From: Pirellulales bacterium
GTDB lineage: Bacteria > Planctomycetota > Planctomycetia > Pirellulales > UBA1268
Assembly (NCBI GenBank): GCA_040397545.1
Contig: JBBAVV010000010.1
Coordinates: forward strand, 14,797 to 78,796
Direction: 5' to 3'
DNA length: 64,000 nucleotides
The notes under the pieces are model-generated. The model did no database searches. It was not told where the DNA came from and worked only from the letters and a program-made list of their open reading frames with translations. Positions 1-64,000 of this stretch are shown piece by piece (position 1 is the stretch's first letter; the number at the start of each line of letters is the position of its first letter). A program made the position numbers and the translations under genes.

Positions 1-2
1 CG

Positions 3-689
3 GTCGAGGGTCGGTTGGCCGGGTTCTTTGCCGTCAGTGATCCCCCCCGCCCCGAGGCAGCGGGAGTGATCGCCGGCCTCCGCCGGGAAGGGATCGCCGT
101 CGAGATGCTCTCCGGCGACACTCCGCAGGCGGCCCGCCATGTCGCCAAACTCGTCGGCATCGACTGGGCCGAGGGGGGGCTGTCGCCCGAGGCCAAGGCG
201 GAGCGGGTGATGCGGCTCCGCGACGATCTGCGGGGGGCGGGGAGCGTGGCCTTCATCGGCGACGGCGTCAACGACGCCCCGGCGCTCGCTTCGGCCGACG
301 TCGGCGTGGCGATGGGGTCAGGGGCCGATGTGGCCATGGAGACGGCCGACCTGACGCTCCTCTCTGGCGGGCTCGCCGCAGTGCCGCGGGCGATCACGCT
401 CGCGCGGGGAACGATGCGGAACGTCCGCCAGAATCTCCTCCTCGCCTTCATCTACAACATTCTCGCGATCCCGGTCGCGGCCGGCGTCCTCTATCCGCTC
501 CTCGGGCATGTGACCAGCCCGATGCTCGCAGCGGCGGCGATGAGCCTCTCGTCGCTCTCCGTGATCGCCAACGCGCTGCGGCTGCGCTCGCTCGATCTGA
601 CGACGAGCGACGGGGAAACCCTGTCGACCAACCCTCTTCACCCCCGAGAGTCCCGGCAGGGCCCCCTTCTGAAATCGGCCGACTCCTGA
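3..689 (+). CDS. copA: Heavy-metal translocating P1B-type ATPase, C-terminal part (truncated by window start; Cu(I)-type motifs)
   Basis: MLSGD, hinge FIGDGVNDAPALA, and membrane motifs YNILAIP and AMSLSSLSV typical of Cu+ P1B-1 ATPases. The frame is open to the window edge. Confidence 0.88.
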   Translation, partial: VEGRLAGFFAVSDPPRPEAAGVIAGLRREGIAVEMLSGDTPQAARHVAKLVGIDWAEGGLSPEAKAERVMRLRDDLRGAGSVAFIGDGVNDAPALASADVGVAMGSGADVAMETADLTLLSGGLAAVPRAITLARGTMRNVRQNLLLAFIYNILAIPVAAGVLYPLLGHVTSPMLAAAAMSLSSLSVIANALRLRSLDLTTSDGETLSTNPLHPRESRQGPLLKSADS

Positions 690-706
690 GAGGATTTGAA
701 CTCCCC
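680..706 (-). other. tRNA 3'-half-like fragment (T-arm plus acceptor strand), possible att remnant
   Basis: Minus strand reads GGGGAG-TTCAAAT-CCTCTCAGGAGTCG, a GTTCRAATCC T-loop with an imperfect stem. No D-arm, anticodon arm or CCA seen. Confidence 0.3.
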
Positions 707-821
707 GGCCAAGTGCGCCCAAAACGCCTTCAGCACGCAGCGACGTCAGGCCGCCAGCGTGGCTGCTTCTGATGCTTCCACCTCGGCATGCGCCCGCTGC
801 GGACTCGTATCCTCCACTGCC

Positions 822-2222
822 ATGTTGCTTGAAATCTCCACGACCCATACCCCTGCCGGCGACCTGGGCTACCTGCTCCACAAGCATCCGGGCCGGGTCC
901 AGACTTTCAGGCTGGCGTTTGGCGATGCACACGTCTTCTACCCGGAAGTGACCGCCGATCGCTGTGTCGCGGCCCTGCTCATCGATGTCGACCCGGTGGC
1001 GCTCGTTCGCGGCAAGGGGCGCGAGCGAACGCTGGACCAGTACGTCAATGATCGCCCCTATGTGGCTTCGTCAATGCTCGCGGTGGCCATCGCTCAGGTG
1101 TTCGGAACCGCGCTGGCCGGGAACTGCAAAGACCGCCCTGAGCTGGTGACCACGCCGATCCCCTTGACTGCTCGGATCGCGTCGATTCATTGCAACGGAG
1201 GGGAAGGGCTGTTGAAGAGGCTCTTCGAGCCGCTGGGTTACCGCCTGGCGGTCACCTCGCACATGCTCGATGCGGAGAAGCCGCAATGGGGTGCGTCGTC
1301 TCTGTTCACGGTCGAGATCGATGGGACCCAGACACTGTCGGACCTGCTCAGCCACCTGTACGTGCTTTGCCCCGTTCTCGACAACGAGAAGCACTATTGG
1401 GTGGGCGACGACGAAGTCGCCAAGCTCCTCCGCCACGGCGAGGGATGGCTGGCAAGGCATCCGGAGCGGGAGCTCATCGCCACGAGATACCTGAAGTACC
1501 GACGCAGTCTCGCGACCGATGCGATCAAGCAGTTGCGTGAACAGGACGGCGAAGGACCCGAGGAAATCGAGGCCGATTCGCCAGATGACCCCCGCGAGGA
1601 GGCGGCGGAGCGCCAGCTCAGCCTGCATCAACAGCGGCACGGCACGGTGCTCTCGGTGCTCCAGGCCAAGGGGGCCAAACGCGTCATCGACCTGGGGTGC
1701 GGCGAAGGCAAGCTCGTTCGTGAACTGCTCAGGCACCGGATCTTCGAGAGGATCGTCGGGATGGACGTGGCCCACCGGACGTTGGAAATCGCCGCGGAGC
1801 GCCTCCGCCTGGAGCAGCTTCCGCCGCTGGTCAGGCAGCGTGTGGAGCTCTTCCATGGGTCGCTGATGTACCGCGACAAACGGCTGGAGGGATTCGATGC
1901 CGCCGTGCTGTGCGAGGTGATCGAGCACTTGGACGAGCCGCGGCTTTCGGCGATGGAGCGTGTCGTGTTCGGATTTGCCCGACCCGGCATCATGATCGTG
2001 ACCACGCCCAACAGCGAGTACAACCCGATGTGGGAGAGCCTCGACGCCGGGGCGATGCGCCATCGCGATCACCGTTTCGAGTGGACTCGTCAGCAGTTCC
2101 GCACTTGGGCAAGCGCGGTCTGCGCTCGCTTCGGATACGGTGTCGAGCTTCGGCCAGTCGGGCCGGAAGATCCGAATGTCGGATCCCCAACGCAGATGGG
2201 GGTGTTCACTCGTGCCAGTTGA
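822..2222 (+). CDS. hen1: Bacterial Hen1, 3'-terminal RNA ribose 2'-O-methyltransferase with N-terminal ligase-activating domain
   Basis: Hen1-type N-terminus MLLEISTTHTPAGDLGYLLHKHP and YVNDRPYVASS. C-terminal methyltransferase motifs VIDLGCGEG, EVIEHLD, TTPNSEYN, RHRDHRFEWTR. ATG at 822 is in frame with the 696 ORF. Confidence 0.96.
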   Translation: MLLEISTTHTPAGDLGYLLHKHPGRVQTFRLAFGDAHVFYPEVTADRCVAALLIDVDPVALVRGKGRERTLDQYVNDRPYVASSMLAVAIAQVFGTALAGNCKDRPELVTTPIPLTARIASIHCNGGEGLLKRLFEPLGYRLAVTSHMLDAEKPQWGASSLFTVEIDGTQTLSDLLSHLYVLCPVLDNEKHYWVGDDEVAKLLRHGEGWLARHPERELIATRYLKYRRSLATDAIKQLREQDGEGPEEIEADSPDDPREEAAERQLSLHQQRHGTVLSVLQAKGAKRVIDLGCGEGKLVRELLRHRIFERIVGMDVAHRTLEIAAERLRLEQLPPLVRQRVELFHGSLMYRDKRLEGFDAAVLCEVIEHLDEPRLSAMERVVFGFARPGIMIVTTPNSEYNPMWESLDAGAMRHRDHRFEWTRQQFRTWASAVCARFGYGVELRPVGPEDPNVGSPTQMGVFTRAS

Positions 2223-4833
2223 GATCAAGGTTCCCGAGCTCTCCCTCGTGGTGATGATCGGTGTCTCCGGCTCCGGCAAGAGCACGATCGCGGGCCGACT
2301 GTTCAAGCCGACGGAGATCCTCTCCTCCGACACCTGCCGGGGGTGGGTCTCGGACGACGACAACAATCAGGAGGCCACCGGCGACGCGTTCGAGGTGCTC
2401 CACGCTGTGGCTCGCAAGCGGCTCGCACGGGGCCTGCTGACCGTAGTCGATGCCACGAATGTGCGGGCCGAGGACCGCAAGCCTCTTGTCCAGCTCGCGA
2501 GGGAGTTTCATTGCCTTCCGGTGGCCATCGTGGTCGACACCCCCGCACGCCTCTGCCACGATCGCAACGCGACCCGGCCAGACCGCAGCTTCGGACCTCA
2601 CGTCATCCGCAACCAGAAGATGGCCCTTCGTCAGGGGATGCGTTCACTGGAGCGGGAGGGGTTTCGCCATGTCGTTTTCGTGCGGACTCCAGAGGATTGT
2701 GACGCCGCCACGCTCGTTCGCGAACCACTCTGGAACAACCTCAAACACGAAGCCGGACCGTTCGACATCATCGGTGACGTTCATGGCTGCTACGACGAAC
2801 TGGTCGAACTGCTCGTCACACTCGGGTACACCCTGAGCCAGACGCCCGGCGAGCCCGAGGGAACCTGTGATCTGCTCGGTCCTCCAGGCCCGCCCCGGAA
2901 ACCCGTGTTTGTCGGGGATCTGGTCGACCGCGGCCCCAAGACACCGCCTGTCCTCCGTCTGGTGATGAAACTGGTCCGAGAGGGCAAGGCTCTGTGCGTG
3001 CCCGGCAATCACGACCTCAAGCTGCTCCGGGCTCTGCGGGGCAAGAACGTGCAGATCACGCACGGGCTGGCGGAGTCGCTGGCACAGCTTGGGGCCGAGC
3101 CCGAGGAATTCCGCAAGGACACTTCCTCCTTCATCGACGAGCTCGTGAGCCATTACGTTCTTGATGGCGGCCGTCTTGTCGTAGCGCACGCGGGAATGAA
3201 GGAGTCGATGCAAGGACGGGGCTCGGGGGCCGTCCGGGAGTTTGCCCTGTTCGGGGAGACCACCGGAGAAACCGATGAGTTCGGCCTCCCCATTCGGTAC
3301 GACTGGGCGGCGGAGTATCGGGGCAAGGCAGCCGTGGTGTACGGCCACACGCCCGTGCCAGAGCCCGAATGGCTCAACAACACCCTGTGCATCGATACCG
3401 GATGCGTGTTCGGCGGATCTTTGACCGCGCTTCGCTGGCCGGAGAGGGAGATCGTCTCAGTCTTCGCTCATGCGAAGTACGCCGAGTCGAAGAAGCCCTT
3501 CCTCCCCGCAGAGCAGCTTGCCCGACTGTCGCTGCAACAGCAGCACGACGATGTGCTCGACCTTGACGACATCTCGGGCAAGCGGCAGATCGAAACCGGG
3601 TTGACGCCCACAATCACGGTGCGTCAGGAAAACGCCGCTGCAGCCCTGGAGATCATGAGCCGCTTTGCGGCCGATCCACGGTGGGTCATCTACCTGCCTC
3701 CCACGATGTCGCCGTGCCAAACCAGTCGGGAGCCGGGGATGCTCGAGCATCCCCGGGAGGCATTCGAGTATTTCCGGACCCACGGCGTTGGGCGGGTGAT
3801 CTGCGAAGAAAAACACATGGGATCGCGGGCGGTGGCGATCGTCTGTCGCGAGCCCGAGGTGGCCAGGAAACGGTTCGGTGTCGCCCCACCCGCGGCCACG
3901 TCGGAACGGCTCGGGTCGGACGCGGCCGCAGACACCCTCGGACTCTTCTACACCCGGACAGGCCGACCGTTCTTCAACGACCGTTCGACCGAGCAAACCC
4001 TCCTGCGGCGCCTTCGTGACTCGATCACGAAGTGCGGACTTTGGGATCAACTCCAGACGGACTGGATGTGCCTCGACTGTGAGCTCATGCCCTGGTCGGC
4101 CAAGGCTCAGGCGCTGATCAAGGAGCAATACGCAGCCGTCGGCGTTGCCGCCATGACCGGCCTCCAGGGCAGCGTCGCCGCACTCGAACAGGCCCATTCC
4201 CGTCTCCCGGAAGTGCGGCCCCTTCTGGACCGACATCGCGAACGACTTGAGCTGGTCCGAAAGTACACGGCCGCATACCGGCAGTATTGCTGGGACGTCA
4301 CGACCGTAGACGATCTTCGGCTCGCCCCGTTCCACCTTCTCGCCAGCGAGGGCAAGGTCCACGTTGACCGCGACCATGTCTGGCACATGGAGACGCTGGC
4401 CCGCATCGCGGCCACTGGCGATCCGGTGTTTCTCGCCACGCCCTTCAAGGTCGTCGACCTGTCGAGAGAGGCCGACGAGGAAGAAGGCACGAACTGGTGG
4501 ACGACCCTCACGTCCCGCGGGGGTGAGGGCATGGTGGTCAAACCGCTGGATTTCATCGCCAAAGGACCCCGTGGCCTGCTCCAACCAGCCATCAAAGTCC
4601 GCGGACCAGAGTACCTACGGATCATCTACGGGCCCGAGTACACCCTCCCGGCAAACCTCGACCGTCTTCGATCACGCGGCCTGGGAGCAAAGCGGTCGCT
4701 GGCCACGAAGGAGTTTTCGCTCGGCGTGGAGTCCCTCGAACGGTTTGTCCGGCGGGAACCGCTCCGACGGGTTCACGAGTGTGTCTTCGCGGTGCTCGCC
4801 ATGGAGAGCGAACCTGTCGATCCGCGGCTGTGA
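2212..4833 (+). CDS. pnkp: Polynucleotide kinase-phosphatase-ligase (bacterial Pnkp)
   Basis: P-loop GVSGSGKS. Metallophosphoesterase motifs GDVHGC, GDLVDRGP, GNHD, YGHTP, IDTGC. Ligase motifs EEKHMGSR and EGMVVKP. C-terminal EPVDPRL. Proposed GTG start overlaps the hen1 stop. Confidence 0.96.
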   Translation: MPVEIKVPELSLVVMIGVSGSGKSTIAGRLFKPTEILSSDTCRGWVSDDDNNQEATGDAFEVLHAVARKRLARGLLTVVDATNVRAEDRKPLVQLAREFHCLPVAIVVDTPARLCHDRNATRPDRSFGPHVIRNQKMALRQGMRSLEREGFRHVVFVRTPEDCDAATLVREPLWNNLKHEAGPFDIIGDVHGCYDELVELLVTLGYTLSQTPGEPEGTCDLLGPPGPPRKPVFVGDLVDRGPKTPPVLRLVMKLVREGKALCVPGNHDLKLLRALRGKNVQITHGLAESLAQLGAEPEEFRKDTSSFIDELVSHYVLDGGRLVVAHAGMKESMQGRGSGAVREFALFGETTGETDEFGLPIRYDWAAEYRGKAAVVYGHTPVPEPEWLNNTLCIDTGCVFGGSLTALRWPEREIVSVFAHAKYAESKKPFLPAEQLARLSLQQQHDDVLDLDDISGKRQIETGLTPTITVRQENAAAALEIMSRFAADPRWVIYLPPTMSPCQTSREPGMLEHPREAFEYFRTHGVGRVICEEKHMGSRAVAIVCREPEVARKRFGVAPPAATSERLGSDAAADTLGLFYTRTGRPFFNDRSTEQTLLRRLRDSITKCGLWDQLQTDWMCLDCELMPWSAKAQALIKEQYAAVGVAAMTGLQGSVAALEQAHSRLPEVRPLLDRHRERLELVRKYTAAYRQYCWDVTTVDDLRLAPFHLLASEGKVHVDRDHVWHMETLARIAATGDPVFLATPFKVVDLSREADEEEGTNWWTTLTSRGGEGMVVKPLDFIAKGPRGLLQPAIKVRGPEYLRIIYGPEYTLPANLDRLRSRGLGAKRSLATKEFSLGVESLERFVRREPLRRVHECVFAVLAMESEPVDPRL

Positions 4834-4855
4834 GAACCCTACCGTCGTCGGCGAT

Positions 4856-4896
4856 GCTCACCCCCCCAACCTCTGCCCCGCCCTTGCGGGGACAGG
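4856..4896 (+). repeat. REP-like GC hairpin downstream of pnkp
   Basis: CTG-CCCCGC-cctt-GCGGGG-a-CAG stem-loop preceded by a C-rich tract. No U-tract follows, so it is not a classic intrinsic terminator. Confidence 0.35.
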
Positions 4897-5070
4897 TCAG
4901 GCCGTCCCCACGGGCCCACGCCGAATGGTTGCACGGCCAATTGCCCCAGTCCGCGCGAGAGCCAAAAAAAAGGCTGGCTTTAATCTTTCTACCCGGATAT
5001 CAAGAGCGAGTTGCTTTCGTCCGATCGTCGGACCGATCGCCGGCCGGGGGAGTCCACTTGGGGATGCGCA

Positions 5071-6930
5071 ATGTCCGGTCTGGACCTCGATCGACCCAAT
5101 CAAATCCCCCACGCCTTCCTGACGCTCGTCGGGGCCCGCTCCTGTCCCGGTGTGCCGCTGTGCGGCATCGCGGAACTGCTCGACACCCTCGTGCGGCTCG
5201 CGGGTCGGGAAATCGAGGTTGAGCAGGCCAACAAGGGTCTGACGAACACCTACTCCATCGGCGGCACCACGGCCCGGGCAATCCAGTTCCTGTTCGGAAC
5301 GGGCCTCAAGAGCGGGGCTTTCTCCAACTTGAAGCTCCTCATCGAGGCCGACCCGAGGAGCGTGCTGAAACTGATCACCCTGCACGAGCACGGTGCCCTC
5401 GGCGATCCCGCCGCTCCGCCGCCGAACTCCCTCAACAACCTGCCGCTGGAGTCCGCCCCCCAGTGGGCGATCTCGTGGACGAACTACGCGGGGGTGCACG
5501 AGCGGGCCACCCCGCCCACGGGAGCCGACCCGCTGGACACGTTCAGTGCCGCGCTCAACCCCACCGACCCCGCAACCGCCAGCCGGCAGTTCTGGCCGAC
5601 CATCGCCGAGTACGGGCTGGGTTACAACCTGCTCGTTCTCCAGAAGGTGCGGGGCGGGCAGTTCGCGGTCCTCAAGGCTCTGTTCGGCCCGGCCTGGGCT
5701 CCCGCCTGGGACGCCGCCGCGGCTGCCGGGCTGCTGTACGTGATCGACCTGCGGGTCTTCGAGTCGCTGACCCCGGACACGGCGAACCAGCGGTTCACCC
5801 CCGCCACGGTGACGCTGCTCGCGCAGGACCCTGTGACGAAGGAACTGCGCGCCGTGGCCGTGCGGGTCACGGCCCAGGGCGGCACGCAGGTGCAGGTGTA
5901 CGTGGAGTCGAGTCCGGCCTGGCTGTACGGGCTCCAGGCCGCCCGGACGTCCGTCACGGTGTACGGCATCTGGCTCGGCCACGTCTACCACTGGCACATC
6001 GTCACCGCGGCCATGTTCCTGGCCGCGGGCGAGACGCTCCCGGACGGCAGCGGGGGCACGCCGGTTCACCCCATCCGGCAACTGCTCGACCCCCAGTCAC
6101 AGTATCTGGCTGCGTTCGACGAGGTGCTGCTGCTGCTGTGGTCTTACGTCGCCCCTCCAACCTCCGTGGCCACCTCCTGGGACTTCCTGCGGCTGATGAG
6201 CCACTTCGCCACCGGCCGCGGTTATTTCATGGACGACCCGAAGGCGACCCTCGACCGCCACGGCATCACCGAGGCCGACTTCTCGGCGCAGTCGCCGTGG
6301 GACCGTTACCCGATCGTGCGGACGTTCCTCGCCGTCTGGGACGCGACGGCGGCATACGTGGCGGCGTTCGTCGATCACACCTACACCCCCGCACACCCCC
6401 CCGCCGCGGACGCCGCTCTCCAGGCGTGGGTGAACGCCGCCGCCGACCCGAGCGTCGGGAACGTCCCGGGGCTGCCGGCCGGGGTCGGCACCAACGACGA
6501 GTTGAAGCCCCTGCTGACGAGCCTGATCTACCGCGTGACCATGCACGGCGCGGCGCGCCTCCTCTCGACCGCGAACCCCGGGCTGACGTTCGTGGCGAAC
6601 TACCCGCCGTGCCTTCAAAACCTGACGGTTCCGGACCCGGGCACACCGCTCACGCCGGCGGCGCTGTTCGAGTACCTGCCGCGGACGGGCACGATCGGTG
6701 GAATGGTGAAATTCTATTACACCTTCTCGTTCTCGCGGCCGTACGAGCCGTTCGTCCCGGAGTACGGGCTCGACGCGAACCTGTTCTTCCCGGGCGGGGC
6801 GGACGAGCCCCGCAACGCGGCGTTGATCGCGTACCGCCGGGTCGTCCAGGACCTGATCGACCAGTTGTCGCCGGTGTCGCCGCCGAACCAGTCGCAGCGG
6901 TATCAGTGGCCGCGATCGATCGAAACCTGA
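5071..6930 (+). CDS. Divergent lipoxygenase-family (non-heme metal) protein, 619 aa
   Basis: Colinear lipoxygenase-like motifs: GLLYVIDL, KELRAVAVRV, WLGHVYHWH (Hx4H), HPIRQLLDP, YP..VWDATAAYV, LQAW, LTSLIYRVTMHGAA, VANYPP, and C-terminal WPRSIET (compare IPNSISI). Confidence 0.8.
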   Translation: MSGLDLDRPNQIPHAFLTLVGARSCPGVPLCGIAELLDTLVRLAGREIEVEQANKGLTNTYSIGGTTARAIQFLFGTGLKSGAFSNLKLLIEADPRSVLKLITLHEHGALGDPAAPPPNSLNNLPLESAPQWAISWTNYAGVHERATPPTGADPLDTFSAALNPTDPATASRQFWPTIAEYGLGYNLLVLQKVRGGQFAVLKALFGPAWAPAWDAAAAAGLLYVIDLRVFESLTPDTANQRFTPATVTLLAQDPVTKELRAVAVRVTAQGGTQVQVYVESSPAWLYGLQAARTSVTVYGIWLGHVYHWHIVTAAMFLAAGETLPDGSGGTPVHPIRQLLDPQSQYLAAFDEVLLLLWSYVAPPTSVATSWDFLRLMSHFATGRGYFMDDPKATLDRHGITEADFSAQSPWDRYPIVRTFLAVWDATAAYVAAFVDHTYTPAHPPAADAALQAWVNAAADPSVGNVPGLPAGVGTNDELKPLLTSLIYRVTMHGAARLLSTANPGLTFVANYPPCLQNLTVPDPGTPLTPAALFEYLPRTGTIGGMVKFYYTFSFSRPYEPFVPEYGLDANLFFPGGADEPRNAALIAYRRVVQDLIDQLSPVSPPNQSQRYQWPRSIET

Positions 6931-6944
6931 TCGGGGCCCTCTTC

Positions 6945-6984
6945 GTGATCGCGGCCGACCATCGCGGTGCCGCCCCGTTGAAGC
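6945..6984 (+). repeat. Solitary hairpin resembling a degenerate type I-G (I-U) CRISPR repeat
   Basis: GTGATCGCGGCCGACCATCGCGGTGCCGCCCCGTTGAAGC, with a GCGGC/GCCGC stem and the 3' end CCCCGTTGAAGC. Single copy only. Confidence 0.3.
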
Positions 6985-7136
6985 GCGCCGCTTGAGCCTC
7001 CGCCTGTGTCTCCCGCTCGCGGCCCGCCGACCGACTGGGCCGAGCTTGTCGAGGTCGAGGACCCTGACCCAGGCGCTCGTGTTTACCTCCCTCACGAACG
7101 AATGGCGACGGCCCACGGAAAAGGTCCGCGCCGGCC

Positions 7137-7940
7137 TCACAGTCCCGTCAGCGGGACCGTGAGCCCGTCGTAGGCCAGCTCCATGCCGGGAGGGAGCTGC
7201 GCCGAGACCGCACGGTGGGAGATGTCGTGCGAGAAGTGGAGGAAGAGCGTTCGCTTCGCCCCCACGCGCCGCGCCACCTCGACCGACTCTTCCAGCGAAA
7301 AATGCGTCGGATGACGGGTGTGCCGAAGGCAGTCGAGGACGAGAACGTCGAGCCCCGCCAGCCGCTCGAACGTCTCCTCCGGTATGAGGTTCGTGTCGGT
7401 GCAATAGGCGACGTCGCCAAAGCGGAAGCCGAGAACGTCGAAGACGCCGTGCCGGAGCCGGAGCGGCACGACGCGGCAGCCGAGGAGGTCGAAAGGCGCG
7501 GTCGTGATCCGCGAGAATTCGAGCTTCGGCACGCCCCCACCGGGAAGCGGCATCGGCAGGAAGGCGTAGTCGAAGGCCCGGCGGATCCGATCCTCGACGA
7601 GCACCTCGCAGTAGACCGGGATCGGCCCGCCGCGCGCGAAACAGAGTGGCCGGACGTCGTCGAGGCCGTAGAGATGGTCGATATGCTCGTGCGTGTAGAG
7701 CACCGCGTCGACCCGGCCGATCCGCTCCCGGAGGAGTTGGGCGCGGAGATCGGGGGTCGTGTCAACCAGGAGCGTGCCCCCGGGGAGCCCCAACAGGACG
7801 CTCGTCCGCGTCCGCCGGTCACGCGGGTCGTCGCTCGTGCAGACCGGACAGGCACACCCCACCATCGGCACGCCGACGCTCGTGCCGGTGCCGAGGAAGA
7901 GCATCTCGCCAGCGGGATCGCGAAACGGGGATGCGGCCAT
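7137..7940 (-). CDS. MBL-fold metallo-hydrolase (PhnP/YycJ-like phosphodiesterase)
   Basis: LGTGTSVGVP, CACPVC, THEHIDHLYGLDD (HxHxDH), YCTD, HPTHF, HFSH. Confidence 0.9.
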   Translation of the reverse strand: MAASPFRDPAGEMLFLGTGTSVGVPMVGCACPVCTSDDPRDRRTRTSVLLGLPGGTLLVDTTPDLRAQLLRERIGRVDAVLYTHEHIDHLYGLDDVRPLCFARGGPIPVYCEVLVEDRIRRAFDYAFLPMPLPGGGVPKLEFSRITTAPFDLLGCRVVPLRLRHGVFDVLGFRFGDVAYCTDTNLIPEETFERLAGLDVLVLDCLRHTRHPTHFSLEESVEVARRVGAKRTLFLHFSHDISHRAVSAQLPPGMELAYDGLTVPLTGL

Positions 7941-7983
7941 GACTGAAAAACTCTGGGGTGGCCGGGGCATCGTAGCAGCCCGC

Positions 7984-9207
7984 TCACGGCGCAGTGAGCC
8001 GGGCCTCGAGCCAGGGGGCGATCGCCGTGAACCAGGCTTCGGCATGGCGGCGCTGACCGGCACCACTGAAGTGCACCCCACGCCCACCGGAGTCTCGGAG
8101 AAGGCCCTGCAGGGCGTCCGTGTCGGGGCCGGGAAGAGCGAGGCCGTCGCGGCAGACGGCTGCCTGCGCCGCCCGGATGTCGGTCGACGATTCATCGCCG
8201 GGGACATGGTACGTGGCCCGGGCGACAAACCAAGGGTGTTCGCGGCCGAGTTCGACGCCAGCAGCTTGAATGACGCGCCCGAGCATCGCTTCGTAGAGCG
8301 GCCCTGGCAGCGTGCGCGACCGGTCTTGTTGGTTGGCGTCGCTCTCTCCCTGATGCCAGAGCACCGCCCGGAAGCCGGTCGGCTCCAACTGCTTCATGCG
8401 GCCAACGAGCATGGCGAACGCCGCGCCGTCACTCTCAAAGCCCCCGCCGGCCACGGGGCGGACCCGTGCGGTGATTGTCGGCGGGGCCGGGAACCGACTC
8501 CCCTCCGGAAGCCATTCGCGGACACTCGTCGCGCCGATCCCGCAGGCAACCAGGCCGATCGGGACGTTGAGCTCGGCCTCGAGCCTGTCACCGAGCGCCG
8601 GCAGGAAACTCCCCCCGTCGCCGCTGGCCCCCGGCTGCGGATCGGCCGCCACGCGCCACACCCCCTCGGGATCGAGCGCCACGACCCGATCAGTCGCCGG
8701 GGCGAGCCGCTCCTCGCCGTGGTTGGCGGAGTTTGATTGACCGGCGACGATGAACACCTCGCCGACCCCGACCCGCTCCACCGTCGTCATACCCATGACG
8801 GCCCCCTCGATAACCGACCTGACTTCGAGCCGATGCCATCCCCCCGCCGGTGCGGCGAGGAGGCCGGTAAACGTCCCCCCTTTCCGCGTGAGCGTATGCC
8901 ACGGGGCATCGATCGCCAGGGCAACGCGGGCCTCGATCGCTCCCGCCTCGGGGACTTCGGCGCGCACCTCGACGGGAATGGCCCCGCCGGCGCGATCGTG
9001 CCGCTGCACCACGGCCCACTCCACCGGCCGGACGATCCGCAGGGCCGCGCCCTCGGGCTCCGGCTCGGCGCCATGGGCCAGCAGAGGCGCGACGCCGAGG
9101 GCCAAAAGCAGGGCGACCCGCGGCCGCAGCCGGAATCCGGGCCAACACCCAGCCGCCCCTGAAGCCCGCGGGAAACAGCAGTCGATTCCGTTCCATGGTC
9201 GTGCCAT
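7984..9207 (-). CDS. Secreted sialate O-acetylesterase-like (SASA/SGNH) carbohydrate esterase
   Basis: AGQSNS, LWHQGESDA, GVHFS motifs and a hydrophobic signal-like segment. GAGGAG RBS precedes the ATG at 9207. Confidence 0.82.
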   Translation of the reverse strand: MARPWNGIDCCFPRASGAAGCWPGFRLRPRVALLLALGVAPLLAHGAEPEPEGAALRIVRPVEWAVVQRHDRAGGAIPVEVRAEVPEAGAIEARVALAIDAPWHTLTRKGGTFTGLLAAPAGGWHRLEVRSVIEGAVMGMTTVERVGVGEVFIVAGQSNSANHGEERLAPATDRVVALDPEGVWRVAADPQPGASGDGGSFLPALGDRLEAELNVPIGLVACGIGATSVREWLPEGSRFPAPPTITARVRPVAGGGFESDGAAFAMLVGRMKQLEPTGFRAVLWHQGESDANQQDRSRTLPGPLYEAMLGRVIQAAGVELGREHPWFVARATYHVPGDESSTDIRAAQAAVCRDGLALPGPDTDALQGLLRDSGGRGVHFSGAGQRRHAEAWFTAIAPWLEARLTAP

Positions 9208-9456
9208 AAAAGACTCCTCGACCCCGTTTCGCCTTGACCGATGGCGCGCAATACGGCGACAATCCGCTGGTGGCGGCAACGGAATCCGCCCAGCTTACCC
9301 GGTCCAGCCGCAGCTACCGGGCCCCCACGGCCCGGAGGAGTGCCGTCGTTTCCGTTCGGTCCGGTCGCCGGCCGGAGGGCGTGGACGGCGTCCAATCCTC
9401 CCTTCACCGGCACCGGCCGACCCTCTTTTCCGCCCCGCCGAACGAAACGACGCACG

Positions 9457-12963
<3,507 letters not shown>

Positions 12964-13008
12964 CCGTGGCCCCCGCGTGCGTGCCGTCCCCCGGCGGTCA
13001 CGGCCCCC

Positions 13009-14343
13009 ATGCTCCTCGATCTCATCTACCTCGTCGTCTTCGTCGCGCTCCTCCCCTGGATCGCCTGGCGACGCTGGTCGGGGGGGCGCCCGGTGGCCGC
13101 CCCGTGGATCCGATTCACCGGTAGTATCCCCCCCCTCCCGGCGAAGGGGGCGCGGAAGCGGATCTGGCTCCACGGCGTCAGCGTCGGCGAGATCCAGCTT
13201 CTCTCGTCGCTGGCGCGCGAGATCGAGGCTCGCGCCGAGTCACGCGGACAGGCGGTCGAGTTCGTCGTTTCCAGTTCGACGACGACCGGCCTCGAGCTGG
13301 CCGCCAAACGCTTCGGGCACGCGGTCGTCTTCCCCTGCCCACTCGATTTCACCTGGGCAGTGCGGCGCGTGCTCGGTGCCGTCGACGCCGATCTCCTCGT
13401 CCTCGGTGAGCTCGAGCTCTGGCCCCATCTTCTCGCAGGGGCATGGCAGCGTCGGCTGCCGGTCGTCGTGGCCAACGGGCGTTTGAGCCAGCACAGTGCC
13501 CGTGGCTACCGCCGCGTCGCCCCGCTTGTCCGCAGGATGCTGTCGCGGGTGACGCTCGTCAGCGCCCGCTCGGCGGCCGATGCGGAGCGCTTCCGGGCCC
13601 TCGGCGCCGCGAACGTCGTCGCGGCCGGATCGATGAAGTTCGACGGTGTCCGTGGCGACCGCAAGCATGAGGACGTCCGCCGTCTGGCGAGGCTGGCCGG
13701 CTTCCGGGACGACGACGTCGTGTTCCTCGCCGGCAGCACACAGGCTCCCGAGGAGGCCCTGGCGATCGACGCCTACCGGGCCGCTGCCGCCGATCACCCC
13801 CGGCTCCGCCTCGTGATCGTGCCCAGGCATGTCGAGCGGAAACCGGAGCTCGTTGCCCTCCTCGACGGCGCGGGGCTCGCCTGGCAGGCGCGCAGCACCC
13901 TCGACAAAGAGGGAGCCGCCCCGGATGCGCGGGTGCTCCTCGTCGACACGACGGGCGAACTCGGGGCGTGGTGGGGAACCGCCGCGATCGCCTTCGTGGG
14001 GGGGAGCCTCGACGGCAGGCGGGGCGGGCAGAACATGCTCGAGCCGGCAGCCTACGGGGCGGCGGTCTGCTTCGGGCCCTACACCCGCAACTTCGTCGAC
14101 GAGGTGGCGGTGCTCCTGGCCGCCGATGCGGCCCGGGTGATCGCCGATGGCCCCGGCCTCGCCATGTTCGTCCGCGCTTGCCTTGACGATCCCAGGACGG
14201 TCCTGGCGCTCGGGACACGGGCCGCCGGCACCGTGGCTGCCCATCGCGGCGCCACCGCCGCGACCGCCGAAAGGATCCTTGCCACTCTCTCCGCCGCGGC
14301 AGACGGGGCGGAGGGTTGCCGCCGGCTGTGTGAACCTGGATAA
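13009..14343 (+). CDS. waaA: 3-deoxy-D-manno-octulosonic acid (Kdo) transferase
   Basis: N-terminal membrane anchor, IWLHGVSVGE, ELELWP, NGRLS, GSMKFD, AGST, VPRH, GGQNMLEPA. Confidence 0.93.
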   Translation: MLLDLIYLVVFVALLPWIAWRRWSGGRPVAAPWIRFTGSIPPLPAKGARKRIWLHGVSVGEIQLLSSLAREIEARAESRGQAVEFVVSSSTTTGLELAAKRFGHAVVFPCPLDFTWAVRRVLGAVDADLLVLGELELWPHLLAGAWQRRLPVVVANGRLSQHSARGYRRVAPLVRRMLSRVTLVSARSAADAERFRALGAANVVAAGSMKFDGVRGDRKHEDVRRLARLAGFRDDDVVFLAGSTQAPEEALAIDAYRAAAADHPRLRLVIVPRHVERKPELVALLDGAGLAWQARSTLDKEGAAPDARVLLVDTTGELGAWWGTAAIAFVGGSLDGRRGGQNMLEPAAYGAAVCFGPYTRNFVDEVAVLLAADAARVIADGPGLAMFVRACLDDPRTVLALGTRAAGTVAAHRGATAATAERILATLSAAADGAEGCRRLCEPG

Positions 14344-14421
14344 TCGACCGGTTCGATCCTTCAGCCCCCCCGGCCCGATCCTGTCGGGCGAAGCCACCAT
14401 CACAGCAAGAGGCGACAAACC

Positions 14422-15588
14422 GTGTCCAAAGGCAAGTATCTGTTCACGAGCGAATCGGTCAGCATGGGCCACCCCGACAAGCTGGCCGACCAGATCTCCG
14501 ACGGCGTCCTCGACGCCTACCTGGCTCTGGACCCGCTCAGCCGCGTGGCCTGCGAAACCCTCGTGACGACGGGCTTGGCGGTGGTCGCCGGTGAGATCAC
14601 CTCGAAGGGGACGATCGACTACCAGAAGGTCGTCCGGGACGTGATCCGTGACGTCGGCTACACCGACGACGAGATGGGGATCTCCGCCGATACCTGCTCG
14701 GTGCTCGTCGCCGTCGGCAAGCAGAGCGGTGACATCGCGATGGGTGTCAACGAGGACGACTCGAAGGGGAAGGACATCGGTGCCGGTGATCAGGGGCTGA
14801 TGTTCGGGTATGCGTGCAACGAGACCTCGGAACTGATGCCGCTCCCGATCGCCCTCTCCCACCGGATCCTCAACCGTCTGACGGAAGCCCGGCAGAAGGG
14901 CGAGGTCGATTGGCTCCGCCCCGACTCGAAGAGCCAGGTCACGATCGAGTACGAGGGGAACACCCCGAAGCGTCTCGACACCATCGTCGTCTCGACGCAG
15001 CACGCTCCTCATGTCTCCAACGAGGAGATCCGCACGTTCGTCATCGAGAAGATCTGCAAGCCGCTCCTGCCGAAGGATCTCGACATCTCGAACATCACCT
15101 ACCACATCAACCCGACGGGTCGGTTCGTGGTCGGTGGCCCCCACGGTGACTGCGGTCTGACGGGCCGGAAGATCATCGTCGACACCTACGGCGGCTGGGG
15201 GCGGCACGGTGGCGGAGCGTTCTCCGGCAAGGATCCGACGAAGGTCGACCGCAGCGCCGCCTACATGGCCCGCCACATCGCCAAGAACATCGTCGCGTCG
15301 GGGCTCGCCGACCGTTGCGAGGTGCAACTCGCCTATGCGATCGGCGTCAGCGATCCGGTGAGCATCAAGGTCGACACTGAAGGAACCGGCAAGCTGCCCG
15401 ACGAGAAGCTTTGCGACGTCGTCCGGCAGTTCTTCCCCCTGAAGCCCCGCGGGATCATCGACTACCTCGATCTGCGGAAGCCGATCTACCGCAAGACCGC
15501 GGCTGGGGGGCACTTCGGCCGCGAAGGCTTCCCGTGGGAGAAGACCGACCGGTCCGCCGAACTGGCGAAGGCTGCCGGGAAGGCCTGA
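14422..15588 (+). CDS. metK: S-adenosylmethionine synthase
   Basis: [49 protein letters not shown]. Confidence 0.98.
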
Positions 15589-15596
15589 TCCCTTCC

Positions 15597-16577
15597 ATGG
15601 CTGTCGCAGCAGAACGTGGACCCGGGGCGGATCGATCGATGCGTGACCGCCCCGGTCCACGGCTGCTGGCGGCGCTCGGCGCCGCCGTCGCCGCGACGTC
15701 TCTCGCCGCTGCGCTGCTGCTCGTGATCCGACGGATGCAGGTGTCGTTCGACACCTCGGGGCTCGCGTCGATTCTGGCAATGATCGCGGGTGTCACCCTC
15801 GTCACCCTGGTCGACGCAGCGTCCATCGGTGCCGGTACCGCAGCGAAGACACGGCAGCGCTTGGCCGTCCGCCTCGGGCTGGCCCTCACGCTCGCTGCGA
15901 CCCTTCCCGGCCCGTCGGCCCTCCTCGCTCCGCACGAGAGTCCGCTGTGGCTGGTGGCGATCGCAGGAGCAGTGGCGGCGGCGGTGATCGCCATGGTCGC
16001 GCCGATCGCCCCGTGGCTGGGGCGGCGTCCGGAGCCGGCCCCCTGGCGCAGCGACGGCGCACGTCGGCACAGCGGGAAACGGGAGCCTTTTCCCACTTCG
16101 GAGCGACGCCGCCGGCGAACCGATCGGGTTCGTCGCCGGCCGGCCACCGCGCCGAGCCCCCCCGCCACACCCCCAGTCGCCGAGCCCGCGCTTCCTGTCG
16201 CAAGTCACGTGGCGCCAGATGCGCCCGCCCCGCCGGCGGCCGTCATCCAGCAGCGTTTCGAGCGCTATCTTCTCACCGATGAGCGGATGGAGTGCCTCCG
16301 CGGCACCCTCCATCTCGCCGTCGTCGCCGGCTCGCGCCTCGTCACGGGACATGTCGGCTTCTGCCCACCCTTTCACCAGCTTCCCCAGGTGGAGGTGGGG
16401 ACCGCGTGCGAGGAGGTCGAGGCGACGATCACCGCAGCCGAGGTCCTCCCCTGGGGAGTGAGAGTTGAATGCCGTCTCGATGAACCGGCCGACGAGACGA
16501 TTCTGATCCCGATCGATGTCGTCGCCCGAGCCCCGCTCCCGGCGATCGACGATTCGCCCCTCTCCCCACCCCGGTAA
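15597..16577 (+). CDS. Hypothetical membrane protein (about 4 TM helices, Pro-rich linker, C-terminal beta domain)
   Basis: Hydrophobic N-terminal half and a soluble C-terminus with HVGFCPPF. Lies in operon orientation after metK. Start could be 15597 or 15639. Confidence 0.65.
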   Translation: MAVAAERGPGADRSMRDRPGPRLLAALGAAVAATSLAAALLLVIRRMQVSFDTSGLASILAMIAGVTLVTLVDAASIGAGTAAKTRQRLAVRLGLALTLAATLPGPSALLAPHESPLWLVAIAGAVAAAVIAMVAPIAPWLGRRPEPAPWRSDGARRHSGKREPFPTSERRRRRTDRVRRRPATAPSPPATPPVAEPALPVASHVAPDAPAPPAAVIQQRFERYLLTDERMECLRGTLHLAVVAGSRLVTGHVGFCPPFHQLPQVEVGTACEEVEATITAAEVLPWGVRVECRLDEPADETILIPIDVVARAPLPAIDDSPLSPPR

Positions 16578-16586
16578 CCAACCACC

Positions 16587-16700
16587 ATGGCCCGCTGGCC
16601 CAAGCATCTCTGGACAACCCTCTTTACCTACGGTGTGATCTTCATCGGCTTTCCGCTCATCGCCTTCCTCCTCTGGGCGTGGGTCCGGGGCCGCACCTGA
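16587..16700 (+). CDS. Small 37-aa single-pass membrane protein (not in ORF track)
   Basis: ATG at 16587 to TGA at 16700 encodes MARWPKHLWTTLFTYGVIFIGFPLIAFLLWAWVRGRT. It fills the intergenic gap and its stop abuts the next ATG. Confidence 0.6.
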   Translation: MARWPKHLWTTLFTYGVIFIGFPLIAFLLWAWVRGRT

Positions 16701-18140
16701 ATGGAGCCCGTCATGCCCCCCGCTTCCCTCCCGACGGCGCTGCGGGAATCGATCGCCCGGGCCGGTCAGGATCAACTTTTGCGGTTCTGGGACGTCCTCG
16801 AAGCCAGCGCGCGGGATCGGCTCGCAGGGCAACTCCTGGCGATCGATTGGGAAAGGCTCGGCGAGCTCCGGCGCCTCGCCTGCTCGTCGGGGCCGGGAAC
16901 CGTGGCCGGCGCGGCCGCGAGCTTGGCTGCCGATCTCGCCCGCGCCACCACCCCCCCCTGCCATCGCCTCGGCGGTGACGCCGCCGATCAGGCCGCGGCG
17001 GCCGGGCGGGCGGGACTGAAGGCGGGTCACTTCGGCGCCATACTCGTGGCCGGTGGACAGGGTTCGCGGCTGGGATGCAACGGCCCGAAGGGGGTCGTGC
17101 CCGTTGGCGTGCTCTCCGGGGCGACGCTCTTCGATCTCCTCCTCGGCAGGCTCCGCGGCATCGCGCGGCGGTACGGACGTCCGCTCCCGCTGGCGATCAT
17201 GACCAGCTCCGCGACCGACGCCGACACGCGGGCGTGGCTGGCCGACCACGACCACGGCGGCCTCGACCCCGATCATGTCCTCGTCTTCCGGCAGCGCGAT
17301 CTGCCGGTTGTCGACGATGTCGATGGCAACCTCCTCCTCGATGCCCCCGACCACATCGCCATGGCGCCCGATGGCCACGGCGGCATGCTGCCGGCCCTCG
17401 TGGCTGCCGGCGGCCTCGCATGGTTCGCCGACCGCGGCTGCGGGCACGTGACGACGTTTCAGGTCGACAATCCGCTCTCGATGCCGCTCCACCCCGAGTT
17501 CCTCGGCCATCACCTCCTCCGCGACGCCGAGTTTTCCACCCAGGTGGTGCACAAGCGCGAGCCTGGGGAGCGCGTCGGCGTCGTGGCCAGCGACGGCCAG
17601 CGCACGTTCGTCGTCGAGTACAGCGATCTCCCGGCGGCGCTCGCCGCCGAGCGCGGCCCCGGCAACCGGCTCCGGTTCCATGCCGGGAGCATCGCCGTCC
17701 ATGCCTTCGCCCTCGAGTTCCTCCGCCGGGCCGCGGCTGCCCCGGACCCGCTTCCCCTTCATGTCGCCCACAAGGCGGTGCCGTTCCTCGACGACTCCGG
17801 GGAGAGGGTGAATCCGCGGACGCCCAACGCGGTGAAGTTCGAGAGATTCATCTTCGATCTGATGCCACTGGCGCGGCGTGTCTGCCTGGTGGAGATCGAT
17901 CCCGCCGAGGGGTTCGCCCCGCTCAAGAACCCCCCCGGGGCCGCCGCCGACACCCTGGCTCACGTCCGAGCCGCGCTCGACGCCCACGCCCGCCGACTTC
18001 TCTACCGGGCCGGCGTGGTGGTGCCCGACGGGGTCGGGGTGGAACTGGCGCCGTGGATCCTCGACGAAGCCGACCTCGCCGCCGTCCTCCCTCCGGGCTC
18101 GCGAATCGAGCGTCCGACGGTCATCGGAGGGGGTGGCTGA
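16701..18140 (+). CDS. UDPGP-family (eukaryote-like) UDP-GlcNAc/UDP-glucose pyrophosphorylase
   Basis: VAGGQGSRLG..GPKG, IMTS, PDGHGG, FQVDNPL, VVEYSD, KFERFIFD, FAPLKN. Confidence 0.9.
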   Translation: MEPVMPPASLPTALRESIARAGQDQLLRFWDVLEASARDRLAGQLLAIDWERLGELRRLACSSGPGTVAGAAASLAADLARATTPPCHRLGGDAADQAAAAGRAGLKAGHFGAILVAGGQGSRLGCNGPKGVVPVGVLSGATLFDLLLGRLRGIARRYGRPLPLAIMTSSATDADTRAWLADHDHGGLDPDHVLVFRQRDLPVVDDVDGNLLLDAPDHIAMAPDGHGGMLPALVAAGGLAWFADRGCGHVTTFQVDNPLSMPLHPEFLGHHLLRDAEFSTQVVHKREPGERVGVVASDGQRTFVVEYSDLPAALAAERGPGNRLRFHAGSIAVHAFALEFLRRAAAAPDPLPLHVAHKAVPFLDDSGERVNPRTPNAVKFERFIFDLMPLARRVCLVEIDPAEGFAPLKNPPGAAADTLAHVRAALDAHARRLLYRAGVVVPDGVGVELAPWILDEADLAAVLPPGSRIERPTVIGGGG

Positions 18141-18243
18141 CCGGTCGCCAGCAAAACCCCTGTTGCCCGCCGCATGGGTTTCCGGCGACATTCCCTCCAG
18201 GGAAGGAGACTCGCTCCGCCCTTCAGCCCGACAGGAACCCACG

Positions 18244-19347
18244 ATGCTCCACGCGATCGTCATGGCCGGAGGATCCGGCACCCGATTCTGGCCCGCCAGC
18301 CGGGCCGCCCTCCCGAAGCAACTCCTCCCCCTGGCCGGGACGACGACGCTCCTCGAGGACACCGTCGCCCGGCTCGACGCGCTCGTCCCCCCGGACCGGC
18401 TGATGATCGTCACCTCGGCGCGCCTCCTTCCGGCCGTCCGCCAACAGCTGCCGGCGGTCCCAGAGGTGGGGCTCGTGGGGGAGCCGTGCAAACGCGACAC
18501 CGCCCCCTGCATCGGCCTGGCCGCGCTCCTCGTCGCCCGCCACGACCCCGATGCGATCATGGCGGTGATGCCCTCCGATCACTGCATCGCCCCCGCGGCG
18601 GCGTTCCGCGCCGCGATCCGCCAGGCCGAAGCCCTCGTCCTCGATTCGCCCGAGAGGCTGGTTACCTTCGGCATCCGCCCGACCTACCCGGCCGAGGGTT
18701 TCGGCTACATCCAGGAAGGGGACGCGATCCCGTCCCCCCCCATGCGCGCCGGCGGGGAACAGGCCAGCGCTCCGGTTCATCGGGTGGCGCGATTCAAGGA
18801 GAAGCCGCCGGCCTCCGTGGCCCGCGAATATCTCGCGGCGGGCAACTATCTGTGGAACGCCGGCATCTTCGTCTGGAGGGCGTCGACGATCATCGAGGCC
18901 CTCCGCCGCCAGCAGCCGGAATGCCTCGCCCACCTCGAGCGGATCGCCGCGGCATGGGATGGCCCCGACCGGGAGCGCGTCTTCGCCGCGGAGTTCGCCG
19001 CCATCAAGGGGATCTCGATCGACTACGCGGTCCTCGAACATGCCGGGGATGTGGCCGTGATCGAGGCCCCCTTCACCTGGGACGACCTCGGCGGCTGGTC
19101 GGCTGTCGCCCGCCAGCGTGGGGGAGACACCGACGGCAACACCGTCATCGGCAAACATCTCGGCATCGAGACGGTGCGGACGATCGTGCGGTCCGGCGAG
19201 GATCATCTGGTCGTCACGATGGGCCTGGCGGATATGCTGGTAGTGCATACCCCCGATGCCACGCTCGTTGCCGCCCGGTCGCACGAGGAGGCGGTCCGCC
19301 GCGTCGTGACGGAGCTGGAGAAGCGGGGCTGGAGTGAGTTTCTGTGA
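18244..19347 (+). CDS. manC: Mannose-1-phosphate guanylyltransferase
   Basis: MAGGSGTRFWPASR..PKQLL, RDTAPC, PSDH, FKEKP, WNAGIF, SIDYAVLE, WDDLGGW. Confidence 0.93.
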   Translation: MLHAIVMAGGSGTRFWPASRAALPKQLLPLAGTTTLLEDTVARLDALVPPDRLMIVTSARLLPAVRQQLPAVPEVGLVGEPCKRDTAPCIGLAALLVARHDPDAIMAVMPSDHCIAPAAAFRAAIRQAEALVLDSPERLVTFGIRPTYPAEGFGYIQEGDAIPSPPMRAGGEQASAPVHRVARFKEKPPASVAREYLAAGNYLWNAGIFVWRASTIIEALRRQQPECLAHLERIAAAWDGPDRERVFAAEFAAIKGISIDYAVLEHAGDVAVIEAPFTWDDLGGWSAVARQRGGDTDGNTVIGKHLGIETVRTIVRSGEDHLVVTMGLADMLVVHTPDATLVAARSHEEAVRRVVTELEKRGWSEFL

Positions 19348-20444
19348 GTGCAGTGCCCCGGTGGGCAGAGTCCCGAAGACCGCTGACGAAGCGAGGGCTG
19401 GCGATGACTGCAGGCGCCCGTCGAACCGAGGTTGGCCGCTGGCTGCCGCTCCCCCGGGCCGTCATCCTCGCCGCGTTTTTCACGCTCGCCGCCCCGGCCG
19501 GGGCCCCGGCCGACGAATCGGGCGTCGAAGCCGTGTCGGCGGTCGCCGCCGACCACTGGAGCGAGCGGCTGCGCCGCGCCGCCGAGGCGATGGAGTGGTC
19601 GGACGAACTGGTCCGACACGAATGGCGGATCCAGCGGCGGCCGGGCAGTGACGCGGCCCGCGTTCTCGATCCTGCCGATCGGGTGATCCTTGCCGGCTCG
19701 GCCGCTGCCTGCCGGGAGCGGTTTCAGTCGCTCGAAGCTTCAGGGCAGATCCCCCCGATCGACGGCCCGACGGTGATCCTCCTCCACGGTCTCGGGGAGG
19801 GGCGTGGTTCGATGCGTCCGCTGGCCGCTTATCTCCGCGAGCACAACGACGCCACGGTGCTGACGTTCGGCTACGCCAGCCCGAGGGCGGGCGTCGACGA
19901 TCACGCCCGAGCGCTCGGCAGTGTGATCGCCGGGCTCGATGGGGCGGACCGGATCAGCCTCGTTGGCCACAGCCTCGGGAATATCGTCGTGCGGCGGTGG
20001 ATGGCCGAGGCGCCGGCCGCCGATCTCGACCGCATCGAACGGATGGTGATGCTCGGGGCACCGAATCAGGGATCCGATCTGGCGCGGAGGGTGTCACAGG
20101 TGTGGCTCCTGTCGAAACTCTCGACCGGCGCTGCCCGAGATCTCGTTCTCGATTGGCCGCGGATCGCCCGGAATCTCGCCGTCCCCCCCTGCCCGTTCGG
20201 GATCATCGCCGGCGGTGCCGGCGATGCCGAGGGCTACAGCCCGATGCTCGAAGGGGATGACGATTCCGTGGTGCGTGTCGAGGAGACGCGCCTCGATGGG
20301 GCGGACGATTTCCTCCTTCTGCCGGTCCGGCACGCGTTCATGATGCGTGACCCGGCGGTGCAGGAGGCGACCGCGTCGTTCCTGAAGGGGGGGCGCTTCG
20401 GAGCGACCGCCGCCGATCCCACGGCAGCAGACGGGGCACGATGA
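19344..20444 (+). CDS. Secreted alpha/beta hydrolase (lipase/esterase-like)
   Basis: LLHGL, nucleophile elbow GHSLG, LGAPNQGS, DDSVV, HAFM, and a signal-like segment. Alternative start at 19404. Confidence 0.85.
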   Translation: MSAVPRWAESRRPLTKRGLAMTAGARRTEVGRWLPLPRAVILAAFFTLAAPAGAPADESGVEAVSAVAADHWSERLRRAAEAMEWSDELVRHEWRIQRRPGSDAARVLDPADRVILAGSAAACRERFQSLEASGQIPPIDGPTVILLHGLGEGRGSMRPLAAYLREHNDATVLTFGYASPRAGVDDHARALGSVIAGLDGADRISLVGHSLGNIVVRRWMAEAPAADLDRIERMVMLGAPNQGSDLARRVSQVWLLSKLSTGAARDLVLDWPRIARNLAVPPCPFGIIAGGAGDAEGYSPMLEGDDDSVVRVEETRLDGADDFLLLPVRHAFMMRDPAVQEATASFLKGGRFGATAADPTAADGAR

Positions 20445-20962
20445 ACGGCCACCGTCGCTCCACTCCGGTGACGATTCCCCGCGGCCGCGTCGCGGCGGTC
20501 GACTATGGCCGCAAGCGAATGGGAATCGCGATCTGTGATGCCGAGCGGATCATCGCCAGCCCCTGGCCGATGCGCCAGCCGACCGGCGACGAGCCGGCCG
20601 AGGCGGCGTTCTTTCGGCGCCTCGTCGCCGAGGAATCGATCGTCGGTTTCGTCGTCGGTCTGCCCGTCCATGCCGATGGCAGCGACAGCCAGATGTCGCT
20701 CGAGGTCGAACGGTTCGCCGTCTGGCTCGGTGAGACGACGGCCCGACCGGTGGCCTTTCAGGACGAGCGCTACACCTCGGTCGAGGCGGCCGGGATGCTC
20801 GCCGGCCTCGGGCTCTCCCGCGGCAAGAAGAAAGCCCGGGCCGACTCGATCGCGGCCCACATCATCCTCACCTCCTGGATGGAAGCGCACCTCTCCCCAC
20901 GGCCTGGCGATGGTGTGGCACCCCACGAGCCACCGCCACGCCCCGGAGCCCTCGACGGATGA
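20441..20962 (+). CDS. ruvX: YqgF/RuvX family nuclease (pre-16S rRNA processing / Holliday junction resolvase-like)
   Basis: AVDYGRKRMGIA, VVGLP, DERYTS, DSIAAHIIL. Confidence 0.92.
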   Translation: MNGHRRSTPVTIPRGRVAAVDYGRKRMGIAICDAERIIASPWPMRQPTGDEPAEAAFFRRLVAEESIVGFVVGLPVHADGSDSQMSLEVERFAVWLGETTARPVAFQDERYTSVEAAGMLAGLGLSRGKKKARADSIAAHIILTSWMEAHLSPRPGDGVAPHEPPPRPGALDG

Positions 20963-21885
20963 CCCCGCTCCCCGCCCCCGCGCCGTCGTCGCCTCCGCGC
21001 CGTCTGATCGTCGGCTGTGGCTATCTCGGCGAACGGCTCGCTGGGCGTTGGCTGGTCGGCGGGTCGCAAGTCTGGGGGGTGGTCCGCACGCCTGTCCGGG
21101 TAGCCCGGCTCGCCGCCGCCGGGGTGGAGGTAATCATCGCCGACGTCGCCTCCGCCGCTCCCCTCCCGCCGCTGCCGGAGGTCGACACGGTCGTCTGGTC
21201 GGTCGGTTTCGATCGCACGGCCGGGCAGGGCTACAGCGACGTTCATGTCAACGGGCTCGGCCGCCTCCTCGCGGCGCTTCCCGGCCGGCCCCGCGTGATC
21301 CTCGTCAGCTCCACCGGCGTTTGGGGACGCGTCGATGGCCAAGTCGTCGACGAGGCAACGCCCCCCCATCCCGACCGCGAGGCGGGGCGCGTGCTCCTCG
21401 AGGCCGAGTCCCTCCTCCACGGCCACCGACTCGGCCCCGGCACCGTGCTGCGGTTGGCGGGGATCTACGGTCCGGGACGCCTGCCGCGCGTCGACGATCT
21501 CCGCAGCGGTGCGGCACTCGCAGCCGATCCGGACAGCTGGCTGAACCTGATCCATGTCGATGATGCGGCCGCGGTCGTGATGGCCGTCGCCGATCATGTC
21601 AGCCCCGGCCCCCTGTACGTCGTTTCCGATGGCCATCCGGTGCGCCGTCGGGATTTCTACGCCCGCCTCGCGAGCCTCACCGGAAGCCCACCACCCCGGT
21701 GGACGCCGCCCCCCCCCGACGCCCGCGGCGGTGACAAGCAGGTCGATCCTCGCCGAGTGTTCGCCGAGATCGGCCCGGTGCTGGCCCACCCCGACGCCCT
21801 CGGCGCCCTCGCCGGAATCCCCGGTATGCTCATTTCCGGCACGGACGCCCTCCGACCGATCCACCCGCCGGCGAGCCATCCATGA
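20959..21885 (+). CDS. NAD-dependent epimerase/dehydratase family (atypical SDR)
   Basis: LIVGCGYLG Rossmann motif, SSTGVWG, RLAGIYGPGR, NLIHVDD. Confidence 0.88.
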   Translation: MTPLPAPAPSSPPRRLIVGCGYLGERLAGRWLVGGSQVWGVVRTPVRVARLAAAGVEVIIADVASAAPLPPLPEVDTVVWSVGFDRTAGQGYSDVHVNGLGRLLAALPGRPRVILVSSTGVWGRVDGQVVDEATPPHPDREAGRVLLEAESLLHGHRLGPGTVLRLAGIYGPGRLPRVDDLRSGAALAADPDSWLNLIHVDDAAAVVMAVADHVSPGPLYVVSDGHPVRRRDFYARLASLTGSPPPRWTPPPPDARGGDKQVDPRRVFAEIGPVLAHPDALGALAGIPGMLISGTDALRPIHPPASHP

Positions 21886-23246
21886 ACCTCTCGCGCCGAT
21901 CCTTTCTCCGCGCCGAGGGGGCGCTGCTCGCTCTCCCCTTCCTCCCTTCGCTTGCCGCCGCCGACGGGCTTCCCCCTGAGTCTGCGCAGCCGCGGAAGAA
22001 ACTTGCGATCGTCTATCTCCCCAACGGCATCGTCCGCCGCTGCTTCTTTCCGGGGGAGGGGCATGTCGACGCCCCGGACTTCATCGGAGGCTTCGAAGCC
22101 GACAAGATCAAGCACGAGCGGCGCATCAAGAACACCCCGGGCCTTCATCCCCTCGAGCTGACCGAGACGCTCGAACCACTCGCCGAGCACGTCGCCGACA
22201 TCACGCTCATCACCGGCCTCGACCGGAGCTATAAGGATGGCCAGGATGTCCACGCCCAGGGGGCATCGTGCTACCTGACGAGCGTCTCGCCGAAGATGGC
22301 CGCCGATCGGGGGATCGCCCATCCCAACGGCCGCACGCTCGACCAGGTGATCGGAGACGCGGTCGGTCATGCCACCGTCTTCAACACCCTCGAGATCAGC
22401 TGCAACGGATTTACGGCGCCGAAGGAGCCGATCGAGTTCGACAACATCTCCTGGTATGGGCCGGGGAGGATCGCGCCTTCGATCCGCGAGCCGCAGAAGC
22501 TCTACGACCGGCTCTTCCTCCGCCAGGGATACCGCGATCACGTCGCCGACGTCACCGATCTGGTCCTTGCCGATGCCGGCTCCCTCGCCCGGCGTCTCGG
22601 CCGCGAAGATCGGCGCACGCTCGACGAATTCATGGAGATGATCCGCGGCATCGAACGCCGCATCGGGAAGATGGACCGGCTCCTCATCGAGGCCGACGTC
22701 CGCATCCCGACGCAGGAGGTGCTGCCACGCGGTGAGTACATCCGCCTCCAGATGGACCTGATGCTGACGGCCTTCCGGATGGGGATCACCGACGTCTGCA
22801 CCTTCATGATCGGCCCCGAGCGCTGGGATGCGACGCTCATGTACGAGGGGGTTTTCGACCAGCCCGTCCAGCACCATGAAATGACGCACAACCAGAAGGG
22901 GGACGGCTTCAAGCAACTCCAGAAGATCGACCGCTTCCACCTCGAGCAGTATGCCTACCTCATCCGGCGGATGAAGGAGATCAAGGAATCCGACGGCCGA
23001 TCCCTCCTCGATCACTCGCTCGTCGCCTTCGGCGCGGGGCTCGGAGACGGTGCCACCCACCAGTTTTTCGATCTCCCGATGATCCTCGCCGGCACCGCGC
23101 AGGGGGAGGTGAAGCAGGGGCGCTTCCTGAAGATGCCCAGCGGCACGCTCAATTCGAATCTCTGGCTCTCGCTCGCCAGGGTGATGGGGCTCGAGATCGA
23201 TTCGTTTGCCGACAGCACCGGGGTGATTTCCGAACTGTTTGCGTAG
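21882..23246 (+). CDS. DUF1552 family protein (Tat-exported)
   Basis: Tat-like SRRSFL, LALPFLPSL, YLPNG, TLDQVI, QHHEMTH, DLPMILAG, NLWLSL. Confidence 0.85.
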   Translation: MNLSRRSFLRAEGALLALPFLPSLAAADGLPPESAQPRKKLAIVYLPNGIVRRCFFPGEGHVDAPDFIGGFEADKIKHERRIKNTPGLHPLELTETLEPLAEHVADITLITGLDRSYKDGQDVHAQGASCYLTSVSPKMAADRGIAHPNGRTLDQVIGDAVGHATVFNTLEISCNGFTAPKEPIEFDNISWYGPGRIAPSIREPQKLYDRLFLRQGYRDHVADVTDLVLADAGSLARRLGREDRRTLDEFMEMIRGIERRIGKMDRLLIEADVRIPTQEVLPRGEYIRLQMDLMLTAFRMGITDVCTFMIGPERWDATLMYEGVFDQPVQHHEMTHNQKGDGFKQLQKIDRFHLEQYAYLIRRMKEIKESDGRSLLDHSLVAFGAGLGDGATHQFFDLPMILAGTAQGEVKQGRFLKMPSGTLNSNLWLSLARVMGLEIDSFADSTGVISELFA

Positions 23247-23252
23247 CAGGCT

Positions 23253-25403
23253 GTGGGGAACGGGCGCGCTGCCCGACGCGGCGGGCGGGGGAGAACGGCG
23301 GTGGCAGACATCCGCAATCAAGGTCGAGCGTTGCTCCGCGGCATGCCTGCCGTCGAAGGCACGATCGTCATCGCCCTCACGATCCTCCTTGCCAGTCCGC
23401 GGTCCGGCCCGGGGGCGGAGCCCGGACCGATCCTTCCGCCGTTGGTCGCCGGAAAGTGCCTCGGCTGCCATGGAGACGGCGACGCCAGCGGGGGGATCAC
23501 CTTCGAGTCGCTCCCGCCGGATGCCCCGATCGGGGAACAGGCCCGGCTCCTCGGCCTGGCGATCGACGCCATCGATTCCGGCGCCATGCCCCCGGACGGC
23601 GAGCCGTCGCTCGATGCCGCCACACGCTCGGAGGCGATCCGCTGGCTCCAACACCGTCTCGGAGAAGTCGCACAGGGCATCGCCACGCCGTCGTTGCCAC
23701 TCCAACGCCTCAACCGCTTCCTCTACAACAACACCGTCCGTGATCTCTTCCGGCTCTCCCGGGATCTGTTCCCGCTCCCGGAGAAGCTGCTGACCCGGTA
23801 CGACCCATACCTCCTCGCGCTGCCGGGCCCGTCTCCACGACTGCCCGAAGTCGTCCATGTTGCGTGCCACGCCCTCGAACCGTCGCCCGGCCTCGAAGGG
23901 GTGAAGCCCTATCCGAAGGATCTCCGCGCCGAACATGGCTTCGACAATCAGGCCGACGAGTTGACCCTCTCCCCACTCCTCCTCGATACCTTCCTCCGCT
24001 TGGCCCACTCGATCGTCGAGAGCCCCGACTTCACCCCCGACACCGTCGGCATCTGGGGGGAGTTCTTCGCCGCGCCGGCGGAGGGGAGCGACCGCGAAGC
24101 GGAGATCCGGGGGCGATTGAAGCGTTTCCTGCGGATCGCCTTCCGGGGGCCGGTCGAGGCCGAGACCGTCGACCGCTACAGCGCCTTCGCGCTCTCGAAG
24201 CTCGCTCAGGGCCTTGCTTTCCCCGACGCGATGAAGAAGACGGCCGCGGCCGCACTCTCCTCCCCTCGCTTCCTCTACCGCGTCACCGCCACCGGGCATG
24301 AGGACATGCCCCTGGCCCTCGCCTCGCGCCTGTCGGCATTCCTCTGGGGGAGTTGCCCGGACGAGGAACTGCTCGAACTGGCCGAGCGCGGGGCGATCCT
24401 CCATCCCGACGTCCTCGACCGGACAGTGACGCGGATGCTTGCCGACCCACGGATCGAGCGTTTTCTCGACACCTTCCCGTCCCAGTGGATGCAGCTCGAG
24501 AACGCCCTGGCAGCGACCCCCGATCCGATCCTAGCCCGCGACTTCCATCTCGTGCCGGGCACGCCGGCAAGCCTCCAGATGGTGCTCGAGCCGCTTGTCC
24601 TCTTCGACACGGTGTTCGTCGAGGAGCGCGCGCTTACGGAACTGATCGCCCCGTCGTCGCACTATCAAAGTGAGTTCCTCCGCTCGTGGTACCAGGGCGT
24701 TCAGACCCCTCCGGCCGCCGAACCCGACCGGGCGGCCCACGACGAATCGCTCCGCCGACACCTGCGATCCCGCGAGTTCCGCCGCGTCCCGTGCGACGAC
24801 CCGCGCTTCGGTGGAATCATCACCAACGCCGCCGTGGCGAGCATGACATCCGGGCCAAAGCGCACCCACCCGGTGGCCCGCGGCGTGTGGATCGTGGATG
24901 TGATCTTCAACGATCCGCCCTCCCCGCCCCCCGCCGACGTCCCGCCACTCGCCGAAGACGCGGCCGATCCGAGCCTGACGATCCGGGAACATTTCGCCGC
25001 CCATCGCGAGCATCCCTCCTGCGCGGGCTGCCACACGAAACTCGATCCCGTCGGCTTCGCGCTGGAGAACTACGACATCACCGGACGGTGGCGCGACGGC
25101 TACGCCAACGGCCGCGACGTCGATGCCAGCGGCACGCTCTTCCGGAGGCACGCTTTCGACGGCGCCGTCGGATTCAAGGGCGCGATCGTGGCGGAGCAGG
25201 AGAGGTTCGCCCGGGCCTTCACCGCTCACCTCCTCCGGTTCGCGCTCGGACGCGACCTCGTCCCCGCTGACCGACTCGTGATCGACGGGATCCTCAGCCG
25301 ATCCGCCCGACAGGGCCACGCCATCAAGGCTCTCATCCGTGGCGTCGTTCAATCGGAGAGTTTCCGGGATTTTGGGCAATCCCCCGACGCCGACGCTCGT
25401 TGA
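23253..25403 (+). CDS. DUF1592/DUF1588 (PSD/PSCyt3) planctomycete cytochrome c protein
   Basis: CLGCH and CAGCH heme motifs, QRLNRFLYNNTVRDL, SPRFLYR, LASRLSAFLW, HPVARGVW, DPVGFALENYD. Start uncertain. Confidence 0.85.
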   Translation: MGNGRAARRGGRGRTAVADIRNQGRALLRGMPAVEGTIVIALTILLASPRSGPGAEPGPILPPLVAGKCLGCHGDGDASGGITFESLPPDAPIGEQARLLGLAIDAIDSGAMPPDGEPSLDAATRSEAIRWLQHRLGEVAQGIATPSLPLQRLNRFLYNNTVRDLFRLSRDLFPLPEKLLTRYDPYLLALPGPSPRLPEVVHVACHALEPSPGLEGVKPYPKDLRAEHGFDNQADELTLSPLLLDTFLRLAHSIVESPDFTPDTVGIWGEFFAAPAEGSDREAEIRGRLKRFLRIAFRGPVEAETVDRYSAFALSKLAQGLAFPDAMKKTAAAALSSPRFLYRVTATGHEDMPLALASRLSAFLWGSCPDEELLELAERGAILHPDVLDRTVTRMLADPRIERFLDTFPSQWMQLENALAATPDPILARDFHLVPGTPASLQMVLEPLVLFDTVFVEERALTELIAPSSHYQSEFLRSWYQGVQTPPAAEPDRAAHDESLRRHLRSREFRRVPCDDPRFGGIITNAAVASMTSGPKRTHPVARGVWIVDVIFNDPPSPPPADVPPLAEDAADPSLTIREHFAAHREHPSCAGCHTKLDPVGFALENYDITGRWRDGYANGRDVDASGTLFRRHAFDGAVGFKGAIVAEQERFARAFTAHLLRFALGRDLVPADRLVIDGILSRSARQGHAIKALIRGVVQSESFRDFGQSPDADAR

Positions 25404-25580
25404 CGCGGCCGCACGGTCGATCTACCTTCAGGGTGGCGTCCCGCTGGCCGCGGCCCCCCGTGGCCACCGGGACGCCTTGGGTCCGGCGGCACGGTGTCTG
25501 TCCGGGGACGGGGAACAAAGTCTGCTCCTCGCCCGCGAAATCAACGGGGCAGTCGAACGCACGCCACGGGGAACTCCGCC

Positions 25581-28500
25581 ATGAGCCTTCGCCCGTTCAC
25601 GCTGATCCTGATCGCGACCGTCGCTGCGGTCGCGTCGTGGCCCGGCGCTTCGGCGACGGAGCCGAGTCTCCCCGCCGTCGACTTCGACCGGCAGATCGCC
25701 CCCCTCCTCACGTCGCGCTGCCTTGAATGCCACTCGGGCGCCAGTCCTGATGGCGGGCTGTCGCTCGTCGATGCCGCCGCCGCGGCCAAGGGGGGAGAGA
25801 GCGGTGCGGCCCTCGAGCCGGGAAAGACGGAGAGCCTCCTCTGGCAGCGGGTCGAAGGGGACGAGATGCCCCCCGAGCACCCGCTCCCAGCGGAAGAAAA
25901 AGCACTCCTCCGCGCCTGGATCGACGCCGGGAGCCCCTGGGGGGAGCAGCCACTCGATCCGCTCGCCTTCAGCACGGAGAAGCGGGCCGGGCGGGATTGG
26001 TGGTCGCTCCAGCCGATTCAGGAAGCGCCGCTCCCGGAGACAGCGCTCGATCCGTGGGCGCGGGGGCCTGTCGATGCCTGGGTGCTCGAACGGCTTGGGG
26101 CTTCCGGCCTTGGCCCTTCGTCCCCCGCTGATCCGCGGACCCTCATCCGGCGGCTGTTCTTCGATCTGATCGGCCTTCCTCCCAGCCCCGAGCAGGTCGA
26201 GGCCTTCATGGCCGATCCTTCGGATGCTGCCTACGAGCGCGTTGTCGATGACCTCCTCGCCTCGCCTCACTACGGCGAACGCTGGGGGCGGCACTGGCTC
26301 GACATCGTCCGCTATACCGAGAGCGAAGGGTTCGAATACGACCACCCACGCGACCGTGCCTGGCACTACCGCGATTACGTCATCAAGAGCTTCAACGACG
26401 ACAAGCCCTACGACCGCTTCATGGAGGAACAACTCGCCGGCGATGTTCTCGAGCCGGTGACCAGCGACGGCATCATCGCCACGAGCATGCTCGTCTGCGG
26501 CGCCTGGGATCGGGCTGGCAATGCTCAGGCCAACGCCACGCAGCGTGCCATCACGCGCGAGGAGGAGATGGAGGACATGATCAGCGTCGTCGGCCAGACC
26601 TTCCTCGGCCTGACGCTCAACTGTGCCCGCTGCCATGCCCACAAGTTCGACCCGGTGCCCCAGGAAGACTACTTCCGCATCAAGGCCGTCTTCGACGGGG
26701 TGAAGCACGGAGAACGGACGTTTGCCTCCCCGGCCGAGATCGCTGCCCGCGAGCACAAGGCAGCAGCCCGCGCCGAGGCGATTGCCGCCGAGCGGGCAAC
26801 GATCGCCGCTCTCGAACGGGAAGGGGCCCGGAGAGCTGCGGAACGCTCGCAGGATCGCATCGCGACGCCCCCCGGCCCTGAGCCGCTGATCCGCTGGACG
26901 TTCCAGGATGGCGGTGCAGCGGCCGGCGGCAAGCTCCATGGAGGAGCCGAGATCGTCGGGGGAAGGCTCCGGCTCCAGAGGGCGACCCAGTCCTCCTTCG
27001 AAAGTGATCCGATCCCCGAGACGATCCGGGAAAAAACGCTCGAGGCTTGGGTCGTGCTGTCGGACCTCGATCAGGGTGGAGGGGCGGCGATCTCGATCGA
27101 AAGCACCCCTGATCGGGATTTCGACGCGATCGTGTTTGGCGAGCGGCAACCGCGGAAATGGATCGCCGGCAGCGGCGGCTTCGCCCGGACGCGCGATCTC
27201 GAGGCGCCGCAGGAGACGGCGTCAGCCGGGCAGGCGGTCCACATGGCGGCGGTCTACCGCGCCGACAACAGCATCACGCTCTACCGCAACGGCGAGCGCT
27301 ACGCGGCTCCGTATGTCCCGGCGGCGGCGCTGCGGACGTTTGAGAAGGGGGCGGCGACGGTCCTCATTGGGCTGCGGCACCATGGCGCCGGCAACGGCTT
27401 TCTCGACGGCGAGATTCTTCAGGCCGGCCTCCATGCCAGGGCCCTCGGCGACGAGGAGGTGGCCGCTGCCTTCCGGGCCGGGGGCTTCGCGATCCCGAAG
27501 GAGGAGATCCTCGCCTGCCTCGACGACGCGGAGCGGATCAGCCACGCCCGGGCCACGGCGCGGATCGACGAACTCACGAAGGAGACCGAGGCGTCCGCCG
27601 CCGCGACTGAAGTGTCGTACGTCGGCGTCCGCATCGAGCCAGCGCCAACGGCCCTCCTCCTCCGTGGGAGCGTCACGTCCCCCGGTGCGATCATGACGCC
27701 GGCCGGGCTCTCGGCCATCACCGCCGTCGAAGCCGATCTGGGGCTGATACCAGAGGCCCCCGAAGCGGAGCGGCGGAGGCGGTTCGCAGCTTGGATCTCC
27801 GCTCCGGCCAATCCCCTTCCTGCCCGTGTGATCGCCAACCGGGTGTGGCAGTACCACTTCGGCCGCGGGCTCGTGGCAACGCCAAGCGACTTCGGCCTCA
27901 ACGGTGGCCGGCCGAGCCACCCCGAACTTCTCGACTGGCTGGCGGGCGAACTGCTGCGGTCGGGATGGCGGCTCAAGGCCCTCCACCGCGCCATCCTCCT
28001 CTCCTCGACCTACCGGCAAGCCTCGACCCACGACGAGAAGGCGGCAGCGATCGATGCCGACACGCTCCTCCTCTGGCGGTATCCACCGCGGCGACTCGAG
28101 GCCGAGGCGGTGCGTGACGCGATGCTCGCGGTGAGTGGGGAACTCAATCCCGCGATGGGGGGCCCGAGCTTCCGCCCCTTCACGACCACGAACTTCAACG
28201 CCACCTTCTATCACCCCGTCGACCGCGACGATCCCGAGTTCAACCGGCGCACCGTCTACCGGATGAATGTCAACTCGGGGAAGGAGCCGCTCCTCGACGC
28301 CTTCGATTGCCCGAGTCCCGCCGTGAAGACGCCGACGCGTGGCGAGACGATCACGCCGCTCCAGGCGCTCTCGCTCATGAACAACAGCTTCGTCCAGCGT
28401 CAGGCCGACCGGCTCGCCGAGCGCTCGCTCGAGGCCGCGGGGGGCGACCTGACCGACGCTGTCGACCGTGCCTACGAGCGTGCCCTGGGGCGGCGAGCGA

Positions 28501-28604
28501 CCGACACAGAACGGCATCAGGCCGTCACCGCGGCCCAAGCCCGCGGCTTGGGAAGTGTCTGCTGGGCCCTCCTCAATTCCAGCGAGTTTCTCTATGTCCA
28601 ATGA
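25581..28604 (+). CDS. Planctomycete cytochrome c / DUF1549 / LamG-like / DUF1553 protein
   Basis: Signal peptide, [42 protein letters not shown], LamG-like insert (TLEAWV..HMAAVY..LYRNG), [21 protein letters not shown]. Confidence 0.9.
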
Positions 28605-30087
28605 CTCGTTCCGGGCCGGCCGGCTTGAACCATTCAGTGGCCTCGTGGCCTCTCCCCCAGCCCCGCTCGTTCCCCGCCGCCACTTCCTCTCCGGCGCCAG
28701 CGGCAGTTTGGCGAGCGTCGCCCTCGCCTGGCTGCTTGCCAGGGAATCGACGGCCGAGACATCGGGCACGGCACTGGCCGGCGCGGGCTCCGGCCTCCAC
28801 TTCCCCGCCAAGGCGAAGCGCGTCGTGCAGATCTTCTGCAGCGGCGGTGTCAGCCATCTCGAGACCTTCGACGCCAAGCCGGAGCTCGCGCGATTGGACG
28901 GCAAATCGCTCGAAGGGCAGGGGGAGAATCTCGGCTTCTTCGGCCAGCCCGGGATGCTCATGAAGAGCGTTTACCCCTTCGCCCGGCACGGGGAGAGTGG
29001 CTCGTCGGTCAGCAGCCTCCTGCCGCACCTTGCCAGTTGCGCTGACGATCTCTGCTTCATTCACTCGATGGTCGCCAAGAGCAACAACCACACGCCGGCC
29101 ACCTTCCAGATGAACAGTGGCTTCACGCTCAACGGCTTCCCCTCCATGGGGGCCTGGCTGAGCTATGGTCTGGGGACGATCAGCGAAGACCTCCCCGCGT
29201 TCGTCGTCCTCCCCGATCCCCGCGGCCAGCCGGCCGGCGGATCGATCAACTGGACGAGCGGTTTCCTCCCCGCCAACCACCAGGGAGTCGCCTTCCGCAC
29301 CGATGGCGGCGATCCGATCGCCGACCTCCGCACGCCCGCGGGCCTCTCTCCGGCCGACCGCGTGGCCGATCTCCGGCTCCTCAGGGACATGAACAGCGAC
29401 TTCGCCCGGCTCCACCCCGGCGACACCGACTTCGCGGCGAGGCTGCGGTCGTATGAGCTCGCGGCCCGGATGCAGGTGAGCATTCCCGAGGCGACGAGCT
29501 TCGACGACGAGCCGGCGGCCGTCCGGGAGCTGTACGGCATCGACGACCCGACCAACAAGGGTTTTTCCCGCAACTGCCTCATGGCCCGCCGGCTCCTCGA
29601 GCGGGGCGTGCGGTTCGTGCAGCTCTTCAACGGCGGCTCGTTCGGCAGCCCGCGGATCAACTGGGACGGCCACGAGAACATGAAGGAAAACCACGACACG
29701 CAGGCCGCCACGATGGATCGGCCCGTCGCGGCGCTGATCAAGGATCTCAAAGACCGCGGCATGCTCGACGACACGCTCGTCGTCTGGTCGACGGAGTTCG
29801 GCCGCAGTCCGGTGACCCAAGGCATCGGCGCCACCGGCCGTGACCATCACCCCAAGGCCTTCACCTGCTTCCTCGCCGGGGCCGGCGTCAAGGGAGGCCA
29901 CCATCACGGCGCGAGCGACGACGTTGGCTATGGCGTCGTCGAGGACGAGGTGACGATCCCCGACTTCCACGCCACGATCCTCCACCTCCTCGGCATCGAC
30001 CACGAAAAGCTCACCTACTATCACAACGGCGTCAATCGTCGCCTGACCGACGTCCACGGGACTTGTATCCGCGGAATCCTCTCCTGA
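28594..30087 (+). CDS. DUF1501 family protein (Tat-exported)
   Basis: PRRHFL, AKAKRVVQIF..GGVSHLETFD, ARRLLERGVRFVQL, WDGH, TEFGRSP, GRDHHP, RRLTDVHG. Confidence 0.92.
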   Translation: MSNDSFRAGRLEPFSGLVASPPAPLVPRRHFLSGASGSLASVALAWLLARESTAETSGTALAGAGSGLHFPAKAKRVVQIFCSGGVSHLETFDAKPELARLDGKSLEGQGENLGFFGQPGMLMKSVYPFARHGESGSSVSSLLPHLASCADDLCFIHSMVAKSNNHTPATFQMNSGFTLNGFPSMGAWLSYGLGTISEDLPAFVVLPDPRGQPAGGSINWTSGFLPANHQGVAFRTDGGDPIADLRTPAGLSPADRVADLRLLRDMNSDFARLHPGDTDFAARLRSYELAARMQVSIPEATSFDDEPAAVRELYGIDDPTNKGFSRNCLMARRLLERGVRFVQLFNGGSFGSPRINWDGHENMKENHDTQAATMDRPVAALIKDLKDRGMLDDTLVVWSTEFGRSPVTQGIGATGRDHHPKAFTCFLAGAGVKGGHHHGASDDVGYGVVEDEVTIPDFHATILHLLGIDHEKLTYYHNGVNRRLTDVHGTCIRGILS

Positions 30088-30100
30088 CTCTAGAGGGAGC

Positions 30101-30248
30101 GAGTGCCCCGATCATGGATGCCGCTCGGCATCCGCGGCCCCAGTTGTCGGTGGAAAAAGTCATCCAGGACCTTTTTCCATTTGAGACGCCCCCAAGAGCA
30201 CAGAGGTTTTTCGCGGGTGTCGGCCGCCGCATCCGGCGGCGGGCACTT
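30101..30248. repeat. Structured intergenic element with imperfect terminal inverted repeats and three internal palindromes
   Basis: Outer AGTGCCC/GGGCACT; GGATGCCG-ct-CGGCATCC (30116-30133); TGGAAAAAG..CTTTTTCCA (30151-30179); GCCGCCG-catc-CGGCGGC (30223-30240). Confidence 0.5.
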
Positions 30249-30286
30249 GATCCACGGCCTGCCAGGCCTTCCCGGATGACTCGCCC

Positions 30287-31855
30287 TCAGCGTGCCTCTG
30301 CCGTCCGCTGGTTGAAGACCCGCGTCTGCCCTCCCACGAGGCGATCGATGGCCCGCCACGGGACGAAAGGCCCGGGCGACTCGACCTCGAAGTATCGCTC
30401 GCCACGTGACGCACGCCGGAAGTGTTCGGCGATTTCCTCCGTCGTCAGAGCGAAGTCGTAAATCGCCACTTCGTCGATGACTCCGCTGAACGGCTCGATC
30501 CCCAGATGGTTGCCGATCGTCGCCCGCTGAGGACCGCCACAGAGCACGAGCCTTCCCACGGGCACGACATGCTCGAAACGTTTCACACCATCGATCGCAA
30601 TCGATTTCCTCCCGCTGAAACTGTCGTAGGAGGCGACCACGTGATGCACCTGCCCGTCGGTCAGCGCCGCGACCGTCGGCCGCCCGTCCTCACCATCGAG
30701 CGGCATGTCGAGTTCACGGTAGCCGATCCCCGCAAGGTGAAGACCGAAGGACAGGCATGGTCCGGGAGGGACCCGCGGTTCGGAGAATGCCGCGTGCGAC
30801 ACCCCGTCGTTCTGAAAGGAGAGGAGCACCCGGCAGTTGCCATCCTCCTTGCGGTAGAGCTCGTCGTAGTCGCCCGCCCCGCCGCTCCAGCGAGAGACGA
30901 ACAGGGCCTCGAGCGAGATCCCCTCGCGCATGGAAAGCGTCCCCTCCCCCACCTTCTCACCGAGACCGCCGTCGATGATCGCGACAGCCTCCGACGTGTT
31001 GTCGAACCGGAGGGCTCCAGCCCCGACGATTCCCTCCACGGCCGCCACGCCGGCGCCGAGGTCGACGGGAAGGGAGCGGACGGCGTCCAAAGAAATCGTC
31101 GGCGCCATCACCGGATCCATGTCGTCGAACGACCAAAAGCAGCGAGGTCGCCTCACCCGCGACTGCACCTCCGCGGTGCCATCGAGCACGGTGACCGCGA
31201 GATGCTCTTCGTCGATGCGTTCGACTCGAAACGATGTCCCGACGTCGGTGATGCGAAGATTGGATGCGGTGACGGCATACTGCGCCGCAGGCCCGGTGAG
31301 ACGGGCCAGCACGCTCCCACCGAACAATGCTCCTTCGTCGCTCGAACTCACGCCGTAGACCGCGTCGTCGAGCAGATCGATGTCGGCGCCACTCCCCGAG
31401 CGGATGGCGACCGAAGCTCCCGCACGGAGCGTCGTCGGGCTGATCGGTCGACCATCGTCCACATCGTCGCCACCATGGATCGTCGCCACCGTCACGACAG
31501 GTAAGGCTCGATCGTCGTAATGGGTCGTGTGTGGCCGGCGTCCGCCTGCCGAGAGCCACCAGGCGACCGCAGCCACGACAGCGAACAGGCTTGCCACCCC
31601 CGCCAGGGCCCGTGGCAGCCGCCGCCCGCCACTTCGCACAACCGACACCGGGGAAATCGGACCGGAGAAGGAGGTCGCCCGATGCTCGAGGGCGGAATCG
31701 AGGTTGCACAGTTCGAGAAACGCCCTTCGCGCGGCGGCGTCCATGGCGAGTGCCTGCTCCAGCCGGGCGACCTCGTCGGCGGTTGCACATCCGTCGATGT
31801 AGCGGCCCGCAAGGACCTCGATGTCGGCTTTCGACAACGGGATTGGATCGTTCAT
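30287..31855 (-). CDS. FecR-like anti-sigma factor with periplasmic LamG-like domain
   Basis: N-terminal anti-sigma helix (RYIDG..EVARLE), one TM helix, FecR-like ITDVGTSF..VLDGTAEV, LamG-like WSFDD..HHVVASYD..FSGVIDEVAIYDFAL. Directly follows the ECF sigma gene. Confidence 0.85.
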   Translation of the reverse strand: MNDPIPLSKADIEVLAGRYIDGCATADEVARLEQALAMDAAARRAFLELCNLDSALEHRATSFSGPISPVSVVRSGGRRLPRALAGVASLFAVVAAVAWWLSAGGRRPHTTHYDDRALPVVTVATIHGGDDVDDGRPISPTTLRAGASVAIRSGSGADIDLLDDAVYGVSSSDEGALFGGSVLARLTGPAAQYAVTASNLRITDVGTSFRVERIDEEHLAVTVLDGTAEVQSRVRRPRCFWSFDDMDPVMAPTISLDAVRSLPVDLGAGVAAVEGIVGAGALRFDNTSEAVAIIDGGLGEKVGEGTLSMREGISLEALFVSRWSGGAGDYDELYRKEDGNCRVLLSFQNDGVSHAAFSEPRVPPGPCLSFGLHLAGIGYRELDMPLDGEDGRPTVAALTDGQVHHVVASYDSFSGRKSIAIDGVKRFEHVVPVGRLVLCGGPQRATIGNHLGIEPFSGVIDEVAIYDFALTTEEIAEHFRRASRGERYFEVESPGPFVPWRAIDRLVGGQTRVFNQRTAEAR

Positions 31856-31865
31856 GTCCGCTGCC

Positions 31866-32390
31866 TCATGCCTTTTCTGATCGTTGCATTTCGGCCCGGA
31901 TGCAGTCGAGGAGGAGTTTCCTCATGCGGTGGAGCCATTGATAGAACCCTCCGACGGAACGACCGCTCCTCGCGGCGACGTCTTGGATTCGGGCCGCAGG
32001 CCGGTACGAAACAAGAATGAGTTGCCGATCGCGCGGATCGAGTTTGCCCAGGCAGCGGTCGAGGAACTCTCGCTGGGAGTGGAGTCTCGAGTCCTCGCGG
32101 ATCGCGTCGTCGGCCAGGATCTCGACCATCGCTCCGGAGAGCGTCATTCGGTCGCGTCCCCGATCCCGATACCAGGCGAGAACCTCATACTTGGCGACGC
32201 CGAACGCCCAGCGCCGGAAGTCTTCCTCCGGGCGAAACTGCGGAAATTTCCTCCACAGCACCACGGCAACCTCCTGAAGGACGTCGTCGACATCGCTCCG
32301 CAAGGGCACGAGCCGCCTCACATGGGCACGGATCGCGGGCTCCGCAGCCTTGTACTGTGCCAGAAACTCGACACGCCGAGACTCGTCCAC
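31866..32390 (-). CDS. ECF RNA polymerase sigma factor (Rhodopirellula/Verrucomicrobium type)
   Basis: Region 2 DVDDVLQEV..LWRKF..FRRWAFGVA and region 4 CLGKL..YQWLHRMRKLLLDCI. GTG start. Confidence 0.92.
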   Translation of the reverse strand: MDESRRVEFLAQYKAAEPAIRAHVRRLVPLRSDVDDVLQEVAVVLWRKFPQFRPEEDFRRWAFGVAKYEVLAWYRDRGRDRMTLSGAMVEILADDAIREDSRLHSQREFLDRCLGKLDPRDRQLILVSYRPAARIQDVAARSGRSVGGFYQWLHRMRKLLLDCIRAEMQRSEKA

Positions 32391-32424
32391 GAGATCGCTC
32401 CGCCGAATCGTTCCTCACCTTCAA

Positions 32425-32450
32425 ATCTCCGCGAAACCGACACTTTTTAC
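32425..32450 (-). promoter_or_regulatory. Candidate ECF promoter for the sigma/anti-sigma operon
   Basis: Minus strand GTAAAAA-N11-GCGGAGAT, pointing at the sigma gene. Same motif and spacing as the divergent copy. Confidence 0.5.
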
Positions 32451-32481
32451 GCGGAGATTCCCGGCTCCCCGGGCAATCCAT

Positions 32482-32507
32482 GTCAAAATCGGGCCTCCGG
32501 CGGAGAT
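32482..32507 (+). promoter_or_regulatory. Candidate ECF promoter for the DUF1553-DUF1501 operon
   Basis: GTCAAAA-N11-GCGGAGAT, ending 28 nt upstream of the ATG at 32536. Confidence 0.5.
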
Positions 32508-32535
32508 ACACTGTACCGACCCGAGGAATCCCATC

Positions 32536-35502
32536 ATGGTTCGCCTCTTCCTGACCCTTCTAACCGCTGTCGCGGCCTCCACGACGGCCCGTGCCGACGG
32601 GGATCGCCACGCCGCTGCCCGGGCCCTCCTCGTGGCCCGCTGTGTCGAATGCCACGGCGAGGACGAGCAGGAAGGGGGCTTGAGGCTCGATTCGCGCGGG
32701 GGGGTCCTCCGTGGGGGCGAATACGGCCCCATTGCCATTGCCGGAAACGGCACCGAGGGGGAACTCCTCGACCGGATCCGCACCGCCGACGCCGATGAAC
32801 GGATGCCCCCGACAGGGACTCCACTCACGGCCGACGAGGTCGCGAGCCTTTCCGCCTGGCTGGCCGACGGCCTCCCCTGGCCCGGTGCCGAGGGGAACGC
32901 CGACCGCGACCCGCGCCTCGACCACTGGGCCTGGCAGCCGATCCGCCACCCCGATCCCCCGGCGCCGGTGGAAGCTTTTCAATCGCTTCCGGGCGTCGAA
33001 CCCGACCGCAACCCGATCGACGCCTTCGTGCGGGCCACGCTCGCCGCCGAAGGGATGCGTCCCACGGCCGTGGCCGACCGACGGACACTCATCCGCCGCC
33101 TCTCCTTCGATCTCCTCGGCCTCCCGCCGACACCGGAAGAGATCGATGCCTTCGTCGCCGACGCTGACCCGGCCGCCTACGAAAACCTCGTCGAGCAGAT
33201 GCTCGCCTCGCCCCGCTACGGCGAGCGCTGGGCCCGGCACTGGCTCGATGTCGTCCACTACGGCGACACGCACGGCTACGACAAGGACAAGCAACGCCCC
33301 AATGCCTGGCCCTACCGCGACTGGGTGATCGGCGCCTTCAACGCCGATCTCCCCTGGTCCCGGTTCGTGGCCGATCAGATTGCCGGCGATGTTCTTCGCC
33401 CCGATGATTCAGGCGCTCTCGAGGCGACCGGCATGCTCGCCGCCGGCCCGTGGGACTTCATCGGCCATGTCGAAGTGCCAGAGACGAAGACCGACGGCAA
33501 GATCGCCCGCCATCTCGACCGCGACGACATGGTCGCCAACACAATCGGCACCTTCGCGAGCGTCACGATCCAGTGCGCCCAGTGCCACGCGCACAAGTTC
33601 GATCCCGTCTCCCAGGAGGATTACTACGCCCTCCAGGCCGTGTTCGCCGCCCTCGATCGCACCGAGCGGACCTACTCCCCCGACCCCGCCGTGATGCGGG
33701 CCCATGCCACCCTCGATGCCCGCCGCACCGATCTCGACGGCCGAAAGAAAGCCCTCGAGGCCAGGCTTGCCGAAGCCGCCGGCCCCCGCCTCGCTGAGAT
33801 CGACAAGACCCTCGCCGCCCCCGGCGGGGGCAACGCCACGCCCGCTTTTGGCTGGCATTCGGAAATTGTCGCCGCGAGCAGTCCGACGGCGGCAGACACC
33901 GAAAAATGGGTGCAGGTCGATCTCGGCCGCGAGATCGCGATCACACGCGTCGTTCTCCATCCCTGCCACGACGATTTCAACGGTATCGGGGCTGGGTTCG
34001 GATTCCCCCGTCGGTTTCGGATCGAGGGTTCGAACGATCCCACGTTCACAAGCGCCGTCGTTCGCCTCGCCGACTCCGGCGCCGACGATCTCCCCAATCC
34101 AGGCACGACGTCGCAAGTGTTCGCCGTTGATCCCGCGGCAGCCGGGGCCGTTCGTCACGTCCGCGTCACCGCCACGCGACTTGCCCCGCGGCAGAACGAC
34201 TTCATTGCCGCGATCGCCGAGCTCGACATTCTCGATGCCGACGGCACAAACGTTGCCCGCGGCGCCGCCGTCTCCTCCCTCGATTCGATCGAGGCTCCAC
34301 CGCGCTGGCAGCGGGCGAATCTCGTCGACGGCGCCTTTCCGGCCCCGGGCGCTGACGCGCCTGCCCTCCGTCGCGAACGGGATGAATTGCTCGCGAACGT
34401 GCCGGCCGAGGTGACCGACGGGCTCCGGGCGATCGAGGAGGACCATGCGACCCTCAATCGCGAGCGTGAGGCCCTGCCGGCGCTGCGGCCGCTCTACACC
34501 GTGACAGCGACGCAGCGTGGCGGCGTGCCCCGCCCGATCCATCTCCTTGCCCGAGGCAATGTCAGTACGCCGGGCCGCGAGGTCGGCCCCGGAGCGCTTT
34601 CGGCACTCGCGATGCTCCCGGCCCGGTTCGAGCTTCCCGCCGGTGCCCCGGAAGGGGCCCGCCGCAAGGCGCTGGCCGAGTGGCTCGTCTCGCCCGAAAA
34701 CCCGCTCACCTGGCGGAGCGCCGTCAACCGCGCGTGGCTCTACCATTTCGGCGGCGGCATCGTCGACACCCCGAGTGATTTCGGCCGGATGGGCTCCCCG
34801 CCGAGCCACGCGGCCCTCCTCGACTGGCTGGCAGCCGAGTTCCGTGACCAAGGCGGCTCGCTCAAGAGCCTTCATCGCCTGATTGTCGGAAGTGCCACCT
34901 GGCGACAGCGGGCCGACGATGATCCGGGCATGGCAGCGGTCGATTCCGGCAACGCCCGGTTGTGGCGGCAAAACCGCCGGCGACTGGAAGCCGAAGCGAT
35001 CCGCGACGCAGTCCTCGCCACCGCCGGCACGCTCGACCCCACAGCAGGCGGCCCTGGCTGGCAGGACTTCCGCATCGAGCACCCGGAGCACTCCCCCCAC
35101 TACCGCTACGACCTCGCCGATCCGGCCGACCGCTCCACCTGGCGGCGGAGCATCTACCGCTTCATCGTCCGCAGCCAGACGCAGCCCTTCATGACGAGCC
35201 TCGACTGTGCCGATCCATCGATGCGGGTCGAGAAGCGCAACGAGAGCCTCTCGGCGATCCAGGCACTGGCGCTGCTCAACAACGGCTTCATGACGACGCA
35301 GGCCGTGGAGTTTGCCGCACGCGTGACCCGCGAGGCGGGGGACGATCCCGGCGCCCAGGTCGACCGGGCCTTCCGTCTCGCCTTCGGCCGGGCGCCGACC
35401 GATGAGGAACGGGCGGTCCTTGTCGAGTTGCTCCGCTCCCACGGCCTTCCCGCCGTCTGTCGGACGGTGGTCAACCTCAACGAGTTCACGTTTATCGATT
35501 GA
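32536..35502 (+). CDS. Planctomycete cytochrome c / DUF1549 / F5/8 type C (discoidin-like) / DUF1553 protein
   Basis: Signal peptide, [42 protein letters not shown], discoidin-like WVQVDLG..FPRRFRIEGS..RHVRVTAT, PSHAALLDWLA. Confidence 0.9.
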   Translation: MVRLFLTLLTAVAASTTARADGDRHAAARALLVARCVECHGEDEQEGGLRLDSRGGVLRGGEYGPIAIAGNGTEGELLDRIRTADADERMPPTGTPLTADEVASLSAWLADGLPWPGAEGNADRDPRLDHWAWQPIRHPDPPAPVEAFQSLPGVEPDRNPIDAFVRATLAAEGMRPTAVADRRTLIRRLSFDLLGLPPTPEEIDAFVADADPAAYENLVEQMLASPRYGERWARHWLDVVHYGDTHGYDKDKQRPNAWPYRDWVIGAFNADLPWSRFVADQIAGDVLRPDDSGALEATGMLAAGPWDFIGHVEVPETKTDGKIARHLDRDDMVANTIGTFASVTIQCAQCHAHKFDPVSQEDYYALQAVFAALDRTERTYSPDPAVMRAHATLDARRTDLDGRKKALEARLAEAAGPRLAEIDKTLAAPGGGNATPAFGWHSEIVAASSPTAADTEKWVQVDLGREIAITRVVLHPCHDDFNGIGAGFGFPRRFRIEGSNDPTFTSAVVRLADSGADDLPNPGTTSQVFAVDPAAAGAVRHVRVTATRLAPRQNDFIAAIAELDILDADGTNVARGAAVSSLDSIEAPPRWQRANLVDGAFPAPGADAPALRRERDELLANVPAEVTDGLRAIEEDHATLNREREALPALRPLYTVTATQRGGVPRPIHLLARGNVSTPGREVGPGALSALAMLPARFELPAGAPEGARRKALAEWLVSPENPLTWRSAVNRAWLYHFGGGIVDTPSDFGRMGSPPSHAALLDWLAAEFRDQGGSLKSLHRLIVGSATWRQRADDDPGMAAVDSGNARLWRQNRRRLEAEAIRDAVLATAGTLDPTAGGPGWQDFRIEHPEHSPHYRYDLADPADRSTWRRSIYRFIVRSQTQPFMTSLDCADPSMRVEKRNESLSAIQALALLNNGFMTTQAVEFAARVTREAGDDPGAQVDRAFRLAFGRAPTDEERAVLVELLRSHGLPAVCRTVVNLNEFTFID

Positions 35503-35549
35503 TTCGATGACTCGGCGGCCCGTTCCACGGCCGCCCCCCCGGAGGCCCC

Positions 35550-37049
<1,500 letters not shown>

Positions 37050-37073
37050 AGCGTGGCGAGAGTCGAGCCGGGC

Positions 37074-37835
37074 TCACTTCGCCGGCGTCGATTCGCTCCG
37101 GCCCTGGCCACGCGACTGGGCGAAGAGCCAATCCCACAAGGCCGGATCGGCGTAGGTGTCCGTCCAGGAATCGTGCCCCGCCTCTGGGTAAACGGTGAAC
37201 TTCGGCTCGCCCCCCTTCGCTCTGATCGCGTCGACGATCGCCTGCGACGAGGCGAGCGGGACGACGAAGTCCTTCGCGCCATGGAACACCCAGGTGGGGA
37301 TGCCGAGGAGCTTGTCGGCCTGGGATGGATTTGCACCGCCGCAGATCGGCACGATCGCAGCGAAGCGATCGGGCTTCGCCGCCGCCAGCGCCCAGGTGCC
37401 GAAGCCCCCCATCGACAGCCCGGTCAGCCAGATCCGATCCTCGTCGATCCGGTAGTCCCGGCAGACCTCGTCGACGAGCGCTGCGAGCACGTCGGGATTC
37501 CAGCCACGGCCCGGGCTCTGCGGCGAGACGACGATGCAGGGGAAGGCCCGATCGCCGGCGGCGATCAACTTCGGCGGCCCATGAGCCTTGACCTTCCCGA
37601 GATCATCCCCCGACTCACCCGCTCCATGGAGGAAGACCAGAAGCGGCCAGCGATCCGTACCGGTCTCGTAGCCGGCGGGCAGCGCGAGGAGATACTTGAG
37701 CCGCGCGGTGACCGTGATCTCCCGCTCAAAAACTTTTTCTTCCTGCACCGTTCCCGCTGTTGGGGGCTCGGCGCCACTGCTCATCCGGGGCCCAGCGGCC
37801 ATCACCGCGAGGAGAAGCACAGCCACACGCCACAT
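37074..37835 (-). CDS. Secreted alpha/beta hydrolase (predicted peptidase/carboxylesterase)
   Basis: Signal peptide, PLLVFLHGAGE, TGLSMGGFG, FHGAKD, GHDSW. Confidence 0.88.
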   Translation of the reverse strand: MWRVAVLLLAVMAAGPRMSSGAEPPTAGTVQEEKVFEREITVTARLKYLLALPAGYETGTDRWPLLVFLHGAGESGDDLGKVKAHGPPKLIAAGDRAFPCIVVSPQSPGRGWNPDVLAALVDEVCRDYRIDEDRIWLTGLSMGGFGTWALAAAKPDRFAAIVPICGGANPSQADKLLGIPTWVFHGAKDFVVPLASSQAIVDAIRAKGGEPKFTVYPEAGHDSWTDTYADPALWDWLFAQSRGQGRSESTPAK

Positions 37836-37904
37836 CGATGAGCCCCTGACTGAAGGAACTGGGGGGAAATCGAGGAAACTGATGAACGAATCGCTCGTGA
37901 ATCG

Positions 37905-40121
37905 CTACTGGATCGCGGGGGCCGAACTCGGGGCATCAGCCGCTTGATTCGTCGCCACAGGAACAATCTTGGCGAGGCTGTCGATGCCGCCGGTGAGGGC
38001 CGCGAGGTAATCGACGACGACGCTCATTGCCTCCTCGAAGTAGTAGTCGCGCTTGACGATCGGCCGCTGCGGATCAGCCTGCTCCTCGAGTTTCTTCTCC
38101 TCGTCGTCAGCGGCCTTTCCCTCGTTCCACTGCTTGGCGAAATCATCCTCGCGGAGTGAGACGGTCTTTTCGCTCTTGCGCCGCTTGTACTGCTCGATGT
38201 CGCGGGCAACCTTGTCGAAGTCGCCACTGGCCGCCACACGCTGCCCGGAACGCTCGCGGAGCGTGGAGAGAAAGGCCGGCGGCACGCGTCCACTCGGCTG
38301 GAAGTTCGCCGGGGGCACCTTGTCGAACTCGATCGCGTGATCGAGATCCCCCTCGCCCACCGGAAGGTGGGTCGTGATACTCGGCAGCTCGACGTCGCTC
38401 TTCACCCCCTCGAGCTGCGTGGAGAGCCCGCCGGGGCGATAGAACTGCTGCATCGTGATCTTGATCGCTCCCAGCGAGGGGGCGTTGGGGAGGCGCTGGA
38501 AGAGTTGCCTCCCCAGGTCGATGAGGCTCTGCACCGTTCCCTTGCCGTGCGTCGCGTTGTCGCCGATGACGAGCCCGCGGCCGTAGTCCTGGATCGCCCC
38601 GGCGACGATCTCGCTGGCACTGGCGCTGAACTTGTTGGTCAGAACGACGAGGGGGCCGTCCCAGGAGACACCGGCATCGACATCGTCATATTGCTGAACC
38701 CGCTTTTCGGCATCCTTGACCTGCACGACCGGCCCCTTGTCGATGAACAGGCCCGTCAACGAGATCGCCTCGGGGAGCGAGCCGCCGCCGTTGTTGCGCA
38801 GATCGAGGCAGATGCAGTCGACCCCCTTCGTGCGGAAGTCGTCGATCAGCTTCTTCGTGTCGCGGGTGCTGCTCTTGTAGTCGGCCTGCCCCTGCCGGGC
38901 CCCGGCCATATCCATATAGAAGCTCGGCAAATTGATGTAGCCGATCCGCCACGGCGTGCCGTCGGGCTTGCGGCCGGTCTCGATGAGCTCGCCGCGGGCT
39001 TCGCTGTCCTTGAGCTCGATCTTCGCGCGGGTGATGTCGTAGTCCTTCGGCGCCGTCTGGCCAACGGGAATGACTTTCAGGCGGACGATCGTCCCCCGCT
39101 TACCGCGGATGAGCTTCACGACCTCGTTGAGATTCATGTCGACAACATCGACGATGTCCCCTTCGGTCCCCTGCCCCACGCCGATGACGCGGTCTTTCTT
39201 GGTGAGCCGGCCGTCACGGTCGGCGGCGCCGCCGGGGACGATCTCCGCTACGGTGGTGTAGCCATCCTCACTCTTGAGCGAGGCCCCGATGCCGTCGAGC
39301 TGGAGCCGCATCCCGATCTCGAAGTTCTCGAGGGTGCCGGGGGACATGAAGCTCGTGTGCGGGTCGAGCGAGCTGGTCAGACTCGTGAGATACGACTCGA
39401 GGAGCTCGTCGGCGGTCATCTGGTGCATCCGCTTGGCGAAGCTGCGGTAGCGCCGCGAAAGCTTGTCTTTGGCCTCTTCGGGGGGCGTCTTCTCCATCTT
39501 CTGGATCAGCAGGTCGTATTTGATCCGCTTCCGCCAGTTGTCGACCGCCTCCGCCTCGTTCTGGGCCCACTTCGTCTCGTCGCGGTCGACGATCATCGAT
39601 TCATCCTGGGTGAAATCAAGCGGCTCGGAGAGGAACTTCTCGACCAGCGGCACACGCGAGTCGACCCGCTCGAGAAACCGCTTGGAGACCTCGTAGGCGA
39701 AGGAGACATCCCCCCGCTTGACGAGATCGTCGAGCATCTCCCGCTTCTGGACAAAGCCGTCGACGTCGCTCTGCAGAAAATAGATCTTCATCGGGTCGAG
39801 GGACTCGAGAAAGATCCCGAACCAGCGCCGCGCGATCTCGTCGTCGATTGGATGGTGGGTGAAGTGCTCGCGCTCGATGTAGCTCTTCACCGCCAGGGTG
39901 ATCTGACGGTCGTTCGGTCCGGGCTTGGTGGCCGCTGCGGGCGCTGGCGCCGGATCCTGGGCAGGGAGCCGCCCGAGGGGGAGCAGCGCCACCACGACAA
40001 GCAGCCACCGGCCGAGCCTCTCCAGGAAAGCCGCTCCCCCGAGGCGAGCCGCTGCCGTTCGTCCGTTCAGCCGACCTTGGGACGCATCGATGACCGTCGT
40101 GTCCACGCCTGACTCCTTCAC
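37905..40121 (-). CDS. prc: Carboxy-terminal processing (tail-specific) peptidase, S41 family with PDZ domain
   Basis: LDPHTSF, PDZ GIGASL, DLRNNGGGSL, SASASEIVAGAIQDY, THGKGTVQ, FYRPGG.STQ. Confidence 0.92.
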   Translation of the reverse strand: MKESGVDTTVIDASQGRLNGRTAAARLGGAAFLERLGRWLLVVVALLPLGRLPAQDPAPAPAAATKPGPNDRQITLAVKSYIEREHFTHHPIDDEIARRWFGIFLESLDPMKIYFLQSDVDGFVQKREMLDDLVKRGDVSFAYEVSKRFLERVDSRVPLVEKFLSEPLDFTQDESMIVDRDETKWAQNEAEAVDNWRKRIKYDLLIQKMEKTPPEEAKDKLSRRYRSFAKRMHQMTADELLESYLTSLTSSLDPHTSFMSPGTLENFEIGMRLQLDGIGASLKSEDGYTTVAEIVPGGAADRDGRLTKKDRVIGVGQGTEGDIVDVVDMNLNEVVKLIRGKRGTIVRLKVIPVGQTAPKDYDITRAKIELKDSEARGELIETGRKPDGTPWRIGYINLPSFYMDMAGARQGQADYKSSTRDTKKLIDDFRTKGVDCICLDLRNNGGGSLPEAISLTGLFIDKGPVVQVKDAEKRVQQYDDVDAGVSWDGPLVVLTNKFSASASEIVAGAIQDYGRGLVIGDNATHGKGTVQSLIDLGRQLFQRLPNAPSLGAIKITMQQFYRPGGLSTQLEGVKSDVELPSITTHLPVGEGDLDHAIEFDKVPPANFQPSGRVPPAFLSTLRERSGQRVAASGDFDKVARDIEQYKRRKSEKTVSLREDDFAKQWNEGKAADDEEKKLEEQADPQRPIVKRDYYFEEAMSVVVDYLAALTGGIDSLAKIVPVATNQAADAPSSAPAIQ

Positions 40122-40231
40122 TTCGCGTTTCCTCTGACCCGGTCACGCATTGTGACAGGTTCCTTCTTCCCTGACGAGGTAAAAATCGACCCGCTACGCC
40201 CCAGCCGGCGTGGGAATCGTCCGCGGAAAAG

Positions 40232-41122
40232 TCATCTCTCGACATTTCCCAAGGTTTCGAGCGCTCTGGCCACCACGGCCCGCGCCACGTCCGGTTCGGC
40301 CCCGAGACGGGGGACAACGACCCACTCGATCGCCGGATGGCGTGCTCGGGCCCGGTCGACCGCCTCGCGCACCTGCTCCTCGACCCGGCCGCGGAAGAGG
40401 AGATGCGGCTGGACGAGGACACGGCTCGGGACGACCCCCGGGAGCGAAGGATCGACGACGGCGTCGAGCGCCTCCTCGACCGTCGGCCGGGCAGCGGCGA
40501 CGAACCCCACGGTCACCCGCCCCGGGCCCGGGGGGATCGGCAGCGCCGCGCAGGCGGCTGGGTGGAGCCCGCGGCCGCAGGTCGCCGCTGGCTCTCCCGG
40601 ATGGCAGAGGGCCGCCGCGCCACAGGCCCGCGTCGCCTCGAGGAAGGCCAGCAGTTGCGTCGTGGCGCCGGGATCGCTTGCCCCGCGGCCGACGAACACG
40701 AGCGCCTCGAGCCCGGGATCGAGCGCCGCGAGGGTCCGGCCGACCTCGTCGCGCCGAGCCCGCGAGAGTCGGACGAGCTCGGGGTGGATCCCCAGCGCCG
40801 CTGACTGGCAGACGGGGACGCGCTCCGCGTCTGCCGCCATCGCCAGCGCCTCCGGGAGGTCGCGGCGGGCGTGACCGGCGGTGAACAGCAACAGCGGCGC
40901 TGCGACGACGCGATCGACCCCGCGTGCGCACAGTCGCCGCAGGGCCTCGGCGACGCTCGGCCCGATGACCTCGAGAAAGCCCAGTTCGACGGCCACCCCG
41001 GGGGCCGCGGCGGCGACGTGCCCGACGAGTTGCCGGGTCTCCGCCTCACCGACCCGATCAGCCGTGCCATGCCCCACGACCAACAGGCCACAGCCCTGCG
41101 GAAGAGCGGTCTCGACCATCAT
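40232..41122 (-). CDS. cbiX: Sirohydrochlorin chelatase (CbiX/SirB family)
   Basis: VVGHGT, GFLE, PLLLFTAGHARRDLP, FVGRGASD, QPHLLFRG. Confidence 0.82.
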   Translation of the reverse strand: MMVETALPQGCGLLVVGHGTADRVGEAETRQLVGHVAAAAPGVAVELGFLEVIGPSVAEALRRLCARGVDRVVAAPLLLFTAGHARRDLPEALAMAADAERVPVCQSAALGIHPELVRLSRARRDEVGRTLAALDPGLEALVFVGRGASDPGATTQLLAFLEATRACGAAALCHPGEPAATCGRGLHPAACAALPIPPGPGRVTVGFVAAARPTVEEALDAVVDPSLPGVVPSRVLVQPHLLFRGRVEEQVREAVDRARARHPAIEWVVVPRLGAEPDVARAVVARALETLGNVER

Positions 41123-41144
41123 CCCCCTCCCTGGCAAGGCTGCG

Positions 41145-42485
41145 TTACACCCCGACCGGCGCCCGGACCCCGTCGACGGTCGTCCGGCGGACGAGCGCCA
41201 GCACGCCGAGGAGCGTGACCACCGCCACGGCGTAGGGGAGCACCCGCGACGGATGGAGCGTGAACAGCACCGACCCGCAGAACGGCCCGAGGATCCGCCC
41301 CAGCGAGGCGAACGACTGGTTGACCCCGAGAACCTCCCCCTGGTTCGCCGGATCGGCATGGCGGGAGATGAGCGAGGAGACCGACGGATTGACGAACGCG
41401 AATCCCCACACCGATAGCCCGGCAGCGGCATAGAACAGGCCGCGCACCCAAGACGACGACAGCCCCTCTCCAGCGCTGCTGTGGACGATTCCCGCCACCG
41501 CGCCGACCACCGCCAGGCCGGTGGCCATCAACAGGAGCCCTACGGTCAGCAACCGTGTCTCCGACACCCGCTTCGCGAGCGGACGATAGCTGCCGCCGGC
41601 GAGCATGAGCACGAGCCCGATGCCGGCGAAGACGAGGAAGTTGTCGTCGTCGGACATCCCGAAGGCTTCCTCGGTGAGGCGGGCGAGCGTGGCCTCGAAG
41701 TTGGCAAACGAGAAGATCGAGAGGAAATAGATGAGCACGAGGGCCCCGACCGCCGGGATCGCGAGGACGCGGGCCGAACGGCTGACGCTGAAAAACTCCT
41801 TGCCGGCCCGGTTCGCCGGATCGCGGGTCTCGCGGAAGACGAAGAACGCGAACAGGAACGCCACCGCGGAGAGGGCCGAGGCGAGGGCCCCGACCGCCCA
41901 CGGCTGGTCGTTGAAGAGCCGCATTCCGAAGTAGGCGATCAGCGGTCCGAGCGTGAAGCCGGCCCCGAAGGCGATCCCGATCAAAGCCATGCCGCGGGAG
42001 CGGTTCTGCGGGGTCGTGCAGTCGGCGATCACCGCGGCGGCGGTTCCCACGCTTGCTCCGGCGATCCCGGCGCCGATCCGGGCGAGCATCATCAGGCCAA
42101 GCGCAAGGGCAGCACGCTCCGGCGGAATGGTCACGGCAAACCCGTAAAGGGCGTAGAACACGACCGACCCGGCGAGGCTGATGAGGAGCATCGGGCGGCG
42201 GCCGACGCGGTCGGACCAGCGCCCCCAGATCGGGCTGAAGATGAACTGCATCAGCGAGAACACCGAGAACAGCAGGCCGATCGTCGCCCCGGATGCCAAC
42301 GGCGAGAGGTGGAGGGCCTCGAGGTAGGGCCCCGCCTGTCGCGGCATCACCGGGAGGACGATCCCGAAGCCGAGGAGGTCGATGAACACCGTCAGGAAGA
42401 TCACGAGCAAGGCGCCGCGTGGCGGACCGCTGCGGGCCGGATCAACCTTGGCGGCTGGAGCGGAGATGTCGACGGAGTCCAACAT
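41145..42485 (-). CDS. MFS transporter (TetA/DHA1-like)
   Basis: VFIDLLGFGIVLP, motif A GRWSDRVGRRP, GFTLGP, about 12 TM helices. Confidence 0.9.
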   Translation of the reverse strand: MLDSVDISAPAAKVDPARSGPPRGALLVIFLTVFIDLLGFGIVLPVMPRQAGPYLEALHLSPLASGATIGLLFSVFSLMQFIFSPIWGRWSDRVGRRPMLLISLAGSVVFYALYGFAVTIPPERAALALGLMMLARIGAGIAGASVGTAAAVIADCTTPQNRSRGMALIGIAFGAGFTLGPLIAYFGMRLFNDQPWAVGALASALSAVAFLFAFFVFRETRDPANRAGKEFFSVSRSARVLAIPAVGALVLIYFLSIFSFANFEATLARLTEEAFGMSDDDNFLVFAGIGLVLMLAGGSYRPLAKRVSETRLLTVGLLLMATGLAVVGAVAGIVHSSAGEGLSSSWVRGLFYAAAGLSVWGFAFVNPSVSSLISRHADPANQGEVLGVNQSFASLGRILGPFCGSVLFTLHPSRVLPYAVAVVTLLGVLALVRRTTVDGVRAPVGV

Positions 42486-42594
42486 TTGGATTCCCGGAGT
42501 GGTGGGAGACGAGGTCTTGACTGGATGGCTGGGCAGACCGTGGATCGGACGAGGTCATGGATGACTTCTTCCACGGACAGCTAGACTTCCGGCC

Positions 42595-43923
42595 ATGGAC
42601 CCCCTTCAAGGTATCGAGCGTCGCAGCGGACCGCCACCGGACGTGCCGAGCGTCGGCGAGGTGACGGTCCGCATCAAGGAATGCGTCGAGGGGCGGTTTG
42701 CCGACGTGTGGGTGGCGGGCGAGGTCACGAACGTCGTCCGCGCCGCCTCGGGCCATGTCTATCTCGCGATCAAAGATGCCGCTGCCATCCTCCGCGGGAT
42801 CGTCTGGCGGGGGGCCCTCCCCCTCCTGGCGATCGAACCGGAGGACGGCCTCGAGGTCATCTGCCATGGGCGCGTCGAGGTCTACCCGCCGCGGGGCACG
42901 TATCAGCTTTCGATCGATCGGATGCATGCCGTCGGCACCGGGGCGCTCGAGGCGAAGCTCCGCCGGCTCCAGGCGACGCTTGAAGCGGAGGGCTTGTTCG
43001 CCCCGCAGCGCAAGCGGCCGCTCCCCCCTTTTCCGCGCCGGATCGCCGTCGTCACCAGCCCCGCCGGCGCCGCGCTCCACGACTTCCTCCAGACGCTCCG
43101 CGGCCGCTGGCCGGCGGCGGAGGTGATCGTCGTGCCGTCGCGCGTTCAGGGGGCCGGCGCCGCGGCAGAGGTGGCCGCGGCGGTCGCCCGTGCGGGCCGC
43201 CTCGCGCCGCCCGTCGACGTCATCGCGCTGGTTCGCGGCGGCGGCAGCCTCGAGGATCTGTGGGCCTTCAACGAGGAGCCGCTCGTGCGGGCCGTGGCCA
43301 TGAGCCCGATCCCGATCGTCGCCGGCGTGGGGCACGAGATCGACGTCACGCTCGCCGACCTCGCCGCCGACGTCCGGGCGCTGACGCCAACCGATGCGGC
43401 GGTGCGGATCTCCCCCGACCGGCACCAGCTCCTCGCCACCGTCAGCACGCTCGATCAACGGCTCCACGCCGGACTGCTCCGCCGCGCGGCCACGGCCCGC
43501 GAATGGCTCGAGCGCCTCGCCGGTGCGCGGATGCTCGTCGACCCCTCCTGGATCCTCCGCGACCGCCGGACGATCGTCGACACCCACGATGCCCGCCTGA
43601 AGCGACTGGTGGCCGGAGGCATCGAGCGGGCGCGGGAGCGGTTGGCGGCGGCGGCGGGACGGCTCGACGCCGTCAGCCCACTGGCGATCCTCGCGCGTGG
43701 TTACTCGGTTACGTGGAGCGAAGCCGACGGGGTGCGGGCGGCGCGGCCGCTGATCTCGGGAGAGGGCCTCGTGGCTGGTGCTCGGCTCGTCACCCAACTT
43801 GCCACCGGCCGAATCCACAGCCGCGTGGAGCGGGTCGATCCGCCGGAACGGGAACCGGTGGGGACGGTTGCGGGGGATGTGCGGGGGGATCGGCAACGGG
43901 GAGAACGCGACGATGAGCCGTGA
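42595..43923 (+). CDS. xseA: Exodeoxyribonuclease VII large subunit
   Basis: VWVAGEV..SGHVY, IAVVTSPAGAA, RGGGSLEDLWAFNEE, GVGHEID, LTPTDAA, SPLAILARGYS. Confidence 0.96.
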   Translation: MDPLQGIERRSGPPPDVPSVGEVTVRIKECVEGRFADVWVAGEVTNVVRAASGHVYLAIKDAAAILRGIVWRGALPLLAIEPEDGLEVICHGRVEVYPPRGTYQLSIDRMHAVGTGALEAKLRRLQATLEAEGLFAPQRKRPLPPFPRRIAVVTSPAGAALHDFLQTLRGRWPAAEVIVVPSRVQGAGAAAEVAAAVARAGRLAPPVDVIALVRGGGSLEDLWAFNEEPLVRAVAMSPIPIVAGVGHEIDVTLADLAADVRALTPTDAAVRISPDRHQLLATVSTLDQRLHAGLLRRAATAREWLERLAGARMLVDPSWILRDRRTIVDTHDARLKRLVAGGIERARERLAAAAGRLDAVSPLAILARGYSVTWSEADGVRAARPLISGEGLVAGARLVTQLATGRIHSRVERVDPPEREPVGTVAGDVRGDRQRGERDDEP

Positions 43924-44362
43924 TGAATGGGAGGCCACCAAGGTGTCCGATCGGAGAAGTGGATCGACGACGGCGGCAGAGTCCCCACAACCGGTATCGT
44001 TTGAAGAGGGGCTCTCCCGTCTGGCGGACCTCGTCGGGGGTCTCGAAGGGGGGCGACTCGGCCTCGCTGAATCGATCGCTGCGTACGAGCAGGGAGTATC
44101 GCTCGTTCGACGCCTGCACGCGGAGTTGGCCAATGTCGAACAACGGGTGAAGACCCTCACCGCTGCGGCCGAAAAGGCCGCGGCGGAGGACGGGGACGAC
44201 GAAGGCCCCGGCCCGGACGCCCCGTCCGGTTCGGCACCGCAGGCCCCGACCGCCGGGCCGCGGAAGGGCCCTGCCAAACGGTCGACAGACCGGCAGCCGC
44301 GGGGCGCCGGTGGCCGTCCGCGGAGGCTTCCGGGGATGGACGATAGTTCCGCGGAAGTCTAG
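43913..44362 (+). CDS. xseB: Exodeoxyribonuclease VII small subunit (extended termini)
   Basis: SFEEGLSRL..LEGG.LGLAESIAAYEQG..L..VEQRV. Overlaps the end of xseA. Confidence 0.88.
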   Translation: MSRDEWEATKVSDRRSGSTTAAESPQPVSFEEGLSRLADLVGGLEGGRLGLAESIAAYEQGVSLVRRLHAELANVEQRVKTLTAAAEKAAAEDGDDEGPGPDAPSGSAPQAPTAGPRKGPAKRSTDRQPRGAGGRPRRLPGMDDSSAEV

Positions 44363-44440
44363 ACTTCATGGGCTTTTCCGGAGTCCGGCCGGGGGGGCGA
44401 GAAGGCGGAATCGTCGGTCGTTCGTCCAGTCGATGGCGTC

Positions 44441-44482
44441 GACCAACGGGCCACGAGCCTGGACCTACGGGCCACGAGCCTG
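44441..44482 (+). repeat. Tandem 21-bp direct repeat (2 copies)
   Basis: GACCAACGGGCCACGAGCCTG followed by GACCTACGGGCCACGAGCCTG (one mismatch). Confidence 0.8.
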
Positions 44483-44667
44483 GGTTTCAGGGTCGCGTCC
44501 CCGGCGGTGATTCCGGCTTCGGGACCGAAAGGATGCTCCCATGAGGATCCGGTGGTCCGTGGGGTGATGGCGGCGGACCGATCAGGACCTCTCCCGATCG
44601 GAAGCTCCGCCGTCCGTCGATCGAATCCCCATGCACGTCCCCGGTAGTTAGGGCAGGCCCGCCAAGC

Positions 44668-45669
44668 ATGATGGTCGTCAGTCACGACACCGCCGCGGGA
44701 ACGCGGCCGACGGCGGTTGGGGTTTCCGGCTTCGGAGCCGTTCCTCAGGCCTTGGCGCGGGTGAAAGCCTTCATCGAACCGCGGCTCGAACAGGCTCTGC
44801 AACTCTCCGGCGAGGCCGCGCCGCGGCTGCTCGAGGCGATGCGCTATTCGCTCCTCGCGCCTGGAAAGCGTCTCCGCCCGGCCCTCGTGCTCTGGGCCGC
44901 CGGGGCCTGCTCGCCGACCGGAGCCCAGGGATCCCCCCCCGAGAGCTGGGAAACAGCGGCGGGAGCTGCCGTCGCGGTGGAGATGATCCACGCCTACTCG
45001 CTCGTTCATGACGACCTGCCGGCGATGGATGACGACGATCTCCGCCGTGGTCGCCCCACCTGCCACCGGGCGTACGACGAGGCGACGGCCATCCTCTGCG
45101 GCGATGCCCTCCAGGCCCTTGCCTTCGAGACCCTCGTCGGCAGCCTTCCCGCCGCCACCGCGGCCCGCGGCTGCCGGGTGCTCGCCCAGGCGGCGGGCGC
45201 CGAGGCGCTCGTGGGGGGGCAGTCGGACGACCTGGCGGCCGAGCGGGGGTGGCTCGATCCGGCGAGCGTTCCCGAGGGACGTGCGGCGCAGGTGGCCTGG
45301 ATGGAACGGATCCATCGGCGCAAGACCGGGGCGCTGTTCCGTGCGTCGCTCGCGCTCGGCGGCCTCGCCGCGGGGGCGGACGACCGCCGCCTCGCCGCAC
45401 TCGACGGCTACGGCCGGGCGTTCGGTCTTGCCTTCCAGATCGCCGACGACCTCCTCGACACCGAGGGGAACGAGGCGACGACCGGCAAGCGCGTCGGCAA
45501 GGACGCCGAACGGGGCAAGCTCACCTACCCCACCGTCCTCGGGCCGGCCGACAGCCGCCGCCGCGCCGAGGCACTCGCCGCCGAGGCCAGCGCGATGCTC
45601 GCCGACTTGCCGTCATCGGCCGACGAACTCCGCCATCTCGCCTCCTGGATCGTGACCCGCGACCACTGA
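44668..45669 (+). CDS. ispA: Farnesyl/geranylgeranyl diphosphate synthase
   Basis: GKRLRP, HAYSLVHDDLPAMDDDDLRRGRPT, GQSDD, KTGALF, FQIADDLLD, GKD..GKLTYP. Confidence 0.93.
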   Translation: MMVVSHDTAAGTRPTAVGVSGFGAVPQALARVKAFIEPRLEQALQLSGEAAPRLLEAMRYSLLAPGKRLRPALVLWAAGACSPTGAQGSPPESWETAAGAAVAVEMIHAYSLVHDDLPAMDDDDLRRGRPTCHRAYDEATAILCGDALQALAFETLVGSLPAATAARGCRVLAQAAGAEALVGGQSDDLAAERGWLDPASVPEGRAAQVAWMERIHRRKTGALFRASLALGGLAAGADDRRLAALDGYGRAFGLAFQIADDLLDTEGNEATTGKRVGKDAERGKLTYPTVLGPADSRRRAEALAAEASAMLADLPSSADELRHLASWIVTRDH

Positions 45670-45725
45670 AGCCCGACCCATTCCCCCTTTGGCCCCCAAT
45701 GGATCCCCGAGGATCGCCCCCAATC

Positions 45726-47648
45726 ATGCCCGATATCCTGCCGTCGATCCTCTCCCCCCGCGACCTCGACGGGCTGTCGATCGAGCAACTGGAACAACTC
45801 GCCGGGGAGATGCGCCGCTCGCTCACCGAGGTGGCCGCCACCCGGACCGCTCACTTCGCCTCGAACCTCGGCGTCGTCGAGCTCTGCCTGGCCCTTCACC
45901 GCGTTTTCGACTTCAGCCGCGATCGTCTGATCTGGGACACCGGTCATCAGATCTATCCGCACAAGCTGATCACCGGCCGCTTCGCCCGCTTCGGAACGAT
46001 CCGCACCCGCGGCGGACTGATGGGCTATCCCAATCCCGAGGAGAGCCCGTACGACCTGTTCATGACCGGCCATGCCGGTTGCAGCCTGTCGACGGCGCTC
46101 GGCCTTGCCAGCGGGGACGATCTCGCCGGTCACCACGACCGGCGGAGCGTCGCGGTTATCGGGGATGGCGCCCTCCCGTCGGGAATCGTCTTCGAAGCCC
46201 TCAACAACGCCGGTTTTCTGAAGAAGCGGCTCCTCGTGATCCTCAACGACAACAGGATGTCGATCTGCCCGCGGGTCGGGGCCCTGGCCGAATACCTCGA
46301 CGTGATCCGCGAGAATCCCTGGTACCGCGGCATCAAGCATCAGGCGGGGGGGATGATCAAGGGCGTGCCGATGGTGGGCGAATCGATGGAGCGGATGCTT
46401 CACAACGTCAAGGATTCGCTCAAGGCCTCGCTCCACGGTGGCATGCTCTTCGAGACGATGGGCGTGCGCTACTTCGGCCCGGTCGAAGGGCACTCGCTGG
46501 CGAACCTGATCCGTTATCTGGAGCTCGTCAAGGATGCCGACGGTCCGGTGCTCCTCCATGTCCTGACGGAGAAGGGGCACGGCTTCAAGCCGGCCGAGGC
46601 CGACCCGGTGTTCTTCCACACCCCGGCGCCGTTCGAGTGTGACGACGACGACTGCATCGTGTCGATCAAGAAGTCGTCGGGGCGGGCGTACACCGACGTC
46701 GCCAGCGCCGCGATCGGCGCCTCCCTACGGCGCGATCCCCGCGTCACCGTGATCACCGCCGCGATGTGCCAGGGAAACAAACTCGAACCGGTGCGCGAGG
46801 AATTCCCCGAACGGTTCTTCGACGTCGGCATCTGTGAGTCGCATGCGGTGGCGTTCGCTGCCGGACAGGCCAAGGCGGGGTGCCGGCCGATCGTCGACAT
46901 CTACAGCACCTTCCTCCAACGATCCTTCGATCAGGTCTTCCAGGAGGTGGCGCTGCAGAACCTCCCGGTGACGTTCATGCTCGACCGTGCGGGGCTCACC
47001 GGCCCCGACGGCCCCACCCACCACGGGTCGTACGACCTGGGCTACATGCGGCTGTTCCCCAACATGACCGTTCTTGCCCCGGGCGACGAGCACGATCTCG
47101 TCGCCATGCTCGACTGGTCACTCCAGCAGCCGGGCCCGGTGGCGATCCGCTACCCCAAGGCCGGGGTCGAGAAACACCCCGGCCCCCGGGCCCCGATGGA
47201 GCGGGCTCGCTGCGAGATCCTGCGGCGCGGGCCCGACGGCCTGATCGTCGCCTGTGGCACGCTCCTCGGTGCGGCCCTGGCCGCCGCCGGTCGACTCGCC
47301 TCGGAGGGGATCGAGGTGACCGTCGTCAACGCCCGATTCGTCAAGCCGCTCGACCCGGCGATCCTGGAGATGATCGAGGCCAGCCCTTGGACGATCACGG
47401 TCGAGGAGAACGCACTCCCCACCGGGTTCGGTTCGGCGGTCCTCGAGGCGGTCAACGATGCCCGCCTCGCCGCCGGTCCGATCCAGCGCATGGGGCTTCC
47501 CGACCGGTTCGTGGAGCATGGCGAGCGGGGTGAATTGCTCGCCGATCTCGCCCTCGATGTCGATGGCATTGCCGCTGCCGCCCGGAAGTTGAGTGGCAGG
47601 GATTCCCTCCCGCTGGCCGGGGTGGCGATCGATGCCGCCGGCCATTGA
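45726..47648 (+). CDS. dxs: 1-deoxy-D-xylulose-5-phosphate synthase
   Basis: HFASNLGVVEL, IWDTGHQ.YPHK, TPP motif IGDGA..EALNN..ILNDN, DVGICESHA, YSTFLQR, DGPTHHG. Confidence 0.97.
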   Translation: MPDILPSILSPRDLDGLSIEQLEQLAGEMRRSLTEVAATRTAHFASNLGVVELCLALHRVFDFSRDRLIWDTGHQIYPHKLITGRFARFGTIRTRGGLMGYPNPEESPYDLFMTGHAGCSLSTALGLASGDDLAGHHDRRSVAVIGDGALPSGIVFEALNNAGFLKKRLLVILNDNRMSICPRVGALAEYLDVIRENPWYRGIKHQAGGMIKGVPMVGESMERMLHNVKDSLKASLHGGMLFETMGVRYFGPVEGHSLANLIRYLELVKDADGPVLLHVLTEKGHGFKPAEADPVFFHTPAPFECDDDDCIVSIKKSSGRAYTDVASAAIGASLRRDPRVTVITAAMCQGNKLEPVREEFPERFFDVGICESHAVAFAAGQAKAGCRPIVDIYSTFLQRSFDQVFQEVALQNLPVTFMLDRAGLTGPDGPTHHGSYDLGYMRLFPNMTVLAPGDEHDLVAMLDWSLQQPGPVAIRYPKAGVEKHPGPRAPMERARCEILRRGPDGLIVACGTLLGAALAAAGRLASEGIEVTVVNARFVKPLDPAILEMIEASPWTITVEENALPTGFGSAVLEAVNDARLAAGPIQRMGLPDRFVEHGERGELLADLALDVDGIAAAARKLSGRDSLPLAGVAIDAAGH

Positions 47649-47666
47649 GGCCCCACGGCCCGCAGC

Positions 47667-48677
47667 GTGGCCGCCCACGAACCTTCATCCCCGCCAGTCG
47701 CCCGGTCGGAGTCCTCAATGCCCCCACCGCAGCGACTCCGATCACCCTCATCGATTGACCACCTCCGGGTCGCCATCGTCGCCCCACCGGGCCTCCCCGA
47801 GGTGGCAACCGTCGCCGCCCGCGTCGGGGCGTCGCTCCAGCGCCACGGCCACATGGTGATCGATCGGCCGGCCCCGGAGGGAGATTGGGGGGAGAGTGGC
47901 TTCCATCCCCTCCCCGCCGACGACTCCGCTGGGGCGATCGATCTCGTGGTCGTCCTCGGAGGGGACGGCACGATGCTCCGCACGGCCCGATGGATGGGCT
48001 ACCGACAGGTGCCGGTGATCGGGGTCAATCTCGGGCATCTCGGATTCCTGGCCGACTTTTCCCGTGACGAGGTCGACGAGGTCCTCTCGGAGATCGCCGC
48101 CGGACGGTTCCGGCTCGTCGACCATCTCATGTTCGAGTGCGAGTTGATCCGCGACGGCGGGTCTCGCCGTCACCAACTCGGCCTCAACGAGATGTCGGTC
48201 CTCGCCGGACCTCCGTTCTCGATGATCGACATCCTTCTCCAGGTCGACGGGGAGCTCGCCACGACCTACCGGAGTGACGGGCTGATCGTGAGTACGCCGG
48301 TCGGCTCCACCGCTTACAATCTCTCGGCCGGCGGCCCCCTGGTTCGCAAGGACATCGACGCCTTCGTCTTCACTCCGCTCAATCCCCACACGCTCACCAA
48401 CCGGACGGTCGTCGATTCCGCCGCCCGCCGTTACGAAGTGTCGGTGCCACGGCCCAACGAGGGCTCGGCATGTGTCGTCGACGGCCACGTGTTCGCCCCG
48501 CTCCTGCCCGGAGACCGGCTCCGCATCCAGCGTGCGGAGCCGAGGTTCACCCTCGTCGAGACCCGGAACCACGGCTATTACCGGACGCTCCGCGAAAAAC
48601 TCCACTGGGGCGGAGGCTTGCGCGGCGCCGCCACGCCGGTGGCCGGCCCGACTACCACTCCCGATGGAGCACCCTGA
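47667..48677 (+). CDS. nadK: NAD kinase
   Basis: VLGGDGTML, GVNLGHLGFL, LNE, DGLIVSTPVGSTAYNLSAGGP. Confidence 0.95.
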   Translation: MAAHEPSSPPVARSESSMPPPQRLRSPSSIDHLRVAIVAPPGLPEVATVAARVGASLQRHGHMVIDRPAPEGDWGESGFHPLPADDSAGAIDLVVVLGGDGTMLRTARWMGYRQVPVIGVNLGHLGFLADFSRDEVDEVLSEIAAGRFRLVDHLMFECELIRDGGSRRHQLGLNEMSVLAGPPFSMIDILLQVDGELATTYRSDGLIVSTPVGSTAYNLSAGGPLVRKDIDAFVFTPLNPHTLTNRTVVDSAARRYEVSVPRPNEGSACVVDGHVFAPLLPGDRLRIQRAEPRFTLVETRNHGYYRTLREKLHWGGGLRGAATPVAGPTTTPDGAP

Positions 48678-49564
48678 TGCCCTCACCCACGCGCCGCGAC
48701 CTGATCGGCATCGGCCTGCTCGCCTGCGTCTGCGCCGGCCCGCGGGCCGCTCCCGGGATCGATCTCCCCGCGCCCCCGGTGACGCTCGAATACCGGTTCC
48801 ATCCGGACGAGGCGGTGGTGATGACCGTGGCCCACCGGGCGCGCACCGAGACGACGATCTCCGGCACCACCCAATCGACCGACACCGCCACCGACTCCCG
48901 CAAGCGCTGGCGGGTGGTCTCCGTCGACGACCAGGGAAGGGCCACGATCGAGCATTCCGTCGATCACGTGACGATGACCTCGCGGAGTAGCGACCGCGGC
49001 GAGGTGCGCTGGAGCAGCGACAGCGACGCTCCCCCTCCGCCCGGATACGAGGCGGTGCGCGGGAGTCTCGGGATACCTCTTTCGCGCGTCGTGATCGATC
49101 GTGCCGGCAGGGTGGTCTCGCGCGTCGATCTGCAGCCGACACCCCCCTCCGCGTCCGGCGATCTGATGGTTGTCCCCCTCCCCGATGGCGCGGTGGAGAT
49201 CGGTGCCGAATGGAGCGTGCCGCAGGAGATCGTCGTCGAAGTTCCCGGGGGGCCGCGTCGATCGGTCCGCACCCGGCTCCGCTACCGGTTGGAATCGGTG
49301 CGGGAGAACGTCGCCGTCATCGGCATCGATACGACGGTCCTGACGCCGATCGACGACCCGCGACTCGAATCGCGGTTGCTTGAACGGATCTGGAACGGGG
49401 AGATCGAGTTCGACATCCCCTCCGGCCGCGTCATCCGCCGTTCCACCGGCATCGATCGTCGCGTCGTCGGCTTCAGCGGACAGGAATCGAGCGTCCGCTA
49501 CCGCTCGACTCTCGAGGAAAACCTCGTCGCGGACGACATCCCGCCGCCACCGCCGGGCGAGTGA
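48677..49564 (+). CDS. Hypothetical exported protein (beta-rich)
   Basis: TRR plus hydrophobic signal-like N-terminus. ATG overlaps the nadK stop (TGATG). Confidence 0.7.
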   Translation: MPSPTRRDLIGIGLLACVCAGPRAAPGIDLPAPPVTLEYRFHPDEAVVMTVAHRARTETTISGTTQSTDTATDSRKRWRVVSVDDQGRATIEHSVDHVTMTSRSSDRGEVRWSSDSDAPPPPGYEAVRGSLGIPLSRVVIDRAGRVVSRVDLQPTPPSASGDLMVVPLPDGAVEIGAEWSVPQEIVVEVPGGPRRSVRTRLRYRLESVRENVAVIGIDTTVLTPIDDPRLESRLLERIWNGEIEFDIPSGRVIRRSTGIDRRVVGFSGQESSVRYRSTLEENLVADDIPPPPPGE

Positions 49565-49624
49565 TCGGCCCGGGGCAGCCCTCCCGGACAGCGGGCAAGG
49601 ACCGCCGCGGGCGCCAGCGGCGTC

Positions 49625-51325
49625 TCATCCGACCCGCAGATTCTCCTCGACGCGGCGGATCGCCTCTTCGATCCCCCACTCGGCGTCGGCAAGCGTCAGC
49701 CGACTCCCCGACGCGATCCATCCATCAACGGTCCGCTGGGCCGAGATCACGGTCGAATGGCTGCGGCGGCCGAAATAGGCACCGATCTCCGCGAGGGCCG
49801 CCGGCGTGTGCTTCCGGGCCAGGAACATCGCCAGCATGCGCGGATGATTGACGCGGCGGACACGGCAGGAGGACTGGAGGCTCCCCGGATCGACCCCGAG
49901 CGCCGTGCAGACGGCGCGTTCGATATCGGCGATCCGGACCGCCCGCGTGCTGGAACGGACGAGCTCGGCGAGACACTCCTCCGCCATGTCGAGCGTCACG
50001 GGGATCCCGAGCATGTGGCTGGTGGCCTCGAGACGGTTGACCGCCCCGGCGAGCTCACGGGTGTTCCGCGTCATCCGCGCGGCGACGAAGGCCACGACGT
50101 CAGGGGGAACCTGCAGGCCGCGGCGGGCGGCGAGCGATTCGACGATGCCGGCCCGGGTGGCTTCATCGGGGGGCAGGACACGGGCGCACATCCCGCCTCG
50201 CAACCGGGCCTGGAGATCGGCCCCGAGCTCCGCCAGCGACTCGACATCCCGATCACTCCCAAACACCACCTGCTTCCCGGCCCGGTGGAGCGTCTCGAGG
50301 GTGTGGAGGAGCTCCGAGATCGTGGCCTTCTTGCCGAAGAAGAATTGGATGTCGTCGATGACGAGGAGATCAGCGGCCCGAAGGGAGCGGCGGAATCCCG
50401 GCAGACCGCGACGGCCATGGAGCGATTCGAGGAACGTTGTCGTGAACTGCTCCGCCGAGAGCATGACCATCGCCGCCCGGGGGAAGCGTTCGCGAGTCCG
50501 CCGGCAGATGCCCTCGAGGAGGTGCGTCTTGCCGACACCACCGGGACCGTGGAGCACCAGCGGGCACATCGCCCCGGGCTGCTCGGCCGCCAGCACCGCC
50601 GCCGCATGCGCCATCCGATTCCCCACGCCCACGACATACTGCTCGAGTGTCAGCAACGGGCGGGCCGGATTGGCGGGGCGGCCACTTCCCTGCCCTGCTT
50701 CTCCGCCCGGGATCAGCGCCGTCCCAGACGGGACCGCTCCCCGTGGAGCGGCGGCACCAGCCCCGCTCCGATCTATCCGGCTGCCGATGCCAGCGTTCAA
50801 CTGGGCAGGCTCCCCGCCGGGCAAAGAGCCGCGCGCGGGCCGCTGGCCCCCTGATCGAGCGGTCGGGGCGCGGCGGCGGCCAGCAACCTCGCGGACCATC
50901 CCCGCATCGCCCCCAAGCGCGAGAGCATCGACCACCGGAGCACCGCTCTCGCTGGCCGAGGGTGCGGCCACGAACGGGCCCCACACCACCCGCACCGGAC
51001 CGCCCGATCGCCCTAGCACGCGCTCGACCGCGGCGGCGAAATCGTCCCGAAACGTCCGCTGGAGCCACTCGTGCGTAAAGGATGTCCCGGCGAGGACGGT
51101 CACTACCGGCTCCCCGTCGGTGCCGCGCTCCGCCAAGATCCCCAGGTTGTCACCGAACCAGACGTCGTGGCGGTCTTCCCCGATCTGTAACCGGAACTCG
51201 GCACGGATTGCGTCGTCAAGCGAGGCCTGGCCGTTCCCCTGGGCCGGCGTGCCAACCTTCCTCGCCGCCTTCTTTCCGTTGGAGAAACGTCGACGCGGTG
51301 AATTTGATTGGTTTTCTGCATCCAT
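49625..51325 (-). CDS. dnaA: Chromosomal replication initiator DnaA (probable paralog, long domain II)
   Basis: YVVGVGNRMA, PLVLHGPGGVGKTHLL, LLVIDDIQF, NTRELAGA, domain IV RMLAMFLARK..EIGAYFGRRSHSTVI. Confidence 0.9.
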   Translation of the reverse strand: MDAENQSNSPRRRFSNGKKAARKVGTPAQGNGQASLDDAIRAEFRLQIGEDRHDVWFGDNLGILAERGTDGEPVVTVLAGTSFTHEWLQRTFRDDFAAAVERVLGRSGGPVRVVWGPFVAAPSASESGAPVVDALALGGDAGMVREVAGRRRAPTARSGGQRPARGSLPGGEPAQLNAGIGSRIDRSGAGAAAPRGAVPSGTALIPGGEAGQGSGRPANPARPLLTLEQYVVGVGNRMAHAAAVLAAEQPGAMCPLVLHGPGGVGKTHLLEGICRRTRERFPRAAMVMLSAEQFTTTFLESLHGRRGLPGFRRSLRAADLLVIDDIQFFFGKKATISELLHTLETLHRAGKQVVFGSDRDVESLAELGADLQARLRGGMCARVLPPDEATRAGIVESLAARRGLQVPPDVVAFVAARMTRNTRELAGAVNRLEATSHMLGIPVTLDMAEECLAELVRSSTRAVRIADIERAVCTALGVDPGSLQSSCRVRRVNHPRMLAMFLARKHTPAALAEIGAYFGRRSHSTVISAQRTVDGWIASGSRLTLADAEWGIEEAIRRVEENLRVG

Positions 51326-51357
51326 CCTTGGACCGCCTTCGCGACATCGTGGGCGCG

Positions 51358-51398
51358 AGTATAGGGGTGCAAGCAATGCTGTCAATTCATGCTGTCAA
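51358..51398 (-). promoter_or_regulatory. sigma70-type promoter of dnaA with tandem-duplicated -35 element
   Basis: Minus strand TTGACA (51385-51380), 16-nt spacer, TATACT (51363-51358). A second TTGACAGCAT copy lies at 51398-51389. Confidence 0.7.
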
Positions 51399-51524
51399 AC
51401 CCTGTTCGCTCCGTAAGGAAGACTGTTCTCCTCCCCTTCTCTTCCCCGGAACCGCTCGGCATGCGGCGGCGTGGAGGTCGATCCGGCACTCTTCTCCCGG
51501 CCGGCGAGCGCCGAACGAGAAGGC

Positions 51525-52337
51525 TTACGCCGCGGCGCTGGAGAGGCGCGCCGCGGCGGGGAGCACGCGCTCGAGCTCGGCTTCGAGCGGCACCCCGCGT
51601 GGCCCCGGCAGCGCGGCAGCCCACGCCGCCACCCGTGAAGGCTCGGGGCGCGCGGCGCGATCCCCTGCGCGGGTCAGCCCCGAGCGCGCCCAGCGCTCGG
51701 CGTCGTCGGAGAGCCTCACGAGGATCCGCTCGATGCCCACCCGGTGTCGCTCGATCCCGTCACGGTCGAGGCCCGGTGGGACATGGATCGCCCGGCTGAT
51801 GATGGCCCGGGCGTGCGACCAGGGGCGAGGCACGGCGAAACGATCCCAGGTCTTCATTCGCCAGGGGCGGTCATAGCCCAATCCCATCGCGACGATCGGG
51901 ATACCGAGCGTACCGGCCAGGAACACGCAGCCCGGCGCCAGCCGGCGACGGGGGCCGCGGGGCCCATCCGGCGTAATCGTCAGATTGCTGCTCCTCGCAC
52001 GGGAGACGAGCTCCCGCAGCGCCGCCGATCCCCCGTGGAACGAGCTGCCACGGACGGTGCCGAATCCCATCATCCGCGCCACGCGCTCGAGGATGTTGGC
52101 GTCCCAGTGGCGCGAGAGGAGCATCGAGATGTTCGAATGCCCGCGGAGATGGAGCGGGAGGAGAATCCCCTCGTGCCAGAAGACGTAGATCTTCGCCCCG
52201 CGGTAGTCAGGATGGACAGGATCGACCGTCGGGTCACTGAAGTCGACCCGGTAGTCGAGGGTCCCCATCCAGCGGCCGATGACCGCGGCAGCTGCCAGCG
52301 ACGAGGCCCCGATGGCCAATGGCGAGGTGATCTTCAC
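51525..52337 (-). CDS. DUF374 / lysophospholipid acyltransferase family protein
   Basis: IYVFWHE, LLSRHWDA, TVRGSS, ITPDGPRGP, WDRFAVPRP. GTG start with a purine-rich RBS. Confidence 0.85.
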   Translation of the reverse strand: MKITSPLAIGASSLAAAAVIGRWMGTLDYRVDFSDPTVDPVHPDYRGAKIYVFWHEGILLPLHLRGHSNISMLLSRHWDANILERVARMMGFGTVRGSSFHGGSAALRELVSRARSSNLTITPDGPRGPRRRLAPGCVFLAGTLGIPIVAMGLGYDRPWRMKTWDRFAVPRPWSHARAIISRAIHVPPGLDRDGIERHRVGIERILVRLSDDAERWARSGLTRAGDRAARPEPSRVAAWAAALPGPRGVPLEAELERVLPAAARLSSAAA

Positions 52338-52432
52338 GCTCGGAATCCCTTCCTGATATCTCTTTGGGGCCGCGTACTCCGCCGCGTCCTCCACCCACAA
52401 AGAGTGTTGTCGGCATCCGATCCGGGCCGACT

Positions 52433-53314
52433 TCACGCCTCCGACCAGACCCCCTCGAACACCTCCTCGGCCGGGCCCGTCATGAAGACATGACCCCCCG
52501 GCGTCCACTCCAAGTCGAGATCGCCCCCCGGCAAACCGGCTCTGATCCGTTCTCCGGTGCGGCCACCGAGGACGCCCGCCACGCACACGGCCGAGGCCCC
52601 GGTGCCGCAGGCCTGCGTGATCCCGCTCCCGCGCTCCCAAGTGCGCATCCGGACGCGGTCAGGCGCGAGCACTTCAACGACGTGGACGTTGACGCGGGCG
52701 GGGAAGATCGGATCGGTCTCGATCCGCGCACCGAAAACCTCGAGGGGCACAGCGGCGACATCACGGCACCAGAAGACGACGTGGGGATTCCCCATCGACA
52801 CGCAGGTCATCCGCGGATCGAGGCCGGCGATTTCCCACCACGGCTCCGGGAAGGGGAGCGCCGAACAGGGCGCGTCGACGACGCATTCACCCGGATGGTC
52901 GACAGGGATCCGTGCCGGCCCGAGGATCGGCTCCCCCATGTCGACACGGACACGCGACGACCGCCGGCCGGTGGGATCGACGACGAGATCGAGCACCCCG
53001 CGTCCGGTCTCGATCCGCACCGGCCCGGCCGGCACATGACCGCGCGAGACGACGAGGTGGGCGACACACCGCACGCCGTTGCCGCACATCTCCGACTCAC
53101 TCCCGTCGGCATTGAACATCCGCATCCGTGCGGCGGCCACGGCCGAGCGTTCGACGAGAATCAGACCGTCCCCGCCCACCCCGCGGTGCCGATCGGAGAT
53201 CCGCCGGGCGAGCGCCGGCGGATCGGCGGGAACCGACACGGCGAAGCCGTCGATGTAGACGTAGTCGTTGCCGAGGCCGTGCATCTTCACGAAGGGGAGT
53301 GGCGCGGGCGTCAT
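52433..53314 (-). CDS. dapF: Diaminopimelate epimerase
   Basis: FVKMHGLGNDY, GVGGDG, NADGSESEMCGNG, SMGNPH, WERGSGITQACGTG. Confidence 0.97.
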   Translation of the reverse strand: MTPAPLPFVKMHGLGNDYVYIDGFAVSVPADPPALARRISDRHRGVGGDGLILVERSAVAAARMRMFNADGSESEMCGNGVRCVAHLVVSRGHVPAGPVRIETGRGVLDLVVDPTGRRSSRVRVDMGEPILGPARIPVDHPGECVVDAPCSALPFPEPWWEIAGLDPRMTCVSMGNPHVVFWCRDVAAVPLEVFGARIETDPIFPARVNVHVVEVLAPDRVRMRTWERGSGITQACGTGASAVCVAGVLGGRTGERIRAGLPGGDLDLEWTPGGHVFMTGPAEEVFEGVWSEA

Positions 53315-56300
53315 GGGGATCCGGCGGGCGGGGCATTGGGGGGAGGGTTCGGCGGAGGCGCCCCACTGTATCCGCCGGCTGCCTCGCCGGCACCCGCCAC
53401 GGGGAGGAGGGGAGGCACGACGGCAGCCGAGGGGGGCTGCCCATCGACCCCGGGCCGGGAAATGGGGGTGAGGAATCCCGTCTGCCGCCCACCGGCTGGG
53501 GCCCGCAGGGCCGCCGGCGGGGGCGGGGGAACGGCCGTGTCGCGGGCTCGCGCGTGCGATTGCCATTGCTGGAGCGCCGCAGCGAGCGTGGGGAAGGCCT
53601 CGCTTTTGATGTCGGGCTTGGCGAGCGGGCCGTCGACATGGATGAGGAGAAAACTCCCGCTCGCCCCGCCGAGCATCGACTTCATCGCCGGCAACTGCGA
53701 CTCCGAATCGCCCATGATCGAGCGAAACGTCAGATGGACAACCGAATCGAACTCGAACTCCCCACTGCCGACGAGGCTGATGGCATCACCAGAAAGCTCG
53801 ATGTTGTCCAGGTAGGCCCGCGGCCCCTCCACGCGGAAGTCGACGACCGACGATCCGAAGGCCCGCAGATCGGGTGCCTTGACGCGGAGCACCTTGAGCA
53901 TGGCGAGGACGACGGGCAGCTCGTAGATATCGGCATCGCGCAGACGGATCTGCCCCCGTCCGACAAGGGAATGGGATCCGGCCCGCGAACCGGAGAGTTC
54001 GAGGCCACCGAACACGCGCCCCTTGTAGGGCCGCGATCCTCCGGCCAATCCCCGCCCGGTGTCGGCCGTGATCCGTTCGAGATCGGCGTCGGAGAGGGTT
54101 GCGGCGAGGGTGAATCCTCCGCCCTCACCGGCGTCGACCCGGCCATCGAGGGCGACGGTTCCTCCGGCGAGACGGGCCACGAGTCGGCGCGGCTCCCCCT
54201 CTCCGTCCCGCGCCGCCGCGGCACCGAACCGCACCCCCGCGGCATCGATCGCCAACGGCCCCTCGACGCCCGTCAGCTGGACGCCTCGGCAGATGGCGCT
54301 GTCGATCTGCATGTCACCATCGCAGCGCCAGGTCCGCCCGTCGCTCTGGCCACGGAGGTGAACTCCGCCATGGACGTGCTCCATCGGGGTGCCGAGCTCG
54401 AGCGAGGCCTGCTCGAGATCGAGCTGCATGTCCCATGAGGCCGCGGCGGGACCGGGGCGCCCCTCCGCCGTCGACTGGGTCGAGTAGATGTCGAGCGACC
54501 CATCGATCGAGAGCAGCCCGTGGGGATGGACGGCGGCGATCGCGCGTCGCAGCGCGGCGGGCATCGCCTCGAGGACGTCATGCTCGGCCCGGAAGCGGTC
54601 GGCCGCCAGTCGCGAGAACGACACGTGCCAGCCGCCATCGGGGAGGAATCGGCAGATGCCGTCGGTGGCCACGGTCGTCCGGGCGTGCCGGCCGCGCACC
54701 CCGCCGAAGCGGAGCAGGCCGTCCTTCCATTCGAGATTCCCCTTGAGCTGCTCGAGACGGTAGGGGAACCACGACGGCTCGATCGACACCGTGTCGCCGT
54801 GCGGCGTGGCCCGGACCTCGACTGAGGTGCCGCGGGCGCGGATGGCATGGCGGATCGTGGCCTGGAAGTCGATCATCCCGCGCGGGTCGAGGTCGTCCCA
54901 GACATTGCGGGCGCCGCGGGGGAGGGCGTCGCGCAGCTCGCGTTCGATCACCACCCCCTGCCCGGTCAGCTCGAGCGTCAGCTCGCCGTCGTCGGCGCCG
55001 CGGGGCACGAGCCCGCCGGTGCAGCGCACCGTCCCGGTGTCGTTGCTACCGGCGATGTCGCGGATCGTCCAGGTGCCATCCTGCATCCGCAGGCTCCCCT
55101 GCACCTTCGTGAGCGGATAGGGGAAGCCGGCGTAGTTCATCGAGCAGTCGACAAGGCGGATCGCCAGGGAATTGGAGTGGCCGACGGGGAAACGGGCATC
55201 GCGTTCATGCCGGAAGACGAAATCGAAGACACCGGCGGCGCGCAGCGAACGGACGATCGCCTGACTGCGGGCGGGCATCGCGGCGAGCAGGCCGTCGTCG
55301 ACGCGCATCGCGTCGCCGCGGACCTCGAGGGCGCCGGCCGTCCCCTGCGGCGTCGACCGGAAGGCTCCTTCGATGTGGACGGGGCGCCCGCCGGCCTGCC
55401 CGGTGAGGTGGATTGCCACCGAACCGCCGTCGACGACGACGGTGCCGACGGTGCGGTCGACGCGGTACGGGAAACGGTAGTGGGTGAGCGACGCGTTCCG
55501 GCAACGGATCGAGACCTTCGGGTCGATCGCTCCGGAACGGCGGGTGAACTGGGCCCGCAGATCGACCTCGCCGGCGGGGAGGAGCCGGCTCCACTGCACC
55601 TTCCAGGCATCGGGAAGGAGCCCTTCCCACTGCCGGTCGACGACGAGGCGATCGGCCTCGAGGAGGAGGTCGAAGTCGGCATCACCCCTCCATCCGCCCA
55701 ACCGCCCTGATCCGCGAAGCAGCGCCGACCCAGTGTGGGCCTCGAGCCGCTCGCAGCGGACCCCCGTCCGGTCGGCGACGAAGGCCGCCGAGATGTCGCG
55801 GAGCGGAAAGGGGAGCGAGGCATGTTCGTAGCGCCCAGATTCCAACCGGGCGGCCACGGTCGTCTGGGTGGCGCCGAGGTCGCCGAGGGAGCCGGCGGCC
55901 CGCCACCCCAGATCGATCCGGCCCCGCAGGCCGCCGCCGAAGCGGCGGATCTCGGCCGCTCGCTCCGCCGACCCGAGCGACTCCGCCTCGGCTGCCACCA
56001 ACTGCATGAGGCGGGGGGCGACGTCGATCGATTCGATCGCCCCGGTGAGGTCGAAGCCGCCGGTGGCGGGGAGCAGCCTCCCCTGGACGCTCGCCCGGTC
56101 GAACAAATCGCCGTCGGCGCTGCCCCGGACGGCGACGGCGCCCTCGGCCTCGGGCTGGAGGTCGACCTGGACACGGCGGAGCGTCGTCCGGGCCTGGAGC
56201 CGGAGGTCATCGACCAGGAGCGTGCCATCCTCGACGCTCACCGGCACCATCGTCCCATCGCCGGCCCGGCGGGTGAGGCGGGCGATGTTCCACATTCCCT

Positions 56301-56682
56301 GGTGATGCCGCACGACATGGACAACCGCCCTCCGGACACGGACCGCGCCGATCTTCGGCCTGCCGCCGGAGAGGTCCGCAAGCGTCGTCCCGCAGGCCAG
56401 CCGCACCTCGTCGATCCACACCAACTGCCGCCACTGTTGGGGCATCTTCGGGTCGGTGAGCGAGACACCGCGGAGGACGAGCCCCTCCCCAGAGACGACG
56501 CTCGCCCCCTGCACCTGGACGACGAGATCGGGGAACTCCCGCGCCAGCCGGGCCTCGGCGCGGATCCGCACCTCCTCGCCGAGCCGGTTCGACCCGATGG
56601 CGACGGCGGCGATCACGGCCGCGACCGTGACAGGCACGGTCCAGCGCACGACCGTCCAGAGCGTGTCGGAGAAACTGTTCAA
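53311..56682 (-). CDS. AsmA-like (repeating beta-groove) envelope protein
   Basis: Single N-terminal TM helix followed by about 1100 aa of repetitive beta strands (FPYRL-type repeats) and an AsmA-like C-terminus. TTG start at 56682 is inferred; the ORF track starts at 56910. Confidence 0.72.
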   Translation of the reverse strand: MNSFSDTLWTVVRWTVPVTVAAVIAAVAIGSNRLGEEVRIRAEARLAREFPDLVVQVQGASVVSGEGLVLRGVSLTDPKMPQQWRQLVWIDEVRLACGTTLADLSGGRPKIGAVRVRRAVVHVVRHHQGMWNIARLTRRAGDGTMVPVSVEDGTLLVDDLRLQARTTLRRVQVDLQPEAEGAVAVRGSADGDLFDRASVQGRLLPATGGFDLTGAIESIDVAPRLMQLVAAEAESLGSAERAAEIRRFGGGLRGRIDLGWRAAGSLGDLGATQTTVAARLESGRYEHASLPFPLRDISAAFVADRTGVRCERLEAHTGSALLRGSGRLGGWRGDADFDLLLEADRLVVDRQWEGLLPDAWKVQWSRLLPAGEVDLRAQFTRRSGAIDPKVSIRCRNASLTHYRFPYRVDRTVGTVVVDGGSVAIHLTGQAGGRPVHIEGAFRSTPQGTAGALEVRGDAMRVDDGLLAAMPARSQAIVRSLRAAGVFDFVFRHERDARFPVGHSNSLAIRLVDCSMNYAGFPYPLTKVQGSLRMQDGTWTIRDIAGSNDTGTVRCTGGLVPRGADDGELTLELTGQGVVIERELRDALPRGARNVWDDLDPRGMIDFQATIRHAIRARGTSVEVRATPHGDTVSIEPSWFPYRLEQLKGNLEWKDGLLRFGGVRGRHARTTVATDGICRFLPDGGWHVSFSRLAADRFRAEHDVLEAMPAALRRAIAAVHPHGLLSIDGSLDIYSTQSTAEGRPGPAAASWDMQLDLEQASLELGTPMEHVHGGVHLRGQSDGRTWRCDGDMQIDSAICRGVQLTGVEGPLAIDAAGVRFGAAAARDGEGEPRRLVARLAGGTVALDGRVDAGEGGGFTLAATLSDADLERITADTGRGLAGGSRPYKGRVFGGLELSGSRAGSHSLVGRGQIRLRDADIYELPVVLAMLKVLRVKAPDLRAFGSSVVDFRVEGPRAYLDNIELSGDAISLVGSGEFEFDSVVHLTFRSIMGDSESQLPAMKSMLGGASGSFLLIHVDGPLAKPDIKSEAFPTLAAALQQWQSHARARDTAVPPPPPAALRAPAGGRQTGFLTPISRPGVDGQPPSAAVVPPLLPVAGAGEAAGGYSGAPPPNPPPNAPPAGSP

Positions 56683-56924
56683 GGGATGGGGCGCAGAGGA
56701 CTTCCGGCCGAGACGGATGGGAACGGGTCGAACGGGGGCGGGAGGGTACGCGCTCGGGAAACCCGGGGTCAACAGCCCCTCACGCCCGGTTTCCCCGCGG
56801 CCCGGCCGGGCCGAACGCCCCCGATTCCGTGAACCGCGCCCCCTTGCTATAGTGCCGATCCTCACATGCCGTTTCCGGGGGGAAGCGGCATGGATTTTCC
56901 CAACATTCACGCAAGCGAGATCGC

Positions 56925-58634
56925 ATGAACGCGCCCGAGCACTCCGCCCACTCCACCGCCGACGCCGGTACGCCGGCGGGCGTCAACGCCCAGCGGCTCC
57001 TCTGGGCAGGCTTCATGGCGATCGCGGCCGCGGGGGTCGGCTTCTCGATCCGTGCCGGCATCCTCGGCCAGTGGGCCGAGCAGTACGGCTTCACCCAGAC
57101 CGAACTGGGCGCTATCACTGGCGGCGGCCTGACCGGCTTCGGCATCATCATCCTCCTCTCCAGCCTGATTGCCGACCGGATCGGATTCGGCCGGCTGATG
57201 ACCGCCGCGTTCGCCACCCACATCGTGTCGGCCGTCCTCACCCTGGCGGCGGGGGCCGCCTACGCTTCGGGGGGGAAGCCCGCGGCCTACTTCTGCCTCT
57301 TCTGGGGCATGTTTCTCTTCGCCATCGGAAACGGCATCGCCGAAGCGGTCGTCAATCCCCTCGTCGCGACCCTTTTCCCCAAAGACAAGACCCACTACCT
57401 CAACATCCTCCACGCCGGCTGGCCGTTTGGCCTGATCGTCGGCGGCCTCGCCAGCTACTTCATGACGGGCGGCGCCGGCACGAAGCCGGTCGCCTGGCAG
57501 ACACAGATCTCCCTCTTCCTCGTGCCGGTCGCGGTCTACGGCCTGATGCTCCTCGGTCAACGGTTCCCGAAGAGCGAGGCAAGCCTATCGGGCGTCTCCT
57601 ACCGCGACATGCTCGGTGAGCTCGGAATGATGGGCGCCGCTGTGATCTGTGCCCTGCTGGCTCTGTTCTTCAAGAGCGATCTCCAGTTCCCGCTGTGGCT
57701 CGCGGCCGCCGCCGGCGCGGCTTTGCTCGTGGCCTTCGGCGCCGTCACCGGCTGGAAGATCGGCTACCCGATGCTCGCCTTCCTCCTGGTCATCCACGCA
57801 CTGGTGGGCTATGTCGAGCTCGGTACCGACTCCTGGATCAGCAAGATCACCGGGAACATCATGGCCAGCAAGGCCAACGGCCTGCTCCTGTTCGTCTACG
57901 CCTCGGCGCTGATGTTCGTGCTGCGGTTCTTCGCGGGGCCGATCGTCGAGCGGATCTCGCCACTCGGCCTGCTCGCCGTCTCGGCCCTACTCGGGGCTCT
58001 CGGTCTCACGTTTCTGGGCTATGCCGAGGGGGGGTTGATGTGCGTACTCGCCATGACCGTCTACGGCATCGGGAAGACGTTCCTCTGGCCGACGATGCTC
58101 GCGGTCGTGAGCGAGCAGTTCCCCAAGGGAGGCGCGATCACGATCGGCGCGACCGGCGCCGCGGGAATGCTCTCCGCCGGACTGCTCGGCGGCCCTGGAA
58201 TCGGCTTCTTCCAGGACCAGAACGCATCGCAGAATCTCAAGCAGGCCGACCAGGCGGTCTTCGAGCGTTACAAATCGGACAAGGAAGGGGAGTTCCTCTG
58301 GCTGAAGTCGGTCGGCCTCGACGGCAGGAAGGCCGCCGTGCTCGAGGATGGCGGCCAGGAGGCCCAACGGGCGCTCGATCTGATGCGTTCCGACAAGAAC
58401 ACCAATCCGAAGGCGCTCGCCGAGCAGGAGAGCCTCGTGAAGTGGTGGGACACCTCCGCCGCGGCGACGGGTGCCAACGACAAGACGCTCGTCGAGGCAG
58501 CTGGGTTGTTCGGCGGACGCCAGGCCCTCAAGCTCACGGCCCTCGTACCGGCGACCATGCTCCTCTGTTACCTCGCCCTCCTCGGCTGGTTCAAGTCGCG
58601 CGGTGGCTATCAGGCCCGCGGAGTGCATCACTGA
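56925..58634 (+). CDS. MFS transporter (putative sugar transporter)
   Basis: IADRIGFGR, EAVVNPLVATLFP, LHAGWP, ELGTDSW, RFFAGP, GKTFLWPTM. A possible extended -10 (TGCTATAGT) lies at 56845-56853. Confidence 0.88.
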   Translation: MNAPEHSAHSTADAGTPAGVNAQRLLWAGFMAIAAAGVGFSIRAGILGQWAEQYGFTQTELGAITGGGLTGFGIIILLSSLIADRIGFGRLMTAAFATHIVSAVLTLAAGAAYASGGKPAAYFCLFWGMFLFAIGNGIAEAVVNPLVATLFPKDKTHYLNILHAGWPFGLIVGGLASYFMTGGAGTKPVAWQTQISLFLVPVAVYGLMLLGQRFPKSEASLSGVSYRDMLGELGMMGAAVICALLALFFKSDLQFPLWLAAAAGAALLVAFGAVTGWKIGYPMLAFLLVIHALVGYVELGTDSWISKITGNIMASKANGLLLFVYASALMFVLRFFAGPIVERISPLGLLAVSALLGALGLTFLGYAEGGLMCVLAMTVYGIGKTFLWPTMLAVVSEQFPKGGAITIGATGAAGMLSAGLLGGPGIGFFQDQNASQNLKQADQAVFERYKSDKEGEFLWLKSVGLDGRKAAVLEDGGQEAQRALDLMRSDKNTNPKALAEQESLVKWWDTSAAATGANDKTLVEAAGLFGGRQALKLTALVPATMLLCYLALLGWFKSRGGYQARGVHH

Positions 58635-58636
58635 CC

Positions 58637-58721
58637 GGGTTGAGCCCGGCCTCCCGGGGCCGGGGTGGGCTAAGCCCGGCCTCCCAGGGCTGGGTGGTGG
58701 TTGAGCCCGGCCTCCCGGGGC
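58637..58721. repeat. Three tandem ~24-bp REP-like palindromic repeats between convergent genes
   Basis: GGGTTGAGCCCGGCCTCCCGGGGC (58637), GGGCTAAGCCCGGCCTCCCAGGGC (58667), TGGTTGAGCCCGGCCTCCCGGGGC (58698), with a CCCGG-cctc-CCGGG hairpin core. Confidence 0.8.
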
Positions 58722-58778
58722 GCAGTTCGATCGATCGACGCCCGGCACTTCCCTGCAGGAGTGCCGGGCGTCGGCGTT

Positions 58779-59840
58779 TCAGCGGGCGTTTTCGCCTGGT
58801 GAAATACCGGGGCGAAGTTCGATGCTCCCCGATGGGACGACACTCCCCCGCACGCCGCCCGGCAGGCAGAGCGTGGCCGCTTCCCGGCGCTCCGCCGCGG
58901 CAAGCAGGGCCACGAGGCGCGCATAGTGGGCGGCCGTCATGTCGCGCTCCGGCCAGCCCTCCTGCCGCCACAGGGCCACGAACACCGCGGCGAGGAGATG
59001 GGGATCGAGGCCTGCCAAGCCAGCGGCATCGAGGCTGACGGCGCCGGCGGCCAAGCGGCGGGCATGGCGGTCGAGGAGGTATCCGGCCGCGCTGTCGAGG
59101 GCCTTCGAGACAAGCCCCGCCTGTTGCCCGAGGCGAACGAGCGCCTCGGTGGCCGCCGGCCAGGCCCCCGCCTCGAGACGCGGCAACACCTGGTGCCGGA
59201 GGAACGCCCGGGAGAAGCGGGGATCGGCGTTCATCGCGTCCTCGCGCCACGCGCGCCCCCGATCGACGAGAAACCGCCGGAGCTCGCCCCGGCGGACGCC
59301 CAACAGTGGCCGGATGAGGGCCACGCCATCGACCAGCCGCCGAGCCGACTTCATCCCCGCCAATCCGGCTACCCCCGTCCCGCGCAGCGCCCGGTGGAGG
59401 ATCGTCTCGGCCTGATCGTCGGCCGTGTGCGCCACGAGCAGATGCCGCGCCCCACGCTCGTGGGCGAGCCTTCCGAGCCAGTCGTACCGGAGCCGCCGGG
59501 CGCGGGCCTCGAGCCCCTCGCCGCCGTTCCCCGTCGCTCCCCCCGAGCCGAGCCGCTTTGTCACGACCTCCACGCCGAGCTCGGAAGCGAGGGCCGAGAC
59601 GAAACGAAGATCGTCTTCAGCCTCGGGCCGCAGGCCGTGGTGGGCATGGGCGACGAGGATCCGCCCGCTTGCCCCGCCGCGGCGGGCGAGCGTCACCAGC
59701 GCTACGAGGAGCGCGACACTGTCGGCCCCACCGGAGACGCCGACGACCGCCGGCCACTCCCAGAATCCCCGCTGTGGCAGCGCCGCAGCGAGCGTCTCCG
59801 CGAGGTCTTGATCCGATCGGTCGTGCGGGGAGTCTGCCAT
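58779..59840 (-). CDS. tilS: tRNA(Ile)-lysidine synthetase
   Basis: PP-loop VGVSGGADS, HAHHGLR, ARRLRY, AHTADDQAET, RGTG, LIRPLL. Confidence 0.93.
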   Translation of the reverse strand: MADSPHDRSDQDLAETLAAALPQRGFWEWPAVVGVSGGADSVALLVALVTLARRGGASGRILVAHAHHGLRPEAEDDLRFVSALASELGVEVVTKRLGSGGATGNGGEGLEARARRLRYDWLGRLAHERGARHLLVAHTADDQAETILHRALRGTGVAGLAGMKSARRLVDGVALIRPLLGVRRGELRRFLVDRGRAWREDAMNADPRFSRAFLRHQVLPRLEAGAWPAATEALVRLGQQAGLVSKALDSAAGYLLDRHARRLAAGAVSLDAAGLAGLDPHLLAAVFVALWRQEGWPERDMTAAHYARLVALLAAAERREAATLCLPGGVRGSVVPSGSIELRPGISPGENAR

Positions 59841-60016
59841 GCCCTCCCATTTTGCCGCCGCGGCACGGTCTGCCGCCATCGGGCTCCCGAAAGCCGGTGC
59901 CAACGTGGGGGAAGGCGACCTTCCGCCATGGTCCTCTCATGGCTACAGTCCCGGCCCATCCGGCCCCGGCCGCCCTCCGTGCGGCTGCTCCGGAGTCCAC
60001 CCCCGAGGGATCTCGC

Positions 60017-60697
60017 ATGTGCCCCGCCCGTGCCGTCGCTGAAGCCGGTTCCCGGTCATCGCGTCGCCCGCTTCTGGCTGGCTTCTGCCTGGCCGTCGCG
60101 TCGCTCTTGCCGGTGGCGTCCGGCTGCTCCACGCTCCTCACGGCGGCTTATCTCATCGCCCCCCAGGACACTCCGGCGGAGTACAAGGGACTCAAAGGGA
60201 AGCATGTCGCGGTGATCTGCAAGCCGATCGTCGAGCTCGAGTTCAGCGATGCCGGATCCTCCCGCGAGTTGGCCGGCACCGTCGGCGCCCTGATCGAGAA
60301 AAACGTCCGCAAGACCCGCGTCATCAGTCAGGACGAGGTCGCCCGGTGGATCGATGAGAACTCCTGGATCGACTACCCCACCGTCGGCAAGTCGCTGGAC
60401 GCCGACATGGTGGTGGGGATCGATCTGGAATCGTTCCGCATGCACGAGGGATCGACGCTCTACCGGGGCCGCGCGAGCTTCACCGTGAGGGTGTTCGACG
60501 TCGCCGAGAAGAAGGTCGTGTTCACGAAGCGCTACGACGACTTCAGCTTCCCGACCGACGGCGCCATGCCGGTCAGCGACCGCTCCGAAGCGCAGTTCCG
60601 CGCCATGTTCCTCCAGATCCTCGCCCAGCGGATCTCGCGCAACTTCCACGCCTACGACAGCCGCGAGAGCTTCGCCGACGGAAATCTCACCTTCTGA
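60017..60697 (+). CDS. Hypothetical lipoprotein
   Basis: Hydrophobic stretch ending in the lipobox-like VASG-C, and strongly biased codon usage. Confidence 0.72.
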   Translation: MCPARAVAEAGSRSSRRPLLAGFCLAVASLLPVASGCSTLLTAAYLIAPQDTPAEYKGLKGKHVAVICKPIVELEFSDAGSSRELAGTVGALIEKNVRKTRVISQDEVARWIDENSWIDYPTVGKSLDADMVVGIDLESFRMHEGSTLYRGRASFTVRVFDVAEKKVVFTKRYDDFSFPTDGAMPVSDRSEAQFRAMFLQILAQRISRNFHAYDSRESFADGNLTF

Positions 60698-60854
60698 CTT
60701 CACGTGGACCAAGCCATCCATGGCCTCCAACCGGCTGCCCCGACAGCCGACATCGAAAGCCACTTGGGGGCGTGACCACCTCCGCGGGGACGCGGATGTC
60801 ATCTTCACGCCCCGAGGAGCGTAGCATCCGGCGACGCCCGCCAGCGCCGGGCGG

Positions 60855-62843
60855 TCAGAGGTTCTTGAGATTCCGCTTCGGCTTGGGGGGCCCGAGCTTC
60901 CGCTTCTGGTCGTCCGTGGGGGGAGCGGGAACGTTCTGGTTATTGCCGGCATCGGCCATCTGCGGCGTGTTCACCCCGGTAAACCGCTCTGTCCACCGAT
61001 AGCCCAGCGGCGTCCGCAATTCCGTGGCGGCGAGCTGGGCCCACGGCGTGCCCGTGTGGTCGTGGACCACGCCCTCGAGGAGCTCGGTCGCCTGCTTGGC
61101 GAGTTTCTCCGTCTGCGATCCGACCGTGACGTCGTCGCTCGGCTCCAACTGCCAGGTGTCGCTCTTCTCGTCCTGAAACTTCATCCCCAGCTTGGCTTGG
61201 GCGAGCATCTGGTTGTAGGCATCGGTGCGGACCTTCGCCGCGAGCACCCTCCCGAGCGCCAGATCATAGCCCGCCTGCCACCGTCGCTCCTTGATCGCCA
61301 CGCGCCCCGCGGCACCGGCCGTCAACGTGGCATGAAGCGCGTCGATCTGCGGCTGGGCCTTCGCGGCCGCCTTCTGGGCCTCGGAGAGGAGCCCTGCCAG
61401 GGACGGTTCGTCGCGCCTGGGGAACGTCATCACCGGCGACTCCATCGGCCGGATCTCGGTCGATCGGGCCGCCTCGACGAGCGCACGCTTCGCCACGTTG
61501 GCAGCGATGTCCTGCTGGAGTTTCGCCGCCGAGACGTAATCGGGCTGATAGGCATGCATCACGTCGGGGTCGAAGAAGTAGCGGATCTGCGATGCCATCG
61601 GCGCCACCATCTGGTTGGTGACCCGGCCGCGCTCGCCGCTGTTGGGATGAACGCGGAAATAGATCCCGCCGGTCTCCGCGCACAGCTTGGAGAGGCTGAA
61701 AGGCCCGAAGCCCGAGTCGATCGCCTCGTCCTCGCGGGCCCCGCTGCGGACACGAACCACCTCGGGGAAGAGCGTCTCCGGCCCCTGCTCGATGACCGCC
61801 CACTGCTCGTCCTCCCCGGCATCGAACTTGGGGTCGAACTCGACGTATTTCATCCGCACCTCGCGCATCCCGAACGGCGCCGGCACGCCAACGACATAGA
61901 CTGGAATGCCGAGCTTGCGGCAGTGCTGTGCCGTCTGATCGGCGAGCTGCTGGTCGTTCCCCACCTCGTCGGTGAAGGCGACGATCATGACGTTCTTCTT
62001 CGGTGCGGAGGTGCGGTAGATCCTCGCGCTGTCGGCGGCGGCCCGGATCGCGGCGAAGGTCATCTCGACGCCGGAATCATCGACCGGCACCGCATCGATC
62101 GCCCGGATCACCTCGGCCACGTCGTCGGTCGGCTTCTTGGTGACCAGCGAAACGTTCTTGCCGAACGCAACGACGAGGTTTTGGAGATCGGGACGGTGCC
62201 GCTGCGAACGGTCGGCCCCGAGCTCCTGGAACACCCGCTCCAGCCGGCTGGCAATCTCCTTCCGCTGGGCCGAGAGGCTGACCGACTGGTCGAACACCCA
62301 AACGACGACCGTCGGCCGCTGCCGGAGCGAGGCGTCGATCTCGGCCGTCAGCCTGTCGACGGCCCCGGCGGCGCCGCTCGTCGTCGCCCCGACCGCCCCC
62401 CGGACGACGATCGTCTCGTCGATCTCGGTGGCGGTGGGAAGCTCATCGAGCGGGTCGACCTGAATGTCGCCGACGAGTTCCGGGATGGTCTCCACGGGCG
62501 TCATCGAAACGGCGTCGAGAACCGGGGCGAGCGACTGGGCGACATCAGCCGACTGATCCTCGCCGGCGGCACCGGTCTCCGCCGGCATGTCGCTGACGAT
62601 CATCTCCTGCGGCGCCAGATCGATCTCCTCGTCACGCTCCAGCGGCGTCTCGATGACGGTCACGGCCGGACGGGTCGGCGGCGGCGTGGCGACGCCGACC
62701 AGGGCGAGCGTGAGCAGGAGCACGACATGGAGCACGAGGCTGGCAGCGAGTGCCGGAAGGTCGCGTGACAGGACCGCCGCAGACTCCATCACCCCGTCAT
62801 CGGGGCCGTCCGGCTCTCCGTCAGCTGTGATGTGGCGTGCCAT
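60855..62843 (-). CDS. VWA domain-containing membrane-anchored protein
   Basis: N-terminal TM SLVLHVVLL, acidic linker, MIDAS motif VFDQSVSL, FTDE, TGGIYF. Confidence 0.85.
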   Translation of the reverse strand: MARHITADGEPDGPDDGVMESAAVLSRDLPALAASLVLHVVLLLTLALVGVATPPPTRPAVTVIETPLERDEEIDLAPQEMIVSDMPAETGAAGEDQSADVAQSLAPVLDAVSMTPVETIPELVGDIQVDPLDELPTATEIDETIVVRGAVGATTSGAAGAVDRLTAEIDASLRQRPTVVVWVFDQSVSLSAQRKEIASRLERVFQELGADRSQRHRPDLQNLVVAFGKNVSLVTKKPTDDVAEVIRAIDAVPVDDSGVEMTFAAIRAAADSARIYRTSAPKKNVMIVAFTDEVGNDQQLADQTAQHCRKLGIPVYVVGVPAPFGMREVRMKYVEFDPKFDAGEDEQWAVIEQGPETLFPEVVRVRSGAREDEAIDSGFGPFSLSKLCAETGGIYFRVHPNSGERGRVTNQMVAPMASQIRYFFDPDVMHAYQPDYVSAAKLQQDIAANVAKRALVEAARSTEIRPMESPVMTFPRRDEPSLAGLLSEAQKAAAKAQPQIDALHATLTAGAAGRVAIKERRWQAGYDLALGRVLAAKVRTDAYNQMLAQAKLGMKFQDEKSDTWQLEPSDDVTVGSQTEKLAKQATELLEGVVHDHTGTPWAQLAATELRTPLGYRWTERFTGVNTPQMADAGNNQNVPAPPTDDQKRKLGPPKPKRNLKNL

Positions 62844-62979
62844 GCTCTCCCCTCGGCCGTCAGCCGCCCGGCCCGCTCACGGGACTGGAGCAGACTTCAC
62901 CTGAGATTCTACCCAATCCGACGGGGAGAGACGCGATCCAGGTCGATTTTCTCCGTCGCTGGCCCACCCCTCCCCGCCG

Positions 62980-63999
62980 TCAGGGGAGGCGTAAGTCCGT
63001 CCCGGCCACGAGGAGGGCCGGACTGCGAAGCTGGTCGCGATTGGCCTCCCACAGCCGGGCGGCCATGGCACGGTCACCATAAAACCGTACCGCGAGGCTC
63101 TCGAGCGATTCCCCCGGGGCGACCCTGACCCGAGCCGGGCGGCGTGCCGGCTCGATTGGCGCCCCCCCGCCGGCGAGCCCCCGCTGACGGATCGCGGGAG
63201 GAACCCAGGTGGGGGGAATGCGAAGCGCGAGCCCGATCGGCAGAACTGCCGGATCGGCCAGCCGGTCACGGTTCGCCGACCAGATCGCCTCTGCAGCGCC
63301 GGGGTGACCGTAGAGACGGGTTGCGATCGAGGTCAGATCGTCACCGTCCCGGATCGTGTACTGGCTGGGAGCGGCCGATGGCGCCGGCGTCATCGCCACC
63401 GGCACGCTGCCGGCCCCCGGCGGAGCGGAAGCCTCGAGCGGCACCGGATGGAGCTCGGCCGCCACGGTGTGGATCACGCCCCCACCCGACATCTGCCCCA
63501 CCGCCAACATCGCCGGACCGTCGCGCGCGGGGGTGCTGACCGCCAGCGGCGCCGGCGCCGAGACGTCGAGGAGAGGGGGCGGGGGAACGTCGAGGGTCGA
63601 GCGGTAGGTGTTGTTGAAGGCGGGGGGGGCGAGCGTCAGATCGGTCGGCGGCACCGGGAGCACGTCAGGTGGCGGCGGCGGCTGATAGCCCGCCGAGGGG
63701 GCGCGGAGGCCGTCGCCCGGGCGGGGAAGGCCGACCGCCTCCTGCGGTGCGGCCCCGTCGGGGACACCGACGACCGCGGAGCGGGGATCGGGAATGCAGT
63801 ACCCACCGGCCCGCACGGGGCCCGGAGCAGACACCGGGCCCGCTCCCGCCCAGGCTGCGGGGCCCGCTGGAGCCGATTCTGTCACCGATTCGACCCCGTT
63901 GGCCCCGGCTCGGTGAGCCTCGACGAGCCGCGTGGCCATCGGTGCGGCCAGGGAGACCCCGGTTACGACCATCACCAATCCGGTCAGAAACCTTACGGT
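62980..63999 (-). CDS. LysM peptidoglycan-binding protein (2 LysM domains; start beyond window edge)
   Basis: YTIRDGDDLTSIATRLYG..IWSAN and VAPGESLESLAVRFYG..LWEAN, with a Pro-rich linker. The frame is open to the window end. Confidence 0.82.
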   Translation of the reverse strand, partial: TVRFLTGLVMVVTGVSLAAPMATRLVEAHRAGANGVESVTESAPAGPAAWAGAGPVSAPGPVRAGGYCIPDPRSAVVGVPDGAAPQEAVGLPRPGDGLRAPSAGYQPPPPPDVLPVPPTDLTLAPPAFNNTYRSTLDVPPPPLLDVSAPAPLAVSTPARDGPAMLAVGQMSGGGVIHTVAAELHPVPLEASAPPGAGSVPVAMTPAPSAAPSQYTIRDGDDLTSIATRLYGHPGAAEAIWSANRDRLADPAVLPIGLALRIPPTWVPPAIRQRGLAGGGAPIEPARRPARVRVAPGESLESLAVRFYGDRAMAARLWEANRDQLRSPALLVAGTDLRLP

Positions 64000-64000
64000 G

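Follow-up and report, generated by a model that had tools for sequence, protein, structure and literature searches.

The question raised by this locus is whether an open reading frame of a Pirellulales bacterium, first read from its letters alone as a highly divergent lipoxygenase (LOX), belongs to that superfamily and, if so, what chemistry the unusual residues around its predicted metal site would support. The gene lies on the forward strand at positions 5071-6930 of the window, the whole stretch of 64,000 nucleotides that was analysed. It is complete, with a stop codon at 6928-6930, and codes for a PLAT-less LOX-fold protein of 619 aa (P0001). The reading frame is free of internal stops, its GC3 reaches 0.91 and its start Met is also that of close homologues. 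The dN/dS values calculated against three close relatives were 0.05, 0.21 and 0.28, which indicates purifying selection. Neither a sigma-70-like promoter nor an intrinsic terminator was detected around it. Four freshwater metatranscriptome runs, drawn from four studies, gave contigs that are 92-99% alike and cover parts of positions 5007-7115; contigs from RNA libraries are no proof of transcription. No contig from these four runs covers 4300-4983 or 7150-7700, and such a gap in cover does not count as evidence.

Compared with the Pfam Lipoxygenase profile PF00305, P0001 scored 16.6 bits (E 0.0028), under the gathering threshold of 23.6 bits, an operational cut-off that corresponds to no biological feature. 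A search against NCBIfam gave a chance-level match at best. With phmmer and the single sequence, the best PDB match was human ALOX15B (E 1.5e-6). The family profile A1 recovered ALOX15B at an E-value of 1.3e-23, with LOX for 54 of its 54 PDB matches, and HHalign of the family against five canonical-like LOXs returned a probability of 99.8 and an E-value of 1e-28. By these alignments the homology of P0001 to LOX is real, though weak from a single sequence. The high divergence claimed by the sequence-only reading holds for the protein itself, which stays below the Pfam threshold, but its family is already recognised: 64 of the 68 aligned members match PF00305 at E <= 1e-3, and NCBI labels some members "lipoxygenase family protein". 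With most members recognised by Pfam and some named by NCBI, the clade is already known by name.

The AlphaFold2 model of P0001 (pLDDT 93, pTM 0.94) displays the LOX fold end to end. Using VIA-align, the model superimposed on LOX catalytic domains with a Z-score of 27.3 over about 489 residues (rmsd 3.5 A); 132 chains reached Z >= 8, and all 50 entries among the matches listed were LOX. Consistently, the top Foldseek matches were exclusively LOX (E ~1e-17). The model is helical from residue 14 onward, with short strands only. Its residues 7-619 map to the catalytic domain only and correspond to the residues of animal LOX following position ~140. These scores, together with that of the family profile, bear out the claim that LOX-like motifs run along the whole catalytic domain. 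A PLAT domain and a signal peptide had both been read as missing; indeed, no PLAT or any further domain was found in P0001 by the Pfam scan or in the model, and no signal peptide was found. As modelled, P0001 has the architecture of a 'mini-LOX', a catalytic domain without PLAT.

We then counted the conservation of the candidate metal-site residues over 172 full-length homologues. The residues named from the letters alone are all present in the translation. H304 and H309, predicted to bind the metal as an Hx4H pair, lie within H304-V-Y-H307-W-H309 (5980-5997, + strand), and each of the two is kept in 172/172 homologues. H307, found in 130 of the 172 and replaced by Gln in 25, had been taken for an oddity inside the motif. 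This did not stand: H304, H307 and H309 align with H373, H376 and H378 of ALOX15B, and H307 is no anomaly because the human enzyme carries a His at the same place (HLLHSH).

The predicted third His ligand belongs to the motif R488-x3-H492-G-x-x-R496 (6532-6558, + strand), in which an Arg sits four residues before and four residues after the His; in the sequence it reads T-M-H492-G-A-A-R496, followed by S499 at +7 from H492. Residues 475-496 form one helix of the model (DSSP), carrying R488, H492 and R496. Conservation is close to complete for R488 (169/172), H492 (171/172), G493 (169/172) and R496 (164/172). The register of this motif calls for some care: in the HMMER and HHalign alignments, which open a gap of one residue, H492 falls one position N-terminal to the canonical third His. 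A bridging homologue, P0240, has an H-x3-N that aligns with the 'qHaavN' of CspLOX2 and also with H492/R496 of P0001. The small residues following the third His follow related patterns, H-G-x-S in the family versus H-A-A-V in canonical enzymes. Where position 496 varies, it becomes Ser (4 homologues), Asn (2), His (1) or Asp (1); Ser, Asn and His are the residues found at the fifth-ligand site of canonical LOXs. From the bridging homologue, the residue patterns and the invariance, H492 is predicted to be the third His ligand. The same evidence, with the rare replacements at 496, predicts that R496 occupies the canonical fifth-ligand (Asn/His/Ser) site, in agreement with the initial reading that Arg replaces Asn here.

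The C-terminal S616-I-E618-T619 (6916-6927, + strand) would provide the fourth metal ligand through its terminal carboxylate. In the VIA-align superpositions T619 falls opposite the chain end of the LOX structures: residue 673 in 5-LOX, 676 in ALOX15B, 839 in soybean LOX-1, 569 in CspLOX2 and 685 in PA-LOX. The chain end in Thr, which had been pointed out as unusual and stands where canonical LOXs mostly have Ile or Val, is kept in 155/172 homologues and E618 in 168/172, the family tails being NIET (104/172), NVET (20/172) or SIET (17/172). E618 persists in five members whose position 496 is Ser, Asn or His, so R496 and E618 do not strictly co-vary. The Coffa Ala/Gly position had been assigned a Leu. 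HHalign agrees: the Leu that comes first behind F-D-x-V is set opposite the Ala in the 'iN~~a' motif of canonical enzymes; phmmer and hmmsearch leave a gap at this segment of P0001. This Leu, L353 (6127-6129, + strand), is conserved at 90% or more in A1, and the Coffa position of the clade is probably a conserved Leu.

R488, R496, E618 and the Leu at the probable Coffa site each have no counterpart in the canonical sequences to which the family was aligned, and in these alignments the conserved metal environment of the clade is unlike that of every solved LOX. Since these residues are kept across nearly the whole family, substitutions private to this copy are ruled out; the family-wide substitutions and the low dN/dS likewise rule out a decaying gene. 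The Arg, Glu-Thr and Leu substitutions, being shared throughout the family, set it apart as the distinct LOX-like clade that had been proposed.

This family comprises at least 682 database matches, and 186 relatives (loci) belonging to many phyla were confirmed among 185,579 species genomes. A sample of 300 further genomes from the host's phylum contained no strong family match and, in 5 genomes, weak matches only, to canonical-like LOXs; the patchy distribution anticipated earlier is thereby substantiated. One Nitrosopumilus MAG chromosome (archaeal, OZ244033.1) holds a family member, apparently native to it; two identical 5.8-kb blocks appear in this chromosome as assembled. Cultured Dokdonia strains carry homologues, among them Dokdonia pacifica DSM 25597 and D. 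ponticola. Most of the full-length homologues (120/172) have a short N-terminus as in P0001. One N-terminal TM helix is found in 13/172 and several TM helices in 10/172, while 14/172 bear a twin-arginine (Tat-like) signal, which is consistent with export of a folded, cofactor-loaded protein. No second family copy was found in the host assembly (5.14 Mb, 94% complete), nor any PF00305 match, the latter being a weak negative because control genomes were also blank. Our literature searches turned up no paper that deals with the clade, with an archaeal LOX or with Arg as the fifth-ligand residue of a LOX; a 2022 review, which reportedly sorts bacterial LOXs into nine clusters, might list the clade. 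It is a large, prokaryotic and uncharacterised clade within the LOX superfamily.

The genes surrounding P0001 in the window, a Hen1/Pnkp RNA-repair pair, an MBL-fold hydrolase and SecA, are unrelated to it. Over 80 loci we clustered 3,790 ORFs: the LOX cluster was present in 80/80 loci, antisense shadow ORFs of LOX in 52 and the next cluster in 10. Across these 80 loci there was no conserved neighbour pointing to a lipid pathway or a substrate. Similarly, a Pfam scan of 66 of the 145 nearest-neighbour ORFs, covering 36 loci (without L002, L035 and L040-L080), yielded no family that recurred beyond 3 loci. Some loci of Actinomycetota and one of Thermoanaerobaculia seemed to have 'tandem LOX paralogues' upstream of the gene, which proved to be a clustering artefact; the two upstream ORFs scanned in such loci are AAA_16 signalling proteins according to Pfam. 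An AhpC peroxiredoxin adjoins the LOX gene in the Nitrosopumilus loci only.

Which function is compatible with these observations? Fold, homology, conservation and purifying selection are shown by the analysis; what we infer for P0001 is which residues bind a metal, what kind of substrate is used and which reaction takes place. We favour the following reading with some reserve: the protein is probably an intact, selected mini-LOX with a variant second sphere, which binds Fe or Mn and uses LOX-type radical chemistry to convert a hydrophobic substrate associated with the membrane. The primary metal site would be retained in the three His (H304, H309, H492) and in the terminal carboxylate of T619, and the reaction would be hydrogen abstraction with O2 insertion, or the transformation of a hydroperoxide. 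A cationic, charge-compensated R496/E618 second sphere and a bulky Coffa residue may alter substrate positioning, metal redox tuning or the product. As conserved unusual residues surround the core metal ligands, the chemistry may differ from that of textbook LOXs, and the altered chemistry suggested at first, through another metal, an isomerase or a non-PUFA substrate, would be plausible from the residues. A bolder version is possible although rather doubtful: in a widespread prokaryotic LOX fold, a Glu-capped metal centre flanked by Arg, together with a Coffa site that is blocked, would serve chemistry beyond that of textbook LOXs. Candidate reactions would oxidise or isomerise either an anionic substrate or a non-PUFA membrane lipid, in organisms that do not produce the classical substrates of LOX. 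Altogether, what had been observed in the letters is confirmed, and the interpretation given to it is partly supported.

The variant residues could also be substitutions tolerated at non-essential positions of an ordinary PUFA dioxygenase, producing hydroperoxides as mini-LOXs such as CspLOX2 do. The three His indeed persist, as does the predicted ligand at the C-terminus, the full-length fold is common to active LOXs including CspLOX2 (Z 26.6), and the Pfam Lipoxygenase profile recognises nearly the whole aligned family. ALOX15B, an active dioxygenase, has a Ser, not Asn or His, at or beside the position of R496, so that departing from Asn and His at this site is not enough to infer a new chemistry; R496 and E618 could together be a structural replacement whose charges compensate each other. 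We nevertheless hold this explanation to be unlikely in view of the two Arg and the Glu that are almost invariant around the predicted metal site, of the probable Leu at the Coffa site and of the export signal absent from most members, P0001 included. Most host phyla are not known as PUFA producers, which also counts against it.

The positions of R488 and R496 on the H492 helix, at i-4 and i+4, suggest another explanation, in which the LOX fold was recruited for a non-lipid anionic small molecule, bound by both Arg at a 3-His/1-carboxylate centre. The family does occur in taxa of very different lipid make-up, including the Nitrosopumilus MAG chromosome, but the N-terminal membrane anchors in 23/172 homologues suggest that the protein works at membranes or on lipids, and P0001 retains the complete helical core that forms the hydrophobic channel of known LOXs; we regard this as highly improbable. 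Least credible to us is a non-catalytic or metal-free pseudo-enzyme using the LOX fold in a structural, binding or regulatory role, to which a positive Arg possibly disfavouring metal binding at the fifth-ligand site and the lack of an operon partner would be congenial, but which is hard to reconcile with four primary ligand positions invariant across many phyla, strong purifying selection and Tat-type signals suggestive of cofactor-loaded export.

The literature portrays bacterial LOXs as rare, present in less than 0.5% of sequenced bacterial species (PMC6612559), and LOXs as undetected in archaea (PMC12993299), with less than 0.5% of known sequences characterised (PMC13319228). The present clade is large and multi-phylum and includes one archaeal chromosome. 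If active, its members would extend the range of ligands and second-sphere residues known for LOX catalysis, might offer new regio- or chemoselectivities for the oxyfunctionalisation of fatty acids, and would raise the question of what role a cytoplasmic LOX plays in bacteria not known as PUFA makers. The homologues of cultured Dokdonia make the family directly testable.

The favoured reading, a mini-LOX with a variant second sphere, can be placed among four known systems. The fungal manganese lipoxygenases (PDB 5FNO, 5FX8) share the PLAT-less LOX fold of P0001 (Z 24.6-24.7). They possess the canonical His/His/His/Asn and C-terminal ligands, without the Arg/Glu substitutions of P0001. As they hold Mn with the same ligand set, the metal of P0001 cannot be read from its sequence. 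LoxA of Pseudomonas aeruginosa (PA-LOX; PDB 4G32, 5IR4) is bacterial and devoid of PLAT like P0001, gives the highest Foldseek TM-score to the model (0.61/0.60) and matches it at Z ~25 over residues 1-619 (VIA-align). PA-LOX is secreted or periplasmic and has canonical ligands, whereas P0001 has no signal peptide and a variant second sphere.

Human ALOX15B (15-lipoxygenase-2; PDB 4NRE, 7LAF) has the H-x-x-H-x-H arrangement in common with P0001 and, with Ser as its fifth-ligand residue, similarly departs from both Asn and His. It differs by its N-terminal PLAT domain, the alignment with P0001 beginning at residue 147 of ALOX15B, and by the absence of the Arg pair around the third His; its tail ends in Ile and its Coffa position is Ala. 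Finally, CspLOX2 of Cyanothece sp. PCC 8801 (PDB 5MED/5MEE/5MEF/5MEG) is, like P0001, reduced to the catalytic domain without PLAT and of similar length (569 aa versus 619 aa). Its residues 27-569 match residues 7-619 of P0001 at Z 26.4-26.6 (VIA-align) with a sequence identity of only 16-17%. Both proteins have the Hx4H pair, and the predicted third His and C-terminal ligand of P0001 have their counterparts in CspLOX2; the canonical H-A-A-V-N of CspLOX2 is H-G-A-A-R in P0001, and the N-I-E-T tail, R488 and the probable Coffa Leu distinguish the family of P0001 from CspLOX2.

In the translation of the window, the gene at 5071-6930 (+) reads from its ATG through 619 codons without interruption. 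The longest ORF of this frame begins at a TTG 60 nt upstream; the closest homologues of the encoded protein P0001 (99, 96 and 95% identical) share its start Met. The gene has a G+C content of 69%, similar to that of the window, and a GC3 of 0.91. Hen1 (Hen1_L and methyltransferase; 696-2222, +) and Pnkp (kinase, phosphatase and ligase domains; 2140-4833, +) form a complete bacterial RNA-repair cassette directly upstream (696-4833). On its downstream side the gene is bordered by two genes of the opposite strand, for an MBL-fold hydrolase (7137-8228) and a SASA esterase, and beyond these come SecA and a Kdo transferase. The functions of these neighbours are unrelated to P0001, and a search around the gene revealed neither a sigma-70-type promoter nor an intrinsic terminator. 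No conserved gene neighbourhood was found across the family loci, the gene usually standing alone, so that genomic context offers no hint of the substrate. A large same-strand ORF immediately precedes the gene in several Actinomycetota loci and one Thermoanaerobaculia locus. The two that were scanned (L046:2499-5846 and L033:3-5483) encode AAA_16 signalling proteins; an adenylate/guanylate cyclase domain occurs in one and GAF/PAS/sigma-54 activator domains in the other. Long upstream ORFs of similar kind also occur in L053, L076, L080, L064 and L060, and they may be lineage-specific regulators.

HMM comparison had been named by the sequence-only reading as a check of its lipoxygenase (LOX) assignment. 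With P0001 alone the LOX relationship was barely recognisable: Pfam Lipoxygenase scored 16.6 bits, under its 23.6-bit cut-off, and the best PDB match was ALOX15B with an E-value of 1.5e-6. The family profile A1 (68 members) matched 54 PDB sequences, all lipoxygenases, with ALOX15B on top (E-value 1.3e-23). HHalign against five canonical-like LOXs drawn from genomes of the window's own phylum gave a probability of 99.8 and an E-value of 1e-28.

A word-indexed protein search returned 682 proteins at E <= 1e-3 among 8,000 candidates scored, and an exhaustive search of 50%-identity representatives returned 420, 256 and 126 at E <= 1e-3, 1e-10 and 1e-30, respectively. Of 219 stretches that fitted the patterns in one-genome-per-species contigs, 186 proved to be relatives. 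The taxonomic spread is described from the 80 best of these 186 loci, which include Planctomycetota, Acidobacteriota, Chloroflexota, Bacteroidota (in which the cultured Dokdonia pacifica DSM 25597 and D. ponticola), Actinomycetota, Alphaproteobacteria, Verrucomicrobiota, Gemmatimonadota and one Nitrosopumilus MAG chromosome. The family is rare in the window's own phylum: among 301 genomes sampled, only the source genome gave a strong match (860 bits), five others giving weak ones (47-72 bits) to ORFs with canonical-like tails. The source assembly (5.14 Mb, 94% complete) holds a single copy.

The Nitrosopumilus chromosome (OZ244033.1) carries two copies (L052 and L070, locus coordinates ~4700-10500) inside two 100%-identical blocks of ~5.8 kb each with differing flanks, which may reflect assembly duplication or a binning error. 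The encoded protein is 41% identical to P0001 and ends in QWPLNIET; gene G+C (0.35) matches that of the flanks (0.35-0.36), and some 0.5 kb upstream, beyond a small ORF, the opposite strand carries an AhpC/peroxiredoxin gene. Three MAGs titled 'Candidatus Kuenenia stuttgartiensis' hold close or distant homologues (L001, 99% identical to P0001, L002 and L078). These labels look doubtful because Kuenenia G+C is much lower than the 69% of the window; the titles of other close relatives read Planctomycetaceae or Planctomycetota.

Of the 24 runs listed, 20, from 17 studies, contain the gene wholly or in part. Sixteen DNA runs, whose labels are freshwater, lake water, aquatic or simply 'metagenome', contain at least half of the sampled words, and two of them may be the window's source. 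Metatranscriptome contigs (four runs, four studies) 92-99% alike cover parts of 5007-7115, their presence being no proof of transcription.

Conservation was calculated on 172 of 267 sequences, those of at least 540 aa, 95 shorter fragments being left out. H304 and H309 of the Hx4H pair are kept in all 172, W308 in 159, R488 in 169, H492 in 171 and G493 in 169. R496 is kept in 164/172 (otherwise Ser 4, Asn 2, His 1, Asp 1), E618 in 168 and T619 in 155 (Leu 10, Ile 2, Ala 2), the commonest tails being NIET (104), NVET (20) and SIET (17). The substitutions at 496, 618 and 619 are thus a family signature, which supports the distinct clade proposed earlier. The Ser noted at the second-shell Gln site did not prove conserved: S499 occurs in only 24/172 (Ala 35, Pro 34, Arg 19, Asn 19, Gln 11). 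Nor is H307 (130/172; Gln 25) the anomalous extra His it had been taken for, being aligned with a His of human ALOX15B (H-L-L-H-S-H).

HMMER and HHalign consistently set H492 one residue ahead of the canonical third His, with a one-residue gap. Read literally, this register would make an invariant Gly the ligand and leave an invariant His adjacent to it, which argues for the original assignment of H492 as third His and R496 as fifth-ligand site. Three further observations favour that assignment. The relative P0240 (743 aa, 28% identity to P0001) bridges the two groups, the H and N of its H-T-W-T-N aligning both with 'q-H-a-a-v-N' of CspLOX2 and with H492 and R496. The rare replacements at 496 include Ser, Asn and His, the residues of canonical LOXs at this site, and the small residues after His (H-G-x-S) mimic canonical H-A-A-V. 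R488, H492 and R496, spaced i, i+4, i+8 on one predicted helix (475-496), should face the same side.

L353, at least 90% conserved in A1, is paired by HHalign with the Ala of canonical I-N-x-x-A, the Coffa position; this placement is probable rather than certain because HMMER gaps the segment. Counted from the conserved Pro, the family tail P-x-N-I-E-T is as long as canonical P-N-S-I-S-I, and the invariant E618 therefore replaces the penultimate Ser. Asn to Arg and Ser to Glu are jointly charge-neutral, and in a simple structural reading an R496-E618 salt bridge would clamp the tail; strict co-variation is absent, E618 being retained where residue 496 is Ser, Asn or His. A C-terminal Thr also ends the canonical-like LOX L083:2035-4311 (-) of the same phylum (...SQSIAT), four others ending in Ile or Val. 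A decaying gene is ruled out by the family-wide conservation of the substitutions; dN/dS against three close relatives was 0.05, 0.21 and 0.28. That these replacements alter the chemistry of P0001 is a reasonable hypothesis.

By a crude, hydropathy-based classification, P0001 and 120 of the 172 homologues have short N-termini without signal. The others show a Tat-like twin-arginine signal (14, including P0062, P0079, P0107 and P0127), one N-terminal TM helix (13, including P0125, P0126 and P0129), several TM helices (10, including P0169, P0178, P0184 and P0199) or other extensions (15). Membrane tethering would fit a lipid substrate, and Tat export a folded, cofactor-loaded protein.

Pfam Lipoxygenase matches 64 of the 68 aligned members at E <= 1e-3 and some carry the NCBI name 'lipoxygenase family protein', so that databases already know the family as LOX-like, yet no characterisation was found within the literature searched. 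The search returned no work on a LOX metal site with Arg, on this clade or on archaeal LOXs. A 2026 review (PMC13319228) counts more than 4,700 bacterial LOX sequences, less than 0.5% of them characterised, and refers to a 2022 review for their nine phylogenetic clusters; in a preprint on bacterial LOX ecology (10.1101/2022.06.21.497025), a text search for Planctomycetes, Acidobacteria, Bacteroidetes and the catalytic ligands gave no match.

The AlphaFold2 model of P0001 is confident (pLDDT 93, pTM 0.94). Its top Foldseek matches are all LOXs (E ~1e-17, TM 0.55-0.61), and VIA-align aligns 489 residues with a Z of 27.3 and an rmsd of 3.5 Å; together with the profile homology to PDB lipoxygenases, these results confirm the observation of a LOX-fold protein. 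The final residue of the model is paired with that of LOX chains, whose C-terminus is a metal ligand. P0001 is a predicted metalloenzyme of the LOX superfamily with a conserved non-canonical second sphere. Its residues 7-619 span the catalytic domain alone of the LOX targets, aligning with animal LOXs from their residue ~140 onward and with residues 27-569 of the Cyanothece mini-LOX; P0001 therefore has no PLAT domain, as had been noted from its sequence.
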